DNA of 64,000 bases from Bdellovibrionota bacterium (GTDB lineage: Bacteria; Bdellovibrionota_C; UBA2361; CAKMMH01). The translations under genes and the position numbers were made by a program. The notes beneath the pieces are model-generated. The model made no database searches, had not been told where the DNA came from, and was given only the letters and a program-made list of their open reading frames with translations. The DNA lies in assembly GCA_050952645.1 (NCBI GenBank), contig JBMNLI010000010.1, positions 96,001 through 160,000 on the forward strand. The letters run 5' to 3'. Within the stretch, counting starts at the first letter, position 1. Each line of letters opens with the position of its first letter. Of this stretch, positions 1 to 64,000 are shown piece by piece.

Positions 1-128
1 AACAAACTTAAAATAAAACTATAAAGAAATTTTTTCATAAAATACCTATTTTTTTTAAACGGAAAAATAAACTGTTTATAATTATACATAATTAAGATTA
101 TTTTTAAAAGTGGCTTAAAGTAAGATAT

Positions 129-1244
<1,116 letters not shown>

Positions 1245-2384
1245 CTAAATATTTCCTACTATTATTCCATCGCCATAACTTAAAAATCTAAAATTATTAT
1301 TTAAAGCGTAATTATACGCACTAGATAAAAAATCTTTTCCCATAAAAGCTTGCACTAATAAAATATGACTAGTAGCTGGCTGATGAAAATTAGTGACCAT
1401 AACATCAACATTTTGAAATTTAAACCCTGGGGCTATAAAAAGCGATGTGCTAAAAAACTCACCATCTACCGCATTTTTTTCTAATGCCATAGACTCTAGA
1501 GCCCTTATAACGGTAGTTCCAACTGCCACAACCTTTCCGCCGTTTTTACGAACCTTACCTATTTTCTCTATTACATCTTTTGAATATATATAAAACTCTT
1601 CCCCTGGGAGTGCCGAAACATTCATATCGCTTTCAGCATTACTTTTAGTATTACTTTCATTATTATTTTCATTATTATTTTCATTATCATTATTATTATC
1701 ATCATCATTATTATTATTATTATTGTCTTTCCAAAGAGGTAAAAAACTAGGCGTTCCAACGTGGAGCGTTATAAACTCTTTTCTTATTCCCTTTTCATCT
1801 ATTTTCTCTAAAAGCTCTTTTGTAAAATGGAGACTTGCAGTAGGAGCAGCCACAGAGCCTGCAATCTTTGCGAAAACCGTTTGATAATCTACCTTATCTT
1901 GAGAATCTGAAACGCCCTTTCTTATATATGGTGGAATTGGCATTATGCCCTTTTCCCATATTTCATCTTCACTATACTCTTTAAAGCTAATAAGAATCTT
2001 TGCATCTTCTAAAACTTCCTCTGTTTTAAAGACCAAACGCTCATCTATTTTAATAAGTCTGCCCTTTTTAAATTTTTTAAAAGGCTTTCCTAGTGCTTCC
2101 CATAAATTATTATTTATTTTTTTAATAAGCAAACACTCTACCTTAGCTCCCGTCTCGATAACCCCGAAAAACCTAGCGGGAATAACCTTAGTATCGTTAA
2201 AAACGATCATATCTTTTGAAGATAAAAAATCTGTAATATTAAAAAAATTACTTTCACTAAGTTTTTTACTCGCCATATCACAAACTAAAAGCTTTGCATC
2301 GTGAAAAGGCCGCTTAGGTCGATCTGCGATACGCTCTTTAGGTAAATCGTAAGAAAATATATCCGTTCTTTTTATTTGTAACAT
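1245..2384 (-). CDS. queA: S-adenosylmethionine:tRNA ribosyltransferase-isomerase, with an Asn/Asp-rich insertion
   Basis: VFNDTKVIPAR, PIPPYIR, DYQTVFA, GSVAAPTA, AVGTT, TNFHQP, RFLSYGD motifs. Confidence 0.96.
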   Translation of the reverse strand: MLQIKRTDIFSYDLPKERIADRPKRPFHDAKLLVCDMASKKLSESNFFNITDFLSSKDMIVFNDTKVIPARFFGVIETGAKVECLLIKKINNNLWEALGKPFKKFKKGRLIKIDERLVFKTEEVLEDAKILISFKEYSEDEIWEKGIMPIPPYIRKGVSDSQDKVDYQTVFAKIAGSVAAPTASLHFTKELLEKIDEKGIRKEFITLHVGTPSFLPLWKDNNNNNNDDDNNNDNENNNENNNESNTKSNAESDMNVSALPGEEFYIYSKDVIEKIGKVRKNGGKVVAVGTTVIRALESMALEKNAVDGEFFSTSLFIAPGFKFQNVDVMVTNFHQPATSHILLVQAFMGKDFLSSAYNYALNNNFRFLSYGDGIIVGNI

Positions 2385-2506
2385 CTTTTTTTTAAAACTG
2401 CCTAAAGAGAAAGAAAAAAATTTATTCTTAAAATAAAACTTTTAAAAACTATTACTTTAAATTGTTTTTTGCAATTATTTTTTATTTTTATTTTTGTAAT
2501 CGATTT

Positions 2507-3256
2507 TTATTGCTTATTTTTAATACTAATTCTATCTAATAGATCGATTGGCAAAGGAAACACTACAGTAGAGTTATTTACAGTAGCAATCTCTCTTAAT
2601 GTTTCTAAATATCTAAGTTGCACTGAAATTTCTTCCTCTCCCATAATTTTAGCAGCATCTCTTAATTTCTCTGCAGCTTGGTATTCACCTTGTGATTGAA
2701 TAATTTTAGCACGCCTTTCTCTTTCAGCCTCAGCCTCTTTTGCCATCGCTCTTTGCATCTCAACAGGCAAGTCTATATGCTTCACCTCAACCATCGAAAC
2801 TTTTATTCCCCAAGGGTCTGATTGAGTGTCGATTATATTTTGAATCTTATGGTTTACTTCCTCTCTTTTGGAAATAAGCCCGTCTAAGTTCACCTCACCA
2901 CAAACACTTCTTAAAGTAGTTTGTGCTAATTGGCTAGTTGCATATAAGTAATTTTCTACTTTTATTAAAGCATTTTCTGGAGTCATAACTCTAAAATATA
3001 AAACTGCATTAACTTTCACCGAAACGTTATCTTTAGTAATAACGTCTTGCGTAGGAATATCCATGGTAATGGTTCTTCCATCAATTTTTATAAGTTTTTC
3101 AAAAAACGGAATAACTATCTTTAGCCCTGGTCCTACGGTTCTTTGATATCTTCCTAAAAAGAACACGACACCACTTTCCCATTCTTTAAGAATATATATG
3201 GATTCTTTAAAAATAAATAATAATAAAATTACTAAAACTATCATACCTTGCAACAT
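2507..3256 (-). CDS. SPFH/stomatin (slipin) family membrane protein
   Basis: N-terminal TM helix, [41 protein letters not shown]; downstream of nfeD as is usual. Confidence 0.93.
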
Positions 3257-3342
3257 TTTAACTTCTCCTTTAAAAAATTAATTAAAACTTAAAACTTAAA
3301 AAACGTGAAAGAACAAAAAACTACTCTTTGTTTTTCTATTCT

Positions 3343-4833
3343 TTATTTTTCTATTTTATTTTCTTCTTTATTCTCTTTATTTTCTATTTTATTTTTTTCT
3401 TTATTTTCTACTTTATTTTCTACTTTTACAACCTTCAAAACTAAATTACTCTCATTTCCTACGACTATTACTCTATCGCCTTTTTTAATACTCTCGCTAG
3501 AAACTGCACTCCAATAAGCGCCATCTAAAAAGACTGTGCCTTTGTTCACGCTACTGTTTTTTGCACTTGTAAAATCCACCGTTATGGTTCCGATAACACC
3601 TATTAAAGACTCAAAACCAACCTTAGCCTTTCTTCCCATCGCCTTTACAAAAGATGCCGCTACTAAAATAAAAAACAATGCTAGTGCTATAATACTTGGT
3701 AAAATAACCCAAGGATTGATAGATAACTCTGGAAAATTTGATAAGTCTACTAAAGACAAACTCCCTATAGTTATAGCAATCACACCAAAAATACCGAAAA
3801 GCCCACCTGATACATGCGTTTCTATAACGATCATTAAAAAACCTGCTATAATTAAGATTAATGCTCCAACACTTATCGGAATCACTTGATTTACGATCAT
3901 AGCTAAAATTAAACAAACGCTCCCTAAAAGCCCTGGGAAAATCGCCCCTGGATTATAAAGCTCTAACGCTAGCCCAAAAACGGCTCCAAGCCATAAAAGC
4001 ACTGCAATACTAGGGTCAGATAAAACGTTTAGCATCTTATCTTGCATAGACATTTCATATTCTTTTATAGGCAAGTTTGAGAAACCTTTAAAGGAAAAAT
4101 CTTTATTTTTGAATTTTATAACTCTTCCCTCTAAAGTTTTTAATAAGCTAGGAGTATCATCTGCAATAAAGTCTATAACATTTATTTCTAAAGCTTTAGA
4201 GGCAGTTATAGAAACACTTTTTTGAACGGCTTCTTTAGCCCACTTAGTGTTTCTATCCCTAGTTTCAGCGATAGACTTTATCATTGCAACGGTCATATTT
4301 TCAACCTTTTCTCTCATGTCACCTTTTATATCTTGCCCAGAGCCTGCAACTGGGTGAGCAGACCCAATGCTAGTTCCTCTAGACATAGCAGCAACGTCTG
4401 CCGAAAGCGTTATAAAAACGCCTGCCGAGGTAGCGGAAGCACCATCTGGAGTTATAAACACTACGACTGGAATCTTTGAATCAAATATCTCTTTAACTAT
4501 TTTTTGAGCCGAATGCAAGACTCCCCCCATCGTATCTAGATATACTATCACTGCCTTTGCTCCTTGCTCAGTCGCTTTCTTTAATGATTTGCTAAAATAA
4601 GAGGCAGTCCCAGGGAGAATAAGCGTTCTCATATCGACCTTAGCTATAAAAGGCTCGCTATCTTTTTTATCACTAAATTTATCACTAAATTTATCACCTA
4701 ATTTATCACTAAAATTATCGCCAAAAATAGCCTTAGCTTCTTTAATACATACAATTGAAAAAATAAAAAAAACAAAAATAAATATGAAATTTAAAAATTT
4801 TAAATTGCGAATATTTTTAAATATATTACTCAT
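3343..4833 (-). CDS. nfeD: NfeD family membrane-bound serine protease (long form)
   Basis: LDTMGG, ATSAGVFI, GTSIGSAHPV, TM region, C-terminal OB fold (GAYWSAVS). Start set at the ATG at 4833, which overlaps the upstream stop (TAATG). Confidence 0.9.
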   Translation of the reverse strand: MSNIFKNIRNLKFLNFIFIFVFFIFSIVCIKEAKAIFGDNFSDKLGDKFSDKFSDKKDSEPFIAKVDMRTLILPGTASYFSKSLKKATEQGAKAVIVYLDTMGGVLHSAQKIVKEIFDSKIPVVVFITPDGASATSAGVFITLSADVAAMSRGTSIGSAHPVAGSGQDIKGDMREKVENMTVAMIKSIAETRDRNTKWAKEAVQKSVSITASKALEINVIDFIADDTPSLLKTLEGRVIKFKNKDFSFKGFSNLPIKEYEMSMQDKMLNVLSDPSIAVLLWLGAVFGLALELYNPGAIFPGLLGSVCLILAMIVNQVIPISVGALILIIAGFLMIVIETHVSGGLFGIFGVIAITIGSLSLVDLSNFPELSINPWVILPSIIALALFFILVAASFVKAMGRKAKVGFESLIGVIGTITVDFTSAKNSSVNKGTVFLDGAYWSAVSSESIKKGDRVIVVGNESNLVLKVVKVENKVENKEKNKIENKENKEENKIEK

Positions 4834-5408
4834 TAAACAATTTCCTTTAAAAACATTTTTAAATCGTTCCAAAAAGCTCTTTTTATCATTATATCTTCAT
4901 TAACTCGTGTTATATCATACGTTGACATAATTTTTAACCCATTATCGCAATAAAGTTTTTTATTTCCGTAAATAGGTAGCTTAAATTTTAATTTTTCTTC
5001 TAATAACAATTTAGCATTGTAGCCTAAACATAAAACGAACCGATATTTACTTAAATCGATATCTAAATAATTTGAAGCGCTTACACAAAAAACTAAATTA
5101 CCATCTAGCTTCATGCCGTTATTTAAAATATTTTGCCAAAGCTTACTACTTTCCTTAAATTGCTTATCTTCTATAGAGCCTAAAATAAGAATATTAGCAT
5201 CTTTATTTCCCCAAGATAAATTTCCCTTGCATAAATTTCCCCTACATAAAGTTAACGCATTATTTCTATCTTTAACTTTATCTTTATTTTTATCTTTTGT
5301 AAGTTCTATTTGTTCTTTTAAAATATTTATAGGCATTTTGTTTGGATATAGGCAACCTATATTTTCTAAAGAATTTAATATATCTAATACGCTAATCGTG
5401 TTATCCAT
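4833..5408 (-). CDS. degenerate uracil-DNA glycosylase (family 4)-like protein
   Basis: GNKDANILILG, FVLCLGYNA and KIMSTYD..KRAFWNDLK follow the family-4 UDG layout, but the GEAPG and HP motifs are absent. Confidence 0.6.
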   Translation of the reverse strand: MDNTISVLDILNSLENIGCLYPNKMPINILKEQIELTKDKNKDKVKDRNNALTLCRGNLCKGNLSWGNKDANILILGSIEDKQFKESSKLWQNILNNGMKLDGNLVFCVSASNYLDIDLSKYRFVLCLGYNAKLLLEEKLKFKLPIYGNKKLYCDNGLKIMSTYDITRVNEDIMIKRAFWNDLKMFLKEIV

Positions 5409-5428
5409 AAAAAAATCAGTCTAAAAAT

Positions 5429-6070
5429 CTAGTTAAAAAAACTGTTAAACTTTTTTTCATATCCTATGGTCGTATTTTCTCCATGTCCTGGGTATACAAC
5501 GGTGTCTTCAGGAAGTGTGAACAGTCTTTCTTTTATACTTTTAATAATAGTTTTAAAATCACCACCTATAAAATCAGTTCTTCCGATGCTTCCTGCAAAC
5601 AGCGTATCACCTGAAAGAAGTATTTTATTATTTTTATTATACAAAGAGACGCTCCCAGGGGAATGTCCTGGGGTAAAAAGAACGATAAACTTTTCTTCTC
5701 CTAAATATATCTCTTGATTATCTTCAAAATAAATATCAGGCTCGGGAGCGTTTTTACAAGTCTCATCTAACACTCCTACCGCTTTCATCATCTCTTGCAC
5801 ATTTTCTCTAAGTTTCTTTTCTAATTTATGCCCATAAAGTGGCACACTTTTAAAATGTTCCTTTAAAAAGCATACTCCCCCACAGTGATCAAAATGAGAA
5901 TGAGTTAAAACTATGCTTTTTAATTTAAGCCCATTTTCTTTTAAAAAAGAAATAACCCTATTATCACTGCCCCCAGGATCTACAATCACAGCCTCTTTAG
6001 TAGACTCATCCCACAAAATTCTTGCATGCTGACTTATGCACGTTACGTCTATATTTTTAATATTTATCAT
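5429..6070 (-). CDS. MBL-fold metallo-hydrolase (glyoxalase II-like)
   Basis: THSHFDHCG, TPGHSPG, SGDTLF, YPGHG. Confidence 0.93.
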   Translation of the reverse strand: MINIKNIDVTCISQHARILWDESTKEAVIVDPGGSDNRVISFLKENGLKLKSIVLTHSHFDHCGGVCFLKEHFKSVPLYGHKLEKKLRENVQEMMKAVGVLDETCKNAPEPDIYFEDNQEIYLGEEKFIVLFTPGHSPGSVSLYNKNNKILLSGDTLFAGSIGRTDFIGGDFKTIIKSIKERLFTLPEDTVVYPGHGENTTIGYEKKFNSFFN

Positions 6071-6075
6071 TTATT

Positions 6076-6102
6076 TAATTTTTATTTAATTTTAGCCGAC
6101 TA
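6076..6102 (+). promoter_or_regulatory. putative sigma28 (FliA)-type promoter
   Basis: TAAT-N15-GCCGACTA versus consensus TAAA-N15-GCCGATAA, about 80 bp upstream of ORF 6183. Confidence 0.4.
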
Positions 6103-6182
6103 TATATCTTATTATAAAATATATATAAAAAACACTCTTTTAGGATAGCTTAAAATTATAAAATTTACTAGTATTAGTTATT

Positions 6183-6677
6183 ATGAATGACTTAAAAATT
6201 CAAACTAAACAAACTAAAATAGAAAATTCAAGAAAGAATATTTTAGATAGAAACTTATCAGAAAAAGTAGCGAAAAAAGTAAGAAACAAAGCTAAAACGA
6301 TTGCCAGTAAGCAAAAAACTACATTAAATACCACGTTGAAAAATGAACCATTAACAAGAGATCAAAATAAAAACATAGAAAAAATTAGAATTAAAAAGAT
6401 TGCCAAAGAAGCTAATAGGGTTAAAAAAATTGAAAAAGTTGATGAAAGGCTAGAGGGGTTAGATAGGCTACAAGAAGAAATGAAACTTAGCTTTCACAAT
6501 CTTATAAAAAAAATCATCGATAAAATTATAGAAATGTTTTCAAACTTTTTTAAAAAATTTCTTCCTGAGTTTTTTCTTAAATATCAAAATAGTAAAAAAG
6601 CAAAAAAAGCCCAAAGAGAAAGAAAAGAGTTTAATAAGAAACTTCAAAAACGCCAATTAACTATAAAGAGAAAGTGA
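6183..6677 (+). CDS. hypothetical Lys-rich, probably helical protein
   Basis: 164-aa ORF filling the gap between two minus-strand genes; no motif recognised. Confidence 0.6.
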   Translation: MNDLKIQTKQTKIENSRKNILDRNLSEKVAKKVRNKAKTIASKQKTTLNTTLKNEPLTRDQNKNIEKIRIKKIAKEANRVKKIEKVDERLEGLDRLQEEMKLSFHNLIKKIIDKIIEMFSNFFKKFLPEFFLKYQNSKKAKKAQRERKEFNKKLQKRQLTIKRK

Positions 6678-6768
6678 TAAAAAATTAACTCTCTAAATTA
6701 CTCTCTCTCTTTTTCCATCTTTATTTCTTATCTTCATTTCTTATCTTCGAGCTAACCTTCAAGCTAAC

Positions 6769-7986
6769 TTAAAAATTCTCACAAAACCAATTTCCTATTT
6801 GCTTAAATATTTTTAAAGCTCCCGATGTTTGATTAGTAGGGTTAAGCAAATCACTATATCCCGAATTAACAGCCTTTAAAACTCCACTAACCGTAGCATA
6901 CTGAGGGTCTTTTATTAAATCTGCAAGTCCACTAGTTTCTCTTACTTTAGCAACTCTTGTAGGAGCCTCAAAAACCTCCTCTGCAAACTGCTCGATACCC
7001 CTTAAGTTTGCAGTTCCCCCACAAAGAACGACGCTCGATATCGGAAAATCGCATCTGCTTTCAATCCTAGTTTTTACATTATTAAAAATATCTTTTACTT
7101 TTCCTTCTATCATTTCAGAAACTATTCTAGCAGATACCTCAGTGCGTCCTGCTCCTCCTGCACCTATGTTTATATCTATAGTTTTTTTTGAGAAACTTCC
7201 CGTATTTAAAGAATATGATTTCTTTATATTTTCTGCGACAGCTATGGGCACTTTTAGATTTGTAGCTAAAAAAGAAGTGATATCGTTTCCTGCCATTGGC
7301 AAAACATCGATATGTCTAACAAAGCCATCTTTGTAAACGATCATATCTGTAATGCCAGCTCCTATATCTAATAAAAGCACGCCTAACTCTTTTTCATCAT
7401 CTCCTAAAACTGAAACGGCCGATGCAACGGGCGACACTATTAAACCCTTAACTTGAGAACCAGACTTGTTCATACACTTAGTTACATTACTTCCATTTGT
7501 TGCACCTATAGTTATTAAGTATACCTTTGCTTCTAATCTTACACCTGAAATCCCGATAGGATCTTTAATTCCACCTATATTATCTACGATGTATTCTTGA
7601 GGTAGTGAATGTATTAAATCTCTGCCTAAATCGAGTTTTATCGCCTTACAACTTTCTAGCACACTATCAACATCACGCTTATCAATCTCACTTCCCCTTA
7701 CAGCGACCGTCCAGCTATTAGACATCCCTTGAATATGCGTTCCAGATATGCAGCCATAAACCCTTTCTACATGCACTCCTGCCATCTCTTCAGCATCAGA
7801 AAGTGCTTGCGTCACGGACTTAACCGCATCACCTATATTTATAACTACACCTTTTTTTATACTTTTAGAGGGGCTACAGCCTACACCAATTATCTGCAAA
7901 TCATCTTCAGACTGCGAAATTCCTACCACTACTTTTACCTCATACGAGCCAACATCTACTGCCACTAAAATCTTTTCTTTTGCCAT
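6769..7986 (-). CDS. ftsA: cell division protein FtsA
   Basis: VAVDVGS, IKKGVVINI, PIGISGVRLEAKV, LLDIGAG, VVLCGG actin-fold motifs. Confidence 0.96.
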   Translation of the reverse strand: MAKEKILVAVDVGSYEVKVVVGISQSEDDLQIIGVGCSPSKSIKKGVVINIGDAVKSVTQALSDAEEMAGVHVERVYGCISGTHIQGMSNSWTVAVRGSEIDKRDVDSVLESCKAIKLDLGRDLIHSLPQEYIVDNIGGIKDPIGISGVRLEAKVYLITIGATNGSNVTKCMNKSGSQVKGLIVSPVASAVSVLGDDEKELGVLLLDIGAGITDMIVYKDGFVRHIDVLPMAGNDITSFLATNLKVPIAVAENIKKSYSLNTGSFSKKTIDINIGAGGAGRTEVSARIVSEMIEGKVKDIFNNVKTRIESRCDFPISSVVLCGGTANLRGIEQFAEEVFEAPTRVAKVRETSGLADLIKDPQYATVSGVLKAVNSGYSDLLNPTNQTSGALKIFKQIGNWFCENF

Positions 7987-8117
7987 TTACAACTCCAAAT
8001 TACATCAAGACAAGGGATTGCACTATTTTTAGAAGCACTATTATTAGTACATTTTGCAACGAAACTTATACTTGTATAATAAACACGTGTTATAATTTCT
8101 GCAATAGCAATCTTTTA

Positions 8118-8517
8118 GGTTCTTCACGTTTTAGGTGGGTTAGCTTAAAAGAAAATTGGCTTTTATAGAAAACTATCTATAGTTTAATGAAAAATTACAA
8201 CTATATTTAAAGTAATTTATTTTATGCAAATTTCTTTAAAGTCAATTTTCTTTTGGGCTTCGTGGGGTGAGTGATGATGCTAATTTTTTGGTCTAAAACC
8301 TACCTTAAAACATGAAGAACAAAAATTGTTTTAGGTGGGTTAGCTTAAAAGAAAATTGGCTTTTATAGAAAACTATCTATAGTTTAATGAAAAATTACAA
8401 CTATATTTAAAGTAATTTATTTTATGCAAATTTCTTTAAAGTCAATTTCTTTTGGGCTTCGTGGGGAGTGATGATGCTAATTTTTTGGTCTAAAACCTAC
8501 CTTAAAACGTGAAGAAC
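8118..8517. mobile_element. MITE-like inverted-repeat element, internally duplicated (two ~200-bp units, 8128-8320 and 8328-8517)
   Basis: Termini GTTCTTCACGTTTTAGGTGGG and CCTACCTTAAAACGTGAAGAAC; AATCTTTTA flanks both sides (8109-8117, 8518-8526); near-identical 200-bp period. Confidence 0.8.
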
Positions 8518-8610
8518 AATCTTTTACAATCTACTTTACAAACTACGTATAAAAAGGTATTTCTAGATAAAAAATCCTACAAAAAAATGAAACTTTACTT
8601 TTTTAAAAAA

Positions 8611-9411
8611 CTATTCCTTACCCTTTTGATTAAATTTTATTACGCCTACCTTACTATATCCTAAATCGAGTTTTTCGACATTATTTATATTTGAGCCTAG
8701 CTCCTTTATTAACGCATTTAATCGCTCTAGTTGGACATCAACCCAAGCATCATTCTTAGAAAGGTCGAGAACCACTTGAGGCTTTAACTCAAAAAAGCTT
8801 ATATTTATTTCACCAGACGTTGAAAACACGATTGACCTAACTGTATAAAAAGTGCTTTTAGAGATTTTCTTTAGAAAGTTTGCCATATATATATATCTAG
8901 AGTTTAACGTTTGAGAACTATCAAACTTATCATCAAGCCCTACTATAACGGGTAAAGAATAAAAAAACTCTCTATTATCTAAAAAAACTTTATTATTATT
9001 TATATTATCATTATTTATGTTGCCATTATTTATATAAGTGAGCATCTTGCCATCTTTAGAAATTATTTGCGTTCCACCACTCTTTAATTTAACTAAATAA
9101 AAAGGCTCTTCTTCTTTAATAACGATATTTAATCTATAAAACTGCTTTAACGAGTCTGGGTAAATGCTCACCTCTTTTACAAAAGGAAGCTTTTCTATCT
9201 TAGTTTCAATTTTCGATTTATTTAAATACCAATAAAAAACATCAGTCTTTATCTTAAATTGTTTAAATATTTTATTAGTACTCGTAAACTTATTTCCATC
9301 TAGTTTTACGGAAACTACGATTTTATTTTTTAAATAAAAAAATAAAAAAATTAAACTATTAACTAATAATATTAAAAATAAAATTGCTATAACTTTATAT
9401 ACTTTTCTCAT
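8611..9411 (-). CDS. ftsQ: cell division protein FtsQ/DivIB
   Basis: Single N-terminal TM, POTRA-like segment (GNKFTS..LPFVKEVSI..IVIKEEEP), position between murB and ftsA. Confidence 0.85.
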   Translation of the reverse strand: MRKVYKVIAILFLILLVNSLIFLFFYLKNKIVVSVKLDGNKFTSTNKIFKQFKIKTDVFYWYLNKSKIETKIEKLPFVKEVSIYPDSLKQFYRLNIVIKEEEPFYLVKLKSGGTQIISKDGKMLTYINNGNINNDNINNNKVFLDNREFFYSLPVIVGLDDKFDSSQTLNSRYIYMANFLKKISKSTFYTVRSIVFSTSGEINISFFELKPQVVLDLSKNDAWVDVQLERLNALIKELGSNINNVEKLDLGYSKVGVIKFNQKGKE

Positions 9412-9443
9412 TATAAAAATAACCTTTTTAAAATTATCTAAAA

Positions 9444-10340
9444 TTAAAGCAAAACTAGCTCCGTTTCTAACTCGACATTAAATTCTTTAAAAACTTTTTC
9501 CTTGATTATATCTATTAGCTTTCTAACATCGCTACTTGTTGCCTTAAGGTTTGTGTTGATTATCCAATTAGCGTGAAGCGTAGAAACTTGCGCCCCTCCT
9601 ACTGCCCTTCCTTTTAACCCCGCTTTGTCTATTAACATACCTGCTGGCATATCTGTTTTGGGATTTTTAAAAATACAACCAGCAGATGCCCCTTTAGGTT
9701 GCGTTCTTAGCCTAAAATCTTTATTTTCATCTATTTTATCTTGGATTTCGTTTTTAGGCTTATTAAAAAGATTAAATGTTGCACCGACTATTATGGAATT
9801 TTTAGGAATTTCTATTTGCTTTTCCACTATTGTTAAATTTTCCTTATGCATAGTTTGGTACTCACCATTTTCTAAACACACATCAACACTTTCTAAAATA
9901 TCTGAAACTTTCTGTCCTCTAAAGCTAGCATTCATAAAAATAGTTCCTCCAAGCTTCGCTGGAAGATTACACCCGAACTCGAAGCCTGAAAGTGCTTCTT
10001 TTTGAAAAACGCTAGAGAGCGTCGGCATTAGAGAGGAAGCACCTATATAAAATTTATTATCTGAAATTTTTTCTATATTAGAAAAATTTTCACTTAGATT
10101 TATAATTACTTTTTTTATATCTTCATCTCGGAAAAGCACATTTGAGCAATTCCCTAAGGCGATATACTCGATATTTTCTTTATAAAACGCGGCTAATAGC
10201 TTAGAAAGACTCTCTTTATTTTCAATATAAATTAAATTTTTTAAATTGCCACCAATCCTAAAAGTGCTTATATGAGCGCCTGTTTTTCCTTCAACTTTTA
10301 AAATATTTAAATCTTTTAATATCGATACTATCTCTAACAC
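9444..10340 (-). CDS. murB: UDP-N-acetylenolpyruvoylglucosamine reductase
   Basis: TFRIGG, GNCSNVLF, TQP..SAGCIFKNP, HANWIIN, LETE. Confidence 0.95.
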   Translation of the reverse strand: MLEIVSILKDLNILKVEGKTGAHISTFRIGGNLKNLIYIENKESLSKLLAAFYKENIEYIALGNCSNVLFRDEDIKKVIINLSENFSNIEKISDNKFYIGASSLMPTLSSVFQKEALSGFEFGCNLPAKLGGTIFMNASFRGQKVSDILESVDVCLENGEYQTMHKENLTIVEKQIEIPKNSIIVGATFNLFNKPKNEIQDKIDENKDFRLRTQPKGASAGCIFKNPKTDMPAGMLIDKAGLKGRAVGGAQVSTLHANWIINTNLKATSSDVRKLIDIIKEKVFKEFNVELETELVLL

Positions 10341-10449
10341 CGTGCATCCCCTATATCTTTGTCTTACAAAAACTTAATATCTTTTTAATTATTGCATTAT
10401 AATATATTTTTTGCCACAATGATTTCTATAAAAATTTCTATAAAAAATT

Positions 10450-11145
10450 ATGAATAATATACATATAGGTAAAAACATAAAATACGACTATAAGCCATTT
10501 ATAGGTTCGAGCCACACTTGGGCTATGAACAACATAAAAAAGGAAAACAAGGATATTTCCATTCTAGATATTGGCTCATCGATAGGTATGATGGGAAGCA
10601 TTCTGCGAGAAAATGGCTTTAAAAACCTTGATGCAGTAGAGGTAGACAATAAAGCAAGAAAGATTGCTAGCAAATATTATAACAATACTTATAAATCTAT
10701 AGATGATGCTACGAAAACTTATGATATCGTCTTGCTTTTAGATGTTTTAGAACACACGGTAGATAACGATAAATTTTTTAAGCAAGTCGTTAGTCTATTA
10801 AATAAAAACGGCACGTTGTTATTATCGGTTCCTAATATTGCGCATTGGTACCCTAGATTTTCGCTTCTTTTTGGGAATTTTGATTATAAAGAAAAGGGCA
10901 TTTTAGATAACACTCATCTTCGTTTTTATACAAGAAAAACTATAATAAACTTTGTCTTAGCACACGATAATTTAAGCATTAAAAGTGTTGCTGTTTCTAC
11001 CTCTTCAATGGAAATGTTTTTAAGTAAAAAAATAGTAGAGTCTTTCCTCTATAGAGTTTTTGCTAAATTAAAGCTAGCTATCGCAAATTTATTTCCTAGG
11101 CTTTTAGGATATCAACATTTATTAGTTATAAAAAAAGAAAGATAA
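10450..11145 (+). CDS. class I SAM-dependent methyltransferase
   Basis: ILDIGSSIG, LLDVLEH, LSVPNIAHW, GILDNTHLRFYT. Confidence 0.88.
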   Translation: MNNIHIGKNIKYDYKPFIGSSHTWAMNNIKKENKDISILDIGSSIGMMGSILRENGFKNLDAVEVDNKARKIASKYYNNTYKSIDDATKTYDIVLLLDVLEHTVDNDKFFKQVVSLLNKNGTLLLSVPNIAHWYPRFSLLFGNFDYKEKGILDNTHLRFYTRKTIINFVLAHDNLSIKSVAVSTSSMEMFLSKKIVESFLYRVFAKLKLAIANLFPRLLGYQHLLVIKKER

Positions 11146-11150
11146 AAAAT

Positions 11151-11423
11151 ATGTTTGGTATTAGCTTTTTAGAACTTATCGTTATATTTATAGTAGCATT
11201 TTTAGTTTTAGGACCCGATAAATTGCAAGAGTTTGCTAAGTCTCTAGGGAATTTTATCTCTAATATAAATAATTTTTCTTCGAATGTAAAAGATGAAATA
11301 AACGTATCATTAAATCCAAACTTAAATAACTTAAATAAAAAAGATAAGGAAACGAATGATTTTAAGAAAATCAATAAAAGCGATATAGATGTAAGCGATA
11401 TAAAAGAAAATAAAAAAGAATAA
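11151..11423 (+). CDS. tatB: twin-arginine translocase subunit TatA/TatB
   Basis: MFGISFLELIVIFIVAFLVLGPDKL N-terminus; directly upstream of tatC. Confidence 0.85.
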   Translation: MFGISFLELIVIFIVAFLVLGPDKLQEFAKSLGNFISNINNFSSNVKDEINVSLNPNLNNLNKKDKETNDFKKINKSDIDVSDIKENKKE

Positions 11424-11429
11424 AAAACT

Positions 11430-12152
11430 ATGGAAAATAAAAGCAAGCAAGACCAAAATTTTTATTCGCATTTAAAGGAGCTTAGAAAGAGAGCTTTTAT
11501 ATCGCTTAGCTTTATTGTCCTATTTGCGATTATTATATACGCCTTTTCTCCAGACATTATCAAACTTATCGATAAGCAATTTAAAAGTTATTTTCTAGAC
11601 ACGGATTTAATTGGCAAAAGCCCTATCGATGCTTTTTTAGTAAGATTAAAAATTTCTGCATTCTTAGGCTTTTTACTTTCTCTTCCTATAATTTTATTTG
11701 AAATATGGGAATTTATAAAACCAGGATTAATGAAGAAAGAAAAAAAATATTTTTTCTTATTTTTAACTATTGGAAGCTTTCTAGGAATAGGGGGCGCTCT
11801 TTTTTGTCATTTTTTAATAGTTCCTATCGCACTTAAATTTTTTTATAGTCAGTATAAACTACTTTCTTTAAAACCGATTATCCACTTTAACGATTATATC
11901 ACACTTATCATAAAGTTTGATGCTACTTTTGCTCTGATTTTCGAGCTTCCAATTATTCTAGTAATTTTAGCAAAATTAGATTTAGTAGATAGTACATTTT
12001 TAAAAAAATATTCTCGTCATGCAATACTAGTTATTTTTACACTAGCTGCTATTTTAACTCCGCCAGATGTGATAACTCAATTGCTAATGGCCATTCCGCT
12101 AGTAGTTTTATATTTTTTAAGCATCTACTTAGTTAAGATTTTAGTAAAGTAG
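11430..12152 (+). CDS. tatC: twin-arginine translocase subunit TatC
   Basis: HLKELRKR, WEFIKPGL, FELP, AAILTPPD. Confidence 0.96.
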   Translation: MENKSKQDQNFYSHLKELRKRAFISLSFIVLFAIIIYAFSPDIIKLIDKQFKSYFLDTDLIGKSPIDAFLVRLKISAFLGFLLSLPIILFEIWEFIKPGLMKKEKKYFFLFLTIGSFLGIGGALFCHFLIVPIALKFFYSQYKLLSLKPIIHFNDYITLIIKFDATFALIFELPIILVILAKLDLVDSTFLKKYSRHAILVIFTLAAILTPPDVITQLLMAIPLVVLYFLSIYLVKILVK

Positions 12153-12165
12153 TGAGCTTTGCCTT

Positions 12166-12197
12166 ACCTTAAATTAACATCTTAATTGACATTTAAG
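12166..12197 (+). repeat. 32-bp direct repeat, left copy (right copy 16581-16612)
   Basis: ACCTTAAATTAACATCTTAATTGACATTTAAG is identical at both positions and brackets the whole array/intron/IS block. Confidence 0.9.
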
Positions 12198-12220
12198 TCT
12201 TCACATTTTAAGTTAGCATT

Positions 12221-12629
12221 ATATCTCACGCCACGGAGCCTAAAAGAAAATCTCCGCAACCTAAAAAGCTAGCTCCAATTTTCTTTTAAGCTAACAAAAA
12301 ACAATTCATTAACATGATATATCTCACACCACGGAGCCTAAAAGAAAATCTCCGCAAACTAAAAAGCTAGCTCCAATTTTCTTTTAAGCTAACAAAAAAC
12401 AATTCATTAACATTATATATCTCACACCACGGAGCCTAAAAGAAAATCTCCGCAACCTAAAGAGCTAGCTCCAATTTTCTTTTAAGCTAACAAAAAACAA
12501 TTCATTAACATTATATATCTCACACCACGAAGCCTAAAAGAAAATCTCCGCAACCTAAAAAGCTAGCTCCAATTTTCTTTTAAGCTAACAAAAAACAATT
12601 CATTAACATGATATATCTCACACCACGGA
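12221..12629 (+). repeat. 98-bp tandem repeat array, left part (about 4.2 units)
   Basis: CCACG(G/A)A recurs at 12231, 12329, 12427, 12525 and 12623; each full unit has the stem GCCTAAAAGAAAAT..ATTTTCTTTTAAGC. Confidence 0.95.
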
Positions 12630-13006
12630 ATAGGGTAGAGCGAGGGCTATACCCTCTCCCTCCCGTCTCACCGTACGTACGGGTCTCGTATACGGCGCTC
12701 CATTAATATAATATCAAGTAATACTCAGGTAATACGTCAAAGGGTCGATTAAACCAATTCGTTCCTTTGTTTTACGCCCCAATATTTTAGGGCTTAATGC
12801 ATAATTCACTACGTACCACGAACTGCGTCTATACCAGCCGAGTCTGCTGTTAGCAACCTTATAGATTTCTTCATTTCTAAAATTGCAACCAAGCATTCGG
12901 TTCAATTTCTTAAGATTTAGATCCTTAACTTTTCAAAAAAGTTCACCTAAACAAATAATCAATTAAAATAAATAAGAAATAATCGTTAAATTATGCATTT
13001 TTTTAC

Positions 13007-13035
13007 TTGCATCTGTGTATTTACTATGCTATACT
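13007..13035 (+). promoter_or_regulatory. sigma70-type promoter of the transposase
   Basis: TTGCAT-N17-TATACT with extended TG; SD AAGGAGG before the ATG at 13068. Confidence 0.6.
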
Positions 13036-13067
13036 TTTAGTGCAACCGTTAACCTAAAGGAGGTTTT

Positions 13068-14756
13068 ATGAATTACAATCGAACAGTTCCATTACCAGAG
13101 CAAAGAAATAAAATAATTATAAGAGAAAAAGGGGAAGCAAAATATGTGCTTTTTGAATACGATCGCACTTATAATAAAGAGAAACAGTATACTAATCCAA
13201 AGCGTAGCGTTATTGGAAAATTAGTTGATGGTAGAGATGATATTATGTACCCTAATGACAATTATAGTAATTATTTTCCAGATGCCCCTATGCCCGAGAA
13301 ATTTTCAGACGCTTCACGCAGTTGTTGTCTTCGTATAGGTCCCCACTTGGTGATTGAAAAAGTAGCAAATGAATTTAATTTGCCTTTTTTACTAAAAAAA
13401 CATTTTGGTGAACGTAGTGAACTTATACTTGATTTAGCGAGTTATTTTATTGTAAATGAAGAGAATGTCAGTCAGTATTATCCAGACTACGCCTTTTCTC
13501 ATCCACTCTTTACAAAAGGTATGCGCATCTATAGTGATTCTACCATAAGTCGTTTTCTTTCTTCTGTTAGCAAAGAGCAGATAATTAACTTTCTTGACGA
13601 TTGGAACAAGGGAAAAGATCGCAATCAAATGGTTTACGTTTCATATGATTCGACTAATAAGAACTGTCAAGCAGGTGATGTTGAATTAGTAGAGTTTGGT
13701 AAAGCGAAAGACGAAAAAGGATTCCCAGTATTTAATTTATCCATTGCCTTTGATCAAACGAATAGAGTTCCGTTATTTTACGAAGAGTATCCTGGTTCTA
13801 TTACAGACGTTTCTCAATTTACTCATATGGCAGATAAGGTTATAGAGTATGGATATAAAAAGATAGGATTTATTTTAGACCGTGGTTATTTTAGTAAATA
13901 TAATATTCAATATATGGATAATAGTGGTTTTTCTTTTTTATTGATGGTAAAAGGGTGTAAGGCTTTAGTTTCTAAATTAGTAGAAGAAAACAGGAATACA
14001 TTTGAGTCTAAAAGAGACTGTAGTATTCGCTTATACAAGGTATATGGCACTACAGTGAAATCAAAATTATATGATGATGATAGTAAGGAGCGTTATTTTC
14101 ATGTTTATTTTAGTGCGGAAAAGCAAGCATTTGAGAGGGAGCAACTAGAAATTAAATTAGAGGAGTTTGAACAATTTTTAAAAAACCATATTGGCAAAGA
14201 TACAAAGTTTGGACAAACGTATAAGCAATTTTTTGATTTAAGTTATGACAATCAAGGAAAGTTAAGAAAAGTAGAAGAGAGAGCAGATGAAATTCAAAAG
14301 GCTCTTAATTTATGTGGGTATTTTTGTCTTGTTAGTTCGGAAGAAATGAGTGCTAAAGAAGCTATAATACTTTACAAGGGTAGAGACGCAACTGAGAAAC
14401 TTTTTGCTATTGATAAGACTTTTTTAGGCTCAAAAAGTATGAGAGTTCATTCATCTCAGGCAGTATCTGCTAAAATTTTTATAGAGTTTATAGCACTTAT
14501 AATTCGCAATCGCATTTATATTCTACTTAATGAAGAACTTTCTAAGCTAACAAAAAAGCCAAACTATATGAATGTTCCTGCCGCATTAAAAGAACTTGAA
14601 AAAATTGAAATGGTAAGAGGGAGTAAGGATTTATATCAGCTGAGCTATGCAGTAAGCAAAAGACAAAAAACTATATTAAATGCGTTTGATATAGATGCTG
14701 ATAAGGTAAGATTAAAAGCTGCTCAAATAAATAAAAAATTACAAAAAAAATTTTAG
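13068..14756 (+). CDS. DDE transposase, IS1634-like
   Basis: 562 aa; YDST, GKAKD, YPGSITD, ILDRGYFS, YKGRDATEKLF; stop codon lies inside the right IR. Confidence 0.9.
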   Translation: MNYNRTVPLPEQRNKIIIREKGEAKYVLFEYDRTYNKEKQYTNPKRSVIGKLVDGRDDIMYPNDNYSNYFPDAPMPEKFSDASRSCCLRIGPHLVIEKVANEFNLPFLLKKHFGERSELILDLASYFIVNEENVSQYYPDYAFSHPLFTKGMRIYSDSTISRFLSSVSKEQIINFLDDWNKGKDRNQMVYVSYDSTNKNCQAGDVELVEFGKAKDEKGFPVFNLSIAFDQTNRVPLFYEEYPGSITDVSQFTHMADKVIEYGYKKIGFILDRGYFSKYNIQYMDNSGFSFLLMVKGCKALVSKLVEENRNTFESKRDCSIRLYKVYGTTVKSKLYDDDSKERYFHVYFSAEKQAFEREQLEIKLEEFEQFLKNHIGKDTKFGQTYKQFFDLSYDNQGKLRKVEERADEIQKALNLCGYFCLVSSEEMSAKEAIILYKGRDATEKLFAIDKTFLGSKSMRVHSSQAVSAKIFIEFIALIIRNRIYILLNEELSKLTKKPNYMNVPAALKELEKIEMVRGSKDLYQLSYAVSKRQKTILNAFDIDADKVRLKAAQINKKLQKKF

Positions 14757-16386
14757 GTGAACTTTTTTGCAAAGTTAAGGTAGATAGATTCGTCTCGGCA
14801 ATTTCCACTGTTTAAGTATTATAACCCTCACTTTGTGTCTAAGCCATTGACCATATTTATCTATAAAAGTCTTAAGAGTTCCTATCTTATAATAGTTTAT
14901 CCAACCTTTAATTAACCAGCTTAGCTGTTGAAATGTCGAACCTAACGTTCGTGCCATTGCCTTCCGTCTACAAAGAATTTCTCTAGTTTTATCATAGAGT
15001 TTTCGTTTGCGATCTTCAGCAGGTTTACATTTCCAAGTTTTATACCCACTCTTCCAGTAGGTAAAGCCTAAGAAAGTGCTTTCCGTCGGCCTAGAGATTT
15101 TACTCTTACTTGAATTAATTTTAAGTCGTAGCTTACGCTCCAACCAACTCGCAACGGACTTCATTACTCTATTAGCAGCCTTTTCACTTCTAACAAATAT
15201 ATTACAGTCATCGGCATATCTAACAAACTTAAGTCCTCTTGCTTCCAGTTCCTTGTCGAGCTTATCAAGGTATATGTTAGATAATACTGGGGATAATGGA
15301 CCTCCTTGCGGAACTCCTTTCTCACTTACAGTAAACAATCCATCTTCCATTATACCAGCTCTTAAGAACTGTCTTATCAATCGTAGTGTCTTCGCATCTT
15401 TGATGCGTTCCCTGATTATCGAAATTAATTTGTCGTGATTAACAGTATCAAAATATTTCTCTATGTCTAGGTCTATAACCCAATCATAGCCTCTTTTCAA
15501 GTACTCAAGAGTTCTATATACTGCTAGATGGCAATTCCTTCTAGGTCTAAAGCCATAGCTACTATTACTAAAATACTTTTCGTATCCGCGTGCTAGTATT
15601 TGCGCTACCGCTTGTTGAATTACCCTATCTACTACTGTAGGTATTCCTAAAGGTCTCATCTTACCATTAGCTTTAGGTATATACACTCTCTTAACTGGAC
15701 TCGGCTTATAATTCCCTTCACGTATCTGAGATTTTATCTCTTCTCTGTGAACGGCAAAATAGTCTTCAAGCTCATCTACTGGCATATCATCTACACCAGA
15801 TGCACCTTTATTTCGCTTAACAGCCTTTATAGCCTCATCTATATTTTTGTCTGATATAATTAGTTCAATCAATTCCACCTGTTGCTCCTCCCTCTGTTTG
15901 TAAAGCTACTAGAAAACACCCCCTCTATCTTCTGCCCCCACAGGTTACGTTCCTGTTTGTTAGGCATATCTTCAATTTCGGACTCTTCTAGCCTTGCTTA
16001 CAGTGATTCACAATATATTAACGTTCAACCCTTCCTTGAGTGGTGTCTCAAGTACTATGGTATCAACTGACTTCCAGATATAAGCTTTATATCGCACGTG
16101 CATAGCACGCTATCTGGACCTCCCGGGGTAAGGCATAGTTCTTTCACCAGACAACCTCCAGATTTACTCGTTTGGTTTTACGTTTGTCTTTAGGGCTTCG
16201 GTTTGTAGCGCAACCTCACCCACCATTTAGCCTTGTATCTGGTTTCTGTTCGTAGGCTCCTTGGTTTTGATCCGCCACTTCCTTCACTCTAACATTACTG
16301 CTTCGAGCTTGTGGCATCACTACACTTGGTGACAACTACCCGTGACGGGACTTTCACCCGCTAGAACTATGTCGTGCCCGGCACAC

Positions 16387-16553
16387 GCCTAAAAGAAAAT
16401 CTCCGCAACCTAAAAAGCTAGCTCCAATTTTCTTTTAAGCTAACAAAAAACAATTCATTAACATGATATATCTCACACCACGGAGCCTAAAAGAAAATCT
16501 CCGCAACCTAAAAAGCTAGCTCCAATTTTCTTTTAAGCTAACAAAAAACAATT
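16387..16553 (+). repeat. 98-bp tandem repeat array, right part (about 1.7 units)
   Basis: Resumes at GCCTAAAAGAAAAT exactly where the left part was interrupted; second stem at 16485. Confidence 0.95.
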
Positions 16554-16600
16554 TTTCTTGACCTACTTAAAACGTGAAGAACCTTAAATTAACATCTTAA

Positions 16601-16629
16601 TTGACATTTAAGGTAAATTTAGCTAATAT
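16601..16629 (+). promoter_or_regulatory. sigma70-type promoter of tRNA-His
   Basis: TTGACA-N17-TAATAT ending 16 bp upstream of the tRNA. Confidence 0.65.
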
Positions 16630-16645
16630 CTTCAAGTCAGTTTGT

Positions 16646-16722
16646 GGTGGATATAGCTCAGTTGGTAGAGCCCCGGATTGTGGTTCCGGTTGTCGTGGGT
16701 TCAAGTCCCACTATCCACCCCA
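16646..16722 (+). tRNA. tRNA-His (GTG)
   Basis: G-1, acceptor stem GTGGATA/TATCCAC, anticodon arm CCGGA-TTGTGGT-TCCGG, TTCAAGT T-loop, encoded CCA. Confidence 0.97.
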
Positions 16723-16797
16723 TTTTCAATAATTAAATCTTAAACCTTAAATATCATATTTATATTATGCATTTATTTTTTTAGGATCATTTAAATT

Positions 16798-17628
16798 ATG
16801 TTAAAACTAGGTTGCCATCTTTCATCATCTAAAGGCTTTTTAAATATGGGAAAAGAAGCGGTATCGATTAATGCTAATACTTTTCAATTCTTTACTAGGA
16901 ATCCAAGAGGAGGTGCTGCAAAAGAGCTAGACTTAGAAGATATTAAAAAATACATAACCTTTGCAAAGGAACATAATATTGGTCCCCTTGTTGCGCATGC
17001 TCCTTATACGATGAATCCAGCTAGTAAAGATGAAAATATAAGAAATTTCACGGCAAGAATGATAAGAGATGATTTAGAAAGATTAGAACATATTCCTAAT
17101 AACTATTATAACTTTCATCCAGGAAGCCACGTAGGGCAAGGAGTAGAGATAGGCACAAAATATATAATAGAAATGCTAAATAAAGTTTTAACCAACGACT
17201 TAACTACGACGGTTTTATTAGAAACGATGTCAGGAAAAGGAAGTGAAATAGGAAGAAGCTTCGATGAACTTAAAGCTATCATCGATAACACTTCTTTAAA
17301 ACATAAACTTGGGGTATGTTTAGACACTTGCCACGTATTTAGTGCAGGATACGATATCAAAAATAATTTAGATGGCGTTTTAGAAGAATTAGATAAAAAA
17401 ATTGGTCTATCAAGATTAAAAGCTATCCATTTAAACGACACGATGACTCCCTTTACCTCGAATAAAGATAGGCATCAAAAAATTGGAGACGGTAATTTAG
17501 GACTAGAAGCCATCGTTAAACTTATGCAAAACAAATATTTAAAAGACCTGCCTTTTATTCTTGAAACTCCTAACGAGATAAAGGGATACGAAACAGAAAT
17601 AGCACTTTTAAGAGCAAATGTTTCTTAA
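16798..17628 (+). CDS. nfo: endonuclease IV (AP endonuclease)
   Basis: FQFFTRNPR, HAPY, NFHPG, LLETM, CLDTCH, HLND, DRH, ILETP. Confidence 0.96.
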   Translation: MLKLGCHLSSSKGFLNMGKEAVSINANTFQFFTRNPRGGAAKELDLEDIKKYITFAKEHNIGPLVAHAPYTMNPASKDENIRNFTARMIRDDLERLEHIPNNYYNFHPGSHVGQGVEIGTKYIIEMLNKVLTNDLTTTVLLETMSGKGSEIGRSFDELKAIIDNTSLKHKLGVCLDTCHVFSAGYDIKNNLDGVLEELDKKIGLSRLKAIHLNDTMTPFTSNKDRHQKIGDGNLGLEAIVKLMQNKYLKDLPFILETPNEIKGYETEIALLRANVS

Positions 17629-17642
17629 ATTTTATATGCTTC

Positions 17643-18149
17643 TTAATCTTCCTTAGGACTAAAGTAATAAATAAAGTTATAAGGTATACCATCACGAATA
17701 ATTTCGATATTTGGCTTTTCTTTTAAATCGCTATCGTGTATTTCTTCAAGAACACTTATGTAATTTTTAAATTGCACTGCATCTTGTACAACATAACCAG
17801 CAGCAGAAACTATAACATCGCCATCTTTAAGTCCTAAGATTTCATAAGTAGCCCCAGGTTTAACATCAAATAGCCTATACGTCGGATAGTTTTTAGCTTC
17901 TTGCTTTGCCCTTCTTTGGAAAATCTCTATCACACGAACGGAATTAACCTCTGTGTTTATTAAAGATTGCCTATACTTCATTCTATCTATCGCCATCTTA
18001 ACAGTTACTAATCCCGTCTCTTGGTGTCTTCTAATAGAGTCTATTCTTATAGCCCCAGCTCCGGGAACTTTTTTAGGCTTAAACGCACAACTTACAGAAA
18101 AGCATAGCAATAAACAAAAACCAATTCTTATAAATTTTCTAGCGTACAT
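17643..18149 (-). CDS. putative lipoprotein with a PDZ-like C-terminal domain (GspC-like)
   Basis: Signal/lipobox LLLCFSVSC; YEILGLKDGDVIVSAAG..IEIIRDG resembles PDZ. Confidence 0.6.
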   Translation of the reverse strand: MYARKFIRIGFCLLLCFSVSCAFKPKKVPGAGAIRIDSIRRHQETGLVTVKMAIDRMKYRQSLINTEVNSVRVIEIFQRRAKQEAKNYPTYRLFDVKPGATYEILGLKDGDVIVSAAGYVVQDAVQFKNYISVLEEIHDSDLKEKPNIEIIRDGIPYNFIYYFSPKED

Positions 18150-18781
18150 AATTTTTCTAGCTCCTTTTTATTTAACCTTTGAAGTTTTAAAGATTCTGCA
18201 ATATAAATCGCTCGCACTTTATTATAAGCGTCTTCTAATTTATCATTTACTACGAAATAATCTATTATCCCATCTTCGTTTTGTAAAGACAAAAAAGTAT
18301 CATATTCTTTTTTAGCACTTTTTAATCTATTTTGGAAATCTTCCTCCTTAAATCCTGCTCTGTTTCTAATCCTATCGGCCATCACCTCATAAGATGGAGG
18401 AACTAAAAATATAAAAACTACTCTATGGGCTAGCTTTCTTTTAATATTTATCGCACCTTTTATATCGATATCTAATACTAAATCTACATTATTATTATTT
18501 GCTCTTTCATATTCCGAACTAAGCGTGCCGTAAAAAGACGTATGCACTGGCTCCCACTCTAAAAACTCATTGTTTTGTACTTTTTCCTCGAACTCTTCCT
18601 TACTTAAAAAATAATAATCTACCCCATTTATCTCATTTACCCTAGGAGCTCTAGTTGTTGCTGAAATTGAAAACGTAATTTTCTCTTTAAACTCTTCTCT
18701 TAACATTTTTAGTAGCGTGCTTTTACCACTAGCAGTTGGGCCTACTAAAATAAATGCAAAATTATCTCTAGATATTTCCAT
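18128..18781 (-). CDS. gmk: guanylate kinase
   Basis: GPTASGKST, SISATTRAPR, GVDYYF, FYGT, LDIDIKGA. Confidence 0.96.
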   Translation of the reverse strand: MEISRDNFAFILVGPTASGKSTLLKMLREEFKEKITFSISATTRAPRVNEINGVDYYFLSKEEFEEKVQNNEFLEWEPVHTSFYGTLSSEYERANNNNVDLVLDIDIKGAINIKRKLAHRVVFIFLVPPSYEVMADRIRNRAGFKEEDFQNRLKSAKKEYDTFLSLQNEDGIIDYFVVNDKLEDAYNKVRAIYIAESLKLQRLNKKELEKLCTLENL

Positions 18782-18812
18782 ATTGTATTCTTTCTTTAAA
18801 AAAAAAATTTAC

Positions 18813-19742
18813 TTACTCTATATTTTGAACCTGCTCTCTTATTTTTTCAATCTCAGATTTTGCTTCGACTACGTATTGTTGCACTAGAGCATCGTTAGCC
18901 TTAGAGGCGATCGTATTAAACTCTCGTGCCATCTCTTGAAGTAGAAACTCTAATTTTCTACCTACTGGAAACTCTTTTAAAATACTTTCTACTTGGTTAA
19001 AGTGGCTACCTAACCTAACTAACTCTTCAGTGATATCTAGCTTATCTACAAGCAGTGCAACTTCCGTAATCAATCTATCTTCATTTAAACTAAGATTAAA
19101 ATCTTCTATTATCGTTTGAAGTCTTTCTTTAAGCTTTAAAAAATAAGTTTTATTATCTAGTTTTTCTTTTTCTAAATTAAAGATCTTATTTTTTATATCT
19201 TTTAATTTTTTAAAGCGACTATTTAAATCTTCTTTTAAAGCTTCCCCCTCTTTTTCTTTCATTAAATTTAATTTTTTTAAGGTAGTAGTTAAAAGTGATA
19301 CCACCTGCTTTTCTTCTTTTTCTGTAATCTCAAAATCTTTTGAAGTTATAACATCTCTTTTAGATAAAATATCTTGAACTATACTTTGGGAAATACTTGA
19401 ACCTAAATAATTTTGAAAAACCTCTTCATAGATTGCTAAATACGATTCAAAAAGTGCTCTATTAATGCTTAAAAATGGATTTTCTCCTACGCCTAACTCT
19501 TCTCTAGTGATAATAATATCGATATGCCCCCTTGAAACAAATGAGGCGATAAGTTTTCTTAGCTTGTTTTCTATGCTCGAATAAATTTGTGGAACTCTAA
19601 AATTTAAATCTAAAAACCTATGGTTCACGCTCTTAATTTCGATATTTAATTTTATATTTTCATTCTCATAATCGCCTTTTGCATAAGCCGTCATGCTTTT
19701 TATATTTGATATAGCCTCATTTGATCTATTTGAATTTGACAT
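18813..19742 (-). CDS. yicC: YicC/YloC family endoribonuclease
   Basis: KSMTAY, KSVNHRFLD, DITEELVRL, GRKLEFLLQEMAREFNT, EKIREQVQNIE. Confidence 0.95.
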   Translation of the reverse strand: MSNSNRSNEAISNIKSMTAYAKGDYENENIKLNIEIKSVNHRFLDLNFRVPQIYSSIENKLRKLIASFVSRGHIDIIITREELGVGENPFLSINRALFESYLAIYEEVFQNYLGSSISQSIVQDILSKRDVITSKDFEITEKEEKQVVSLLTTTLKKLNLMKEKEGEALKEDLNSRFKKLKDIKNKIFNLEKEKLDNKTYFLKLKERLQTIIEDFNLSLNEDRLITEVALLVDKLDITEELVRLGSHFNQVESILKEFPVGRKLEFLLQEMAREFNTIASKANDALVQQYVVEAKSEIEKIREQVQNIE

Positions 19743-19794
19743 AACACTTTTCCTAACTTTTGCATTTAAGAGTATTAAAATTTGCTCTTAAAAA

Positions 19795-20832
19795 TTAAAG
19801 AAGATTATACTCCTTAATTTTATTTATTATCATACTTGGAGTAATATTTTTCATACAATTATTATGCTTTAAAGGGCATGTCCTTTTATAACAAGGGATA
19901 CAAGGCAAATCTACTTGGATTGCTAGACGCTCCATTTTATAAGGAACCACTCTATTTATAATCGTAGGTCCAAATAAACTTATATAAGGCACGTGAACCG
20001 AGGCGAAGATGTGTCCCGCTCCAGAATCTGGACCTATGCCTAATTTTAAATTTTTAAAAATAGCGATTAAGTCTTCAAGATTAGTCTTGCCACATAAATC
20101 TATTATGCATGAAGCATCATTTAAATTTTCCGTTATAAAGTTTGATATGTCTTTTTGCCCTTTAGTTCCGATAAGCACAAAATTTAAATCTTTATTTATT
20201 TTAAGTAGCTCTTTTATTAAACCTACGTAATTTTGTCTATCCCAATCTTTAGTTTGCCACTGCGAAGCTAATACTAGACCTATGCAAGTTTTCCCATTTA
20301 ACGCTTCTTTAAATTCTTCTTTTAATTTTGCTCCATTAGTAAAAGCAAAATTTATATCTTCTTTTTCATCATCTATATCGATATCTAAAAATTTTAAGAA
20401 AGCTAAATATTGCTTAATTTTAGGAGTATTTTTTGAATAGTATGGAATAAAGTTATTGTTAAATAAAAAATTAAACTCTTTAGAATCTTTTTTACTAAAA
20501 CCTACTCTTATCGGTGCTTTAGAAAATATAGAAAAGATTCCACTTTTTAAAATTCTTTGCATATCAAAAGCGATATCAAATTTTTTAGTTTTTAAAATTT
20601 TTATCGTATCTAAGAAACCTTTTAGCTTATCTTTTCTTTTAAAAATAATTACATCATCTATATTTTTATCTAAATAAACGATATCTTTTAGTGAATTTTC
20701 TACTAGCCATGAGATTTTTGCATTAGGATATTTTTGCTTTATATAACCTGTGATGCAAAGCCCTCTAGTTAAATCGCCTAAAGCGCCAGTTAATATAACC
20801 AAAAGTGAAAAATCATTCTTTTTTACAATCAT
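19795..20832 (-). CDS. glycosyltransferase family 9 (LPS heptosyltransferase-like)
   Basis: GALGD, DLCGKTNL, GPDSGAGH, SLFGPT, C-terminal CxPC..C..C. Confidence 0.9.
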   Translation of the reverse strand: MIVKKNDFSLLVILTGALGDLTRGLCITGYIKQKYPNAKISWLVENSLKDIVYLDKNIDDVIIFKRKDKLKGFLDTIKILKTKKFDIAFDMQRILKSGIFSIFSKAPIRVGFSKKDSKEFNFLFNNNFIPYYSKNTPKIKQYLAFLKFLDIDIDDEKEDINFAFTNGAKLKEEFKEALNGKTCIGLVLASQWQTKDWDRQNYVGLIKELLKINKDLNFVLIGTKGQKDISNFITENLNDASCIIDLCGKTNLEDLIAIFKNLKLGIGPDSGAGHIFASVHVPYISLFGPTIINRVVPYKMERLAIQVDLPCIPCYKRTCPLKHNNCMKNITPSMIINKIKEYNLL

Positions 20833-20884
20833 ACTTTCCTACCATTTAAAGATTAACATTAAAAAATTTATATTTAAAACTTTC

Positions 20885-20991
20885 GTTCTTCTCGTTTTAA
20901 GGTGGGTTTTAGACCTCAAAATTAGTATCACTCCCCCACGAAGCCCCCAAAAAAAAATAATTTTCACAACCTTACTTAAAACGTGAAGCAC
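20885..20991. mobile_element. MITE-like element, 107 bp, perfect 10-bp flanking duplication
   Basis: GTTCTTCTCGTTTTAAG..CTTAAAACGTGAAGCAC; TAAAACTTTC at 20875-20884 and 20992-21001. Confidence 0.85.
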
Positions 20992-21005
20992 TAAAACTTT
21001 CTATT

Positions 21006-21728
21006 TTAAAAATCATCCTTTGAATTAAAACTATCTCTTAAGTTTGCACAAAAATATTCAGATAATAAATCTGAAAGGTTATGTTTTATTACGGCTCTTC
21101 GCCAACGTAAAATATACCTATCTCTAAGCTCATTAAAGCTTCCTTTAAAAAAACGTGCCTTATCAAAATCTATAATATAAAGCTTCTCGTCGCCATCTAC
21201 TATAACATTGCCTGGGTGTAAATCGATATGGAAAATTTTATTTTTTATTAAAATTTTAATTTGTCTAGCGAGTTCTTTAATATATTTTTCAATTTTAACT
21301 TGGTCATCACTTCCTAAAAGGCAAAGGTCGAAAGTGTTAGGGATCTCTTCCGTGGCAAGCCAATTTCTATAAATAAAGCCTCCCTTTATCGCATAAGCGA
21401 TAGGCTTTAACGTATTTACACCTTTTCTCCTTACTAGCTCGAGAAACTCGAACTCTCTTTTAGCTCTACTTGCTGTAAATGTTGAAAGGTAGTAATGCCG
21501 ATTAATAAAATGGAGCGCACCACCACGCTTGTAATGTTTAACTACCACTTTTCTAGTTCCTATATCGCCTTTTACTACGCTACTTTCTTGATGGGTAGCA
21601 GATCTTGTGCCGTGAATTTTTATTTTAAAAAGCTCGTAAAGTTTTAAAAGCTCTTCATCGGAAAGCATTTGCTTAGAATATATCTTTATTTTATCGACTT
21701 TTTGTTTACAAAAAGAGCCATCATGCAT
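21006..21728 (-). CDS. Kdo kinase / LPS kinase family protein (KdkA-like)
   Basis: VVKHYKRGG, RAKREF, FHIDLHPGN, IIDFDKA; next to the GT9 gene. Confidence 0.82.
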   Translation of the reverse strand: MHDGSFCKQKVDKIKIYSKQMLSDEELLKLYELFKIKIHGTRSATHQESSVVKGDIGTRKVVVKHYKRGGALHFINRHYYLSTFTASRAKREFEFLELVRRKGVNTLKPIAYAIKGGFIYRNWLATEEIPNTFDLCLLGSDDQVKIEKYIKELARQIKILIKNKIFHIDLHPGNVIVDGDEKLYIIDFDKARFFKGSFNELRDRYILRWRRAVIKHNLSDLLSEYFCANLRDSFNSKDDF

Positions 21729-22033
21729 AATTTAAAAACACTTAAAATATTTAATCAAAACAACAAAAAATTTATCACACGTAAATTAAAAGAACAAGAT
21801 AGAAGAAAAATTACTTAAATATTTGCGATATTGTAATACTTTTAAAAAAATCTCTAGTATATATATTTGAAAGACTGTAAATTATAATGTAGATTATAAA
21901 GAATTGTAAAAAGAAGTATGACTTTTAAATTTTTATAGAACCATACTCATTTTTTTGCATTAGCTTTTTAATCTAAGTAAAAAAAACAAGTAATAATTTA
22001 AAAAGTAAATTATCGATAAATTAGTAGTTAATT

Positions 22034-22747
22034 ATGGCATTTACAAAAATAAATTGCTTTACATATAATAGTCCGTTTGCTTCTAAGCTTAGCAGTAAAA
22101 CTATCTTAAACCCTACGAAAAAGCCAGGAGATTTCGTAATGGTGCTTTCTACTCCTGCGACGAACTCGCTAGGCGCTAAAGTAGCGACTAGATTAGCTTT
22201 AGAAAATTTTGTTAAAGGCGTTTTAAATTTTTGTGATACTATTACGGATTTTGATAGCCTTTCTTTAAGTCATGATATCGTTTCTGATGGATTTAAAAAT
22301 GCTAATAGAAGTGTGTATGATTTCGGGCATAAGCTTTCGGCAGGGGGGAGGATGAAAGCTTGTCTAACTTCTTTAGCCGTAGCAAATGGAGTTATTTCAG
22401 TAGCAAAAGTTGGGAATGGAAATGCTTATTTATATAGAGATAAAAAAATTTATTCTTTCTTTGAAGAAAAAAGCAAAGATGGAGATAATGTAGGTGAAAA
22501 TTCTAGAGTAGTAGTAGAATTTTCAGATATCAATTTAGAGAAAAACGATAAAGTTTTACTTTTTTCTAGAAAGCTTACTAACATGGAGTTTGATACGTGT
22601 CAAAGATTTATAAATAAAATTGATTATTTTAATCAAGCAATTTTAGAAAAAATGATTTCAAAAATTAAACAAAGAGGTGGCATTATCGATGATATTATGG
22701 TAGCAGAATTTAGCGGAGATTCTATTTTACTAGAAAATGTTGTTTAG
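22034..22747 (+). CDS. PP2C/PPM phosphatase-like protein lacking the metal-binding Asp residues
   Basis: KVATRLALE, GFKNANRSVY, AKVGNGNAYLYRD and DKVLLFS mirror PP2C motifs. Confidence 0.7.
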   Translation: MAFTKINCFTYNSPFASKLSSKTILNPTKKPGDFVMVLSTPATNSLGAKVATRLALENFVKGVLNFCDTITDFDSLSLSHDIVSDGFKNANRSVYDFGHKLSAGGRMKACLTSLAVANGVISVAKVGNGNAYLYRDKKIYSFFEEKSKDGDNVGENSRVVVEFSDINLEKNDKVLLFSRKLTNMEFDTCQRFINKIDYFNQAILEKMISKIKQRGGIIDDIMVAEFSGDSILLENVV

Positions 22748-22782
22748 TTATAATAATTAAAATATACACTTAAAACTCTTAT

Positions 22783-22856
22783 GCGTCCTTAGCTCAGTTG
22801 GATAGAGCATTTGGCTTCGAACCAAACGGTCGGGGGTTCGAATCCCTCAGGACGCA
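22783..22856 (+). tRNA. tRNA-Arg (TCG)
   Basis: Acceptor stem GCGTCCT/AGGACGC, anticodon arm TTTGG-CTTCGAA-CCAAA, TTCGAAT T-loop; CCA not encoded. Confidence 0.95.
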
Positions 22857-23107
22857 TTATCTTTTTTTATCAATTTTTATTAGTTCCTTTTTTTACTCCT
22901 TAATTTATTTATAATCTATTTATTTCTTATCTAAAAACTAGACCTATAAAGCCTAAACTGTTCTTTTCTTTTACGTATACTATGTTTTTTAAGGGATCGA
23001 AACTTAAGCTTTGAGACTAGTATTTGTCGTTTCTTAAAGAACACGTATTTACGTCCGCTATTTAAATAATTTATATGAGTATTTCTTAATTTTTCTAAAA
23101 ATTATTT

Positions 23108-23186
23108 GGTTCTTTGACGTTTTAGGTGGGTTAGAAAAATTGTTTTTTAGGGTTAACTTAAAAGAAAATTAGAGCTAGTGAAGAAC
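23108..23186. mobile_element. MITE-like element (left arm of a putative composite element)
   Basis: GGTTCTTTGACGTTTTAGGTGGG..GTGAAGAAC; internal TTAAAAGAAAATTAGAGCTAG matches the reverse complement of the 98-bp unit. Confidence 0.75.
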
Positions 23187-23384
23187 AAAAAAAATTTTGA
23201 CTATAGAAATATGAAAATTATATAATGCACATTACGTTTGTTAAAAAGTTATAGAAAAGGAAGAATAAAGAATAAAAGAAAGGAAAGAGAGCTAAAAAGC
23301 ATAAAAATATACGCATTTAGAATTTAGCTAATTTCCAACTAACCCGAAACCTTAGTAAAAATAGAAAGGATAGGGATATAGTAA

Positions 23385-23796
23385 ATGTTAAAAATCACTA
23401 TTTCCTTAAACCCGATTGCGGTTTTTTTCCTTTTAGCTACACCATTTCTCGCAGCTTTTGCAAGTTTGGGCTACGCCTTACTGAGCAAAAATTTGCCTTC
23501 ACAAAAGCGCTGGCATAAATTCGCATCGGCTTTTGCAATGTTTTGTTGTTACTTTGAGGTAATAACTACTTTTGTAGCTATCAGCGTCTTACATTATACA
23601 GGCGCTTAAAGACTACTTTTGCTCTTGGTATTTAGTCTGCATTTGCACTATTTGGGCAATCATTGGGGCTAAAAGTTTGTTCTTTTTGGCTTTAGCTCCA
23701 ATCTTGAAAAATCTTAGCGATAGAAATGAGATTAAAACCCTTGTAGAGATAGTCGAAGAACAATTAGAAACTAAAGGTGCCAAAAATCAACGCTGA
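23385..23796 (+). pseudogene. small membrane protein, apparently frameshifted near 23580-23609
   Basis: 74-aa hydrophobic ORF (23385-23609) continues in the +1 frame as IIQALKDYFCSWYLVCICTIWAIIGAKSLFFLALAPILK..KNQR, stop at 23796. Confidence 0.5.
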
Positions 23797-23978
23797 AAAA
23801 ACTTTAAGGGGGCTAACGCAAACGGAAGCACCAAAGGCAAAGAAGGAAGCCAAAGCCTAACGCCTAACGTCCGTTTTATTCTTTGCTTTTTAATGCTCTT
23901 TGATTTTTTTTAAAAGGATTTTTAGAGCAAACGATATAAAAGGGTTTTAGACAAAAGTCTGAATCCCCTTTTTTTTTA

Positions 23979-24084
23979 TTCTTCACGCTTTAAGATGGCT
24001 TTAAATCCTCAAAAATTAGTATCTCTTCACGCACACAGCCCAAAGAAAACAATTTTTCTAACCCACCTAAAACGTCAAAGAACC
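23979..24084. mobile_element. MITE-like element (right arm of a putative composite element)
   Basis: TTCTTCACGCTTTAAG..CCCACCTAAAACGTCAAAGAACC; 24046-24084 is the exact reverse complement of 23108-23146. Confidence 0.78.
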
Positions 24085-24100
24085 TAATTTTTTATATTTT

Positions 24101-24718
24101 CTAAACGTATTTTAAGGCAAGTTTTACTAACTCCGCAGTGTCTTTTATATTTCGTCCTTCATTAGAAGATTTTGCTGATTTAATAGCCTCGGCTGCAACA
24201 CTATTTAAAAATCCTAGCCCCCTTAATGCTAAAATAGCTTCTTTCTCGGCTACATTTTCGACATCACTTAAAGTCACACTCTCTCCACTTTCCACAGTTC
24301 CTACAAACTCACCAGCATATTTTGCTACTTTATCTTTAAGCTCTAATAAAATTCTCTCGCAAGTTTTCTTACCTATTCCTTTAATCTTAGAAAGTCTAGC
24401 CAAATCGCTAGTTCCTATAAGTCTTAAAAGTTCAACTTTGTCAATTTGAGAAATTATATCAGATGCAACCTTTACACCAATGCCTTTTACCTCAAGAAGC
24501 AACTTAAAAACTTGCTTCTCTAATTTATCCTCAAAGCCATAAAGCTTTATGCTATCTTCCTTTACATCTGTATAAATTACTACGGTCGTTTCCTGCCCAA
24601 TTTTAAGAGAAGCCTTGCATTTATAAGAACAAAAAATCTCATAATATACCCCTGAAACATCGAGCAAAATAGATTTACTTTCTATATCCGACACGATACC
24701 CTTTAAAGCCCCTATCAT
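24101..24718 (-). CDS. ruvA: Holliday junction branch migration protein RuvA
   Basis: MIGALKG, VKEDSIKLYGF, VKGIGVK, IKGIGKKTCERILLELKDK, ALRGLGF. Confidence 0.96.
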   Translation of the reverse strand: MIGALKGIVSDIESKSILLDVSGVYYEIFCSYKCKASLKIGQETTVVIYTDVKEDSIKLYGFEDKLEKQVFKLLLEVKGIGVKVASDIISQIDKVELLRLIGTSDLARLSKIKGIGKKTCERILLELKDKVAKYAGEFVGTVESGESVTLSDVENVAEKEAILALRGLGFLNSVAAEAIKSAKSSNEGRNIKDTAELVKLALKYV

Positions 24719-24750
24719 TTTTTTTATTTCCTTTTTATTTTAAAATATAT

Positions 24751-25479
24751 TTATATATCATCATCCGTATCAAAATTAGTTACTACTTGCTGAACATCGT
24801 CTAAGTCCTCTAAAGCTTCTAAGCATTTAATAACCGATTGCGCATCATCTCCAGAAACATTAACTGTAGTTAAAGGAACTTTTTGAATCTCACCAGAACA
24901 ATCTATATTATTCTTATTTAAAATTTCTAAAACTTCTAAAAAACTACTAGGACTCGTGTAAATTTCCCATACATCATCTTCATTAGATATATCATCTACC
25001 CGAGCTTCTAAAACAAGCTCATAAAGCTCTTCTTCACTCGCTACTTCTTTTAAAACTCTTATCACCCCCTTATCTTCAAAAAGATAAGAAACCGAACCTG
25101 AGCTTCCAAGCGACCCACCGTGCTTATTTAATGCATGCCTTACCTCAGCAACGGTTCTATTTTTATTATCAGTTAATGTCATAATTAAACATGCAACTCC
25201 ACTCGGAGCATACCCCTCGTAAGTAATTTCTTCATAATTTTCCGTATCAGTAGCGCCAGATGCTTTTTTAATAGCAGCATCTATTTTATCGATAGGAACA
25301 CTACTCATTTTAGCATTCTGCACGGCAACTTTTAAACGAGCATTTCCATCTATATTAGCTCCACCACTTTTTACAGCTACCGTAATTTCTCGTAGCATCT
25401 TTGTTAGCATTTTTCCTCTTTTAGCATCTACTACTGCTTTTTTTCTTTTTATCGTTGACCACTTTGAATGTCCAGACAT
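24751..25479 (-). CDS. yebC: YebC/PmpR family protein
   Basis: MSGHSKWSTIKRKK, YEGYAP, TDNKNRT, LEDLDDVQ. Confidence 0.96.
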   Translation of the reverse strand: MSGHSKWSTIKRKKAVVDAKRGKMLTKMLREITVAVKSGGANIDGNARLKVAVQNAKMSSVPIDKIDAAIKKASGATDTENYEEITYEGYAPSGVACLIMTLTDNKNRTVAEVRHALNKHGGSLGSSGSVSYLFEDKGVIRVLKEVASEEELYELVLEARVDDISNEDDVWEIYTSPSSFLEVLEILNKNNIDCSGEIQKVPLTTVNVSGDDAQSVIKCLEALEDLDDVQQVVTNFDTDDDI

Positions 25480-25534
25480 TTTAAAATTTCCTTATATAAA
25501 AAATAGATAAAATCTAGTATTATGAATTTTAAGT

Positions 25535-27994
25535 ATGCAAAAAAATACCAGAAAAGAAAACACCGCTAGTTTTAACAAAACTTCAATAATTTCTATTATT
25601 ATCTTAATAATCTTAGCTATAATAGCATATTTGTTTTATTCTTTAAACCAGTATGTAAGGCAAACTTTTGAAGAAAAAAGTAAGGCTAATACTAAAATCC
25701 TTACAGATATTATAAGAATTAAACTAGATGCTCGTCTTAATAAAGAGATAATCTTAAATTTTTTACAAAAATTAAATTACGTAAATGTAAAACAAGCGTC
25801 TTTAAAAGAGGGAGAGTATTTTATAGAAACCGTAGCACATAAAAACGGCATTCTTAATGATAACCCTTATAATATTTATATCTATAGGCGAAGTATAAAA
25901 AGTAGCAAATACAACTTTCCTAAAACTCTTTATAAATTAGATTTTAAAAATAATATTATTACTTGCTATAAAGACACGCCATGCAAAGAGTTTATTTTAG
26001 AACCACTAGCTTTAGCATCAAATAAAAACTTAAAAGACAAATTAAAATATAATAAACTTAGCGAGTTTAATAAAACCCTAATAGACACTTTAATATTAAT
26101 CGAAGATAAAAGATTTTATAAACATTTTGGACTCGATATAAAAAGCATTATAAGGGCACTTTACGTTAATACTATCAACTGGAAAACTAAGCAAGGCGCT
26201 AGCACATTAACTCAGCAACTAGTAAAAAATATGTTTTTAAGTAAAGATAGAAAGCTTTTACGAAAAATAAAGGAAGCTTTTTTAAGTATCTATATTGAAT
26301 GCCTATATTCAAAAAATGAAATTTTAGAAAAATATTTAAACTCGGTATATCTAGGACAAGATGGCAACGCCGCCATAAAAGGGTTTTATGAAGCATCGAA
26401 ATTTTATTTTAACAAAAATATAAATGAACTCGACATATCTCAAATAGCTCTTCTTGTAGGTATGATAAAAGCCCCGAGTGCGTATTCTCCTATTTTAAAT
26501 TATAAATCTTCTATAAAAAGGCGGAATGTAGTTTTAAGAAAACTTTTAGATGAAAAATATATCGATACTAAAACTTTTTTAGTAGCTTCTAGGCAAGATA
26601 TTAAGTTAAACATAAGAAGAGAAAAAGAAACTATCGACAATTATTTTTACGATGCTTTAATTTCTAATGTTCCTAATAAACATTTTAAAAACTCTTCTTA
26701 TATCACCACCGGGCTTAATCCCCTATTTCAGCTTTGTGCAAAGGAGGCTATAAACGATGGGCTAGAAAATATAAAAGCAAAGAGTAAGCAAACGAAAAGT
26801 AATTTAAACGATATTCAAGCTTCTTTAGTAAGCATCGACAGCAAGACTGGGCTTATAGTTTCTTATATTGGAGGAGCCGATTACAACAAAAGCGAGTTTG
26901 ATAGAGTAAGACAAGGCAAAAGGCAAATAGGTTCTCTTATAAAGCCTTTTATTTATTTAACTGCTCTAGACCCTAATTTAAATGATTACAAGCAAGCTAC
27001 CCCACTTTCCATATTAGAAGATAGACCTTTAGTGCTTTTAGATGCTAACAAAAGAAAGTGGAGGCCTACAAATTACGACAAAAGATATAGAGGTTATACT
27101 ACATTGCGTGAAGCACTAGAAAACTCTTTAAACATTCCTACTATAAATTTAAGTTTGAAAGTAGGACTAAAAAACGTAGCATCAGTTTTAAAAAAGGTTA
27201 ATATAAAAAATGTAAATGATAAAAATTTAGCATTATCGTTAGGGGCTATAGATTTATCGCTTCTTGAAATCACATCATCTTATACGACATTTTCAAACGA
27301 TGGGCATTTTATATCACCTAGGTTTTATAGTGAAATTTATGATAATAAAAATAATATAATAAATCGCTCAAATATTGATGAGAAAAATGTAGCAAGCCTA
27401 GAGGCTACATTTATTTTAAATAAAATATTACAAGGAGTTCTTAAAACTGGCACTGGAAGAAGCTCTAGGAGATTTGAGATAAGCCCTAATTTTGCAGGCA
27501 AAACTGGCACTTCCGATAGCCAAAGAGATAATTGGTTTATAGGGTATAATCCAAGGCACGTTACTGGCGTTTGGGTTGGGCGTGATAATAATAAAAAGAT
27601 GCCATTTACAGGAGCTATGACTGCACTTCCTATCTGGGCAAGCTACATTAACTGTGTTTCAAATTATATTGAAGATGAGCCATTTAAAAAACCTAAAAAC
27701 GTAGAAGAGGTGCTTATAAATAAATTAACGCTAGACGAATGTAAACTAGACGAATGTAAACTAGACGAATGTAAAAAAGAAGAGGCTAATAAAGAAAACA
27801 AAACTAAAGAGGATATAATTTTAGAAAAAGAAAAAGATATATTTGAAACTCCAAAAATTAAAAATAAGACAAACGAAAACTGCTATAAAGAATATTTTAT
27901 AAAAGACACACGCACAAAATCGATAAAAGAAGAAACTATAAATATAAAAAAGATATCAAAAAAGAGAAGATTTTTTGATATTATGGGGAATTAA
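25535..27994 (+). CDS. mrcB: class A penicillin-binding protein (PBP1B-like)
   Basis: TM anchor, EDKRFYKHFG, QGASTLTQQLVKN, SxxK (SLIK), SLN, KTGT. Confidence 0.9.
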   Translation: MQKNTRKENTASFNKTSIISIIILIILAIIAYLFYSLNQYVRQTFEEKSKANTKILTDIIRIKLDARLNKEIILNFLQKLNYVNVKQASLKEGEYFIETVAHKNGILNDNPYNIYIYRRSIKSSKYNFPKTLYKLDFKNNIITCYKDTPCKEFILEPLALASNKNLKDKLKYNKLSEFNKTLIDTLILIEDKRFYKHFGLDIKSIIRALYVNTINWKTKQGASTLTQQLVKNMFLSKDRKLLRKIKEAFLSIYIECLYSKNEILEKYLNSVYLGQDGNAAIKGFYEASKFYFNKNINELDISQIALLVGMIKAPSAYSPILNYKSSIKRRNVVLRKLLDEKYIDTKTFLVASRQDIKLNIRREKETIDNYFYDALISNVPNKHFKNSSYITTGLNPLFQLCAKEAINDGLENIKAKSKQTKSNLNDIQASLVSIDSKTGLIVSYIGGADYNKSEFDRVRQGKRQIGSLIKPFIYLTALDPNLNDYKQATPLSILEDRPLVLLDANKRKWRPTNYDKRYRGYTTLREALENSLNIPTINLSLKVGLKNVASVLKKVNIKNVNDKNLALSLGAIDLSLLEITSSYTTFSNDGHFISPRFYSEIYDNKNNIINRSNIDEKNVASLEATFILNKILQGVLKTGTGRSSRRFEISPNFAGKTGTSDSQRDNWFIGYNPRHVTGVWVGRDNNKKMPFTGAMTALPIWASYINCVSNYIEDEPFKKPKNVEEVLINKLTLDECKLDECKLDECKKEEANKENKTKEDIILEKEKDIFETPKIKNKTNENCYKEYFIKDTRTKSIKEETINIKKISKKRRFFDIMGN

Positions 27995-28037
27995 TATCAC
28001 AAAGATATAAATAAATTACTATTTCATTCTTTTATAT

Positions 28038-30263
28038 TTATATATCTTTATCATTTATATACTCGCTATCATCTCCTATATCACTTTCAGTTTCATCGTC
28101 TATATCTTCTTTTGCATAAAGTGTTACTAAAAAATCATTTGATTCATATCCGAATAACTCTAAAAGCTTTGAAATTGCTTCAAATACAGCTTTTGAACTA
28201 TTAAAAGTGTTTACATAAAATTCATTTCTAAGAATCTCAACTGGGTTTCTCATTCCTTTATCATTCTTAGCGATAAAATTAATTTCTTTTTCTTTTACCA
28301 ATTCTTTTAACAAATCTTTATTTTCTTGACAAAGTAATTTGACAAATTCTTTAAATAAATTATTATAACTTGCTGCCTCAATTATATATTCTTTCTCTTT
28401 CAATACGAATGAATAAGGATGCCTATATTTAAACACATCCGTATTCTCTATAGTTATCGGTTCATCTAGCGGCGGACGTTCATCGGTAAAGATTATATCA
28501 TCATCTTTTACTTTTTCTACTTTTAATAAAGCAATTAACTTTTCAGCGAGTTCTTTTCCACGTTTTCTAACTTGATCACTTCCCCATTTTAATTTATTTA
28601 TTACAGACTTATTAAGTTCCGAAAATTTTCCATTTTCTTTAAGACTGTTTTTCTTAAATTCAAAAGTCTTATTTCCCATTTCTGAATTATAACCTGTTAA
28701 TGACAAATTGCCTAAACAGTGAAGCCAATCATTATAGTCTTCACCTTTTTTTAGATATCTTCTCCAATCAGAATTAATAGTTCTTGGAAATATATGTTCA
28801 ATTGTAATCTTATCATCTATCGCAACTTGCTCTTTATTATTATCACCATTTTCAATCTTATATAAAAGATATTTAGTTAACGATCTATTATAATCATAAA
28901 GAGAATCTTCTACTAATGATTCCTTAAACATATCATCTGTAGGCATTTCTCCTTGCTCAAAAAAATACTTATTTATTGCTTCATAATACTTATTGTAATA
29001 CTCTTTATTTTCAAATATTCGTTCATAAGCACTAGCAAAATACCTATTTAAGAACTTCGTATCTCTGACGTATACTAAAAATTTAACTAAATAAGCACGA
29101 ACTAGAAACAACACTTTTTATAAAATCTCAAAATCAATTTTGTTATTTATATAATCTTCAAAAATATGAAGCAAAAAAGGATAGCAAGTAGTTTGGTCTA
29201 TCTCTAAAATATCATCTAGATAACATCTTATTTGTGCATATTCTCTAGCATTTTTTGATAATCGTATGTGAATAGCATCAGGATATTCTGATGTTATTTG
29301 ATCTCCCCAAATAAAAAACTCATATATATCAAAATATTTATATATATCATCTATTATATCTTCTTTAGAATCTGCATTTTCATAACACTTTTTAAAAGCC
29401 TCATAAAGATATTTTTTCTTAACTATTGAATTATTTTTAAATATTAAAAGATGAAAGAAAAACAAATTAAGCCAATAATCATCAACTAAACTTTCTTCAA
29501 TATTTTGCCATTTTTTATAGCACCTTTCCCTATCTTCTTTTTTTACAACACCCATAAGTAAAAAATTTCTAATTAAATCTGAATTCGACAATGATTTTCC
29601 TGTAGAGTTAACACTTTCAAACACGACCTGTGGATCATCGTTCTCATCTAACATTATCTCAACAACTATCAGCTTTTTAATAGCTTCTAAAATATCTTTT
29701 GCTCTATGTCCTTTTTCTAACCAACTATTTAATTCTAATTTACATTTTTTATAATTTTTACAAATTTCAGATTCTATATTAGATAAAACATATTCATCAT
29801 TTTTATCTACATTCATTAACGTATAAAACACTTCATCATCACCCGATACTTGTTTTAATTTAATTTTATATTTTTCACTCTTATTTTCTAAAATTTCTTT
29901 TATATTATTTTTTACTAAAAGTTCTTCATTATCACATTCTTTATTATTTAAAATGACTAATAATGCTTTAAGTAAAATCATAACGGTAGTAATGCGCTGT
30001 TGCCCGTCTATAATTATATAGCTTGTTGGTTCATCAGCTTTTAACCCTGCTCTATATTCCTGAACATCAATAATAACTCCAAAAAAATGATTATAATTTT
30101 GATGTGGATTTTCCTTATATTTTTTTATTATCTTTTCAATATCCTCGAGTAATCTTTTTACATTCTCTATCTTCCAATCATAATTCCTTTGATAATCTGG
30201 AATTTCAAATACTGCATTACGCTCTATAAGGTCATACATTGAAATTTTTGCTGGTTCATGCAT
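28038..30263 (-). pseudogene. gmrSD: GmrSD-type (DUF262 + DUF1524) modification-dependent restriction protein, split by an in-frame TAA at 29118-29120
   Basis: IPDYQRNYDW, IIDGQQRITT, VFESVNSTG in 29118-30263; TIEHIFP, LGNLSL..NSEMGN in 28038-29114; both parts in one frame (DFEIL*KVLFLV). Confidence 0.85.
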
Positions 30264-30325
30264 CGTTATTATCTCCTTTTTATATTAAAAAATGACTTTA
30301 TCCATTTTCATCAAAAGTAGAAATT

Positions 30326-30559
30326 TCACCCCTTTATCACCTCTAACTTTTTTTCTGCTCCATCTAAAAGGCTGCTAATTTTTTGTAGGATTTTACTTCC
30401 TCTTTCATAAGCAACAATGGCCGTATCTAGTGGAAGTTCTCCTGCTTCAACTAGTTTTATTAAAGCTTCTAGCACCTCAGTTCCTTCCTCAAACTTTAAA
30501 TCATCTAAAATTTTATCATCAAAATTATCTGCTAATAAATCTTTTACTTTAATTTTCAT
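30326..30559 (-). CDS. xseB: exodeoxyribonuclease VII small subunit
   Basis: FEEG..LEALI..EAGELPLDTAIVAYERG..AEKKL; follows xseA. Confidence 0.88.
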   Translation of the reverse strand: MKIKVKDLLADNFDDKILDDLKFEEGTEVLEALIKLVEAGELPLDTAIVAYERGSKILQKISSLLDGAEKKLEVIKG

Positions 30560-30580
30560 AAATTATTATCCTTTAAAAAT

Positions 30581-31894
30581 TTATTTAATTACTTTAGAAC
30601 AAATATCTCCATCATAAAATATGATATTTATATTATCCCCTACTTTCAAACCTTTTTTAGAAACTAATATTTTATCTTTCTGTTTTACTATCGAATAACC
30701 TCTCTTTAAAGTCTTTTTATAATCAAACGCTTTAAACAAATTTTTTTGCGACTCTAAAATTTGCCTTTTCTTATCAAAAAGTAAATTTATAGCCCTTAAA
30801 AAATCATTCCTAATTATTTTTATCTTCTCTTTATTTTCATCTAACTTATTTTTAGGATTTAATTTTAATAATCTTTCTTTTAATACATTTAATTTTTCCT
30901 TCTTAAGCTTGATTTGATTTTTAGGATCTAAAATATGAAATTTATTTTTTATTTTTTCTAAACTAAAAGAAAACTCTAAAACATTATGCTTAAATGATTT
31001 ATAAAGTCTTTCTTCGATAAATGATAGATTCTGCCTATAAACCAATAAGAATCTATGAAAATCTTTTAACCTAGTTTCAAAAAATTTTACCTTTTCTAAA
31101 AGCTCTTTTCTGTCTGGCAGTGCCACCTCGGCAGCTCCCGTAGGGGTAGGCGCTCTATAATCTGCTACTAAATCTGCTAAACTTACATCGCTTTCGTGTC
31201 CTACGGCTGAAATAACTGGAATTTTTGATGCATATATTGCACAGGCTACCTCCTCTTCATTAAAGCACCATAAATCCTCTAGGCTTCCTCCCCCACGTCC
31301 TACGATAAGCACATCTACATTTTGAAGCTCATTAAATTTACGTATAGCATTTGCTATCTCTTTAGAAGCGCCATCACCTTGCACTCGAACATCGATTAAA
31401 TACACTTGGCAAATTGGCATTCTCTCTTTTACCTTAAACATTATATCGTGTATTACAGCGCCCGAAAAAGACGTTACTACACCAATAGCTTTAGGAAAAA
31501 ACGGAAGCGGTCTTTTTCTACTTTTATCAAAAAGCCCTTGCGCTTCTAATTTCTTTTTTAATTCCTCATATTTTTTCTTTAAGTCGCCCTCTCCTTGAAG
31601 CTCCATGCTCGAAACTACCATTTGAAATCTTCCAGATTTCCCATAAAGGCTACAACGCCCTACGCATACGACCATATCGCCCTGTTTAGGAGTAAATTTT
31701 ATAGAGTTAGCATAGCTTCTCCACATTGCACATGAAATTTGAGACTCTTCATCTTTTACTGTAAAATAGATATGACCTGTTTGCGAAAATTGCACTTGTG
31801 CAATTTCTCCTATAAAAGAAACGTTTTCTAATGTATTTTCTAAAACGTTGTTAATTGTTAATATTAGTTCTGTAATACTTGAAAATTTATACAT
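30581..31894 (-). CDS. xseA: exodeoxyribonuclease VII large subunit
   Basis: GHIYFTVKD, GVVTSFSGAVIHD, GRGGGSLEDLW, SAVGHESD, RAPTPT, LKRGYSI. Confidence 0.96.
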   Translation of the reverse strand: MYKFSSITELILTINNVLENTLENVSFIGEIAQVQFSQTGHIYFTVKDEESQISCAMWRSYANSIKFTPKQGDMVVCVGRCSLYGKSGRFQMVVSSMELQGEGDLKKKYEELKKKLEAQGLFDKSRKRPLPFFPKAIGVVTSFSGAVIHDIMFKVKERMPICQVYLIDVRVQGDGASKEIANAIRKFNELQNVDVLIVGRGGGSLEDLWCFNEEEVACAIYASKIPVISAVGHESDVSLADLVADYRAPTPTGAAEVALPDRKELLEKVKFFETRLKDFHRFLLVYRQNLSFIEERLYKSFKHNVLEFSFSLEKIKNKFHILDPKNQIKLKKEKLNVLKERLLKLNPKNKLDENKEKIKIIRNDFLRAINLLFDKKRQILESQKNLFKAFDYKKTLKRGYSIVKQKDKILVSKKGLKVGDNINIIFYDGDICSKVIK

Positions 31895-31940
31895 CTTCTA
31901 TTAAAAATTTTATTAAAAAGTTCCGACATTAAATTATATT

Positions 31941-32729
31941 ATGGGAAAATTACAAACGAATAAATATAGCATAAATTATGCCTTAGAATTTATCAATACT
32001 AAAGAAAATGCACTTAAAGCATTTAGGATAACTAATATTATTTGGAATACATGTTTATTTTTAACCATTTTTCTAATATTTTTTTTAAATGAAGAAAAAA
32101 TTTTTCACTCCTTTAATCTTAATTTTCCTTTTTGGTTTATTTGTATATTTATAAATTATCTTATTACGATAAAAAGATATGCTTTAATTTACTTTATTAA
32201 CAAATTACAATTATTAAATGAAATAACTAACAATAAGCTTTCAATTATCGTAATTATAGGACTTCTTATTTTTACAACGATAATAGGTATATTTAATGCA
32301 ATGCTACAAACTGCAAAAATAAAAGGCGTAATTTTTATAAATGCAATTATCGTGATAGCGTTTATTGTAGCATTTGTAATAAAATCAAAAAGTATAGCTA
32401 GAGCGCTTTTAAAACAAATAATCGAAAGCAATAAGAGAAACAAGGCCGAAAAGCTACAAAAGTACCACGATTCTCTTTTGATCGTAAACAACGGGCCTAT
32501 TATTTTAAATTTTGCCATCTCATTTTTTCTTATAACATTTAAGGGGACTACTCAAGTTGAATGTGCGATACTATACCTGCTAAATTTTCTAACATTATAT
32601 ATTTTAAAACCTGAAAAAAAATATTTTCTACAATACTGCCCTAAATGCTTTCAAATCCGCTCTTTAGGATTGTCTGCTTACCCGTTCTGCCCTAATTGTA
32701 GGCGAGAAGAATGGAATAATGTTAAATAA
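31941..32729 (+). CDS. hypothetical multi-pass membrane protein with a C-terminal zinc ribbon
   Basis: Several hydrophobic segments; CPKC..CPNC at the C-terminus. Confidence 0.7.
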   Translation: MGKLQTNKYSINYALEFINTKENALKAFRITNIIWNTCLFLTIFLIFFLNEEKIFHSFNLNFPFWFICIFINYLITIKRYALIYFINKLQLLNEITNNKLSIIVIIGLLIFTTIIGIFNAMLQTAKIKGVIFINAIIVIAFIVAFVIKSKSIARALLKQIIESNKRNKAEKLQKYHDSLLIVNNGPIILNFAISFFLITFKGTTQVECAILYLLNFLTLYILKPEKKYFLQYCPKCFQIRSLGLSAYPFCPNCRREEWNNVK

Positions 32730-32734
32730 TCTTA

Positions 32735-32814
32735 GCTCTTTCACGTTTTGAGGTGGTTTTTAATTCTAAAAAATTAGCATCACCTCCCCCCCCCACTTTA
32801 AACGCATAAAGAAC
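32735..32814. mobile_element. degenerate MITE-like element
   Basis: GCTCTTTCACGTTTTGAGGTGG..TTAAACGCATAAAGAAC with the shared AAAATTAGCATCAC module; flanks AAATAATCTT / AAATAATTTT. Confidence 0.65.
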
Positions 32815-32876
32815 AAATAATTTTTTACACTACGACTTAGATTTACACTTAAATATTTGTTATACTATTTAGTGCT

Positions 32877-33875
32877 ATGATTTTAGAATTTAACAAAGAA
32901 AATATAAAATTTTGTGCTAAGCAATTACGGCTTGGTAAAGTCGTTTCATTTCCGACTGAAACGGTTTACGGTCTCGGGGCTAATGCTTTAAATGAAAAAG
33001 CCGTAGAAGAAATTTATAAATTAAAGAAGCGTCCTAGCAACAATCCTTTAATAGTGCATATTTACGATATAAAGCAGATTGAAGAGTTTTGCGTTTTAAA
33101 ACCGTTTCAAGAAAAACTTATCGAAAAGCTAAAAGTTTTTTGGCCTGGCCCTCTTTCTTTAGTGCTACCTAAAAAAGATATTATTCCTGATATCGTAAGT
33201 GCTAGAAAGGAATCTATCGCAATAAGAATGCCTAATCATAAAGTAGCACTCTCATTATTTAAGGAAGCAAATCTTCCAATAGTAGCCCCTAGTGCTAATA
33301 TCTCTGGATTTTTAAGTCCTACAACTGCCTTACACGTTCAGGAGGCCTTTAAAGAAAAAAACATCCCTGTGCTTCAAGGGGGAAATTGCGCCGTTGGGCT
33401 TGAAAGCACAGTGTTATCGCTTTTAAAAGATACGCCTATTATTTTAAGACATGGATTTATTACTAAAGAAAAATTAGAAGATACTCTTTCAGAGTACATT
33501 CTTGATGGCACGGAAAAAGAAAATAATTTATCTTCTGAAATTTTATCCCCAGGAATGCTTTTAAAACATTATTCACCTAGGACACCACTATATTTAAAAA
33601 GTGAAAAGCTTCCTAAAAGTAGAAACGCTTCATATATAGCTTTTGTAGATGATGAAAATGAACTTTTAGAAGAAACTAAGAATAAATTTAAAGAAATAGC
33701 CTATTTAACGAGTGATAAAACTATTATCGCTAAAAAACTCTTTTATATATTACATAAATTCGATAAAATGGGTTTTGATTATATAGTTATTGATTCGTGT
33801 GAAGAAATAGGCTTAGGCAAAGCCATTATGGATAGAATCAAAAGAGCGACAAATAAAACTAATAATAATAATTAA
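32877..33875 (+). CDS. sua5: threonylcarbamoyl-AMP synthase (Sua5 form)
   Basis: FPTETVYGLGA, RPSNNPLIVH, FWPGPL, APSAN, GLESTV, SPGMLLKHYSP, GKAIMDRI. Confidence 0.95.
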   Translation: MILEFNKENIKFCAKQLRLGKVVSFPTETVYGLGANALNEKAVEEIYKLKKRPSNNPLIVHIYDIKQIEEFCVLKPFQEKLIEKLKVFWPGPLSLVLPKKDIIPDIVSARKESIAIRMPNHKVALSLFKEANLPIVAPSANISGFLSPTTALHVQEAFKEKNIPVLQGGNCAVGLESTVLSLLKDTPIILRHGFITKEKLEDTLSEYILDGTEKENNLSSEILSPGMLLKHYSPRTPLYLKSEKLPKSRNASYIAFVDDENELLEETKNKFKEIAYLTSDKTIIAKKLFYILHKFDKMGFDYIVIDSCEEIGLGKAIMDRIKRATNKTNNNN

Positions 33876-33892
33876 ATGGAGGAAGATATATA

Positions 33893-34432
33893 ATGGAATC
33901 AAAAATTTACGATGTAATTATAAAAGAGCTAGTAAGCCATGGAGATGATAGAGGATTTTTTAGAGAGATAGTGCGTCATACCGATGATGTTTTTAAAGAT
34001 TCAAAATTTGCCCAGCTTTCACACTCATATATGGTAAAAAACACCGTTAAGGCTTGGCATTATCACCATATTCAATACGATTTTTGGTATATACCGACAG
34101 GATTAGTTCAAGTTATTTTATACGATGATAGGGAGGAAAGCCCTACTTATAAAGTGTCGCAAGAGTTTTTAGTAGGCGATACTCATAAATACCCTGAAGC
34201 TAAAGCGCTTTGTATAAGAATTCCAACGGGAGTTTTACATTCTTGTAAAGTATTAAGTGATAGCGCAGATTTATTTTACATTACATCTGAAACTTATAAC
34301 CCACAAGATGAGGGAAGATACCCTTATAACGACGGTCCTTTTAAACACGATTGGGGACAAGACGTTATAGTAGCTAAAAATGATACTTTAAGAACTATCC
34401 CAAGTAATGAAAGAAAAAAGATAAAACTTTAG
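33893..34432 (+). CDS. rmlC: dTDP-4-dehydrorhamnose 3,5-epimerase family protein (copy 1)
   Basis: DDRGFFRE, VKAWHYH, YDDREESPTY, IPTGVLH. Confidence 0.85.
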   Translation: MESKIYDVIIKELVSHGDDRGFFREIVRHTDDVFKDSKFAQLSHSYMVKNTVKAWHYHHIQYDFWYIPTGLVQVILYDDREESPTYKVSQEFLVGDTHKYPEAKALCIRIPTGVLHSCKVLSDSADLFYITSETYNPQDEGRYPYNDGPFKHDWGQDVIVAKNDTLRTIPSNERKKIKL

Positions 34433-34555
34433 TTTTACTTAAAAACATTTGAGGTAAAAACGTTTGAGATAAAAACATTTAAGATAAAAACATTTGAGGA
34501 TTACTTAAACAAGAAAATCACCATAGTTTAATTTGTGTAATTTGTAATATTTAAT

Positions 34556-34583
34556 TTGACATTAACAGCCCTTTTATTATAAT
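34556..34583 (+). promoter_or_regulatory. sigma70-type promoter of the second rmlC-like gene
   Basis: Consensus hexamers TTGACA-N16-TATAAT. Confidence 0.65.
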
Positions 34584-34680
34584 ACAAAAATCTGATAAAA
34601 TAGCGTTTGATTTTGCGGTGGACTAGGAAAATAGTTTTTTTAAAAAAAGGTTAAAAAAAAGGTTTAGAAAGGGGGAAACC

Positions 34681-35265
34681 ATGACAACAGTTTCTAGTAT
34701 GGCAACAGCTTCAGGAATTTTACTGCCATCTAAAATTTATGACGTAATTATACAAGAACTTAAAGTGCATAAAGACAAGAGAGGTTATTTTAAGGAAGTA
34801 TTTTGCACAGATTGGAAAGTATTTATTGGGATAAACATCATCCTAATAGCTCAGACGTATATGAAGAAAGACGTCATTAAAGCATGGCATTTTCACCATA
34901 CTCACTACGATGTTTGGCATTTCTCATCTGGACTAGCTAGAGTTATCCTATATGATGATAGGAAAGAAAGCCCTACTTACGGAGCATCGCAAGAGTTTTT
35001 AGTAGGCGATCCACAGAAATACCCTGAAGCTAAAGCGCTTTGCATAAGAATTCCACCTGGGGTTTTACATGCATGTGAGGTGATAAGTAAAGAGGGAGCG
35101 ACCCTTGTATACGCTACAGACAAAGCTTACGACCCTACAGATGAGGGAAGATATCCTTGGAACGACGAACGTTTCAATGTCACTTGGAAGACACCAAATC
35201 CTGTAGTATCTGAAAGTGATACAAAGTATTACACTCCACCTCACAAAAGAGCCTTAATTTGCTAA
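34681..35265 (+). CDS. rmlC: dTDP-4-dehydrorhamnose 3,5-epimerase family protein (copy 2)
   Basis: DKRGYFKE, IKAWHFH, YDDRKESPTY, IPPGVLH; clear paralogue of copy 1. Confidence 0.82.
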   Translation: MTTVSSMATASGILLPSKIYDVIIQELKVHKDKRGYFKEVFCTDWKVFIGINIILIAQTYMKKDVIKAWHFHHTHYDVWHFSSGLARVILYDDRKESPTYGASQEFLVGDPQKYPEAKALCIRIPPGVLHACEVISKEGATLVYATDKAYDPTDEGRYPWNDERFNVTWKTPNPVVSESDTKYYTPPHKRALIC

Positions 35266-35305
35266 AAGAATTATCTTTTACGTTTTTTAAAGATGCTTTA
35301 ATTTG

Positions 35306-35381
35306 GTTCTTCACGGGTTTTAAGTAAGTTAGAAAAATTGTTTTTTCAGGTTAGCTTAAACCACCTTAAAACGTGAAGAAC
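35306..35381. mobile_element. short MITE-like element
   Basis: GTTCTTCACGGGTTTTAAG..CCTTAAAACGTGAAGAAC with the shared TTAGAAAAATTGTTTTTT and GGTTAGCTTAAA modules. Confidence 0.75.
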
Positions 35382-35539
35382 TTTAAATTTTAAGGCATAA
35401 ATTTATAAAGGCAAAGAGAAAGCGAAAAAGAAAGAGAAGGAGAAAGAGAAAAAGAAAGAAAAAAAGAGTACACCCCGCCCATTAAAGGGCTTTCTCTTTT
35501 ATATTCTCTTTTATCTTGACTTTTATCTTCTCTTTTATC

Positions 35540-36577
35540 TTAACTTTCCTTTGCCTTTATATATCCTTTTTTATCGAATAGACTCATTCCATTTTTTGCA
35601 AGCAAACAAACACCGTACGTTACGAATACGAAATAATGCACCATATGTGCTATAATAGAATAAGTTACTGCGATCTCTTTTTGCCCACCACACAAATCAA
35701 AAGCTGCAACACAAGCTACTTGAAACACCCCTATAAACCCTGGAGCACTTGGAGCCGCTACTGCAAAAGCGATAAACACGACTATTGCGAGTGCTAATTG
35801 TAAAGAAGGAACATCGAAAAATAAAAATAAAAACGCATAGTAATAAGCAATAGTAAATATCCAAACGAGTACTGAATAAATGGTAGTCATAATAAAGTTT
35901 TTTATATTTTTTAAAGGCTTTACCCCAGATATAACCTCGGCTACTATCTCTTCTAGTTTTAAATATATGCTTTCAGGGCAAACTTTTCTAAACAGCGAAA
36001 AAAGCTTTAAAAGTAGCTTATCATTAAATACCGCTAAAATTATAAAAATAAAAATAAAGAGTGCTAATAATCCTAAGATAGGCACGCCTTTATATATGTA
36101 TGAATCTTTACGAACATCTAGAACTAAAATCATTCCTGCAAAGCACAAAAGAGCCATAATTAAATCGAAAAATCTTTCCGTTACTATTGAAACAAAAGTG
36201 CTTGGATACGTAAGCTTGGTTTTTTTACATAAATATAAAGGTCTTAAAAACTCCCCTGCCCTTAATGGCAAAAGATACGTCGTAAAATTTCCAAACTGGA
36301 TAGCATTAAACCTTGCTATAAAACTAGTATAAACGCCTAACAAGTATTCCCATCTTAAAGCTCTTAAAACGTAATGAAATAAAAATAGGGCGATAGCAGG
36401 GAGAATATAAAACCACCTTTCTTTAACTGCTAAAAAAGATTTCCACACTTCTTTCCAGTCGGTAGTTTTATAAATCCAACAAATAAGCCCAGCACTTATA
36501 AGAATACTTAATATTATTTTAAAACTTCTCGATTTAAAAAATTTTAATAAAATTTTAAAAAATTTCGACTCAAACAT
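35540..36577 (-). CDS. lysylphosphatidylglycerol synthase TM-domain / flippase-like membrane protein (UPF0104)
   Basis: LRALRWEYLL, LLPLRAGEFLR, VTERFFD, PSAPGFIGVFQ. Confidence 0.88.
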   Translation of the reverse strand: MFESKFFKILLKFFKSRSFKIILSILISAGLICWIYKTTDWKEVWKSFLAVKERWFYILPAIALFLFHYVLRALRWEYLLGVYTSFIARFNAIQFGNFTTYLLPLRAGEFLRPLYLCKKTKLTYPSTFVSIVTERFFDLIMALLCFAGMILVLDVRKDSYIYKGVPILGLLALFIFIFIILAVFNDKLLLKLFSLFRKVCPESIYLKLEEIVAEVISGVKPLKNIKNFIMTTIYSVLVWIFTIAYYYAFLFLFFDVPSLQLALAIVVFIAFAVAAPSAPGFIGVFQVACVAAFDLCGGQKEIAVTYSIIAHMVHYFVFVTYGVCLLAKNGMSLFDKKGYIKAKES

Positions 36578-36692
36578 TATTTACCTTTAATCCATTGCTA
36601 ATTATCTTTAAAAACTATAATAAAAGTTATTTTATAGAAATATAGTACAATTAACAACATAGAAATTTAAATGCTTTCGATTTGTAAATAAG

Positions 36693-36758
36693 ATTAGAAA
36701 AGAATTAGAAAAGAATTAGAAAAGAATTAGAAAAGAATTAGAAAAGAATTAGAAAAAA
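36693..36758 (+). repeat. 11-bp tandem repeat (ATTAGAAAAGA), about 6 copies
   Basis: Read directly; period 11. Confidence 0.9.
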
Positions 36759-36996
36759 GAAATAGAAAAGAAACAAAAAAGAAAGATTAGAAAAAATTAT
36801 GATTGAAAAAGATTTAAGTGAAAAAAAACACAAAAAAAGGTTGCAAGCTTTAAACGATTAAGCTTTAAGAATTTGAAAAGTTAATAAACGAAAACTGATA
36901 AACAAAAACTGATAAACAAAAACAACGAACGAAAACAATGAACGAAAACAATGAAAATAGAGAAAAAACATAATTATTAAAAAAACTATAAAATTT

Positions 36997-37146
36997 TTAT
37001 ACAGCAACCTTTACACTTAATTCTTTTTTAAGAATTAAAAAATCTTCTAAAAGTTTTTTTAATAATTCCTCATCTTTTCTTCTAAAATATTCGTCTTCTC
37101 GAATATACTTTTTAGTTTTTTTATAAGATATTTTTTTAGTCGTCAT
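36997..37146 (-). CDS. small 49-aa protein not in the ORF track
   Basis: SD AAAGGAGG 6 nt before the ATG; MTTKKISYKKTKKYIREDEYFRRKDEELLKKLLEDFLILKKELSVKVAV. Confidence 0.65.
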   Translation of the reverse strand: MTTKKISYKKTKKYIREDEYFRRKDEELLKKLLEDFLILKKELSVKVAV

Positions 37147-37439
37147 ATTTTGCCTCCTTTATGTAAAATTATTTAAAAAACCTTTATTTTTCTTTTACTT
37201 AATGATCTTACAAAATACTTAACCTGCTTCTATTATTTTAACAGCTTTAGTTTAATTTTAACAGAAAAATATAAAGAAAAGCAAAAAAATTTTTTAAAGG
37301 GATTAGAAATTTTTTCCCTTTAATCTTTTTTATTCATAAATAAGGCTTTATTTTGCGATTTCTACCTACTTTAGCCTTACTAAATCGCTACTATTTAAAC
37401 TAGAATAAGGATTCTTTGGCTCTTTACGTTTTAAGTAGC

Positions 37440-38009
37440 TTAAAGAAGCTTAAAAATCATCTCCTTTACCTCTAAGACATCTAAAGTGCCTGCCTTAACG
37501 GTCTTTAGTAGCCCTTTGTCTTTATAATATGCACTAAGTGGGAGCGTCTGTTCTGTGTAAACTTTTATCCTTTTCTCTATTATCTCTTCATTATCATCGC
37601 TTCTTTTTTCACCACCACTTTTGCTAGCCCTTTTTAAAATTCTTTCTAACAGCACTTCCTTTGGAACATCGAAATCTAAAACGCAAGTTAGCTTAAGCGT
37701 TAACTCATCTAATAAAACGTCTAACGCTTCAGCTTGTGCAATAGTCCTTGGAAAGCCATCTAATAAAAACCCAAATTTACAATCATCTTCTTTAAGACGC
37801 TCTTTTATTAAATCTATTATAGTGCTGTCTGGAACCAACTCTCCCTTATCTATATAACCTTTAACTTGCTTTCCTAACTCTGAGCCTTTTGAAACAGCAG
37901 CCCGAACCATATCACCAGTAGAAATATGAGGAATATTATATTTTTCACATATAAACTTAGCTTGAGTGCCTTTTCCAGCCCCTGGGGCTCCTAACAATAC
38001 TATACGCAT
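37440..38009 (-). CDS. adk: adenylate kinase (short LID)
   Basis: [35 protein letters not shown]. Confidence 0.97.
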
Positions 38010-38102
38010 AATGCCTTTACTCCTTTTTTATTTTCTATTTTTTTTACTTTCTAATTTTTTTACTTTCTAAATTTTTTTTACTTTTTAAACTAAGACGTTT
38101 AA

Positions 38103-39200
38103 TTACGCTTTTTTAAAATTCGATAAATACTCCTCCATGCCATCTTGAATAGAATACTTTGGAGCATATCCTAAAAGTGCTTTAGATTTTGAGATATCTG
38201 CAAGTGAGTGTAAAATATCACCCTTTCTAAATGGCTTATATAAAGGCTCTTTATCTAAATTATTAAACCCTAAAGCTTCTAAACTAGAAACTATCATTTT
38301 ATATAATTCTTTAAGAGTGGTTCTTTTGCCAAAAGCTATATTATAAATATTATTTAGAGCGTTCTTATCTTCTAGAGTAGCACCTAAAATATTAGCTTGA
38401 ATAACATTCTTAACGTAGCAAAAATCTCTCGAAGTAGAGCCATCACCATTTATAGTGCATTTTTTGCCGTTAAGAATAGAGTCTACCCAAAGAGGTATAA
38501 CGGCAGCGTAAGCTCCTTTAGGGTTTTGTCTTTTTCCAAATACATTAAAATACCTAAGCCCAACATACTCGACGCCATAAAGCCTTGCGTACAAATCTGC
38601 ATAAAGCTCATCTGCATACTTAGTTAAGGCGTAAGGAGATAGTAGCTTTCCAATTTTTTCTTCTTTTTTATACTCATCTTGGTTATCGCCATAAACGGAA
38701 CTAGAAGATGCAAAAACTATCCTCTTTACATTGCTTTCGGACATCGCTTTTAGAATATTTACGAAACCCCCTACATTTACAGCTTCGCTATACTGAGGCT
38801 CATCGAGAGAACGTGGAACTGAACCTATGGCTGCTTGATGGATAACTGCGGATACTTTCTTCTTTAACGTATCTTTAATTAAATCGTAATCTCTAATATC
38901 ACCTTTTATAAAAACACAGTTTTTAGCTTTCTTCCCTACTAAATTTAACACATCATCTATGTTTTCTTGGTATCCAGTAGAAAGGTCATCTATTACAATA
39001 ACTTTTTGGTTTAATAATAAAAGAGTTTCTAAAATATTTGAGCCTATAAACCCAGCACCTCCAGTTAATAGAAAAGTTCTTGGCGATTTTTCTAATTTTT
39101 CTTTTGCTATTTCATATTTAACCGTTTTATCGTTAGCGTTTTTATTCTTAATATTTTTTTGCTTAGTATTATTCTTAGTATTATTCATAGTATTATTCAT
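38103..39200 (-). CDS. UDP-N-acetylglucosamine 4-epimerase-like SDR (WbpP/TviC type)
   Basis: TGGAGFIGS, HQAAIGSVPRS, SSSSVYGD, YALTK, LRYFNVFG, GAYAAVIP. Confidence 0.9.
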   Translation of the reverse strand: MNNTMNNTKNNTKQKNIKNKNANDKTVKYEIAKEKLEKSPRTFLLTGGAGFIGSNILETLLLLNQKVIVIDDLSTGYQENIDDVLNLVGKKAKNCVFIKGDIRDYDLIKDTLKKKVSAVIHQAAIGSVPRSLDEPQYSEAVNVGGFVNILKAMSESNVKRIVFASSSSVYGDNQDEYKKEEKIGKLLSPYALTKYADELYADLYARLYGVEYVGLRYFNVFGKRQNPKGAYAAVIPLWVDSILNGKKCTINGDGSTSRDFCYVKNVIQANILGATLEDKNALNNIYNIAFGKRTTLKELYKMIVSSLEALGFNNLDKEPLYKPFRKGDILHSLADISKSKALLGYAPKYSIQDGMEEYLSNFKKA

Positions 39201-39280
39201 AGCGCATAAACTTTTATAACTTGTTTTTTAATAAATACGATACTAATATTAACATCAAAGTATTATTAAAAAAAGTTATT

Positions 39281-40480
39281 ATGAAAAAAATATTAGTCCT
39301 TACAGTCGGCTTTCCATTTCCCGTTATTAAAGGCGATAGATTAAGAATCGTAAAAATATGCGAAGAGCTATCGAAAGACTTTGAACTAGACTTGCTCTGT
39401 CTTTGCACGAGGAAAGAAGAGCTAAACGAAAATCAACCTTATCTTTTATTTAAAACTGTAAATAAAGTCTATCTCCCAAAATACCAATCATTGCTTCAAG
39501 CCTTCCTAGCCTTATTTACTAAAGCCCCTATTCATCATAAATATTATTTTTCTTCAGTTTTTTTAAGAACATTAAGAGAAAAAAAAGATGATTACGATAT
39601 GATTTTAGCCCATCTACCGAGAACGGGGCAATACCTGCAATGCGTAGAACATCCTTTCAAATTTTTTGAACTTACAGATGTTTTTTCTATATCGTATAAA
39701 AATTTTTCATCTGAAAACAAGCTAGTTTCCCTAAGCTTAAAAAAGCTAGCATATAAAATCGAAACTACTAGAGAAAGAGAGTTTGAAAAAGCTATTATTC
39801 CTAACGTTAATATTTGTTCTTTTATTTCAAAAGAAACTTTAAAATTTCTTCCAACAGATTTAAGAAACTTACCAAACATTAAATTTTATCCTAATGGAGT
39901 CGACTTAAAAAAGTTTCCCTTCGTAGGCTCTAAACAATCTGGAACGATAATTTTTATAGGCAACATGGGCGCTGCGCAAAATATACTAGCTTGCAGATAT
40001 TTTCTAGATGAAATTTTCCCAGAAATATTACGAGAAATGCCAAAATTAAAATTTAAAATTATAGGCTCGATGCCACCTTTAGGTTTTAGGATATTTAGTA
40101 AATATAAAAATGTTGAGATTACAGGAAGAGTGCAAGAAATTTTCCCTCACGTAAAAAACTCTTTTTGTGCAGTATGTCCTACGTTTTTTGGAAATACTAT
40201 GCAAAATAAAATACTAGAATATATGGCTTTAGGAATTCCAGTAGTAACGAATTATAGTGGCATTTTAGGAATAAACGTGCAGGCAGGCTCAGAAATACTT
40301 ATAGCAGATACACCCTTAGATTGGAGATACCACATTGCAGAGCTTTATAACAATAAACACTTAAGAGATGAGCTTTCTAAAAATGCTAGAGAATACGTAG
40401 AAAAATACTGTTCTTGGGAGCAAGCGTTAAAAAATTTAAACAAGGACGTAAGGCTTTTACTGCAAAGAGAAAGCTTATAA
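39281..40480 (+). CDS. glycosyltransferase family 4
   Basis: PFPVIKGDRLR, PNGVD, FIGNM, QNKILEYMALGIPVV; start set at the ATG at 39281. Confidence 0.88.
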   Translation: MKKILVLTVGFPFPVIKGDRLRIVKICEELSKDFELDLLCLCTRKEELNENQPYLLFKTVNKVYLPKYQSLLQAFLALFTKAPIHHKYYFSSVFLRTLREKKDDYDMILAHLPRTGQYLQCVEHPFKFFELTDVFSISYKNFSSENKLVSLSLKKLAYKIETTREREFEKAIIPNVNICSFISKETLKFLPTDLRNLPNIKFYPNGVDLKKFPFVGSKQSGTIIFIGNMGAAQNILACRYFLDEIFPEILREMPKLKFKIIGSMPPLGFRIFSKYKNVEITGRVQEIFPHVKNSFCAVCPTFFGNTMQNKILEYMALGIPVVTNYSGILGINVQAGSEILIADTPLDWRYHIAELYNNKHLRDELSKNAREYVEKYCSWEQALKNLNKDVRLLLQRESL

Positions 40481-40514
40481 CAAATAACACGAATAACTAA
40501 CTATAATTTATAAG

Positions 40515-42221
40515 CTAAAGGCTTTTTGCTATAAACTTTGGTGATGAGAAACTTTCGCTTAGCAAATACTCATCTCCTAAACCTAAATCGCAAAGCATCT
40601 CTAAACTTTTACTAATATTTTTAAAACTTTGTAGCGTATCTTTTAGGCTCTCTATATTCATGCTTATAAGCTCTATAAAGCTAACGCCTAGCACTTTATA
40701 TTTTACGAAATGCTCTCCCTCTTCTTTGCCATCTAAGAACGTATTTAATTTTGAAAGAGAAAAATCTCGCTCCTTTAAATTAGACGACGATATATCAAAC
40801 GACGATAAATATAGTTTTACTATTTTCTTATATAAATTATCGTAATCTCCTAAAATTTTTACTTTCTTATTTTTAACCTTTTCTTGCAAAGTAAAAAAAT
40901 TATATTCTTTAATATTAAATATAGGCACGCTTTCTTTACTTAATATCTCATTTTTAGAAAGTAAAAAGTAATTTTCAAAATTTTCATTTACTAACTTTAA
41001 AAACTCTCCCTTTTCTTTTTTTTCTAAGCAATCAAAAATATCTTTTATAACGAGCGATACGTTTTTAGGAAGTGCTTTAAAAATTACGCTAAGCATAATT
41101 TTAAAAAAATCACTAAAAGATAAATCTTTCATAAGAGTATTTAAGCTTACATTACTTACTAAAAACTTATTTAATAACTCTAGCCTATCTTTTATCGCAA
41201 CTAATATTTCACGCCCTAAAAAAGAATCGCTTTTTAATTTATCATTTATATTTTTAGTTAAATCTTTTATCGGTAGCAAAGAAAAAGATGAATACGGCAA
41301 ACCATTATAAATATATTCCTCTTTTTTATTATATTTAACATTTTTGTTATATTTAATATCGACGCTTATAAAAGGTTTAAAAGTTTTATTGCATTCTAGG
41401 CATACGAAATCGTTAAAACTAATTTCTCTTTCCTCCACCAACTCTTGCTTATCATTATCAAAGAAAAATAATTTTATCTCTTTTTCCCCTAATTTATTCT
41501 CTAGTTTTTTCTCTGGTATTTCCTCTAGTTTTTCCTCTAGTTTTTCTTCTAGCTCTTTTATAGAATTAAATATTTTAATCGACTCATTATCATCGTTTAT
41601 GTTTTTTATCTTATGCGTTTTATAGATAGCAAAAGAGTTTTTTAAAGCCTTATCTTTATTAAATGCATCATTAAATGCATTATTAAATTCGCTTAGCTCT
41701 TTAATTTGTAAATTGTTTATAATCTTAAAAATACCTAACTTTTCTAATCGCTCACTTTTAATATTAGAAATTTTAAAACTTATAATTAACATTAAATTTC
41801 TACACGAACTATTTAAATTTTGAGCATTTAAAATTATATCTTTTAATCCACTAATGCTAAATTTTGATAATGTTTTTTTACAATCCGTGCAATAAGGCAC
41901 CGAGTAAGTTTCGTAAAGATAATTTACAGCCTCTTTAATATTTAAAAAACTTAAAATATCCTCGTTTAAATTTTGGGCAAAAAGAGTATTAAAATCTACT
42001 AGGAAAAAGCCTTTATTTTCAAAGTCTTGTAAGCGCATCTCTAATCTTTTAAACGTATTAAACTTTGAAAGTTTTAAGATATTAAAAAAAGGCGAATTGC
42101 CACTACTTACAGCTAAATTGCTATTTAAATTGCTATTTAAATTATTACTTAAATCTTCTTTTAATTTTACTATATTATTTGATGTTTTATCTTTGTAAAA
42201 AATATTATAATCTTTACTCAT
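40515..42221 (-). CDS. highly degenerate UvrA-like protein
   Basis: PYCTDC, FVCLEC, RLELL..LSFSDFFKIML and SLEMLCDLGL are collinear with UvrA, but there is no Walker A or LSGGE. Confidence 0.6.
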   Translation of the reverse strand: MSKDYNIFYKDKTSNNIVKLKEDLSNNLNSNLNSNLAVSSGNSPFFNILKLSKFNTFKRLEMRLQDFENKGFFLVDFNTLFAQNLNEDILSFLNIKEAVNYLYETYSVPYCTDCKKTLSKFSISGLKDIILNAQNLNSSCRNLMLIISFKISNIKSERLEKLGIFKIINNLQIKELSEFNNAFNDAFNKDKALKNSFAIYKTHKIKNINDDNESIKIFNSIKELEEKLEEKLEEIPEKKLENKLGEKEIKLFFFDNDKQELVEEREISFNDFVCLECNKTFKPFISVDIKYNKNVKYNKKEEYIYNGLPYSSFSLLPIKDLTKNINDKLKSDSFLGREILVAIKDRLELLNKFLVSNVSLNTLMKDLSFSDFFKIMLSVIFKALPKNVSLVIKDIFDCLEKKEKGEFLKLVNENFENYFLLSKNEILSKESVPIFNIKEYNFFTLQEKVKNKKVKILGDYDNLYKKIVKLYLSSFDISSSNLKERDFSLSKLNTFLDGKEEGEHFVKYKVLGVSFIELISMNIESLKDTLQSFKNISKSLEMLCDLGLGDEYLLSESFSSPKFIAKSL

Positions 42222-42267
42222 AACTTTATTTTAAAATAATTTTAAAAAACTTAACAGATATTAGTAT

Positions 42268-43644
42268 ATGGAAACTTCGCTTCAAAAAACTTATAAATAT
42301 AAGACTTTTAACTTTGATAGCTACGAATTTAACAAAGACACTCTTAAGCTAGAATTAAATTATTCATTAGATAACGAGATTAAGTTTACAGAAACTCTAC
42401 AATTTGAACACAAGATAGATTTTAAGCATATAAATGAAGGCAATTTAAATACTATCTTAAAAAATGTTCATTTGGCGTTTGGGGTTAGCTATTACAAAAC
42501 GTATTGTCCTAAAAATATTAGCTTGCCTTTTTATAAGCTTACTGAAAATGAAGCAAATTTTTGGTCTGCGTTTTATAAAAACAGCCTTGGAGAGTTTTGT
42601 TTTAAAAACGAGCTTGACCCTAGTATAATAGCTACTTTTCCTTTTAATAACGACTATACCTTAAAGGCTTTTAATGTGGAACTTAAAAAACGCTATCTTC
42701 TCCCGATAGGTGGCGGAAAGGATTCTATCTTAAGTGCTAATATATTAAAACATTTAGGAAAGGACACTACGGCTTTCGTTTTAAAACCTCATAAACTTAT
42801 CGATGCTGGGATAGAGCTTCTAGGCTTAGATGCGATACGAATTAACAGAGTGCTTTGTCCTAATATTTTTGAGCTTAATAAGCAAGGGGCGCTTAATGGA
42901 CACGTTCCGATAACGGGTTTTATATCTTTTTTATTGATTCTTAGTGCTTACTTATATGATTTTAGCGACGTAGTGCTTTCTTTAGAAAATAGTGCTAGTG
43001 AAGAGCAGGCTTATATTGGGGATTTTAAAGTCAATCATCAATATTCTAAGTCTATTATTTTTGAAGAAGCGTTTATAAAACATTTAAAAGAAAATATTTC
43101 AAAAGATTTTAATTACTATAGCTTACTTCGCCCCTTTAATGAGCTTTTAATTGCTAAACTTTTTGCTAGTGATGCTTTAGATTGTAAAAAGCATTTTACT
43201 TCTTTTAGTAGTTGTAATAAAAATTTTACGATAGGAAATCCTTTAAAAGAAAGGTGGTGTGCAAATTGTCCTAAATGTGCTTTCGTATATCTACTTTTTG
43301 CTCCATTTTTATCTGATGATGATTTAAATTTAATTTTCGAGGATAATTTTTTAGCAAAGACCGCGTTAAAGGAAACCTACTTAGAGCTTTTAGGGTTAAG
43401 GGAACATAGACCTTTTGAATGTGTAGGCTCGTTAGATGAGACTATCGTTTCTTTTTATCTATTATATAAGCAGAAGCGTTTTTTAGATACAGAGCCATTA
43501 AAGGAATTTATAAAAAATATCATTAGCACTAAAACTATTAGTGAGCTAGAGGCGCTTTCAAAGCGTGTAATGTCTATACAAAAAGAGCACTTTATAACAG
43601 ACGATAAAATAATAAAATTTTTAAAAAAGCTTAGTTTAAGATGA
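42268..43644 (+). CDS. murL: UDP-MurNAc-L-Ala-L-Glu epimerase
   Basis: GVSYYK, PIGGGKDS, GALNGHVPIT, VNHQYSKS, YYSLLRP, FSSCN, WCANCPKC, PFECVG; ATGA overlap with a murD-like gene. Confidence 0.88.
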   Translation: METSLQKTYKYKTFNFDSYEFNKDTLKLELNYSLDNEIKFTETLQFEHKIDFKHINEGNLNTILKNVHLAFGVSYYKTYCPKNISLPFYKLTENEANFWSAFYKNSLGEFCFKNELDPSIIATFPFNNDYTLKAFNVELKKRYLLPIGGGKDSILSANILKHLGKDTTAFVLKPHKLIDAGIELLGLDAIRINRVLCPNIFELNKQGALNGHVPITGFISFLLILSAYLYDFSDVVLSLENSASEEQAYIGDFKVNHQYSKSIIFEEAFIKHLKENISKDFNYYSLLRPFNELLIAKLFASDALDCKKHFTSFSSCNKNFTIGNPLKERWCANCPKCAFVYLLFAPFLSDDDLNLIFEDNFLAKTALKETYLELLGLREHRPFECVGSLDETIVSFYLLYKQKRFLDTEPLKEFIKNIISTKTISELEALSKRVMSIQKEHFITDDKIIKFLKKLSLR

Positions 43645-45068
43645 ATGGGAAAATAAAAAATAATATAAAAAATAATAATAAAAATAAAGATAAATATATA
43701 ATCCTTGGGCTTCGAGTAGAGGGGCAAGCTAGTTTAGAGTTTTTACTTACTAAAACACTGCCTCAAAACATAGTATTAGCCGACCAAAATAAGGAGGCGT
43801 TAAAAAATGAAAAGCTTTCGATGCTTTCAAAGGATATTCCTGCTAAGAATTTATTTTTAGGCGATAATTATTTAGATGCTTTAGATAGTGGAAATATAGT
43901 AGTTAAAAGTGCTGGAATTTGTATAAATAAAACGGAAAAATTAAAAAATTATATTGAAGATAATAAATTAAGATTAAGCTCTAATACCGATTTATTTTAT
44001 GAGAATAAAAAAGGAAAAGTTATAGCCGTTTCAGGTTCAAAGGGGAAAAGCACTACTACTACTCTTACTTATGAAATTTTTAAAAATGCTAAATTTGATG
44101 CTAGACTTATTGGAAACATTGGAAACCCTGGCACTTACGAGCTAAAGACTGAAACTTCAGACACTATATATATTTTTGAAATGTCTAGCTATCAACTAGA
44201 AAATCTTAATCATAAGATAGATGTAGGTATTTTTACAAGTTTTTTTAGAGAACATTTAGACTATCATTTAACGCTTGAGAACTATAAAAATGCGAAATTA
44301 AATTTGCCTAAAAATATAAAAGATGATGGAGCTTTTATATATAATCCATCACTTCTTGAAACGTTACTTGGATTTAGCAAAGTGCTAGATGATTTAAAGT
44401 GCAAGAAGCTAGCGTCTATAGATGAGCATAATTACATAAAAGATGGGTATATTTTCGTTTGTGATAAAAAATTTATAAATACTTCAGAACTTTTTATTAT
44501 AGGAGAGCATAATTATAAGAATGTTCTGTTAGCGATAAGAGCTGCGAAACTTTTTAATATAGAAGATGAGATAATAAAAGAAACGCTTAGAAATTTCAAA
44601 CCGCTTCCTCATAGGCTTGCAGCCGTAGGGGCTATAAATGGAGTGCATTTTATAGATGATGCCATTTCTACCACTCCAGAGTCTACCATAGCTGCGATAG
44701 AAAGTTCAAGTTTACCGATATACTCCATTATTTTAGGGGGATTAGATAGGGGGTATGATTTTAAAGAGCTTATAGAAAAAGTTTTTAAGAAAGATATTAA
44801 AAGGATAGCTTTTTTAAAGGATAGTGGCGTTAGGATAAGAGAGGAGCTTATAAAATTTTATGAATTAAAAGAAAAAGAAGTGCCAGAAAATAAAATTTTT
44901 GATTCTATGCATGGCATTATAGATTTTTGTGCTAAAGATGCTCCTAAAGATACTATTTGCCTACTTTCCTGCGCCTCTCCTAGTTATAGCATATTTAAAA
45001 ATTATATAGAGAAAGGAAATTTATTTAGAGAAGAGATAAAACGCTGGGAAGAAAATAAGATAGGATAA
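43641..45068 (+). CDS. murD2: MurD-family ligase, probably MurD2 (adds L-Glu)
   Basis: GSKGKSTT, GNIG, EMSSYQL, EHLDYH, PLPHRL, DDAISTTP, SCASPSY; coupled to murL. Confidence 0.85.
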   Translation: MNGKIKNNIKNNNKNKDKYIILGLRVEGQASLEFLLTKTLPQNIVLADQNKEALKNEKLSMLSKDIPAKNLFLGDNYLDALDSGNIVVKSAGICINKTEKLKNYIEDNKLRLSSNTDLFYENKKGKVIAVSGSKGKSTTTTLTYEIFKNAKFDARLIGNIGNPGTYELKTETSDTIYIFEMSSYQLENLNHKIDVGIFTSFFREHLDYHLTLENYKNAKLNLPKNIKDDGAFIYNPSLLETLLGFSKVLDDLKCKKLASIDEHNYIKDGYIFVCDKKFINTSELFIIGEHNYKNVLLAIRAAKLFNIEDEIIKETLRNFKPLPHRLAAVGAINGVHFIDDAISTTPESTIAAIESSSLPIYSIILGGLDRGYDFKELIEKVFKKDIKRIAFLKDSGVRIREELIKFYELKEKEVPENKIFDSMHGIIDFCAKDAPKDTICLLSCASPSYSIFKNYIEKGNLFREEIKRWEENKIG

Positions 45069-45162
45069 AATAAAATAAAATAAAATAAAACTTTATTATT
45101 TTTTTATACTTTCCGATATAAGTACCAAGTAGTTTAAAAATATTTCGGAGTAGTAATAAAAT

Positions 45163-47688
45163 ATGACAATTATTTCAGCCCCTAAAACTCAGGCAAATAA
45201 TATGACGCCTAGTGCGCAGCAACAAAATAGCCATAAAAATGATTTAGCTAATACAGGATTAAGGACAGAAAATAACGGTGAAATTTTTAAACAATTAATG
45301 GCTAACCAAAATGCCCAAACTAATGCAAAAAAAGACAGTATTGTTGTTAGAGGACAAGAAGCAAATAACACTTCCAAGCAGGATACTCAAGAAAGGGCAA
45401 ATAATCAAAGTACAAATATTAAGGAAACAGCTACAAGAACTGAAGAACCAAAAGAAAACTTAGAAGAAACATATAAATATATTGCTACGAAAACCACAAC
45501 ACAAACTCGTGATATCTATAATATACAAGTAGCAGAAGGCACTGCCCTTTGCGATTATCGTGGAATAGAATATAAAACCGACCAAAATGGCAATGTAAAT
45601 TTCTCTATACCAAAAAACTATAAAGGGACATTATATGTAAAAGATAAGGCTACCGGTAAAATCTTAAAAGATGCACAAGGGAAACCTTATACAATTGTTA
45701 TTTTTAACACTAGAAACGCAGAGACGACTCAGGAATTTACCATTAATCACGCTAGCAATAATCAGACTACAACGAACCAAACACGTAGCATAGAAATTCA
45801 AAACCCTTTAAATCGAACAATGCAAGAACAACCATCAGAAACTAAAGAAAATTTAAATAAAGAAGATTTATCAAATATAAAAATTACTAAAAGTGGAGAT
45901 TACCAAAGTAATTATGGAGCTTTTAGCTCTTTTCGATGCGAACTTCCAAATGGAGTAAATGTTGCAATTCCTATAAGAACACAAAATGGCACTAAACTCC
46001 AAATATACAAAAATGGAGAATTTAGTCTCTATCATGGCTCGACCGCAACCATCTTCTTAGTAGATCAAAATGGAGATAAATTAAAAGATGATAATGGAAA
46101 TGAATTATCTTGCAAATTTACCAATAGTCATAATCCTTCCGATAGCTTAAATTTCGGAGCATCAAATATAATTAAAGAAGAAAAGGAACAAGAAAATACT
46201 AATAATATAGTTGGTGGGAATGTAGCGTTTCAAACTATTACTACAAATAAAACTGAAACGTATGTAGAGAGACGAAGAGGACTTTTTGGTAGAGCACGAC
46301 ACTCACAGCCCCACACAAGAAATGTACAAGCGACCACTACAAGTGCTGCTATAACATTAGATGAAGGAGTGTCTGTATATTTTACTCAGCCTACTGAAGC
46401 TAAGGAAAATGAAAATAGCTTAAGCTTTAATATCGATAAACCCACTACATTTTGCACGATAAAAGACAATGAAGTCCAAAATGTATATACGATAAGTCCT
46501 GAAAACAAAGGCAAAATCAGTGAAACACTAGGAGAAGAAAAGAAAAAAGCTATCGACTCTTATAATAAAAGGCTACTACCAATAAATGATACAAAAGAAA
46601 CTATTCTAACTGCAAGAGAATATATAAAACTTAAAAGAAATGATGAGAACAATATTACAAATATTTCTATAAATACTGAAAATTATACAAATAATCTTTC
46701 ACTAGAAGATAAAAATTTTGTAGATACAGAAAGAAACATTGTTGAAAATATTAAACTTTATGCAGATGGAAATTTATCGTTTACTACCCAAACGCTTGAA
46801 GATAATAAAAATAAAACTTTTATTCATAAAATCGATGCTAACGGAACTTACACAAAAGAAGAACTTAAAGGCAATATCTTTAATGCAAAAGTTAATGTAT
46901 TAGAATATTCAGACCTTCCTAATAATAACCAAGAAGAAGCTAAAGAAGGAAATATACAAAAAATAACAAGAACAATAAGACCAGATAAGGAAACCTTAAA
47001 TGGAGATGCACGTAAGACACTACAATTTGCCAAAAAAAATAACACTATGCCTTTATTCTTTGTAAGCGTTCACGGTAATTTAAACTATAACACAATGACA
47101 GGTCGTAATTCAGATTGGATAAATATAATAGCAAGCCAAGCAAAGGAAGTAGGTTATGATGGCCCAATAGTAATTCAAATGCAACATTGTTACTCGGTAG
47201 TAACTCGACAAGAAAGAGAGGCGATGAGTAATTTACCAGCAGGCTCTTATTTAATAAAATCACAAGACAATAATCTTAGCTACTACAATCCAAACACTCC
47301 TCAATCTGCCGATGGAAGCACTATACCTGAAGCTCAAAATGCATCTACATTAAGTAATATAGCATATTTTGCTACACATGTTATAGCATCAAGCAATAAT
47401 ATAACAGCAGCAATCGTTACTAAAAATAAAGAGGTAGAGATATTTGCTGAAAAAAACCCATTTCAAATATTATCTGCTAACGGGCAGCTTTTATGCAAAA
47501 GTAAATCAAATGATGAACTCCCTAATTTTGACGAAAACGAAGCAAGAAATATATTAGAAAATTCTGGAGTTGTTCAAAACAGAATAAATTTTTATATATC
47601 TCATTCTAAATTTCAATTTGGAGCGAAACTTATAAAATATGCAAACGAGCAAACGGATTATCCATTTAGCTCAATTTTAAACAATTAG
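45163..47688 (+). CDS. large hypothetical protein; possible C-terminal clan CD cysteine peptidase domain
   Basis: 841-aa ORF, Gln/Asn/Thr-rich N-terminus; LFFVSVHG and IVIQMQHCYS with His and Cys 39 residues apart. Confidence 0.7.
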   Translation: MTIISAPKTQANNMTPSAQQQNSHKNDLANTGLRTENNGEIFKQLMANQNAQTNAKKDSIVVRGQEANNTSKQDTQERANNQSTNIKETATRTEEPKENLEETYKYIATKTTTQTRDIYNIQVAEGTALCDYRGIEYKTDQNGNVNFSIPKNYKGTLYVKDKATGKILKDAQGKPYTIVIFNTRNAETTQEFTINHASNNQTTTNQTRSIEIQNPLNRTMQEQPSETKENLNKEDLSNIKITKSGDYQSNYGAFSSFRCELPNGVNVAIPIRTQNGTKLQIYKNGEFSLYHGSTATIFLVDQNGDKLKDDNGNELSCKFTNSHNPSDSLNFGASNIIKEEKEQENTNNIVGGNVAFQTITTNKTETYVERRRGLFGRARHSQPHTRNVQATTTSAAITLDEGVSVYFTQPTEAKENENSLSFNIDKPTTFCTIKDNEVQNVYTISPENKGKISETLGEEKKKAIDSYNKRLLPINDTKETILTAREYIKLKRNDENNITNISINTENYTNNLSLEDKNFVDTERNIVENIKLYADGNLSFTTQTLEDNKNKTFIHKIDANGTYTKEELKGNIFNAKVNVLEYSDLPNNNQEEAKEGNIQKITRTIRPDKETLNGDARKTLQFAKKNNTMPLFFVSVHGNLNYNTMTGRNSDWINIIASQAKEVGYDGPIVIQMQHCYSVVTRQEREAMSNLPAGSYLIKSQDNNLSYYNPNTPQSADGSTIPEAQNASTLSNIAYFATHVIASSNNITAAIVTKNKEVEIFAEKNPFQILSANGQLLCKSKSNDELPNFDENEARNILENSGVVQNRINFYISHSKFQFGAKLIKYANEQTDYPFSSILNN

Positions 47689-47747
47689 TGTTTGTAATTT
47701 TTAGCTAACTTTCACTTAAGTTTCCCTATTTTAACTAACTGCTCTTT

Positions 47748-49220
47748 CTATTTCTCTACACCCTTAGAAATATCCTTAGAGGTTTCTAAAAATTTATTTA
47801 ATGTATTCTTAGATATTTTTCCATCATTTACTACGGCGTTTCCTCCAATGCATCCCCCTTCACAACACATCACCTCGCAAAGTGTGCAACCTTTAGAAAA
47901 CTCTTTGCCACTTTCTACTAACTTAGGAAGCGACCTTAACTCTCTAAAAGTTTCCTTGTTTATGCCATTTATAATCTTAACATTTATATTTTCATTATTA
48001 GCTTTAAACCGAACGGCTTCAGCAACTCCTCCACTAAGCGGAAACCCTCTTCCTTGCTTTGATGGCTCAACTCTAAAACTTTCTTCCTTACAATCTAAAA
48101 TATCGATTTCTAACGCTAATAAAAGGGCGTCTAACTCCTCAAAGTTTATAACAAAATCAACATTCGCATCTATATTCATTTCTGCCTTTTTTGCAACACA
48201 CGGACTTATAAAAACCGTTTTCGCATCTTCATAAAGTTTTTTTGAAATTTCCGCAGTAAAAGATACGGGAGTACGTGTGTCAGATACGTATTCTTTTAAC
48301 TCTGGTATAAATTTTTTTACTAACTCTTTATAACCTGCACAACAAGACGTAGTCATAAGCTTCGCTCCATCTTTACATCGCTTTAAAAGCTCCCTAGCCT
48401 CAGCGTTTATCGTCTTATCTGCCCCTTCGGAAACTTCTATAACATCAAAAAAACCTGCTTTTTTTATAGCCGCCCTTAATTGATAAATATTCCCCTTAAA
48501 TTGCCCTACGATTGCTGGTGCTATAAGAGCTACTAACTTTTCCTTATTTTTAAGCCTTTTAATAACATCTACTATTTGACTTATCTCATTGACTGCGCCA
48601 AATGGACAAGCCATCATACACTTTCCGCAACTTATACATTTATCATAATTTATTTTTGCAAAACCATTTTCATTTTTCAATATAGCACCAACAGGACAAG
48701 CAGTTTCACAAGGCACAGTCCTTTTTACTATCGCTCCATAAGGACACTCTTTTACGCATATTAAACAATTTTTACACTTATTAGCATCTATTTGAGCCTT
48801 TCCATTTACTACATTTATCGCATCAAACTTGCACGCATTCTGACACGGTCTTGCAATGCAACCTTGGCAAAGGTTCGTAACGAACACTCGGCTTGGAACA
48901 CACCCTTTGCAAGCATTATCTAACACGGTTAAATGAGTAGTGCCTACATTTTCTCTCTCTAATGCCCTAATAGCATACTCCCTAAGCCCCTCTTCTTCAT
49001 TATCTTCTTCTAATGGAAAACCTAAAAATGCTACTACTCTATCTCTTATAACGGCTCTTTCTTTATAAATACAACATCTATACGATGCTTCCGAATCTTT
49101 CGGTCTCATTTCAAAAGGAACCTTTCTTATATTACTTGGGAAATCCCCTTTATAAAAAGCTCTTATCAACCTTACTAATATTTCTTTATTTAAATGCATC
49201 GATTTTAATATATTAGCCAT
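47748..49220 (-). CDS. hydA: monomeric [FeFe]-hydrogenase with ferredoxin-like domains (group B-like)
   Basis: H-cluster motifs TSCCAGY, SPCVAKKAE, EVMCCEGGCIGG; several CxxCxxCxxxCP motifs. Confidence 0.9.
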   Translation of the reverse strand: MANILKSMHLNKEILVRLIRAFYKGDFPSNIRKVPFEMRPKDSEASYRCCIYKERAVIRDRVVAFLGFPLEEDNEEEGLREYAIRALERENVGTTHLTVLDNACKGCVPSRVFVTNLCQGCIARPCQNACKFDAINVVNGKAQIDANKCKNCLICVKECPYGAIVKRTVPCETACPVGAILKNENGFAKINYDKCISCGKCMMACPFGAVNEISQIVDVIKRLKNKEKLVALIAPAIVGQFKGNIYQLRAAIKKAGFFDVIEVSEGADKTINAEARELLKRCKDGAKLMTTSCCAGYKELVKKFIPELKEYVSDTRTPVSFTAEISKKLYEDAKTVFISPCVAKKAEMNIDANVDFVINFEELDALLLALEIDILDCKEESFRVEPSKQGRGFPLSGGVAEAVRFKANNENINVKIINGINKETFRELRSLPKLVESGKEFSKGCTLCEVMCCEGGCIGGNAVVNDGKISKNTLNKFLETSKDISKGVEK

Positions 49221-49663
49221 TTACACCTAATCCCTAAAAAAGTTCTCTAAATTATCGAAATGAAAAGAACTAGCAATAATACAAACTAGCAACACACAAA
49301 CTAGCAATAGATAAACTAGCAACGCTATATCTTACAATATATTTTTATAAATCTCTACATAAAACTAAAATACTTAAATTCCTTAAAATTCTTTTCGTAG
49401 CCAATACCCACATTTATAATTGACTTAAAAACTTCATTTTGAGAAAATAATTAGCATTATTTGCGGATTTGCAAACTTGTAGATTTGCGAACTTGTGGAT
49501 CGTAAATTTTAGGGTTTTACTCGTTTTATTGTAAATTATTATTATAAATTATTATTATAATTTTTTATAGAAAATAAAAAAATTATAAAGCGAAATTTTT
49601 TCGTGAAATATTTTTCAAATAAAAGGTTCCATATAATATACCACACAATATAAAGGAGAAGAT

Positions 49664-50302
49664 ATGAAATTAACTTCCTTTACCCTTGCACTAGCAATTA
49701 TGCTTGCTACAACCTTGCCTTCCTGCTTTATTACTGGTTGCAGTGAAGAAAAACAAGAAGCTAACATTGCTAACACTAAAGATATCTGTGATATCGCTCA
49801 TATCACTAACGCCGTCTTGGAAAAAGGCTCTTGGGTAAAAGACGGAACTAAGCCTAGAACGCTTACTAGCTACTCGGGAGACTTAGCGCTTATACAAGAT
49901 GGCGAGCAAGATTTATTTGGCGAGTTCGATGCCTCCTTTGATATTAACGATAAGACTTACAACACGAGATCGTTTCTCTGGGTTAACAAAAATAGCGAGC
50001 CTTTAACTAAAGGGCTTGCAAAGCTTGAAAACATTATCAAAGACGGAAAAGACAAAGTTAAGAGTGATGATGAAAATTTACATCTTCACCCATCAGTTAT
50101 CTTCGAGTATCCGCTTCAATATCAAGCAAAAACATCTTACGTTAAAGGCTTTAACGGCTTAACCCTAATTAGCTATCATGGCATTTTAAAAATAGGCGAT
50201 GTAGGTAAATTCGCAAACGACCCTACATATCTTATCGGCTTAGATAGAAGAGAAAAAAACGATATCGAAAATAGGTTGGTATACATTATCAGAATCCACT
50301 GA
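49664..50302 (+). CDS. putative lipoprotein
   Basis: SD AAGGAG; signal peptide ending FITGC; own terminator. Confidence 0.75.
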   Translation: MKLTSFTLALAIMLATTLPSCFITGCSEEKQEANIANTKDICDIAHITNAVLEKGSWVKDGTKPRTLTSYSGDLALIQDGEQDLFGEFDASFDINDKTYNTRSFLWVNKNSEPLTKGLAKLENIIKDGKDKVKSDDENLHLHPSVIFEYPLQYQAKTSYVKGFNGLTLISYHGILKIGDVGKFANDPTYLIGLDRREKNDIENRLVYIIRIH

Positions 50303-50401
50303 TAAGGGTACACTGATAAGAGCACCACCTAGCAGCCACATTTAATATCCATAACTAATATCCACAACTAATATCCACATTGCTATAAGCAAAATTACTA
50401 T

Positions 50402-50440
50402 AAGCGAGCAGGAGAAACATTCTTCCTACTCGCTTTTTTT
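50402..50440 (+). terminator. intrinsic terminator
   Basis: AAGCGAGCAGGA..TCCTACTCGCTT hairpin followed by a T-run. Confidence 0.75.
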
Positions 50441-50477
50441 ATTAGTTCTTTTTATCCTAAGCTTTTAGCTAGCTTCT

Positions 50478-53184
50478 TTACGATAATCTTAACTTTCTTC
50501 CATAATATGCATCTGTATATATTTGCTTTATATCTGATATTAGCGGATAAGCTGGGTTTGCTCCCGTGCATTGATCATCGAATGCTAACTCTGAAAGCTC
50601 ATCTAAAGAACTAAAAAAATCTTCTTCAGATATTCCCATATCTTTTATGCTACTAGGAATTTCTATCTCTTTCTTTAATTTAGTTATAGCATTTATTAGT
50701 TTTTGCACTTTCTCATCATCGCTTTTTCCGCCTAATTTTAACGCATCTGCAAACTCTGCATACCTTTTCTTAGCGTTAGGATATTTATACTGAGGAAAAG
50801 CACACTGTTTTTCTGGGCGATCCGTTGCATTATATTCAATTACATGATTTAACAAAAGTGCATTTGCTATTCCATGTGCAATATTAAACTTAGCACCGAG
50901 CTTATGAGCCATCGAATGGCAAATTCCTAAAAATGCATTAGCAAAAGCCATACCTGCAATAGTTGCAGCGTAATGTATTTTTTCTCTAGCGGTAGGATCA
51001 TCTTTCCCGTTTTTATACGCTCTAGGTAAATACTCAAATATTAGTTTTGTAGCCTCCGTGGCATTTGCATCGGTAAAGTTTGTAGCCATAGATGATACGT
51101 AAGCCTCCACAGCGTGAGATAGTGCATCGATACCTGAAGCGGCCGTTAACCCCTTTGGCATACCATCTACAAAATTAGGATCCACTATCGCAACATTAGG
51201 AGTTAGTGCATAATCTGCTATGGCGTATTTAACATGCGTCTTATCATCGGTAATAATTGAAAAAGGCGTAACCTCAGAACCAGTTCCCGATGTTGTAGGA
51301 ATTGCTACCATAAGAGCTTTTTTACCTAACTCTGGAATACTACAAATTCTTTTTCTTATATCCATAAAACGCATCGATATATCTTCAAAATTAGTATCTG
51401 GGGCTTCATACATTAACCAAATAATTTTTGCAGCGTCCATTGGAGAGCCACCACCTAATGCGATAATAATATCTGGCTCGTAAGACCTAACGACTTTTAA
51501 AGCCTCCTCTATGGTCGATAAAGTTGGGTCTGGCTTAACATCGAAAAACACTTGGTGAGCGATATTTATATCGTCTAAAACTTTAGTAATGTTTTTTGCT
51601 ACGCCGCTAGTATAGAGATATTTATCAGTTACTATAAACGCTCTTTTTCTTCCCTCTAATTCTCTAAGTGCTAAATCTACTGCACCACGTTTAAAATAAA
51701 TTTTTGATGGAACTTTAAACCAAAGCATATTTTCTCTCCTTTCAGCAACCGTTTTATAATTTAATAAATGCTTAATGCCAACATTTTCACTAACCGAGTT
51801 TCCTCCCCAAGAACCGCAACCTATAGTTAACGATGGCTCAAGCCTAAAGTTATAAAGATCTCCTATTCCTCCTTGTGATGATGGTGAGTTTATAAGCAAT
51901 CTTCCAGTAGGTATTTTCTTTGCAAAATAATCTATCCTATCACTAGTTCTATCATCTGTATAAAGCACTGCCGTGTGCCCAGCACCTCCTAAAAGCACTA
52001 ACTTATAAGCCATATCGGTCGCCGTTTCAAAATCTTTCGCTTTATACATAGCTAAAATTGGAGATAATTTTTCGTGAGAAAAAGGGTCAGTCGCATCGAC
52101 TTCTTTTCTTTCTGCTATTAGCACTTTTACATCTTTACTAATCTCAACGCCTGCTAACTTTGCTACCGTGCTTGCACTTTGTCCTACTATTGCAGGATTA
52201 ACTCCCCTTTCAGTTAAAATTATCTTAGCGATTTTTTCTTTTTCTTTATTTGATAAGATGTAAGAACCTCTATATTCAAATTCTTTTTTTACCTCTTCAT
52301 ACACTTTATCAACTACTATGACTGCTTGCTCAGATGCGCATATCATACCATTATCAAAAGTCTTTGACATTATAATTGAGGATACTGCCATTTTAATATC
52401 ACTAGTTTCATCGATAATAGCAGGCGTATTTCCAGCCCCGACACCTAGAGCAGGCTTTCCAGAAGAGTAAGCAGCCTTTACCATGCCAGGACCTCCCGTT
52501 GCTAAAATTACATCTACCTTAGGATGTGTCATAAGTCTATTTGAAAGCTCTATACTTGGCTCATCTATCCAAGCGATTATATCCTTAGGAGCACCAGCCT
52601 CTAGAGCAGCCTCTAGCACTATTTTTGCAGCCTCTTTGGTCGACTTTTTAGCTCTAGGGTGTGGTGAGAAAATTATCGCATTTCTAGTCTTTAATGCGAT
52701 TAAAGATTTAAAAATTGCCGTAGAGCTAGGGTTAGTCGTAGGAACTATTCCAGCTAAAACTCCAAGTGGAGCTGCTAGAATTTTTATTCCATTTTCTTTA
52801 TCTTCTTCTATAATATCGCAAGTTTTAGTATTTTTATGCTTATTGTAAATATACTCTGAAGCAAAATGATTTTTTATGACTTTATCTTCTACTACTCCCA
52901 TTTTAGTCTCTTCAAAAGCAAGTTTTGCTAGTGGAATTCTCGCCTTTGCGGCAGCAGCACATGCCGCTTTAAAAAATCTTATCTACTTTTTCTTGTGGGA
53001 ACTTGGCATAAATTTCTTGTGCCTCTTTTACTCTATCTATTAGGTCGTCTAAATTTTTTAAACTATCGACCAATACTTTTTCTTCCTTACTATTTTTATC
53101 TTTTACATTTTTATCTTTAACATTTTTATCTTTAACATTTTTATCTTTAATTTTACTTTTTAAGCTTTCACTTACTTTTGCCAT
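50478..53184 (-). pseudogene. adhE: bifunctional acetaldehyde-CoA/alcohol dehydrogenase with a one-base frameshift at 52971-52976
   Basis: PTTNPSST, ATGGPGMV, DNGMICASEQ, LGCG-like TIGCGSWG, GGGSPMDAAK, HSMAH; deleting one A from the A6 run joins QEKVDKIF to KAACAAAAKARIPLAKLAFEETKMGV. Confidence 0.9.
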
Positions 53185-53490
53185 ATATTAAGACTCCTAA
53201 AATAACTTTGATTTTTTAAACCTTTTAATTTTAATTTATAAATATAAACTCTACGTATGCTTATAGTCAATAAAGTAAATCGATATTTATACTTATAAAC
53301 TTTTTAGATGCAAGAAGTTTTAAAAATTATTCAATTATCTTTATTTTATCTTTTTATTATGTTTTCACTATATAAATTAAAGTTTTTTTTAAATACAGCT
53401 TATAAACTATTGCAATAAAATTTAATTAGTTTTAAATTGAAAAAGATTATTTAAATAACTGTTTAAATAAATGCTTTTACTAATGCTTTT

Positions 53491-53563
53491 GCGGATGTGG
53501 CTCAGTTGGTAGAGCGCTTGCTTCCCAAGCAAGATGTCGCGGGTTCGAGTCCCGTCATCCGCT
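53491..53563 (+). tRNA. tRNA-Gly (CCC)
   Basis: Acceptor stem GCGGATG/CATCCGC, anticodon arm CTTGC-TTCCCAA-GCAAG, TTCGAGT T-loop; CCA not encoded. Confidence 0.96.
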
Positions 53564-53578
53564 TATAAAAACTTTAAC

Positions 53579-54448
53579 TTAAAAAAACTTTTCTCCCCTA
53601 AACAATTCTTCATAGTTTACAAGCTTAAATTTGCTATAAATCCCTGAGGCTTTTGCCTTTCTTAGCTCTTCTAGTTCTCTATCTCTAGTAATATACGTAG
53701 TGTCTTTTATGGTCTCACTATCCATATACCCGACATGCGTCATTATTTCTAAACTTTTAGTATTATTTTTTAAATTCTTTTCTATTATCTTTATAAAGTT
53801 TTCTTTCGTAGCATTATCTCTTGAAAATTCAGTGCTAAAAACATCCACAGTATCGATGCCATTATCTCTAAAAAATTTAGTAAGTAGTGGATGCTCGCTT
53901 CTAATTTTTAACTCGCACTCTTTACAAACTTGAAGCGTTACCTCTCTTACCGCCTTATTTGCATGGAGTGCATTATGACAATCTATATGGTCTATTACTA
54001 CCCCATAAGATAAAACTTTTTCTATTTGTGCTTTTATTTCTCTATAAACATCTTCCTTTATAAAATTATGTGCTTCGTAATCTTTTAAGTCTGGAGCAAA
54101 GTTTATAAGCTTTTTTTCTTGCACTAACTCGCCTTGCGTCTTTTCATCATAATTTTCTAAGCTTTCACTATCGTATTTAAGAGCGGCCTTCTTATGGATA
54201 GCTTTAAAATTCCCTGCCTCTCCTACTAAACTTTCTAAATTAAGTAGTGGCTTTCCCTTAGTTAAATTAACGTGGAGTCCTAAGCCTAAGCCCTTATTTT
54301 GTTTAAAGCGTAAAATCGCATCTTCAGCATCTGGCATATTTATTAAAATGCTAGTGCTACTAATAAGTCCCTCTTTAAAAGCATCGATTATCCCCTTATT
54401 AACTCCTACTGAAAGACCAAAATCATCCGCATTTATAATTACTTTCAT
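53579..54448 (-). CDS. ChbG/YdjC family carbohydrate deacetylase
   Basis: IINADDFG, GLHVNLT, HIDCH, EIMTHVG. Confidence 0.9.
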   Translation of the reverse strand: MKVIINADDFGLSVGVNKGIIDAFKEGLISSTSILINMPDAEDAILRFKQNKGLGLGLHVNLTKGKPLLNLESLVGEAGNFKAIHKKAALKYDSESLENYDEKTQGELVQEKKLINFAPDLKDYEAHNFIKEDVYREIKAQIEKVLSYGVVIDHIDCHNALHANKAVREVTLQVCKECELKIRSEHPLLTKFFRDNGIDTVDVFSTEFSRDNATKENFIKIIEKNLKNNTKSLEIMTHVGYMDSETIKDTTYITRDRELEELRKAKASGIYSKFKLVNYEELFRGEKFF

Positions 54449-54449
54449 T

Positions 54450-54497
54450 TTTAATTCTATCTTTAATTCTATCTTTAATTCTATCTTTAATTCTATT
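54450..54497 (+). repeat. 12-bp tandem repeat (TTTAATTCTATC), 4 copies
   Basis: Read directly in the intergenic spacer. Confidence 0.88.
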
Positions 54498-54508
54498 TTA
54501 ATTTTATT

Positions 54509-55285
54509 TTAGTTTCTTTTATCATCTTTCCTTATAGCTTCAACTATAACTGGAGAGCCAAAAAGATATCTTAAACCTAAAACTCCAAAAAATTTTTCAG
54601 ATAACTCGCATAATACTCTTTTTTTAATTATTCTATAAAACACTAACGGCATAAAAAACTGTGGAATGCGTTTATTTATTTTAAAATTATTTTTAAAAAA
54701 TTCCTCTTTTATTTCTCTATCAAAAAATATTTTAAACGTTCTAGTATTTTCTTCTACCTTTTTTTTAAGTTTAAAAAATAGTTTATTTAAAATATTAAAA
54801 CTTCTATACGTAGGATAATCGATGATTACAATTTTTTTTGAAACTCTTGAAAGCTCTCTTATGCAATCTTCCCACTTAGCTAAATGGCATATTTGCCTAA
54901 AACATAGCACGGCATCAAACGCCTTATCTTCAAAAGGCAAACAGACTAAACTGCCTACTTTAAAATTACAGTTATCATTTTTTAAATATTCTTCAACACG
55001 CTTTTTACAAACCTCATGGCTTCCATAAATAGTAATATTATAATTTTTCTCTAAGAGATAAGGCGTAAGTTGCCCGTGCCCTCCCCCTACATCTAACAGA
55101 GTTTTTATATCATCATGCTTTTCTAATATACTTAAAACTGCTCTTCCTTGCACGTCTAATGCAAAGCTTCCAAACTCCCCTAGAAATCTGCTTGCGTATT
55201 CATCTGAAGAAGAATGAATATCTGGTGTTATATTATCTTCTAAATTATTTACAGCTAAGTTATTCTTATTTAAATCATTCTTCAT
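54509..55285 (-). CDS. class I SAM-dependent methyltransferase
   Basis: LLDVGGGHG, LPFEDKAFDAV, IRELSRV. Confidence 0.88.
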   Translation of the reverse strand: MKNDLNKNNLAVNNLEDNITPDIHSSSDEYASRFLGEFGSFALDVQGRAVLSILEKHDDIKTLLDVGGGHGQLTPYLLEKNYNITIYGSHEVCKKRVEEYLKNDNCNFKVGSLVCLPFEDKAFDAVLCFRQICHLAKWEDCIRELSRVSKKIVIIDYPTYRSFNILNKLFFKLKKKVEENTRTFKIFFDREIKEEFFKNNFKINKRIPQFFMPLVFYRIIKKRVLCELSEKFFGVLGLRYLFGSPVIVEAIRKDDKRN

Positions 55286-55949
55286 ATTTTATCCTTTCAT
55301 CTAATAGCTCATTTACGCCATCAAAAATTAGTTTTATATCTTTATTTAAATTCGTCCCTTTGCATCTTCTAAATTTATTGCTTTCTCTTACTTTTATAAC
55401 CTCAAAGAGTTCTTCAAGTGGCAATAATAATTTTTTTTCTAATTTTTTTAAAAATAGCATCGTAATAAATAATATAAATAAAGCCATAAATACTAGCCCC
55501 CAAGCCCCAGCCATACTTATATTGGAAGCCTCTTTTTTTAATCTTACTATTTCTTTTTGATTTATTTTAAATAAATCATCTAAAGCCAACCTTAACTCTT
55601 TTCTCGCTACAGTATTATTTAATGCATTACCGCTTAAAAATGCTTTCTTATAATTTTCTTCTATCTTTGATAGAACTTCTTCTTCCTCTTTATTAGAAAT
55701 ATTTTCTTTAGCTTTATTTAAAGCTATTTTAAAATTTTTAATATTTTTTTTACTAGCGCTTTCATCTTTAATAACGCTTAATGCAAGCGCCATGCTCTTA
55801 GTGGCTTCAAGAGAAGAAACATTATTTTGAACTATTAAATCTATCGCTGGAATAATTCTTAAAAATAACCAAATGGTGCAAAATGAAACGGTTAAATTAA
55901 TCGCTACTAATACGACTCCGCAGATTTTTATAGAATTTGATAATTTCAT
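55275..55949 (-). CDS. two-TM protein with a periplasmic four-helix-bundle sensor-like domain
   Basis: Two TM helices flanking a helical domain (NVSSLEA..NISNKEE..IN), then a short HAMP-like tail. Confidence 0.65.
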   Translation of the reverse strand: MKLSNSIKICGVVLVAINLTVSFCTIWLFLRIIPAIDLIVQNNVSSLEATKSMALALSVIKDESASKKNIKNFKIALNKAKENISNKEEEEVLSKIEENYKKAFLSGNALNNTVARKELRLALDDLFKINQKEIVRLKKEASNISMAGAWGLVFMALFILFITMLFLKKLEKKLLLPLEELFEVIKVRESNKFRRCKGTNLNKDIKLIFDGVNELLDERIKYEE

Positions 55950-55967
55950 CTTATCCTTTAAAAAAAA

Positions 55968-56627
55968 TTAAAAAGTGTTAATAAATTTAGCTATCGCCTC
56001 TTCGGAAGATACGATAATAAGCTTATCGCCTTTGCATAATTTGTCAGTCGCTACTGGTTGAAAAATTTTAGGACTATTTCCTTTTCTAATAGCAGCAACT
56101 ACTATTCCAAATTTTTTAGGAAGTGCTAGCTCGACTAAATTTTTTCCTATCATGCTTTCTTGAACGTGAATTTCCGTTAAGTGTAAATCATTATCAAAAT
56201 TAACATCATTTATAATATCTCTATAAAGCACCCTATGGGCAAATCTTCTTCCAAATTCTTTTTCAGGATTTATAACTTGGTGAGCACCGACTAATTTTAA
56301 AATTCTCTCATGCGTTTTATCATTAGCTCTCGAAATTATATAAGGAGCGCCTATCTGTCTTAAAAGTGCTGTGCAAATAATAGAGCTTTCCTTTGACTCG
56401 TCCCCTATTGCGCAAATAACACAATCTCTTTTTTGTGGTTCAAACTTTAAAAGCTCCGCTTCATCGGTCGCATCGATAACGACAGCCTCTGTGGCAAACT
56501 CACTAGCCTCTTCTACTAGAAAGCGTTTTTTATCCATAGCAAGAACTGCAGCGCCTTTTTCAGATAAAGATTTCGCAAGCCCCATACCAAAATGCCCAAG
56601 GCCTATAATTAAAATTTCTTTTTCCAT
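55968..56627 (-). CDS. ktrA: KtrA/TrkA potassium uptake regulatory subunit
   Basis: IIGLGHFG Rossmann motif, INPEKEFG, C-terminal RCK_C. Confidence 0.92.
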   Translation of the reverse strand: MEKEILIIGLGHFGMGLAKSLSEKGAAVLAMDKKRFLVEEASEFATEAVVIDATDEAELLKFEPQKRDCVICAIGDESKESSIICTALLRQIGAPYIISRANDKTHERILKLVGAHQVINPEKEFGRRFAHRVLYRDIINDVNFDNDLHLTEIHVQESMIGKNLVELALPKKFGIVVAAIRKGNSPKIFQPVATDKLCKGDKLIIVSSEEAIAKFINTF

Positions 56628-56709
56628 AATATATTTCCTTTACGTTTTATGTAAACTTAAAATCACTTAACACTCAGCTAACTTAATATTTATCTAACTT
56701 AAATATAGT

Positions 56710-58233
56710 TTAAGTTAAAGTAATCTTAGCTACTGGATACTTTGAGCCATCAAAATTTTGTCTTCCTTTTAAAATGGTAAACAGCGTTAAAGGGCCAACC
56801 TTACCTATAAACATAGCAAACATAATAATTACTTTTCCTATTTCATCTAGCTTAGAGGTAGCATCTAGCGAGATGCCACTCGTTGCTAATGCTGAAACTG
56901 CTTCAAAAAGCAAAAGCTTAGTAGGTATATCTTGCGTTGCTAAAAGCATTAAAAGTATTGTAAACCCTACTATTAAAGTCGCAATTAAAATCGTAATGGC
57001 CTTATAAACTGTATCTCTTCTTATCTCTCTTCCTTCGACTACGATATTTCTTTGATTACTAATAACGCTCCAAAATGTTAAAATAAGGATTGCAAATGTT
57101 GTAGTTTTTATCCCCCCTGCTATTCCTCCAGGGCTTCCGCCTATAAACATAAAGATAAGAAATATTATGTAAGTGATATCTTTAATATTTGAGATATTTA
57201 AAGATGTAAAACCTGCAGTTCTTACAGATGCAGACATAAACCAAGCATTGCTTATTTTATCTAGCACATCTAAACCACAAAGCGTATTGTTCCATTCTAA
57301 TAAAAGCAAACTAGCCGTTCCTACGATAAGTAAACTAATAGTAGTCGTTAGAGAGATTTTAGCTTGAGGACTTATTTTTTTTTGCATTAAAAATTTTGGA
57401 AATAGCATAGTTGCTACTGGGGAGATGCTTCCTATGATAATAAGCAAAGAAATTATTAGTAAAATTAAAGGACTAGTATTATAAGATATTAAACTATTTG
57501 CTTCTAAAAAAAACCCAGCATTACAAAAAGCTGAAATGGCAGTAAAAATTCCTTTATAAATGCTTTTTGCTCCCTCAACTCCATTTAAATAAAACAAAAA
57601 ACTTAAAATTGTAGCCCCTATTAGTTCAGTAAAAAAGACTAGTCTTCCCATATAAATTAAGGCTCGCTTTAAAGCACCCATTTCATCTGCTAAATCGCTA
57701 GTTAAAATTACCTCACTTTTAAAACTTATCTTCCCTACATTATGAATTACTATGCTTGCAATGCTCATTATACCTAAGCCGCCTAATTGGATAAGCACTA
57801 GAATAATAATTTGCCCAAGATAAGAAAACTTTGTTCCTATATCCACAGGTGAAAGCCCTGCTACGCAAGTAGCGCTAACCGCCGTAAAAAAAGCATCGAT
57901 AGGTTTTACTCGTTCTAGTTGAGAAAAAGGAAAATTTAAAAGTAGCCCCCCTATTAAAGAAAGTGATGCTAGGTATACGACTATCATTTTTGCTGGATGG
58001 TTTAAAAAAAGCTCAATTCCAGATTCTTTTTTTTCGTGGAGATTTTTTCTTATACTTTTTATAGAAATATTTTTGCAATCGCTTAGAAAAAAATATAAGT
58101 AGATAAACAAACTTCCAAGAATTAAGACTAAAAAAGGATTGCTACTTATAGTTTCAAAATAAAACCAAGTAAAAAACGCACATAAAAATGTGGTAATTAT
58201 TTTTAAAAACAAACCTACGCTCATAAAAAACAT
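56710..58233 (-). CDS. ktrB: KtrB/TrkH potassium uptake membrane subunit
   Basis: FTAVSATCVAGL, IQLGGLG, SAFCNAGF, RTAGF, GGIKTTT, FEAVSA. Confidence 0.93.
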   Translation of the reverse strand: MFFMSVGLFLKIITTFLCAFFTWFYFETISSNPFLVLILGSLFIYLYFFLSDCKNISIKSIRKNLHEKKESGIELFLNHPAKMIVVYLASLSLIGGLLLNFPFSQLERVKPIDAFFTAVSATCVAGLSPVDIGTKFSYLGQIIILVLIQLGGLGIMSIASIVIHNVGKISFKSEVILTSDLADEMGALKRALIYMGRLVFFTELIGATILSFLFYLNGVEGAKSIYKGIFTAISAFCNAGFFLEANSLISYNTSPLILLIISLLIIIGSISPVATMLFPKFLMQKKISPQAKISLTTTISLLIVGTASLLLLEWNNTLCGLDVLDKISNAWFMSASVRTAGFTSLNISNIKDITYIIFLIFMFIGGSPGGIAGGIKTTTFAILILTFWSVISNQRNIVVEGREIRRDTVYKAITILIATLIVGFTILLMLLATQDIPTKLLLFEAVSALATSGISLDATSKLDEIGKVIIMFAMFIGKVGPLTLFTILKGRQNFDGSKYPVAKITLT

Positions 58234-58322
58234 TTTAAACTATTTTAGTTTATTTAGGAATATAGTGAAAAGAACTAAAAAGAACTAAAATAATATACTA
58301 AAAAAAACTTCTTGTAGCTTGC

Positions 58323-59390
58323 TTATCCTTCATGTTTTAACGCTTCAGATTGGAAATAAGCGATAACTGGGTCTAGCATTAAATCGACATCGCCCTCCAT
58401 TAAAGCATCAAGATTATGTATAGAGTATCCTATTCTATGATCCGTCACGCGTGATTGAGGATAATTGTAAGTCCTTATTTTCTCAGAGCGATCCCCCGTG
58501 CCTACTTGAGATTTTCTATCTTCGGAACGTTCGTTTGCCATTTCTTGTTCTTTTTGCTCTAAAAGCCTTGCTCTTAAAATTCTCATAGCCTTGTCTTTAT
58601 TTTTAAATTGTGATTTCTCATCTTGCATAGCGACTACTATTCCAGTTGGAATGTGAGTGATTCTTACGGCCGAGTCGGTCGTATTTACGCATTGCCCCCC
58701 TGGGCCGCTTGCTCTATAAACATCTATTCTTAAATCTTTTTCATTTATCTCAACATCGACCTCTTCGGCTTCAGGAAGCACTGCGACGGTGCAAGTAGAG
58801 GTATGAACTCGTCCTTGCGATTCAGTCGTTGGAACTCTTTGCACTCGATGCACTCCACTTTCATATTTAAGTTTACTATAAGCGCCTTCGCCTGCAATCA
58901 TCGCTATCACCTCTTTATATCCCCCAGTGCTCCCTTCAGAGGCACTCATTAAGTCTATTTTCCAACCTAACGTCTCTGCGTAGCGAGAATACATTCTAAA
59001 AAGGTCGCCAGCAAAAATAGAAGCCTCATCACCTCCTGCACCTGCTCTTATTTCTAAAATTACATTTTTATCATCATTAGGGTCTTTAGGTAAAAGAAGA
59101 ATTTGTAACTCTTGTTCGAGCACAGGAAGCTTTTCTTCTAGCTCTTTTAATTCCTCTTTTGCTAGTGCTACAAGGTCTGCATCTTCACCTTGGTAAATTA
59201 TATCTTTACTGCTCTGCACATCGCTTAAAACTTTTTTATAATCTCGATATACTAGCACGACTTTTTCTTGTGCCTTGTATTCTTTAGAAAGTTTTTCAAA
59301 AAGAGATCTATTTTGCACTACTTCCATATCTGAAAGCTGTCTAGATAACTCTTCGTATCTTTGTTCTACCTCATCTAATTTACTAAACAT
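58323..59390 (-). CDS. prfA: peptide chain release factor 1
   Basis: GAGGDEA, GVHRVQRVPTT (PxT motif), GGQ, RSEKIRTYN. Confidence 0.97.
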   Translation of the reverse strand: MFSKLDEVEQRYEELSRQLSDMEVVQNRSLFEKLSKEYKAQEKVVLVYRDYKKVLSDVQSSKDIIYQGEDADLVALAKEELKELEEKLPVLEQELQILLLPKDPNDDKNVILEIRAGAGGDEASIFAGDLFRMYSRYAETLGWKIDLMSASEGSTGGYKEVIAMIAGEGAYSKLKYESGVHRVQRVPTTESQGRVHTSTCTVAVLPEAEEVDVEINEKDLRIDVYRASGPGGQCVNTTDSAVRITHIPTGIVVAMQDEKSQFKNKDKAMRILRARLLEQKEQEMANERSEDRKSQVGTGDRSEKIRTYNYPQSRVTDHRIGYSIHNLDALMEGDVDLMLDPVIAYFQSEALKHEG

Positions 59391-59527
59391 ATAAACTTTA
59401 TACTCAAAAATATTAAATAAAAAAATTATAATATTATAATAACTTTACTATTATTACAGATATTATAAAACTTAGGTTAAAAATATTTAATTTTAATTTT
59501 AATTTAAGAAAATTTTTACAACAAAAG

Positions 59528-60817
59528 CTAGCTTTCAGCAAGTCTAATAGCTTCTGAAAAAATTTGCACACGGTAAGGAACTATTTTTTTATTAGAGCGT
59601 AAAGGGTGCACTCTATTTGCAAGAAGTGCTACTATTAAATCCTTCTTTGGGTCTATCCAAAGTGAGCAACCCGTAAAAGAATTTATTCCTACGGCGCTAC
59701 TAGAAAATCCACACGATAACATCATATTTTCTTTTGAGGCTCTTTCCCATAAATATGGCGCTTGCTCCGTTTCATAACCTAAAAATTCTTTAGTTATATG
59801 CTCATCGAAGACATCGCTTTCTCCACGAAGTGCTTTTAAGATTTCTATCGCAAAAATAGTAACGTCTTGCACATTTGAAAAAAGCCCGGCGTTGCCTGCC
59901 ACTCCTCCCATTGCCCAAGCGTTATCGTTTTGCACTTCACCGCATAAAGTTTTTTCTCTCCAATCGCAACGCTCCGTCGGGGCTATTAAAGATAACACTG
60001 GGGATAATTTTTTTAATCTTAAAAGTGCCAAATCGACAAAGCCTGAACTAGTTAAGTTTAGTGGCTCTGCAATTTCTTTATAAAACGCTTTATCTAAAGT
60101 ATTACCGCTTAACACTTCTACTATAAATCCTAAAAGTATATTTGCGACCTCGCTATAATAAACTTTTGTGTTAGGTTGAGTTTTTAAATTGCTTCTTACT
60201 ATTTTATTTAAAACGTATTCCTTAGCACCACGACTAGCAAGCATTCCTATCCTACTTCCTTGACTATTTTTTGAAATCTCTTCATAAAAAGGGTATGAAG
60301 ACATAAGGCCAGATTGAGAGGTTAATAAATTTTTTATTGAAATAAGCGATTTACCATTTACGCTAAAACCTTGTAAATAACGACTAACTAAATCATCGAC
60401 GCTACATTTTTCTTGTTTTATAAGTTTCATAACTAAGCTTGCCGTGCAGAATAATAAGGTAAGTTCTCCTAAATCGTAAACTGTCGTTTCATTTACAGCG
60501 GAGTTTTTATCCGTCCACTCATCTTCTTCAGTAAGTCTATATCCGCAAGCTTTTATAAAATGAAATTGATCTTCTTTATTATAATTTTTTACTATGGATA
60601 TAACGGCTCCAGGAAAGACATTGTTATCTACTGCTTTTTCTAGACAAGAAATGATGCTTGATACGTTTTTGCCAAATAATACGCTTTGAGCCTCTGCATC
60701 TTGATTATAAACATCTTGATTATAAGCATCTTGATTGTAAACATTATTATTATTTTGTGATATATTGCTCGATATATCACTCGATAAATTTTTAAAATCT
60801 TTTGCAGTATTACTCAT
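59528..60817 (-). CDS. beta-lactamase/serine hydrolase family protein lacking SxxK
   Basis: FPGAV, TVYDLGELTL, YYSE, GGVAGNAGLFS, FTGCSLWIDP, LANRVHP. Confidence 0.82.
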   Translation of the reverse strand: MSNTAKDFKNLSSDISSNISQNNNNVYNQDAYNQDVYNQDAEAQSVLFGKNVSSIISCLEKAVDNNVFPGAVISIVKNYNKEDQFHFIKACGYRLTEEDEWTDKNSAVNETTVYDLGELTLLFCTASLVMKLIKQEKCSVDDLVSRYLQGFSVNGKSLISIKNLLTSQSGLMSSYPFYEEISKNSQGSRIGMLASRGAKEYVLNKIVRSNLKTQPNTKVYYSEVANILLGFIVEVLSGNTLDKAFYKEIAEPLNLTSSGFVDLALLRLKKLSPVLSLIAPTERCDWREKTLCGEVQNDNAWAMGGVAGNAGLFSNVQDVTIFAIEILKALRGESDVFDEHITKEFLGYETEQAPYLWERASKENMMLSCGFSSSAVGINSFTGCSLWIDPKKDLIVALLANRVHPLRSNKKIVPYRVQIFSEAIRLAES

Positions 60818-60965
60818 AGTTTTTTTATCTCATTGTTTTTATTAATCTCATTATTTTTATTAATCTCATTATTTTTATTAATCTCATTATTTTTATAATC
60901 TCAACGTTTTTTAAATCTCATTATTTTTTTAATCTCATAGCTTTTTAAAAGCTCATTATTTTTAT
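60813..60965 (+). repeat. degenerate ~18-bp tandem repeat (ATCTCATTATTTTTATTA), about 8 copies
   Basis: Read directly upstream of the serine hydrolase start codon. Confidence 0.8.
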
Positions 60966-61160
60966 AATTTTTTATAATAGTTATTTTTTGTTATTATTTT
61001 TAAAAACTAACAAGCATAAACACGACTATAAATATAACAAAAGTTTAATAAACTTGCAAAATATTAGAGTATGTAATTTAAATACGTAAATTGTAATACT
61101 TAAAAAGGCTTAAAATAAGCTTAAAAACTTTAATAAATTAGGCTATTTAAAAAAAACTTT

Positions 61161-61198
61161 ATCGTTTTACTTGAAAAAAGTAAAAACGATGTGCATAT
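61161..61198 (+). promoter_or_regulatory. putative groESL promoter (RpoH-like) overlapped by an inverted repeat
   Basis: CTTGAA-N15-GTGCATAT; imperfect palindrome ATCGTTTTACTT..AAGTAAAAACGAT over the -35. Confidence 0.4.
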
Positions 61199-61223
61199 AA
61201 GTTAAGTATTAAGATTTTTTTTA

Positions 61224-61249
61224 GTTCTTTCACGTTTAGCGTGAAGAGA
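61224..61249. repeat. minimal MITE remnant (two facing terminal repeats)
   Basis: GTTCTTTCACG-TTTAG-CGTGAAGAGA; similar flanks TAAGATTTTTT / TAAAATTTTTT. Confidence 0.5.
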
Positions 61250-61462
61250 TAAAATTTTTTAGATTAAACGAAAATTTTAAGTTTGAAGGTTCTTCTGGCA
61301 TTTTAAGTAGAGAAATTATTAAATGAGAAAAGATTAAGTAAGTAAAAATCCAAGTAAAAAAAAACGCTTAATAACACTTAATAACATAACTTAATAACAT
61401 AAGAAGAGCAAAAAAACTTTAAAATATTATTAGAATTTTAATTTATTATTGGAGGATAGATA

Positions 61463-61753
61463 ATGACTAAAATAAGACCATTACAAGATCGTCTAATCGT
61501 AAGACGATTAGATAGTGAAGAGAAAACATCGGGAGGGCTTTACATTCCTGATTCTGCTAAGGAAAAACCACAACAAGGAGAAGTAGTCGCTGTTGGAAAA
61601 GGAAAAGTAAAGGAAGACGGCACTGTAATTCCTATGGATATTAAGAAAGGAGATAAGATTCTTTTCGGGAAATATTCGGGTTCAGAAATCAAACTAGATG
61701 GCGAAGAACTTTTAATTATGCGTGAAGATGAAGTTCTAGGCGTGCTAGAGTAA
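61463..61753 (+). CDS. groES: co-chaperonin GroES
   Basis: [34 protein letters not shown]. Confidence 0.98.
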
Positions 61754-61794
61754 GAGAAAATTTTAACAATAAGTTTAATAAATAAATTTAATAA

Positions 61795-63450
<1,656 letters not shown>

Positions 63451-63467
63451 TACATCTATAAAAAAAA

Positions 63468-63583
63468 GGTTCTTTCTCGTTTTAAGCGTGTTTATTTAAA
63501 TTTGATATAGAAAATTTTTTAATATGAAAATTTAAGTATATTTTACTTTTAAAAGTAAATAACGCATAAAACGTTAAAGAGCC
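63468..63583. mobile_element. divergent MITE-like element
   Basis: GGTTCTTTCTCGTTTTAAGCGTG..ACGCATAAAACGTTAAAGAGCC inverted termini just after the groEL stop. Confidence 0.6.
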
Positions 63584-63619
63584 TAAGGCCTATAAAAAAA
63601 TATAGCCTATAAAAAAATA

Positions 63620-63657
63620 AGCCTAGTGAAAAAAGCAAAACTTTTTTTCGCTAGGCT
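63620..63657. terminator. hairpin between convergent genes (probable terminator)
   Basis: AGCCTAGTGAAAAAAG-CAAAA-CTTTTTTTCGCTAGGCT. Confidence 0.65.
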
Positions 63658-63725
63658 ATATTTAAAATTAAGCGTCGAAAACTAACACTTAAAGCTAAAC
63701 CTTTTTACTAGCTTTCTATTTTTAT

Positions 63726-64000
63726 TTATTTACCTTTAGCATTTTTTTCTAAAAAATGAAGATTAACGAGTAAGTTAAAATCCACCACTTCAACATCTTG
63801 AAAGTTTCCAAATTCAAGATAAATCCTCAATGCCGCAACAGCCATAGCAGAATCAGGGTCGACCTTTATTTCGCTAACTTTATCGGGACCTATTCCTCTT
63901 GCTTTAGCTACGCTAGGCACTTTGTTAACATCAATAAAGACCAATTCATCAGTGTTAAGTATGCCTTCATTTTTGTTAGTCACTTTTAAAGCGTAAACTT
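63726..64000 (-). CDS. C-terminal part of a hypothetical protein (runs off the window)
   Basis: Frame stays open upstream of the GTG at 63983 to the window edge (VYALKVTNKNEG..). Confidence 0.6.
   Translation of the reverse strand, partial: VYALKVTNKNEGILNTDELVFIDVNKVPSVAKARGIGPDKVSEIKVDPDSAMAVAALRIYLEFGNFQDVEVVDFNLLVNLHFLEKNAKGK

Follow-up and report, generated by a model that had tools for sequence, protein, structure and literature searches.

An intron assigned to class IIC occupies the internal hairpins of a MITE family in a Bdellovibrionota bacterium

We found ten near-identical copies (99.7 to 100% identity) of one group II intron in the genome of a Bdellovibrionota bacterium. Nine of the ten lie at the internal hairpin of a single MITE family rather than mostly after ordinary terminators, as the sequence-only reading of one such locus had proposed. 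The intron is probably an ordinary hairpin-targeting member of class IIC whose ten copies stem from separate recent insertions, nine of them by MITE hairpins, likely since the MITE supplies most of the host's sites that fit the ordinary IIC rule.

The locus lies in a stretch of 64,000 nucleotides (the window, meaning the whole stretch analyzed). The nest of MITE, 98-bp array, and class IIC intron described earlier was borne out, and a fourth layer was added, giving, from the outside in, an ISL3-type MITE, the 98-bp array, the class IIC intron, and an IS1634 element:

12169..12197, plus strand: left copy of the direct repeat flanking the element, 29 nt (32 nt with ACC)
12198..12212, plus strand: left terminal inverted repeat of the ISL3-type MITE, without the outer GGY
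12220..12629, plus strand: units 1 to 4 and the start of unit 5 of the 98-bp array, the 3' exon of the intron (minus strand)
12630..16386, minus strand: group II intron, assigned to class IIC
12630..12700, minus strand: domains V and VI of the intron, with the CGC triad
12923..14780, plus strand: IS1634-family element with 29-bp inverted repeats and the 5-bp duplication TAGAT
14775..15878, minus strand: intron-encoded RT/maturase (RVT_1 and GIIM), cut by the IS
16206..16209, minus strand: EBS1 (GCUA) in the Id3 loop
16387..16440, minus strand: target hairpin of unit 5, the 5' exon, with IBS1 (AGGC) at 16390-16387
16441..16553, plus strand: remainder of the array, with the unit 6 hairpin at 16485
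16566..16583, plus strand: terminal inverted repeat at the right, which ends in GAAGAACC and agrees with the ends of the full ISL3
16584..16612, plus strand: right copy of the 29-nt direct repeat

Six hairpin units formed one array, as had been described (stems starting at 12238, 12336, 12434, 12532, 16387, and 16485), and excision of the intron in silico left a repeat with a period of 98, 5.9 copies, and a 98% match (TRF). In place of the 8-bp duplication usual for ISL3, the window MITE is flanked by the longer 29-nt repeat, the left copy of which lies within a weak hairpin 3' of tatC.

On the minus strand, the intron begins at 16386 and stops at 12630, and its ends (GTGTG...AT) agree with the GUGYG...AY boundaries. 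Domains I, V, and VI are present; the intron matched Rfam RF02001 (106.7 bits), and subthreshold matches to RF01998 and RF00029 stopped exactly at 12630. No target duplication was found, in keeping with the earlier description, and the flanks, once joined, recreate an array unit. The assignment to class IIC, also made before, was upheld by similarity, the RT/maturase being nearest to class C proteins. The best solved relatives of the RT were 7UIM (362 bits) and the GsI-IIC RT (337 bits), with LtrA at 165 bits, and the profile match was to TIGR04416 (410 bits; cutoff, 300). RVT_1 and GIIM were seen in the RT/maturase, but no endonuclease domain was found. The window intron shows the short domain V with a CGC triad that is a class C feature. 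Position 12668 holds a difference unique to the window copy that breaks a pair at the foot of D5 and may be an assembly error.

The window intron is 3757 nt long, compared to 1893 to 1899 nt in the other copies, because it contains the IS1634. This 1858-bp element, absent from the earlier description, lies within the intron ORF and encodes a 562-aa transposase (13068-14756; NF033559, 251 bits; cutoff, 100). It has nine genomic copies, all with a 5-bp duplication readable at the junctions (6 bp fits one). Its insertion into the RT gene came after that of the intron. The RT/maturase retains 367 aa after the cut, compared to 433 aa in intact copies; therefore, the window copy can probably move only if an intact one assists it in trans. 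A joint skipping IS1634 was found in contigs of all four read runs, as expected, since the other nine intron copies lack the IS.

The target stem on the intron strand has 14 pairs, as claimed (13 Watson-Crick and one G-T), and has a folding energy of −10.3 kcal/mol (z = −4.2), which none of 200 shuffles matched, whereas the plus-strand fold of the same hairpin is weaker (−5.9; z = −1.8). The earlier claim that this stem directly abuts the junction stood as to the pairs; however, the last four contain IBS1, so the recognition stem would be about 10 to 11 pairs, ending 3 to 4 nt before the junction. EBS1 (GCUA, 16209-16206), at the position proposed earlier by analogy, lies in the 8-nt Id3 loop and pairs with AGGC at three of four positions, one a wobble; in relatives, EBS1 and the exon end covary, which supports this placement. 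IBS3 is the T at 12629. The array had been credited with five unused sites; five do exist on the minus strand, but six more lie on the plus strand (11 motif sites in total), because each hairpin offers a site per strand. From known IIC biology, an RNP without endonuclease would reverse-splice at the replication fork, with single-stranded DNA as its target. The hairpin would form there, its bottom four pairs melting and freeing IBS1, and the host fork would prime cDNA synthesis.

Among the genomic copies, six occupy the left arm of the MITE hairpin and two the right arm with MITE sequence on both sides; one further right-arm copy has non-MITE sequence in place of its MITE 3' flank. The three right-arm copies thus lie on the other arm and the other strand from the six left-arm copies. 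The tenth copy (C15) follows an ordinary terminator-like hairpin, where EBS1 matches at four of four positions, whereas MITE sites match at only three of four, with a mismatch at −4 in every one. All ten exons end in RGC, with which EBS1 can pair; nine of ten share a 13-nt exon end, and in nine of ten the first 3'-exon base is T. By GC skew, the G-rich strand carries 8 of the 10 copies (P = 0.055); an IIC bias for the lagging-strand template or G-rich strand is described in the available text of PMC8919778. These statistics concern 10 copies in one assembly. Intron position 526 tracked the arm, with G in 3/3 right-arm and A in 6/6 left-arm copies (1 in 84, post hoc). The 3' exon was TYCGTG in 6/6 left-arm copies versus 17/51 empty sites (P = 0.003, post hoc). 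We count both patterns against a reading by site supply. Among contigs from the four read runs, none crossed the locus in the window, and an empty allele could not be tied to any particular site. In the single RNA run, only 0.08 of the words were present. In run X7, from a diverged strain, an intron contig extends 21 letters into a MITE arm, a hint only under the 31-letter bridging rule, and an empty-type joint at a depth of 10 may derive from any MITE copy.

The repeat is a MITE, as proposed earlier, and of the ISL3 type: its terminal inverted repeats start with GGYTCT and are common to an autonomous ISL3, a full copy of which, with an apparently intact transposase, lies at C10:339480-341339. 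Of the 19 elements whose GG..CC ends are intact, 8 were flanked by a perfect 8-mer duplication, and no other length occurred more than twice. An interior derived from the partner IS was not seen in the hairpin-type MITE, which shares only 24 to 31 terminal bases with ISL3; a second, 260-bp MITE type has about 218 bases in common with it among the first 40 of 45 matches. Both strands of the internal inverted repeat end in TTTTCTTTT-RRGC followed by T, and the hairpin is A/T-rich, with 10 to 17 pairs and an inner part of 26 to 84 nt. Tandem arrays of the MITE core occur at about ten other loci. The window array would stem from such tandem amplification, the intron then entering unit 5. A role for the MITE as a terminator substitute was rejected given no excess in convergent gaps (23/114 versus 158/867; P = 0.61), and MITEs were mildly depleted between divergent genes (P = 0.02). 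A consensus scan of the array gave no terminator and promoter-like matches at chance level. The arm motif was found in 0/3 and RVT_1 in 0/4 genomes of the same family, which are 80 to 94% complete and in which repeats may be unassembled.

Relatives of the intron (57 to 77% protein identity) lie after ordinary hairpins that are unrelated to one another. A clear 5' end and flank could be read at 38 of 42 loci, and a hairpin preceded all 38. Mean exon identity was 5.9 and 7.5 of 16 within two genomes, compared to 13.1 in this host. Across the 28 loci parsed of 40 tried, many of them copies of one intron, Watson-Crick pairing between EBS1 and the exon held at −1 in 27, −2 in 25, −3 in 20, and −4 in 16. 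The nearest RT proteins were Clostridia and Erysipelotrichaceae records, and there was one weak match in 60 relatives. We take a recent arrival in this host as supported, and the near-identity of the copies indicates that little time has elapsed here.

The large intergenic reservoir of sites proposed earlier was found: 94 MITE arm sites exist, 9 of them used, and 0 of 117 MITE loci of at least 80 bp lay inside an ORF of the mask, a crude one of ORFs of 120 aa or more. Compatible non-MITE hairpins numbered 1 to 89 by rule, with all comparisons made among non-ORF sites. Only 41 canonical terminator-like sites lay in non-ORF, non-MITE DNA, and RGC/W stood at the right distance in 1 of the 41, the occupied one, under a strict rule set with the C15 site already known. 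Looser rules gave 5, 11, 25, 38, or 89 non-MITE rivals. Under broad hairpin definitions, the MITE share of candidates was 22 to 51%, and there 9/10 is a real excess. Fisher tests over seven rule sets gave P values of 9 × 10−6 to 0.004 in five and 0.053 and 0.056 in two; the standing copies counted may combine targeting with selection against other insertions. Site supply by the usual IIC rule probably accounts for most of the nine-of-ten share, and we count the presence of Rho in the host toward this reading. No clear specialization or preference beyond supply was seen, and enrichment at the MITE varies with the definition of rival sites, from P of about 10−5 to not significant.

An intron specialized on the MITE hairpin, as IIC-attC introns are on attC, would have a protein that reads the A/T-rich arm or nearby exon bases, the MITE being its true homing site. 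The shared 13-nt exon end, the excess over broad site sets, the TYCGTG bias on the left arm, and the X7 contig as a hint all point this way. Nevertheless, we consider it unlikely: EBS1 is mismatched at −4 in every MITE site yet fully matched at the non-MITE site, the sole canonical compatible terminator is occupied, relatives use unrelated terminators, and the nearly identical copies have had little time in this host. Even less probable is an intron that enters many hairpins, with selection removing non-MITE copies and MITEs serving as neutral ground. The intergenic position of the MITE loci and the excess remaining under loose rules agree with such selection, and the copy with the non-MITE 3' flank may record a lost site; however, our comparisons were restricted to non-ORF sites, and relatives tolerate insertion after terminators.

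Transport as MITE cargo, suggested earlier, did not hold up for the present copies, since the intron-bearing MITEs are about 9% apart and the introns at most 0.3%. Spread of intron-bearing MITEs as one unit, by the ISL3 transposase or by recombination between MITE copies, is highly improbable: the arm-tracking SNP at 526, a marker common to two right-arm copies (in 2/55 matches of that motif), and an apparently intact ISL3 transposase, with MITE plus intron (2.1 kb) near ISL3 size, would fit it, but host MITEs are 7 to 30 substitutions apart per ~218 nt, the tree (7/36 alignment rows left out, without the right-arm motif) needs 7 separate changes versus a shuffled mean of 6.4, the nearest MITE copy is empty for 6/7 (the seventh is a tie), the marker-sharing pair differs at 11/174 positions, and doubletons are shared no more often than expected by chance (P = 0.77). 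Cargo transport was thus rejected for these copies on distances, tree, and doubleton markers.

With separate insertions governed by site supply as the preferred reading, this host allows a natural test, by counting, of what restricts the spread of IIC introns. The same lineage uses a separate terminator per copy in Firmicutes, while here about 50 to 99% of plausible sites belong to a single MITE family. Should this hold generally, the places where IIC introns can expand would be set by how many mobile hairpins, besides terminators, a host supplies. The MITE stems, which are long and A/T-rich and enclose large inner parts, also broaden the hairpins that a IIC protein apparently accepts. More speculatively, and on balance doubtfully, MITE hairpins may be a third natural IIC target class beside terminators and attC, letting an incoming Firmicutes-type intron establish in terminator-poor, Rho-using hosts, with specialization on the arm beginning. 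No account of IIC introns inside MITEs turned up in the literature searched; Robart 2007, Mohr 2018, Leon and Roy 2009, or their supplements may mention MITE or repeat targets.

Among known systems, the terminator-targeting IIC introns (B.h.I1, O.i.I1, and GsI-IIC; RT in PDB 6AR1) likewise have an RT/maturase without endonuclease. The available text of PMC4424553, PMC8643678, PMC8919778, and PMC7923331 describes for them strand bias, a short EBS1-IBS1 together with EBS3, and a hairpin immediately 5' of the insertion site. In contrast, the present intron mostly uses the A/T-rich internal inverted repeat of a MITE, on either strand, instead of a compact, G+C-rich terminator. The IIC-attC introns resemble it in inserting into or directly after a repeated DNA stem-loop in tandem series, occasionally at terminators (available text of PMC7923331). 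Identity with them was rejected because the sites end in RGC, not TTGT/T as in the attC bottom strand; unlike attC, the array hairpins lack conserved AAC/GTT boxes at both ends, and no cassette genes lie between units. An integron origin of the array was also rejected, no integrase exceeding the cutoff (22.8 versus 265 bits) in a genome 93.75% complete. RmInt2 of Sinorhizobium meliloti, in ISRm17, is also an intron of recent acquisition, with every copy inside an inverted repeat of a mobile element and two opposite-strand sites per element; as described in the available part of PMC4615759, it pairs through EBS1, 2, and 3, with targets in the terminal repeats of ISRm17, an autonomous IS, whereas the window intron lacks EBS2 and uses the internal hairpin of a nonautonomous element. 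The ISL3-mobilized MITE of Microcystis aeruginosa (187 nt) shares ends starting GGCTCTTC, 8-nt duplications, a stem-loop interior, and an ISL3 partner; an intron target is not reported in the available part of that text (PMC11448079), and the window MITE core also occurs in tandem arrays. Each part of the nest belongs to a known type, with close precedents in attC targeting and in RmInt2 at IS ends.

The repeat element of the window lies between tatC and a tRNA gene and contains a group II intron that is itself interrupted, as follows:

11430-12152, tatC, upstream of the repeat element
12198-16583, repeat element, between tatC and the tRNA gene
12630-16386, minus strand, group II intron with GTGTG...AT ends and Rfam matches to domains I, V, and VI
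12923-14780, IS1634 (1858 bp; TAGAT duplication), an element with 9 genomic copies
16647-16719, tRNA gene, anticodon GTG (His), 63 nt past the right end of the repeat element

Two further tRNAs lie in the window at 22783 and 53491. The array holds six 54-nt hairpins (starts at 12238, 12336, 12434, 12532, 16387, and 16485). Excision of the intron in silico restored a single array (period 98; 5.9 copies; 98% match), the intron ends showed no target duplication, and the hairpin 5' of the intron was far more stable than expected by chance (-10.3 kcal/mol; z -4.2). The nesting of an intron within a hairpin array, claimed by the sequence-only reading, is therefore real. The three layers it named exist, but its count was one short: it omitted IS1634, which truncates the RT/maturase (433 aa when intact) to 367 aa. 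At window position 12668 (domain V), the window copy differs from the base that was the sole one in 4/4 runs; this may be a private variant or an error.

That reading had also named the internal hairpin of a mobile, MITE-derived repeat family as the target of this class IIC intron, to be judged from other copies, and the proposal withstood this test: 9 of the 10 genomic copies adjoin a MITE hairpin. Six, the window copy included, follow it on one strand (left arm) and three on the opposite strand (right arm), while the tenth, on contig C15, follows a compact G+C-rich hairpin. One right-arm copy (C7:31508) has a MITE 5' exon and a non-MITE, low-complexity 3' flank (L174:2903-3130; G000:C7:33402 onward) with a decayed end-like motif ~225 nt on, and may reflect recombination of two intron copies or a deletion. 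All 5' exons end in RGC (10/10), and 9/10 3' exons begin with T. EBS1 (GCUA), which pairs with the 5' exon end, matched 4/4 bases at the non-MITE site and 3/4 at every MITE site. The EBS1 placement was checked by covariation: across the 28 loci of 40 with a parsable loop, which are not independent, EBS1 pairing was Watson-Crick over different bases at exon positions -1 (27/28), -2 (25/28), -3 (20/28), and -4 (16/28). The left-arm 3' exon was TYCGTG in 6/6 occupied versus 17/51 empty sites (post hoc P = 0.003), and none of 18 TTCGTC left-arm sites was used. At intron position 526 (window 15861; a synonymous site in IEP codon 6), all three right-arm copies have G, whereas the six left-arm copies and the C15 copy have A, so that the base tracks the arm used (chance, 1 in 84). 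The G form may be older, since sequencing runs X5, X6, and X7 carry it.

By its TIGR04416 match, the intact intron protein belongs to the group II RT/maturases; among proteins of solved structure, its best matches are the GsI-IIC RT and 7UIM, the Eubacterium rectale IIC protein. The ten copies are 99.7 to 100% identical, five with a full-length ORF, and intron depth in runs X1 and X3 was ~10 times that of the flanks, consistent with this number. Because a search of 60 related genomes with the 5' 507 nt yielded a single weak match and the nearest proteins (57 to 77% identity) are Clostridia and Erysipelotrichaceae records, the comparisons suggest that the intron may have arrived recently. At locus L173, run X7 represents a diverged strain, whose host sequence differs at several positions in every few hundred bases; it carries the intron at ~99% identity and ~3 times flank depth, and its intron contig extends 21 letters into a MITE arm. 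From 160 returned loci of relatives, we took 42 with at least 57% identity and enough upstream DNA; a hairpin preceded the intron in all 38 with a clear 5' end and flank. Within two multicopy relative genomes, 5' exons were mutually unrelated (5.9 and 7.5 of 16 positions identical, versus 13.1 in the host).

The MITE family covers ~25 kb in 160 masked loci; an end-motif search gave 251 matches, with 76 pairs within 5 kb. Perfect 8-bp duplications flank 8 of the 19 elements whose GG..CC ends are intact (any other length, at most 2). A single-copy ISL3 of 1860 bp (L001; G000:C10:339480-341339) has the same ends and a 423-aa open frame encoding an ISL3 transposase (PF01610; NF033550, 229 bits versus a cutoff of 180). 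The interior of the hairpin-type MITE, compared with this ISL3, is not derived from it; a second derivative family (~260 bp) retains ~218 nt of its right end. Tandem arrays of the MITE or its core occur at ~10 other loci (G000:C9:42988-43744; C10, with 130-, 200-, and 272-bp periods; C17, 161 and 292 bp; C7, 280 bp); the 98-bp array is thus nothing unusual for the family. Three intron copies (window, C7, and C17) lie within such arrays. The window MITE is atypical: its left end lacks the outer GGY, and a 29- to 32-nt direct repeat of a weak hairpin (12166-12197 and 16581-16612) replaces the 8-bp duplication, possibly reflecting an aberrant ISL3-type insertion into a palindrome. The bases flanking several MITE ends, at C6:23221, C12:89293, C7:161440, and C14:19246, are identical and point to a larger repeated segment; of these copies, only that on C6 contains the intron.

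Site supply probably explains most of the bias toward MITEs. Only 43 canonical terminator-like hairpins were found by our rule in the non-ORF DNA of the whole genome (1.9 Mb), and the host encodes Rho. Under a canonical terminator rule, chosen with the C15 site already known, 41 sites outside the MITEs qualify genome-wide, and correctly spaced RGC/W occurs only at the one that is occupied; among the 94 MITE arm sites, 9 hold an intron. Relaxing the rule from -7 to -3 kcal/mol gave 5, 11, 25, 38, and 89 non-MITE rivals, lowering the MITE share from 95% to 51%. By hand arithmetic, 9/10 is unremarkable down to a share of ~70% (P ~ 0.17) and an excess at 51% (P ~ 0.01), hence the weight given to supply. 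Under seven broad hairpin rule sets, MITEs were 22 to 69% of non-ORF candidates (Fisher P = 9 × 10−6 to 0.056), although many non-MITE candidates were long-range A/T stems of doubtful reality. A residual preference for the MITE, or selection, may act beyond supply; clear specialization of the intron on this hairpin is not evident. The G-rich strand carries 8/10 intron copies (P = 0.055), whereas empty arm sites are evenly divided (50 versus 53); a class C strand bias in this direction is described in PMC8919778.

Transport of the intron as MITE cargo, also raised from sequence alone, is rejected for the present copies, as near-identical introns occupy diverged MITEs. In an alignment of 29 rows (7/36 dropped), the seven intron-bearing full-length MITEs were 7 to 30 substitutions apart (8.8%, versus 11.0% between empty copies), their tandem or paralogous siblings lacked the intron, and the tree required 7 changes for its presence (shuffled mean, 6.4). 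The introns share a single substitution, position 526, in their first 1590 nt. Two right-arm host MITEs have one marker in common, but such sharing was no greater than expected by chance in a set of 30 doubletons (P = 0.77). On the simplest reading, the intron would have inserted independently into MITEs already diverged.

The most plausible interpretation is that the intron belongs to a known hairpin-seeking type for which the MITE is the chief supply of sites. All component parts are already known; our search, in a collection poor in subscription papers, found no IIC intron targeting a MITE. In reviews, the IIC targets given are terminators and attC sites (PMC4424553; PMC8643678; PMC12584367), and PMC7923331 also permits "other inverted repeat structure." The host MITE, with its 8-bp duplications and ISL3 partner, agrees with the ISL3-mobilized MITE of Microcystis as described in PMC11448079. 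RmInt2 inserts at both inverted repeats of ISRm17 (PMC4615759), and a group I intron bearing a MITE (PMC4853749) shows the opposite nesting to the intron within a MITE described here.
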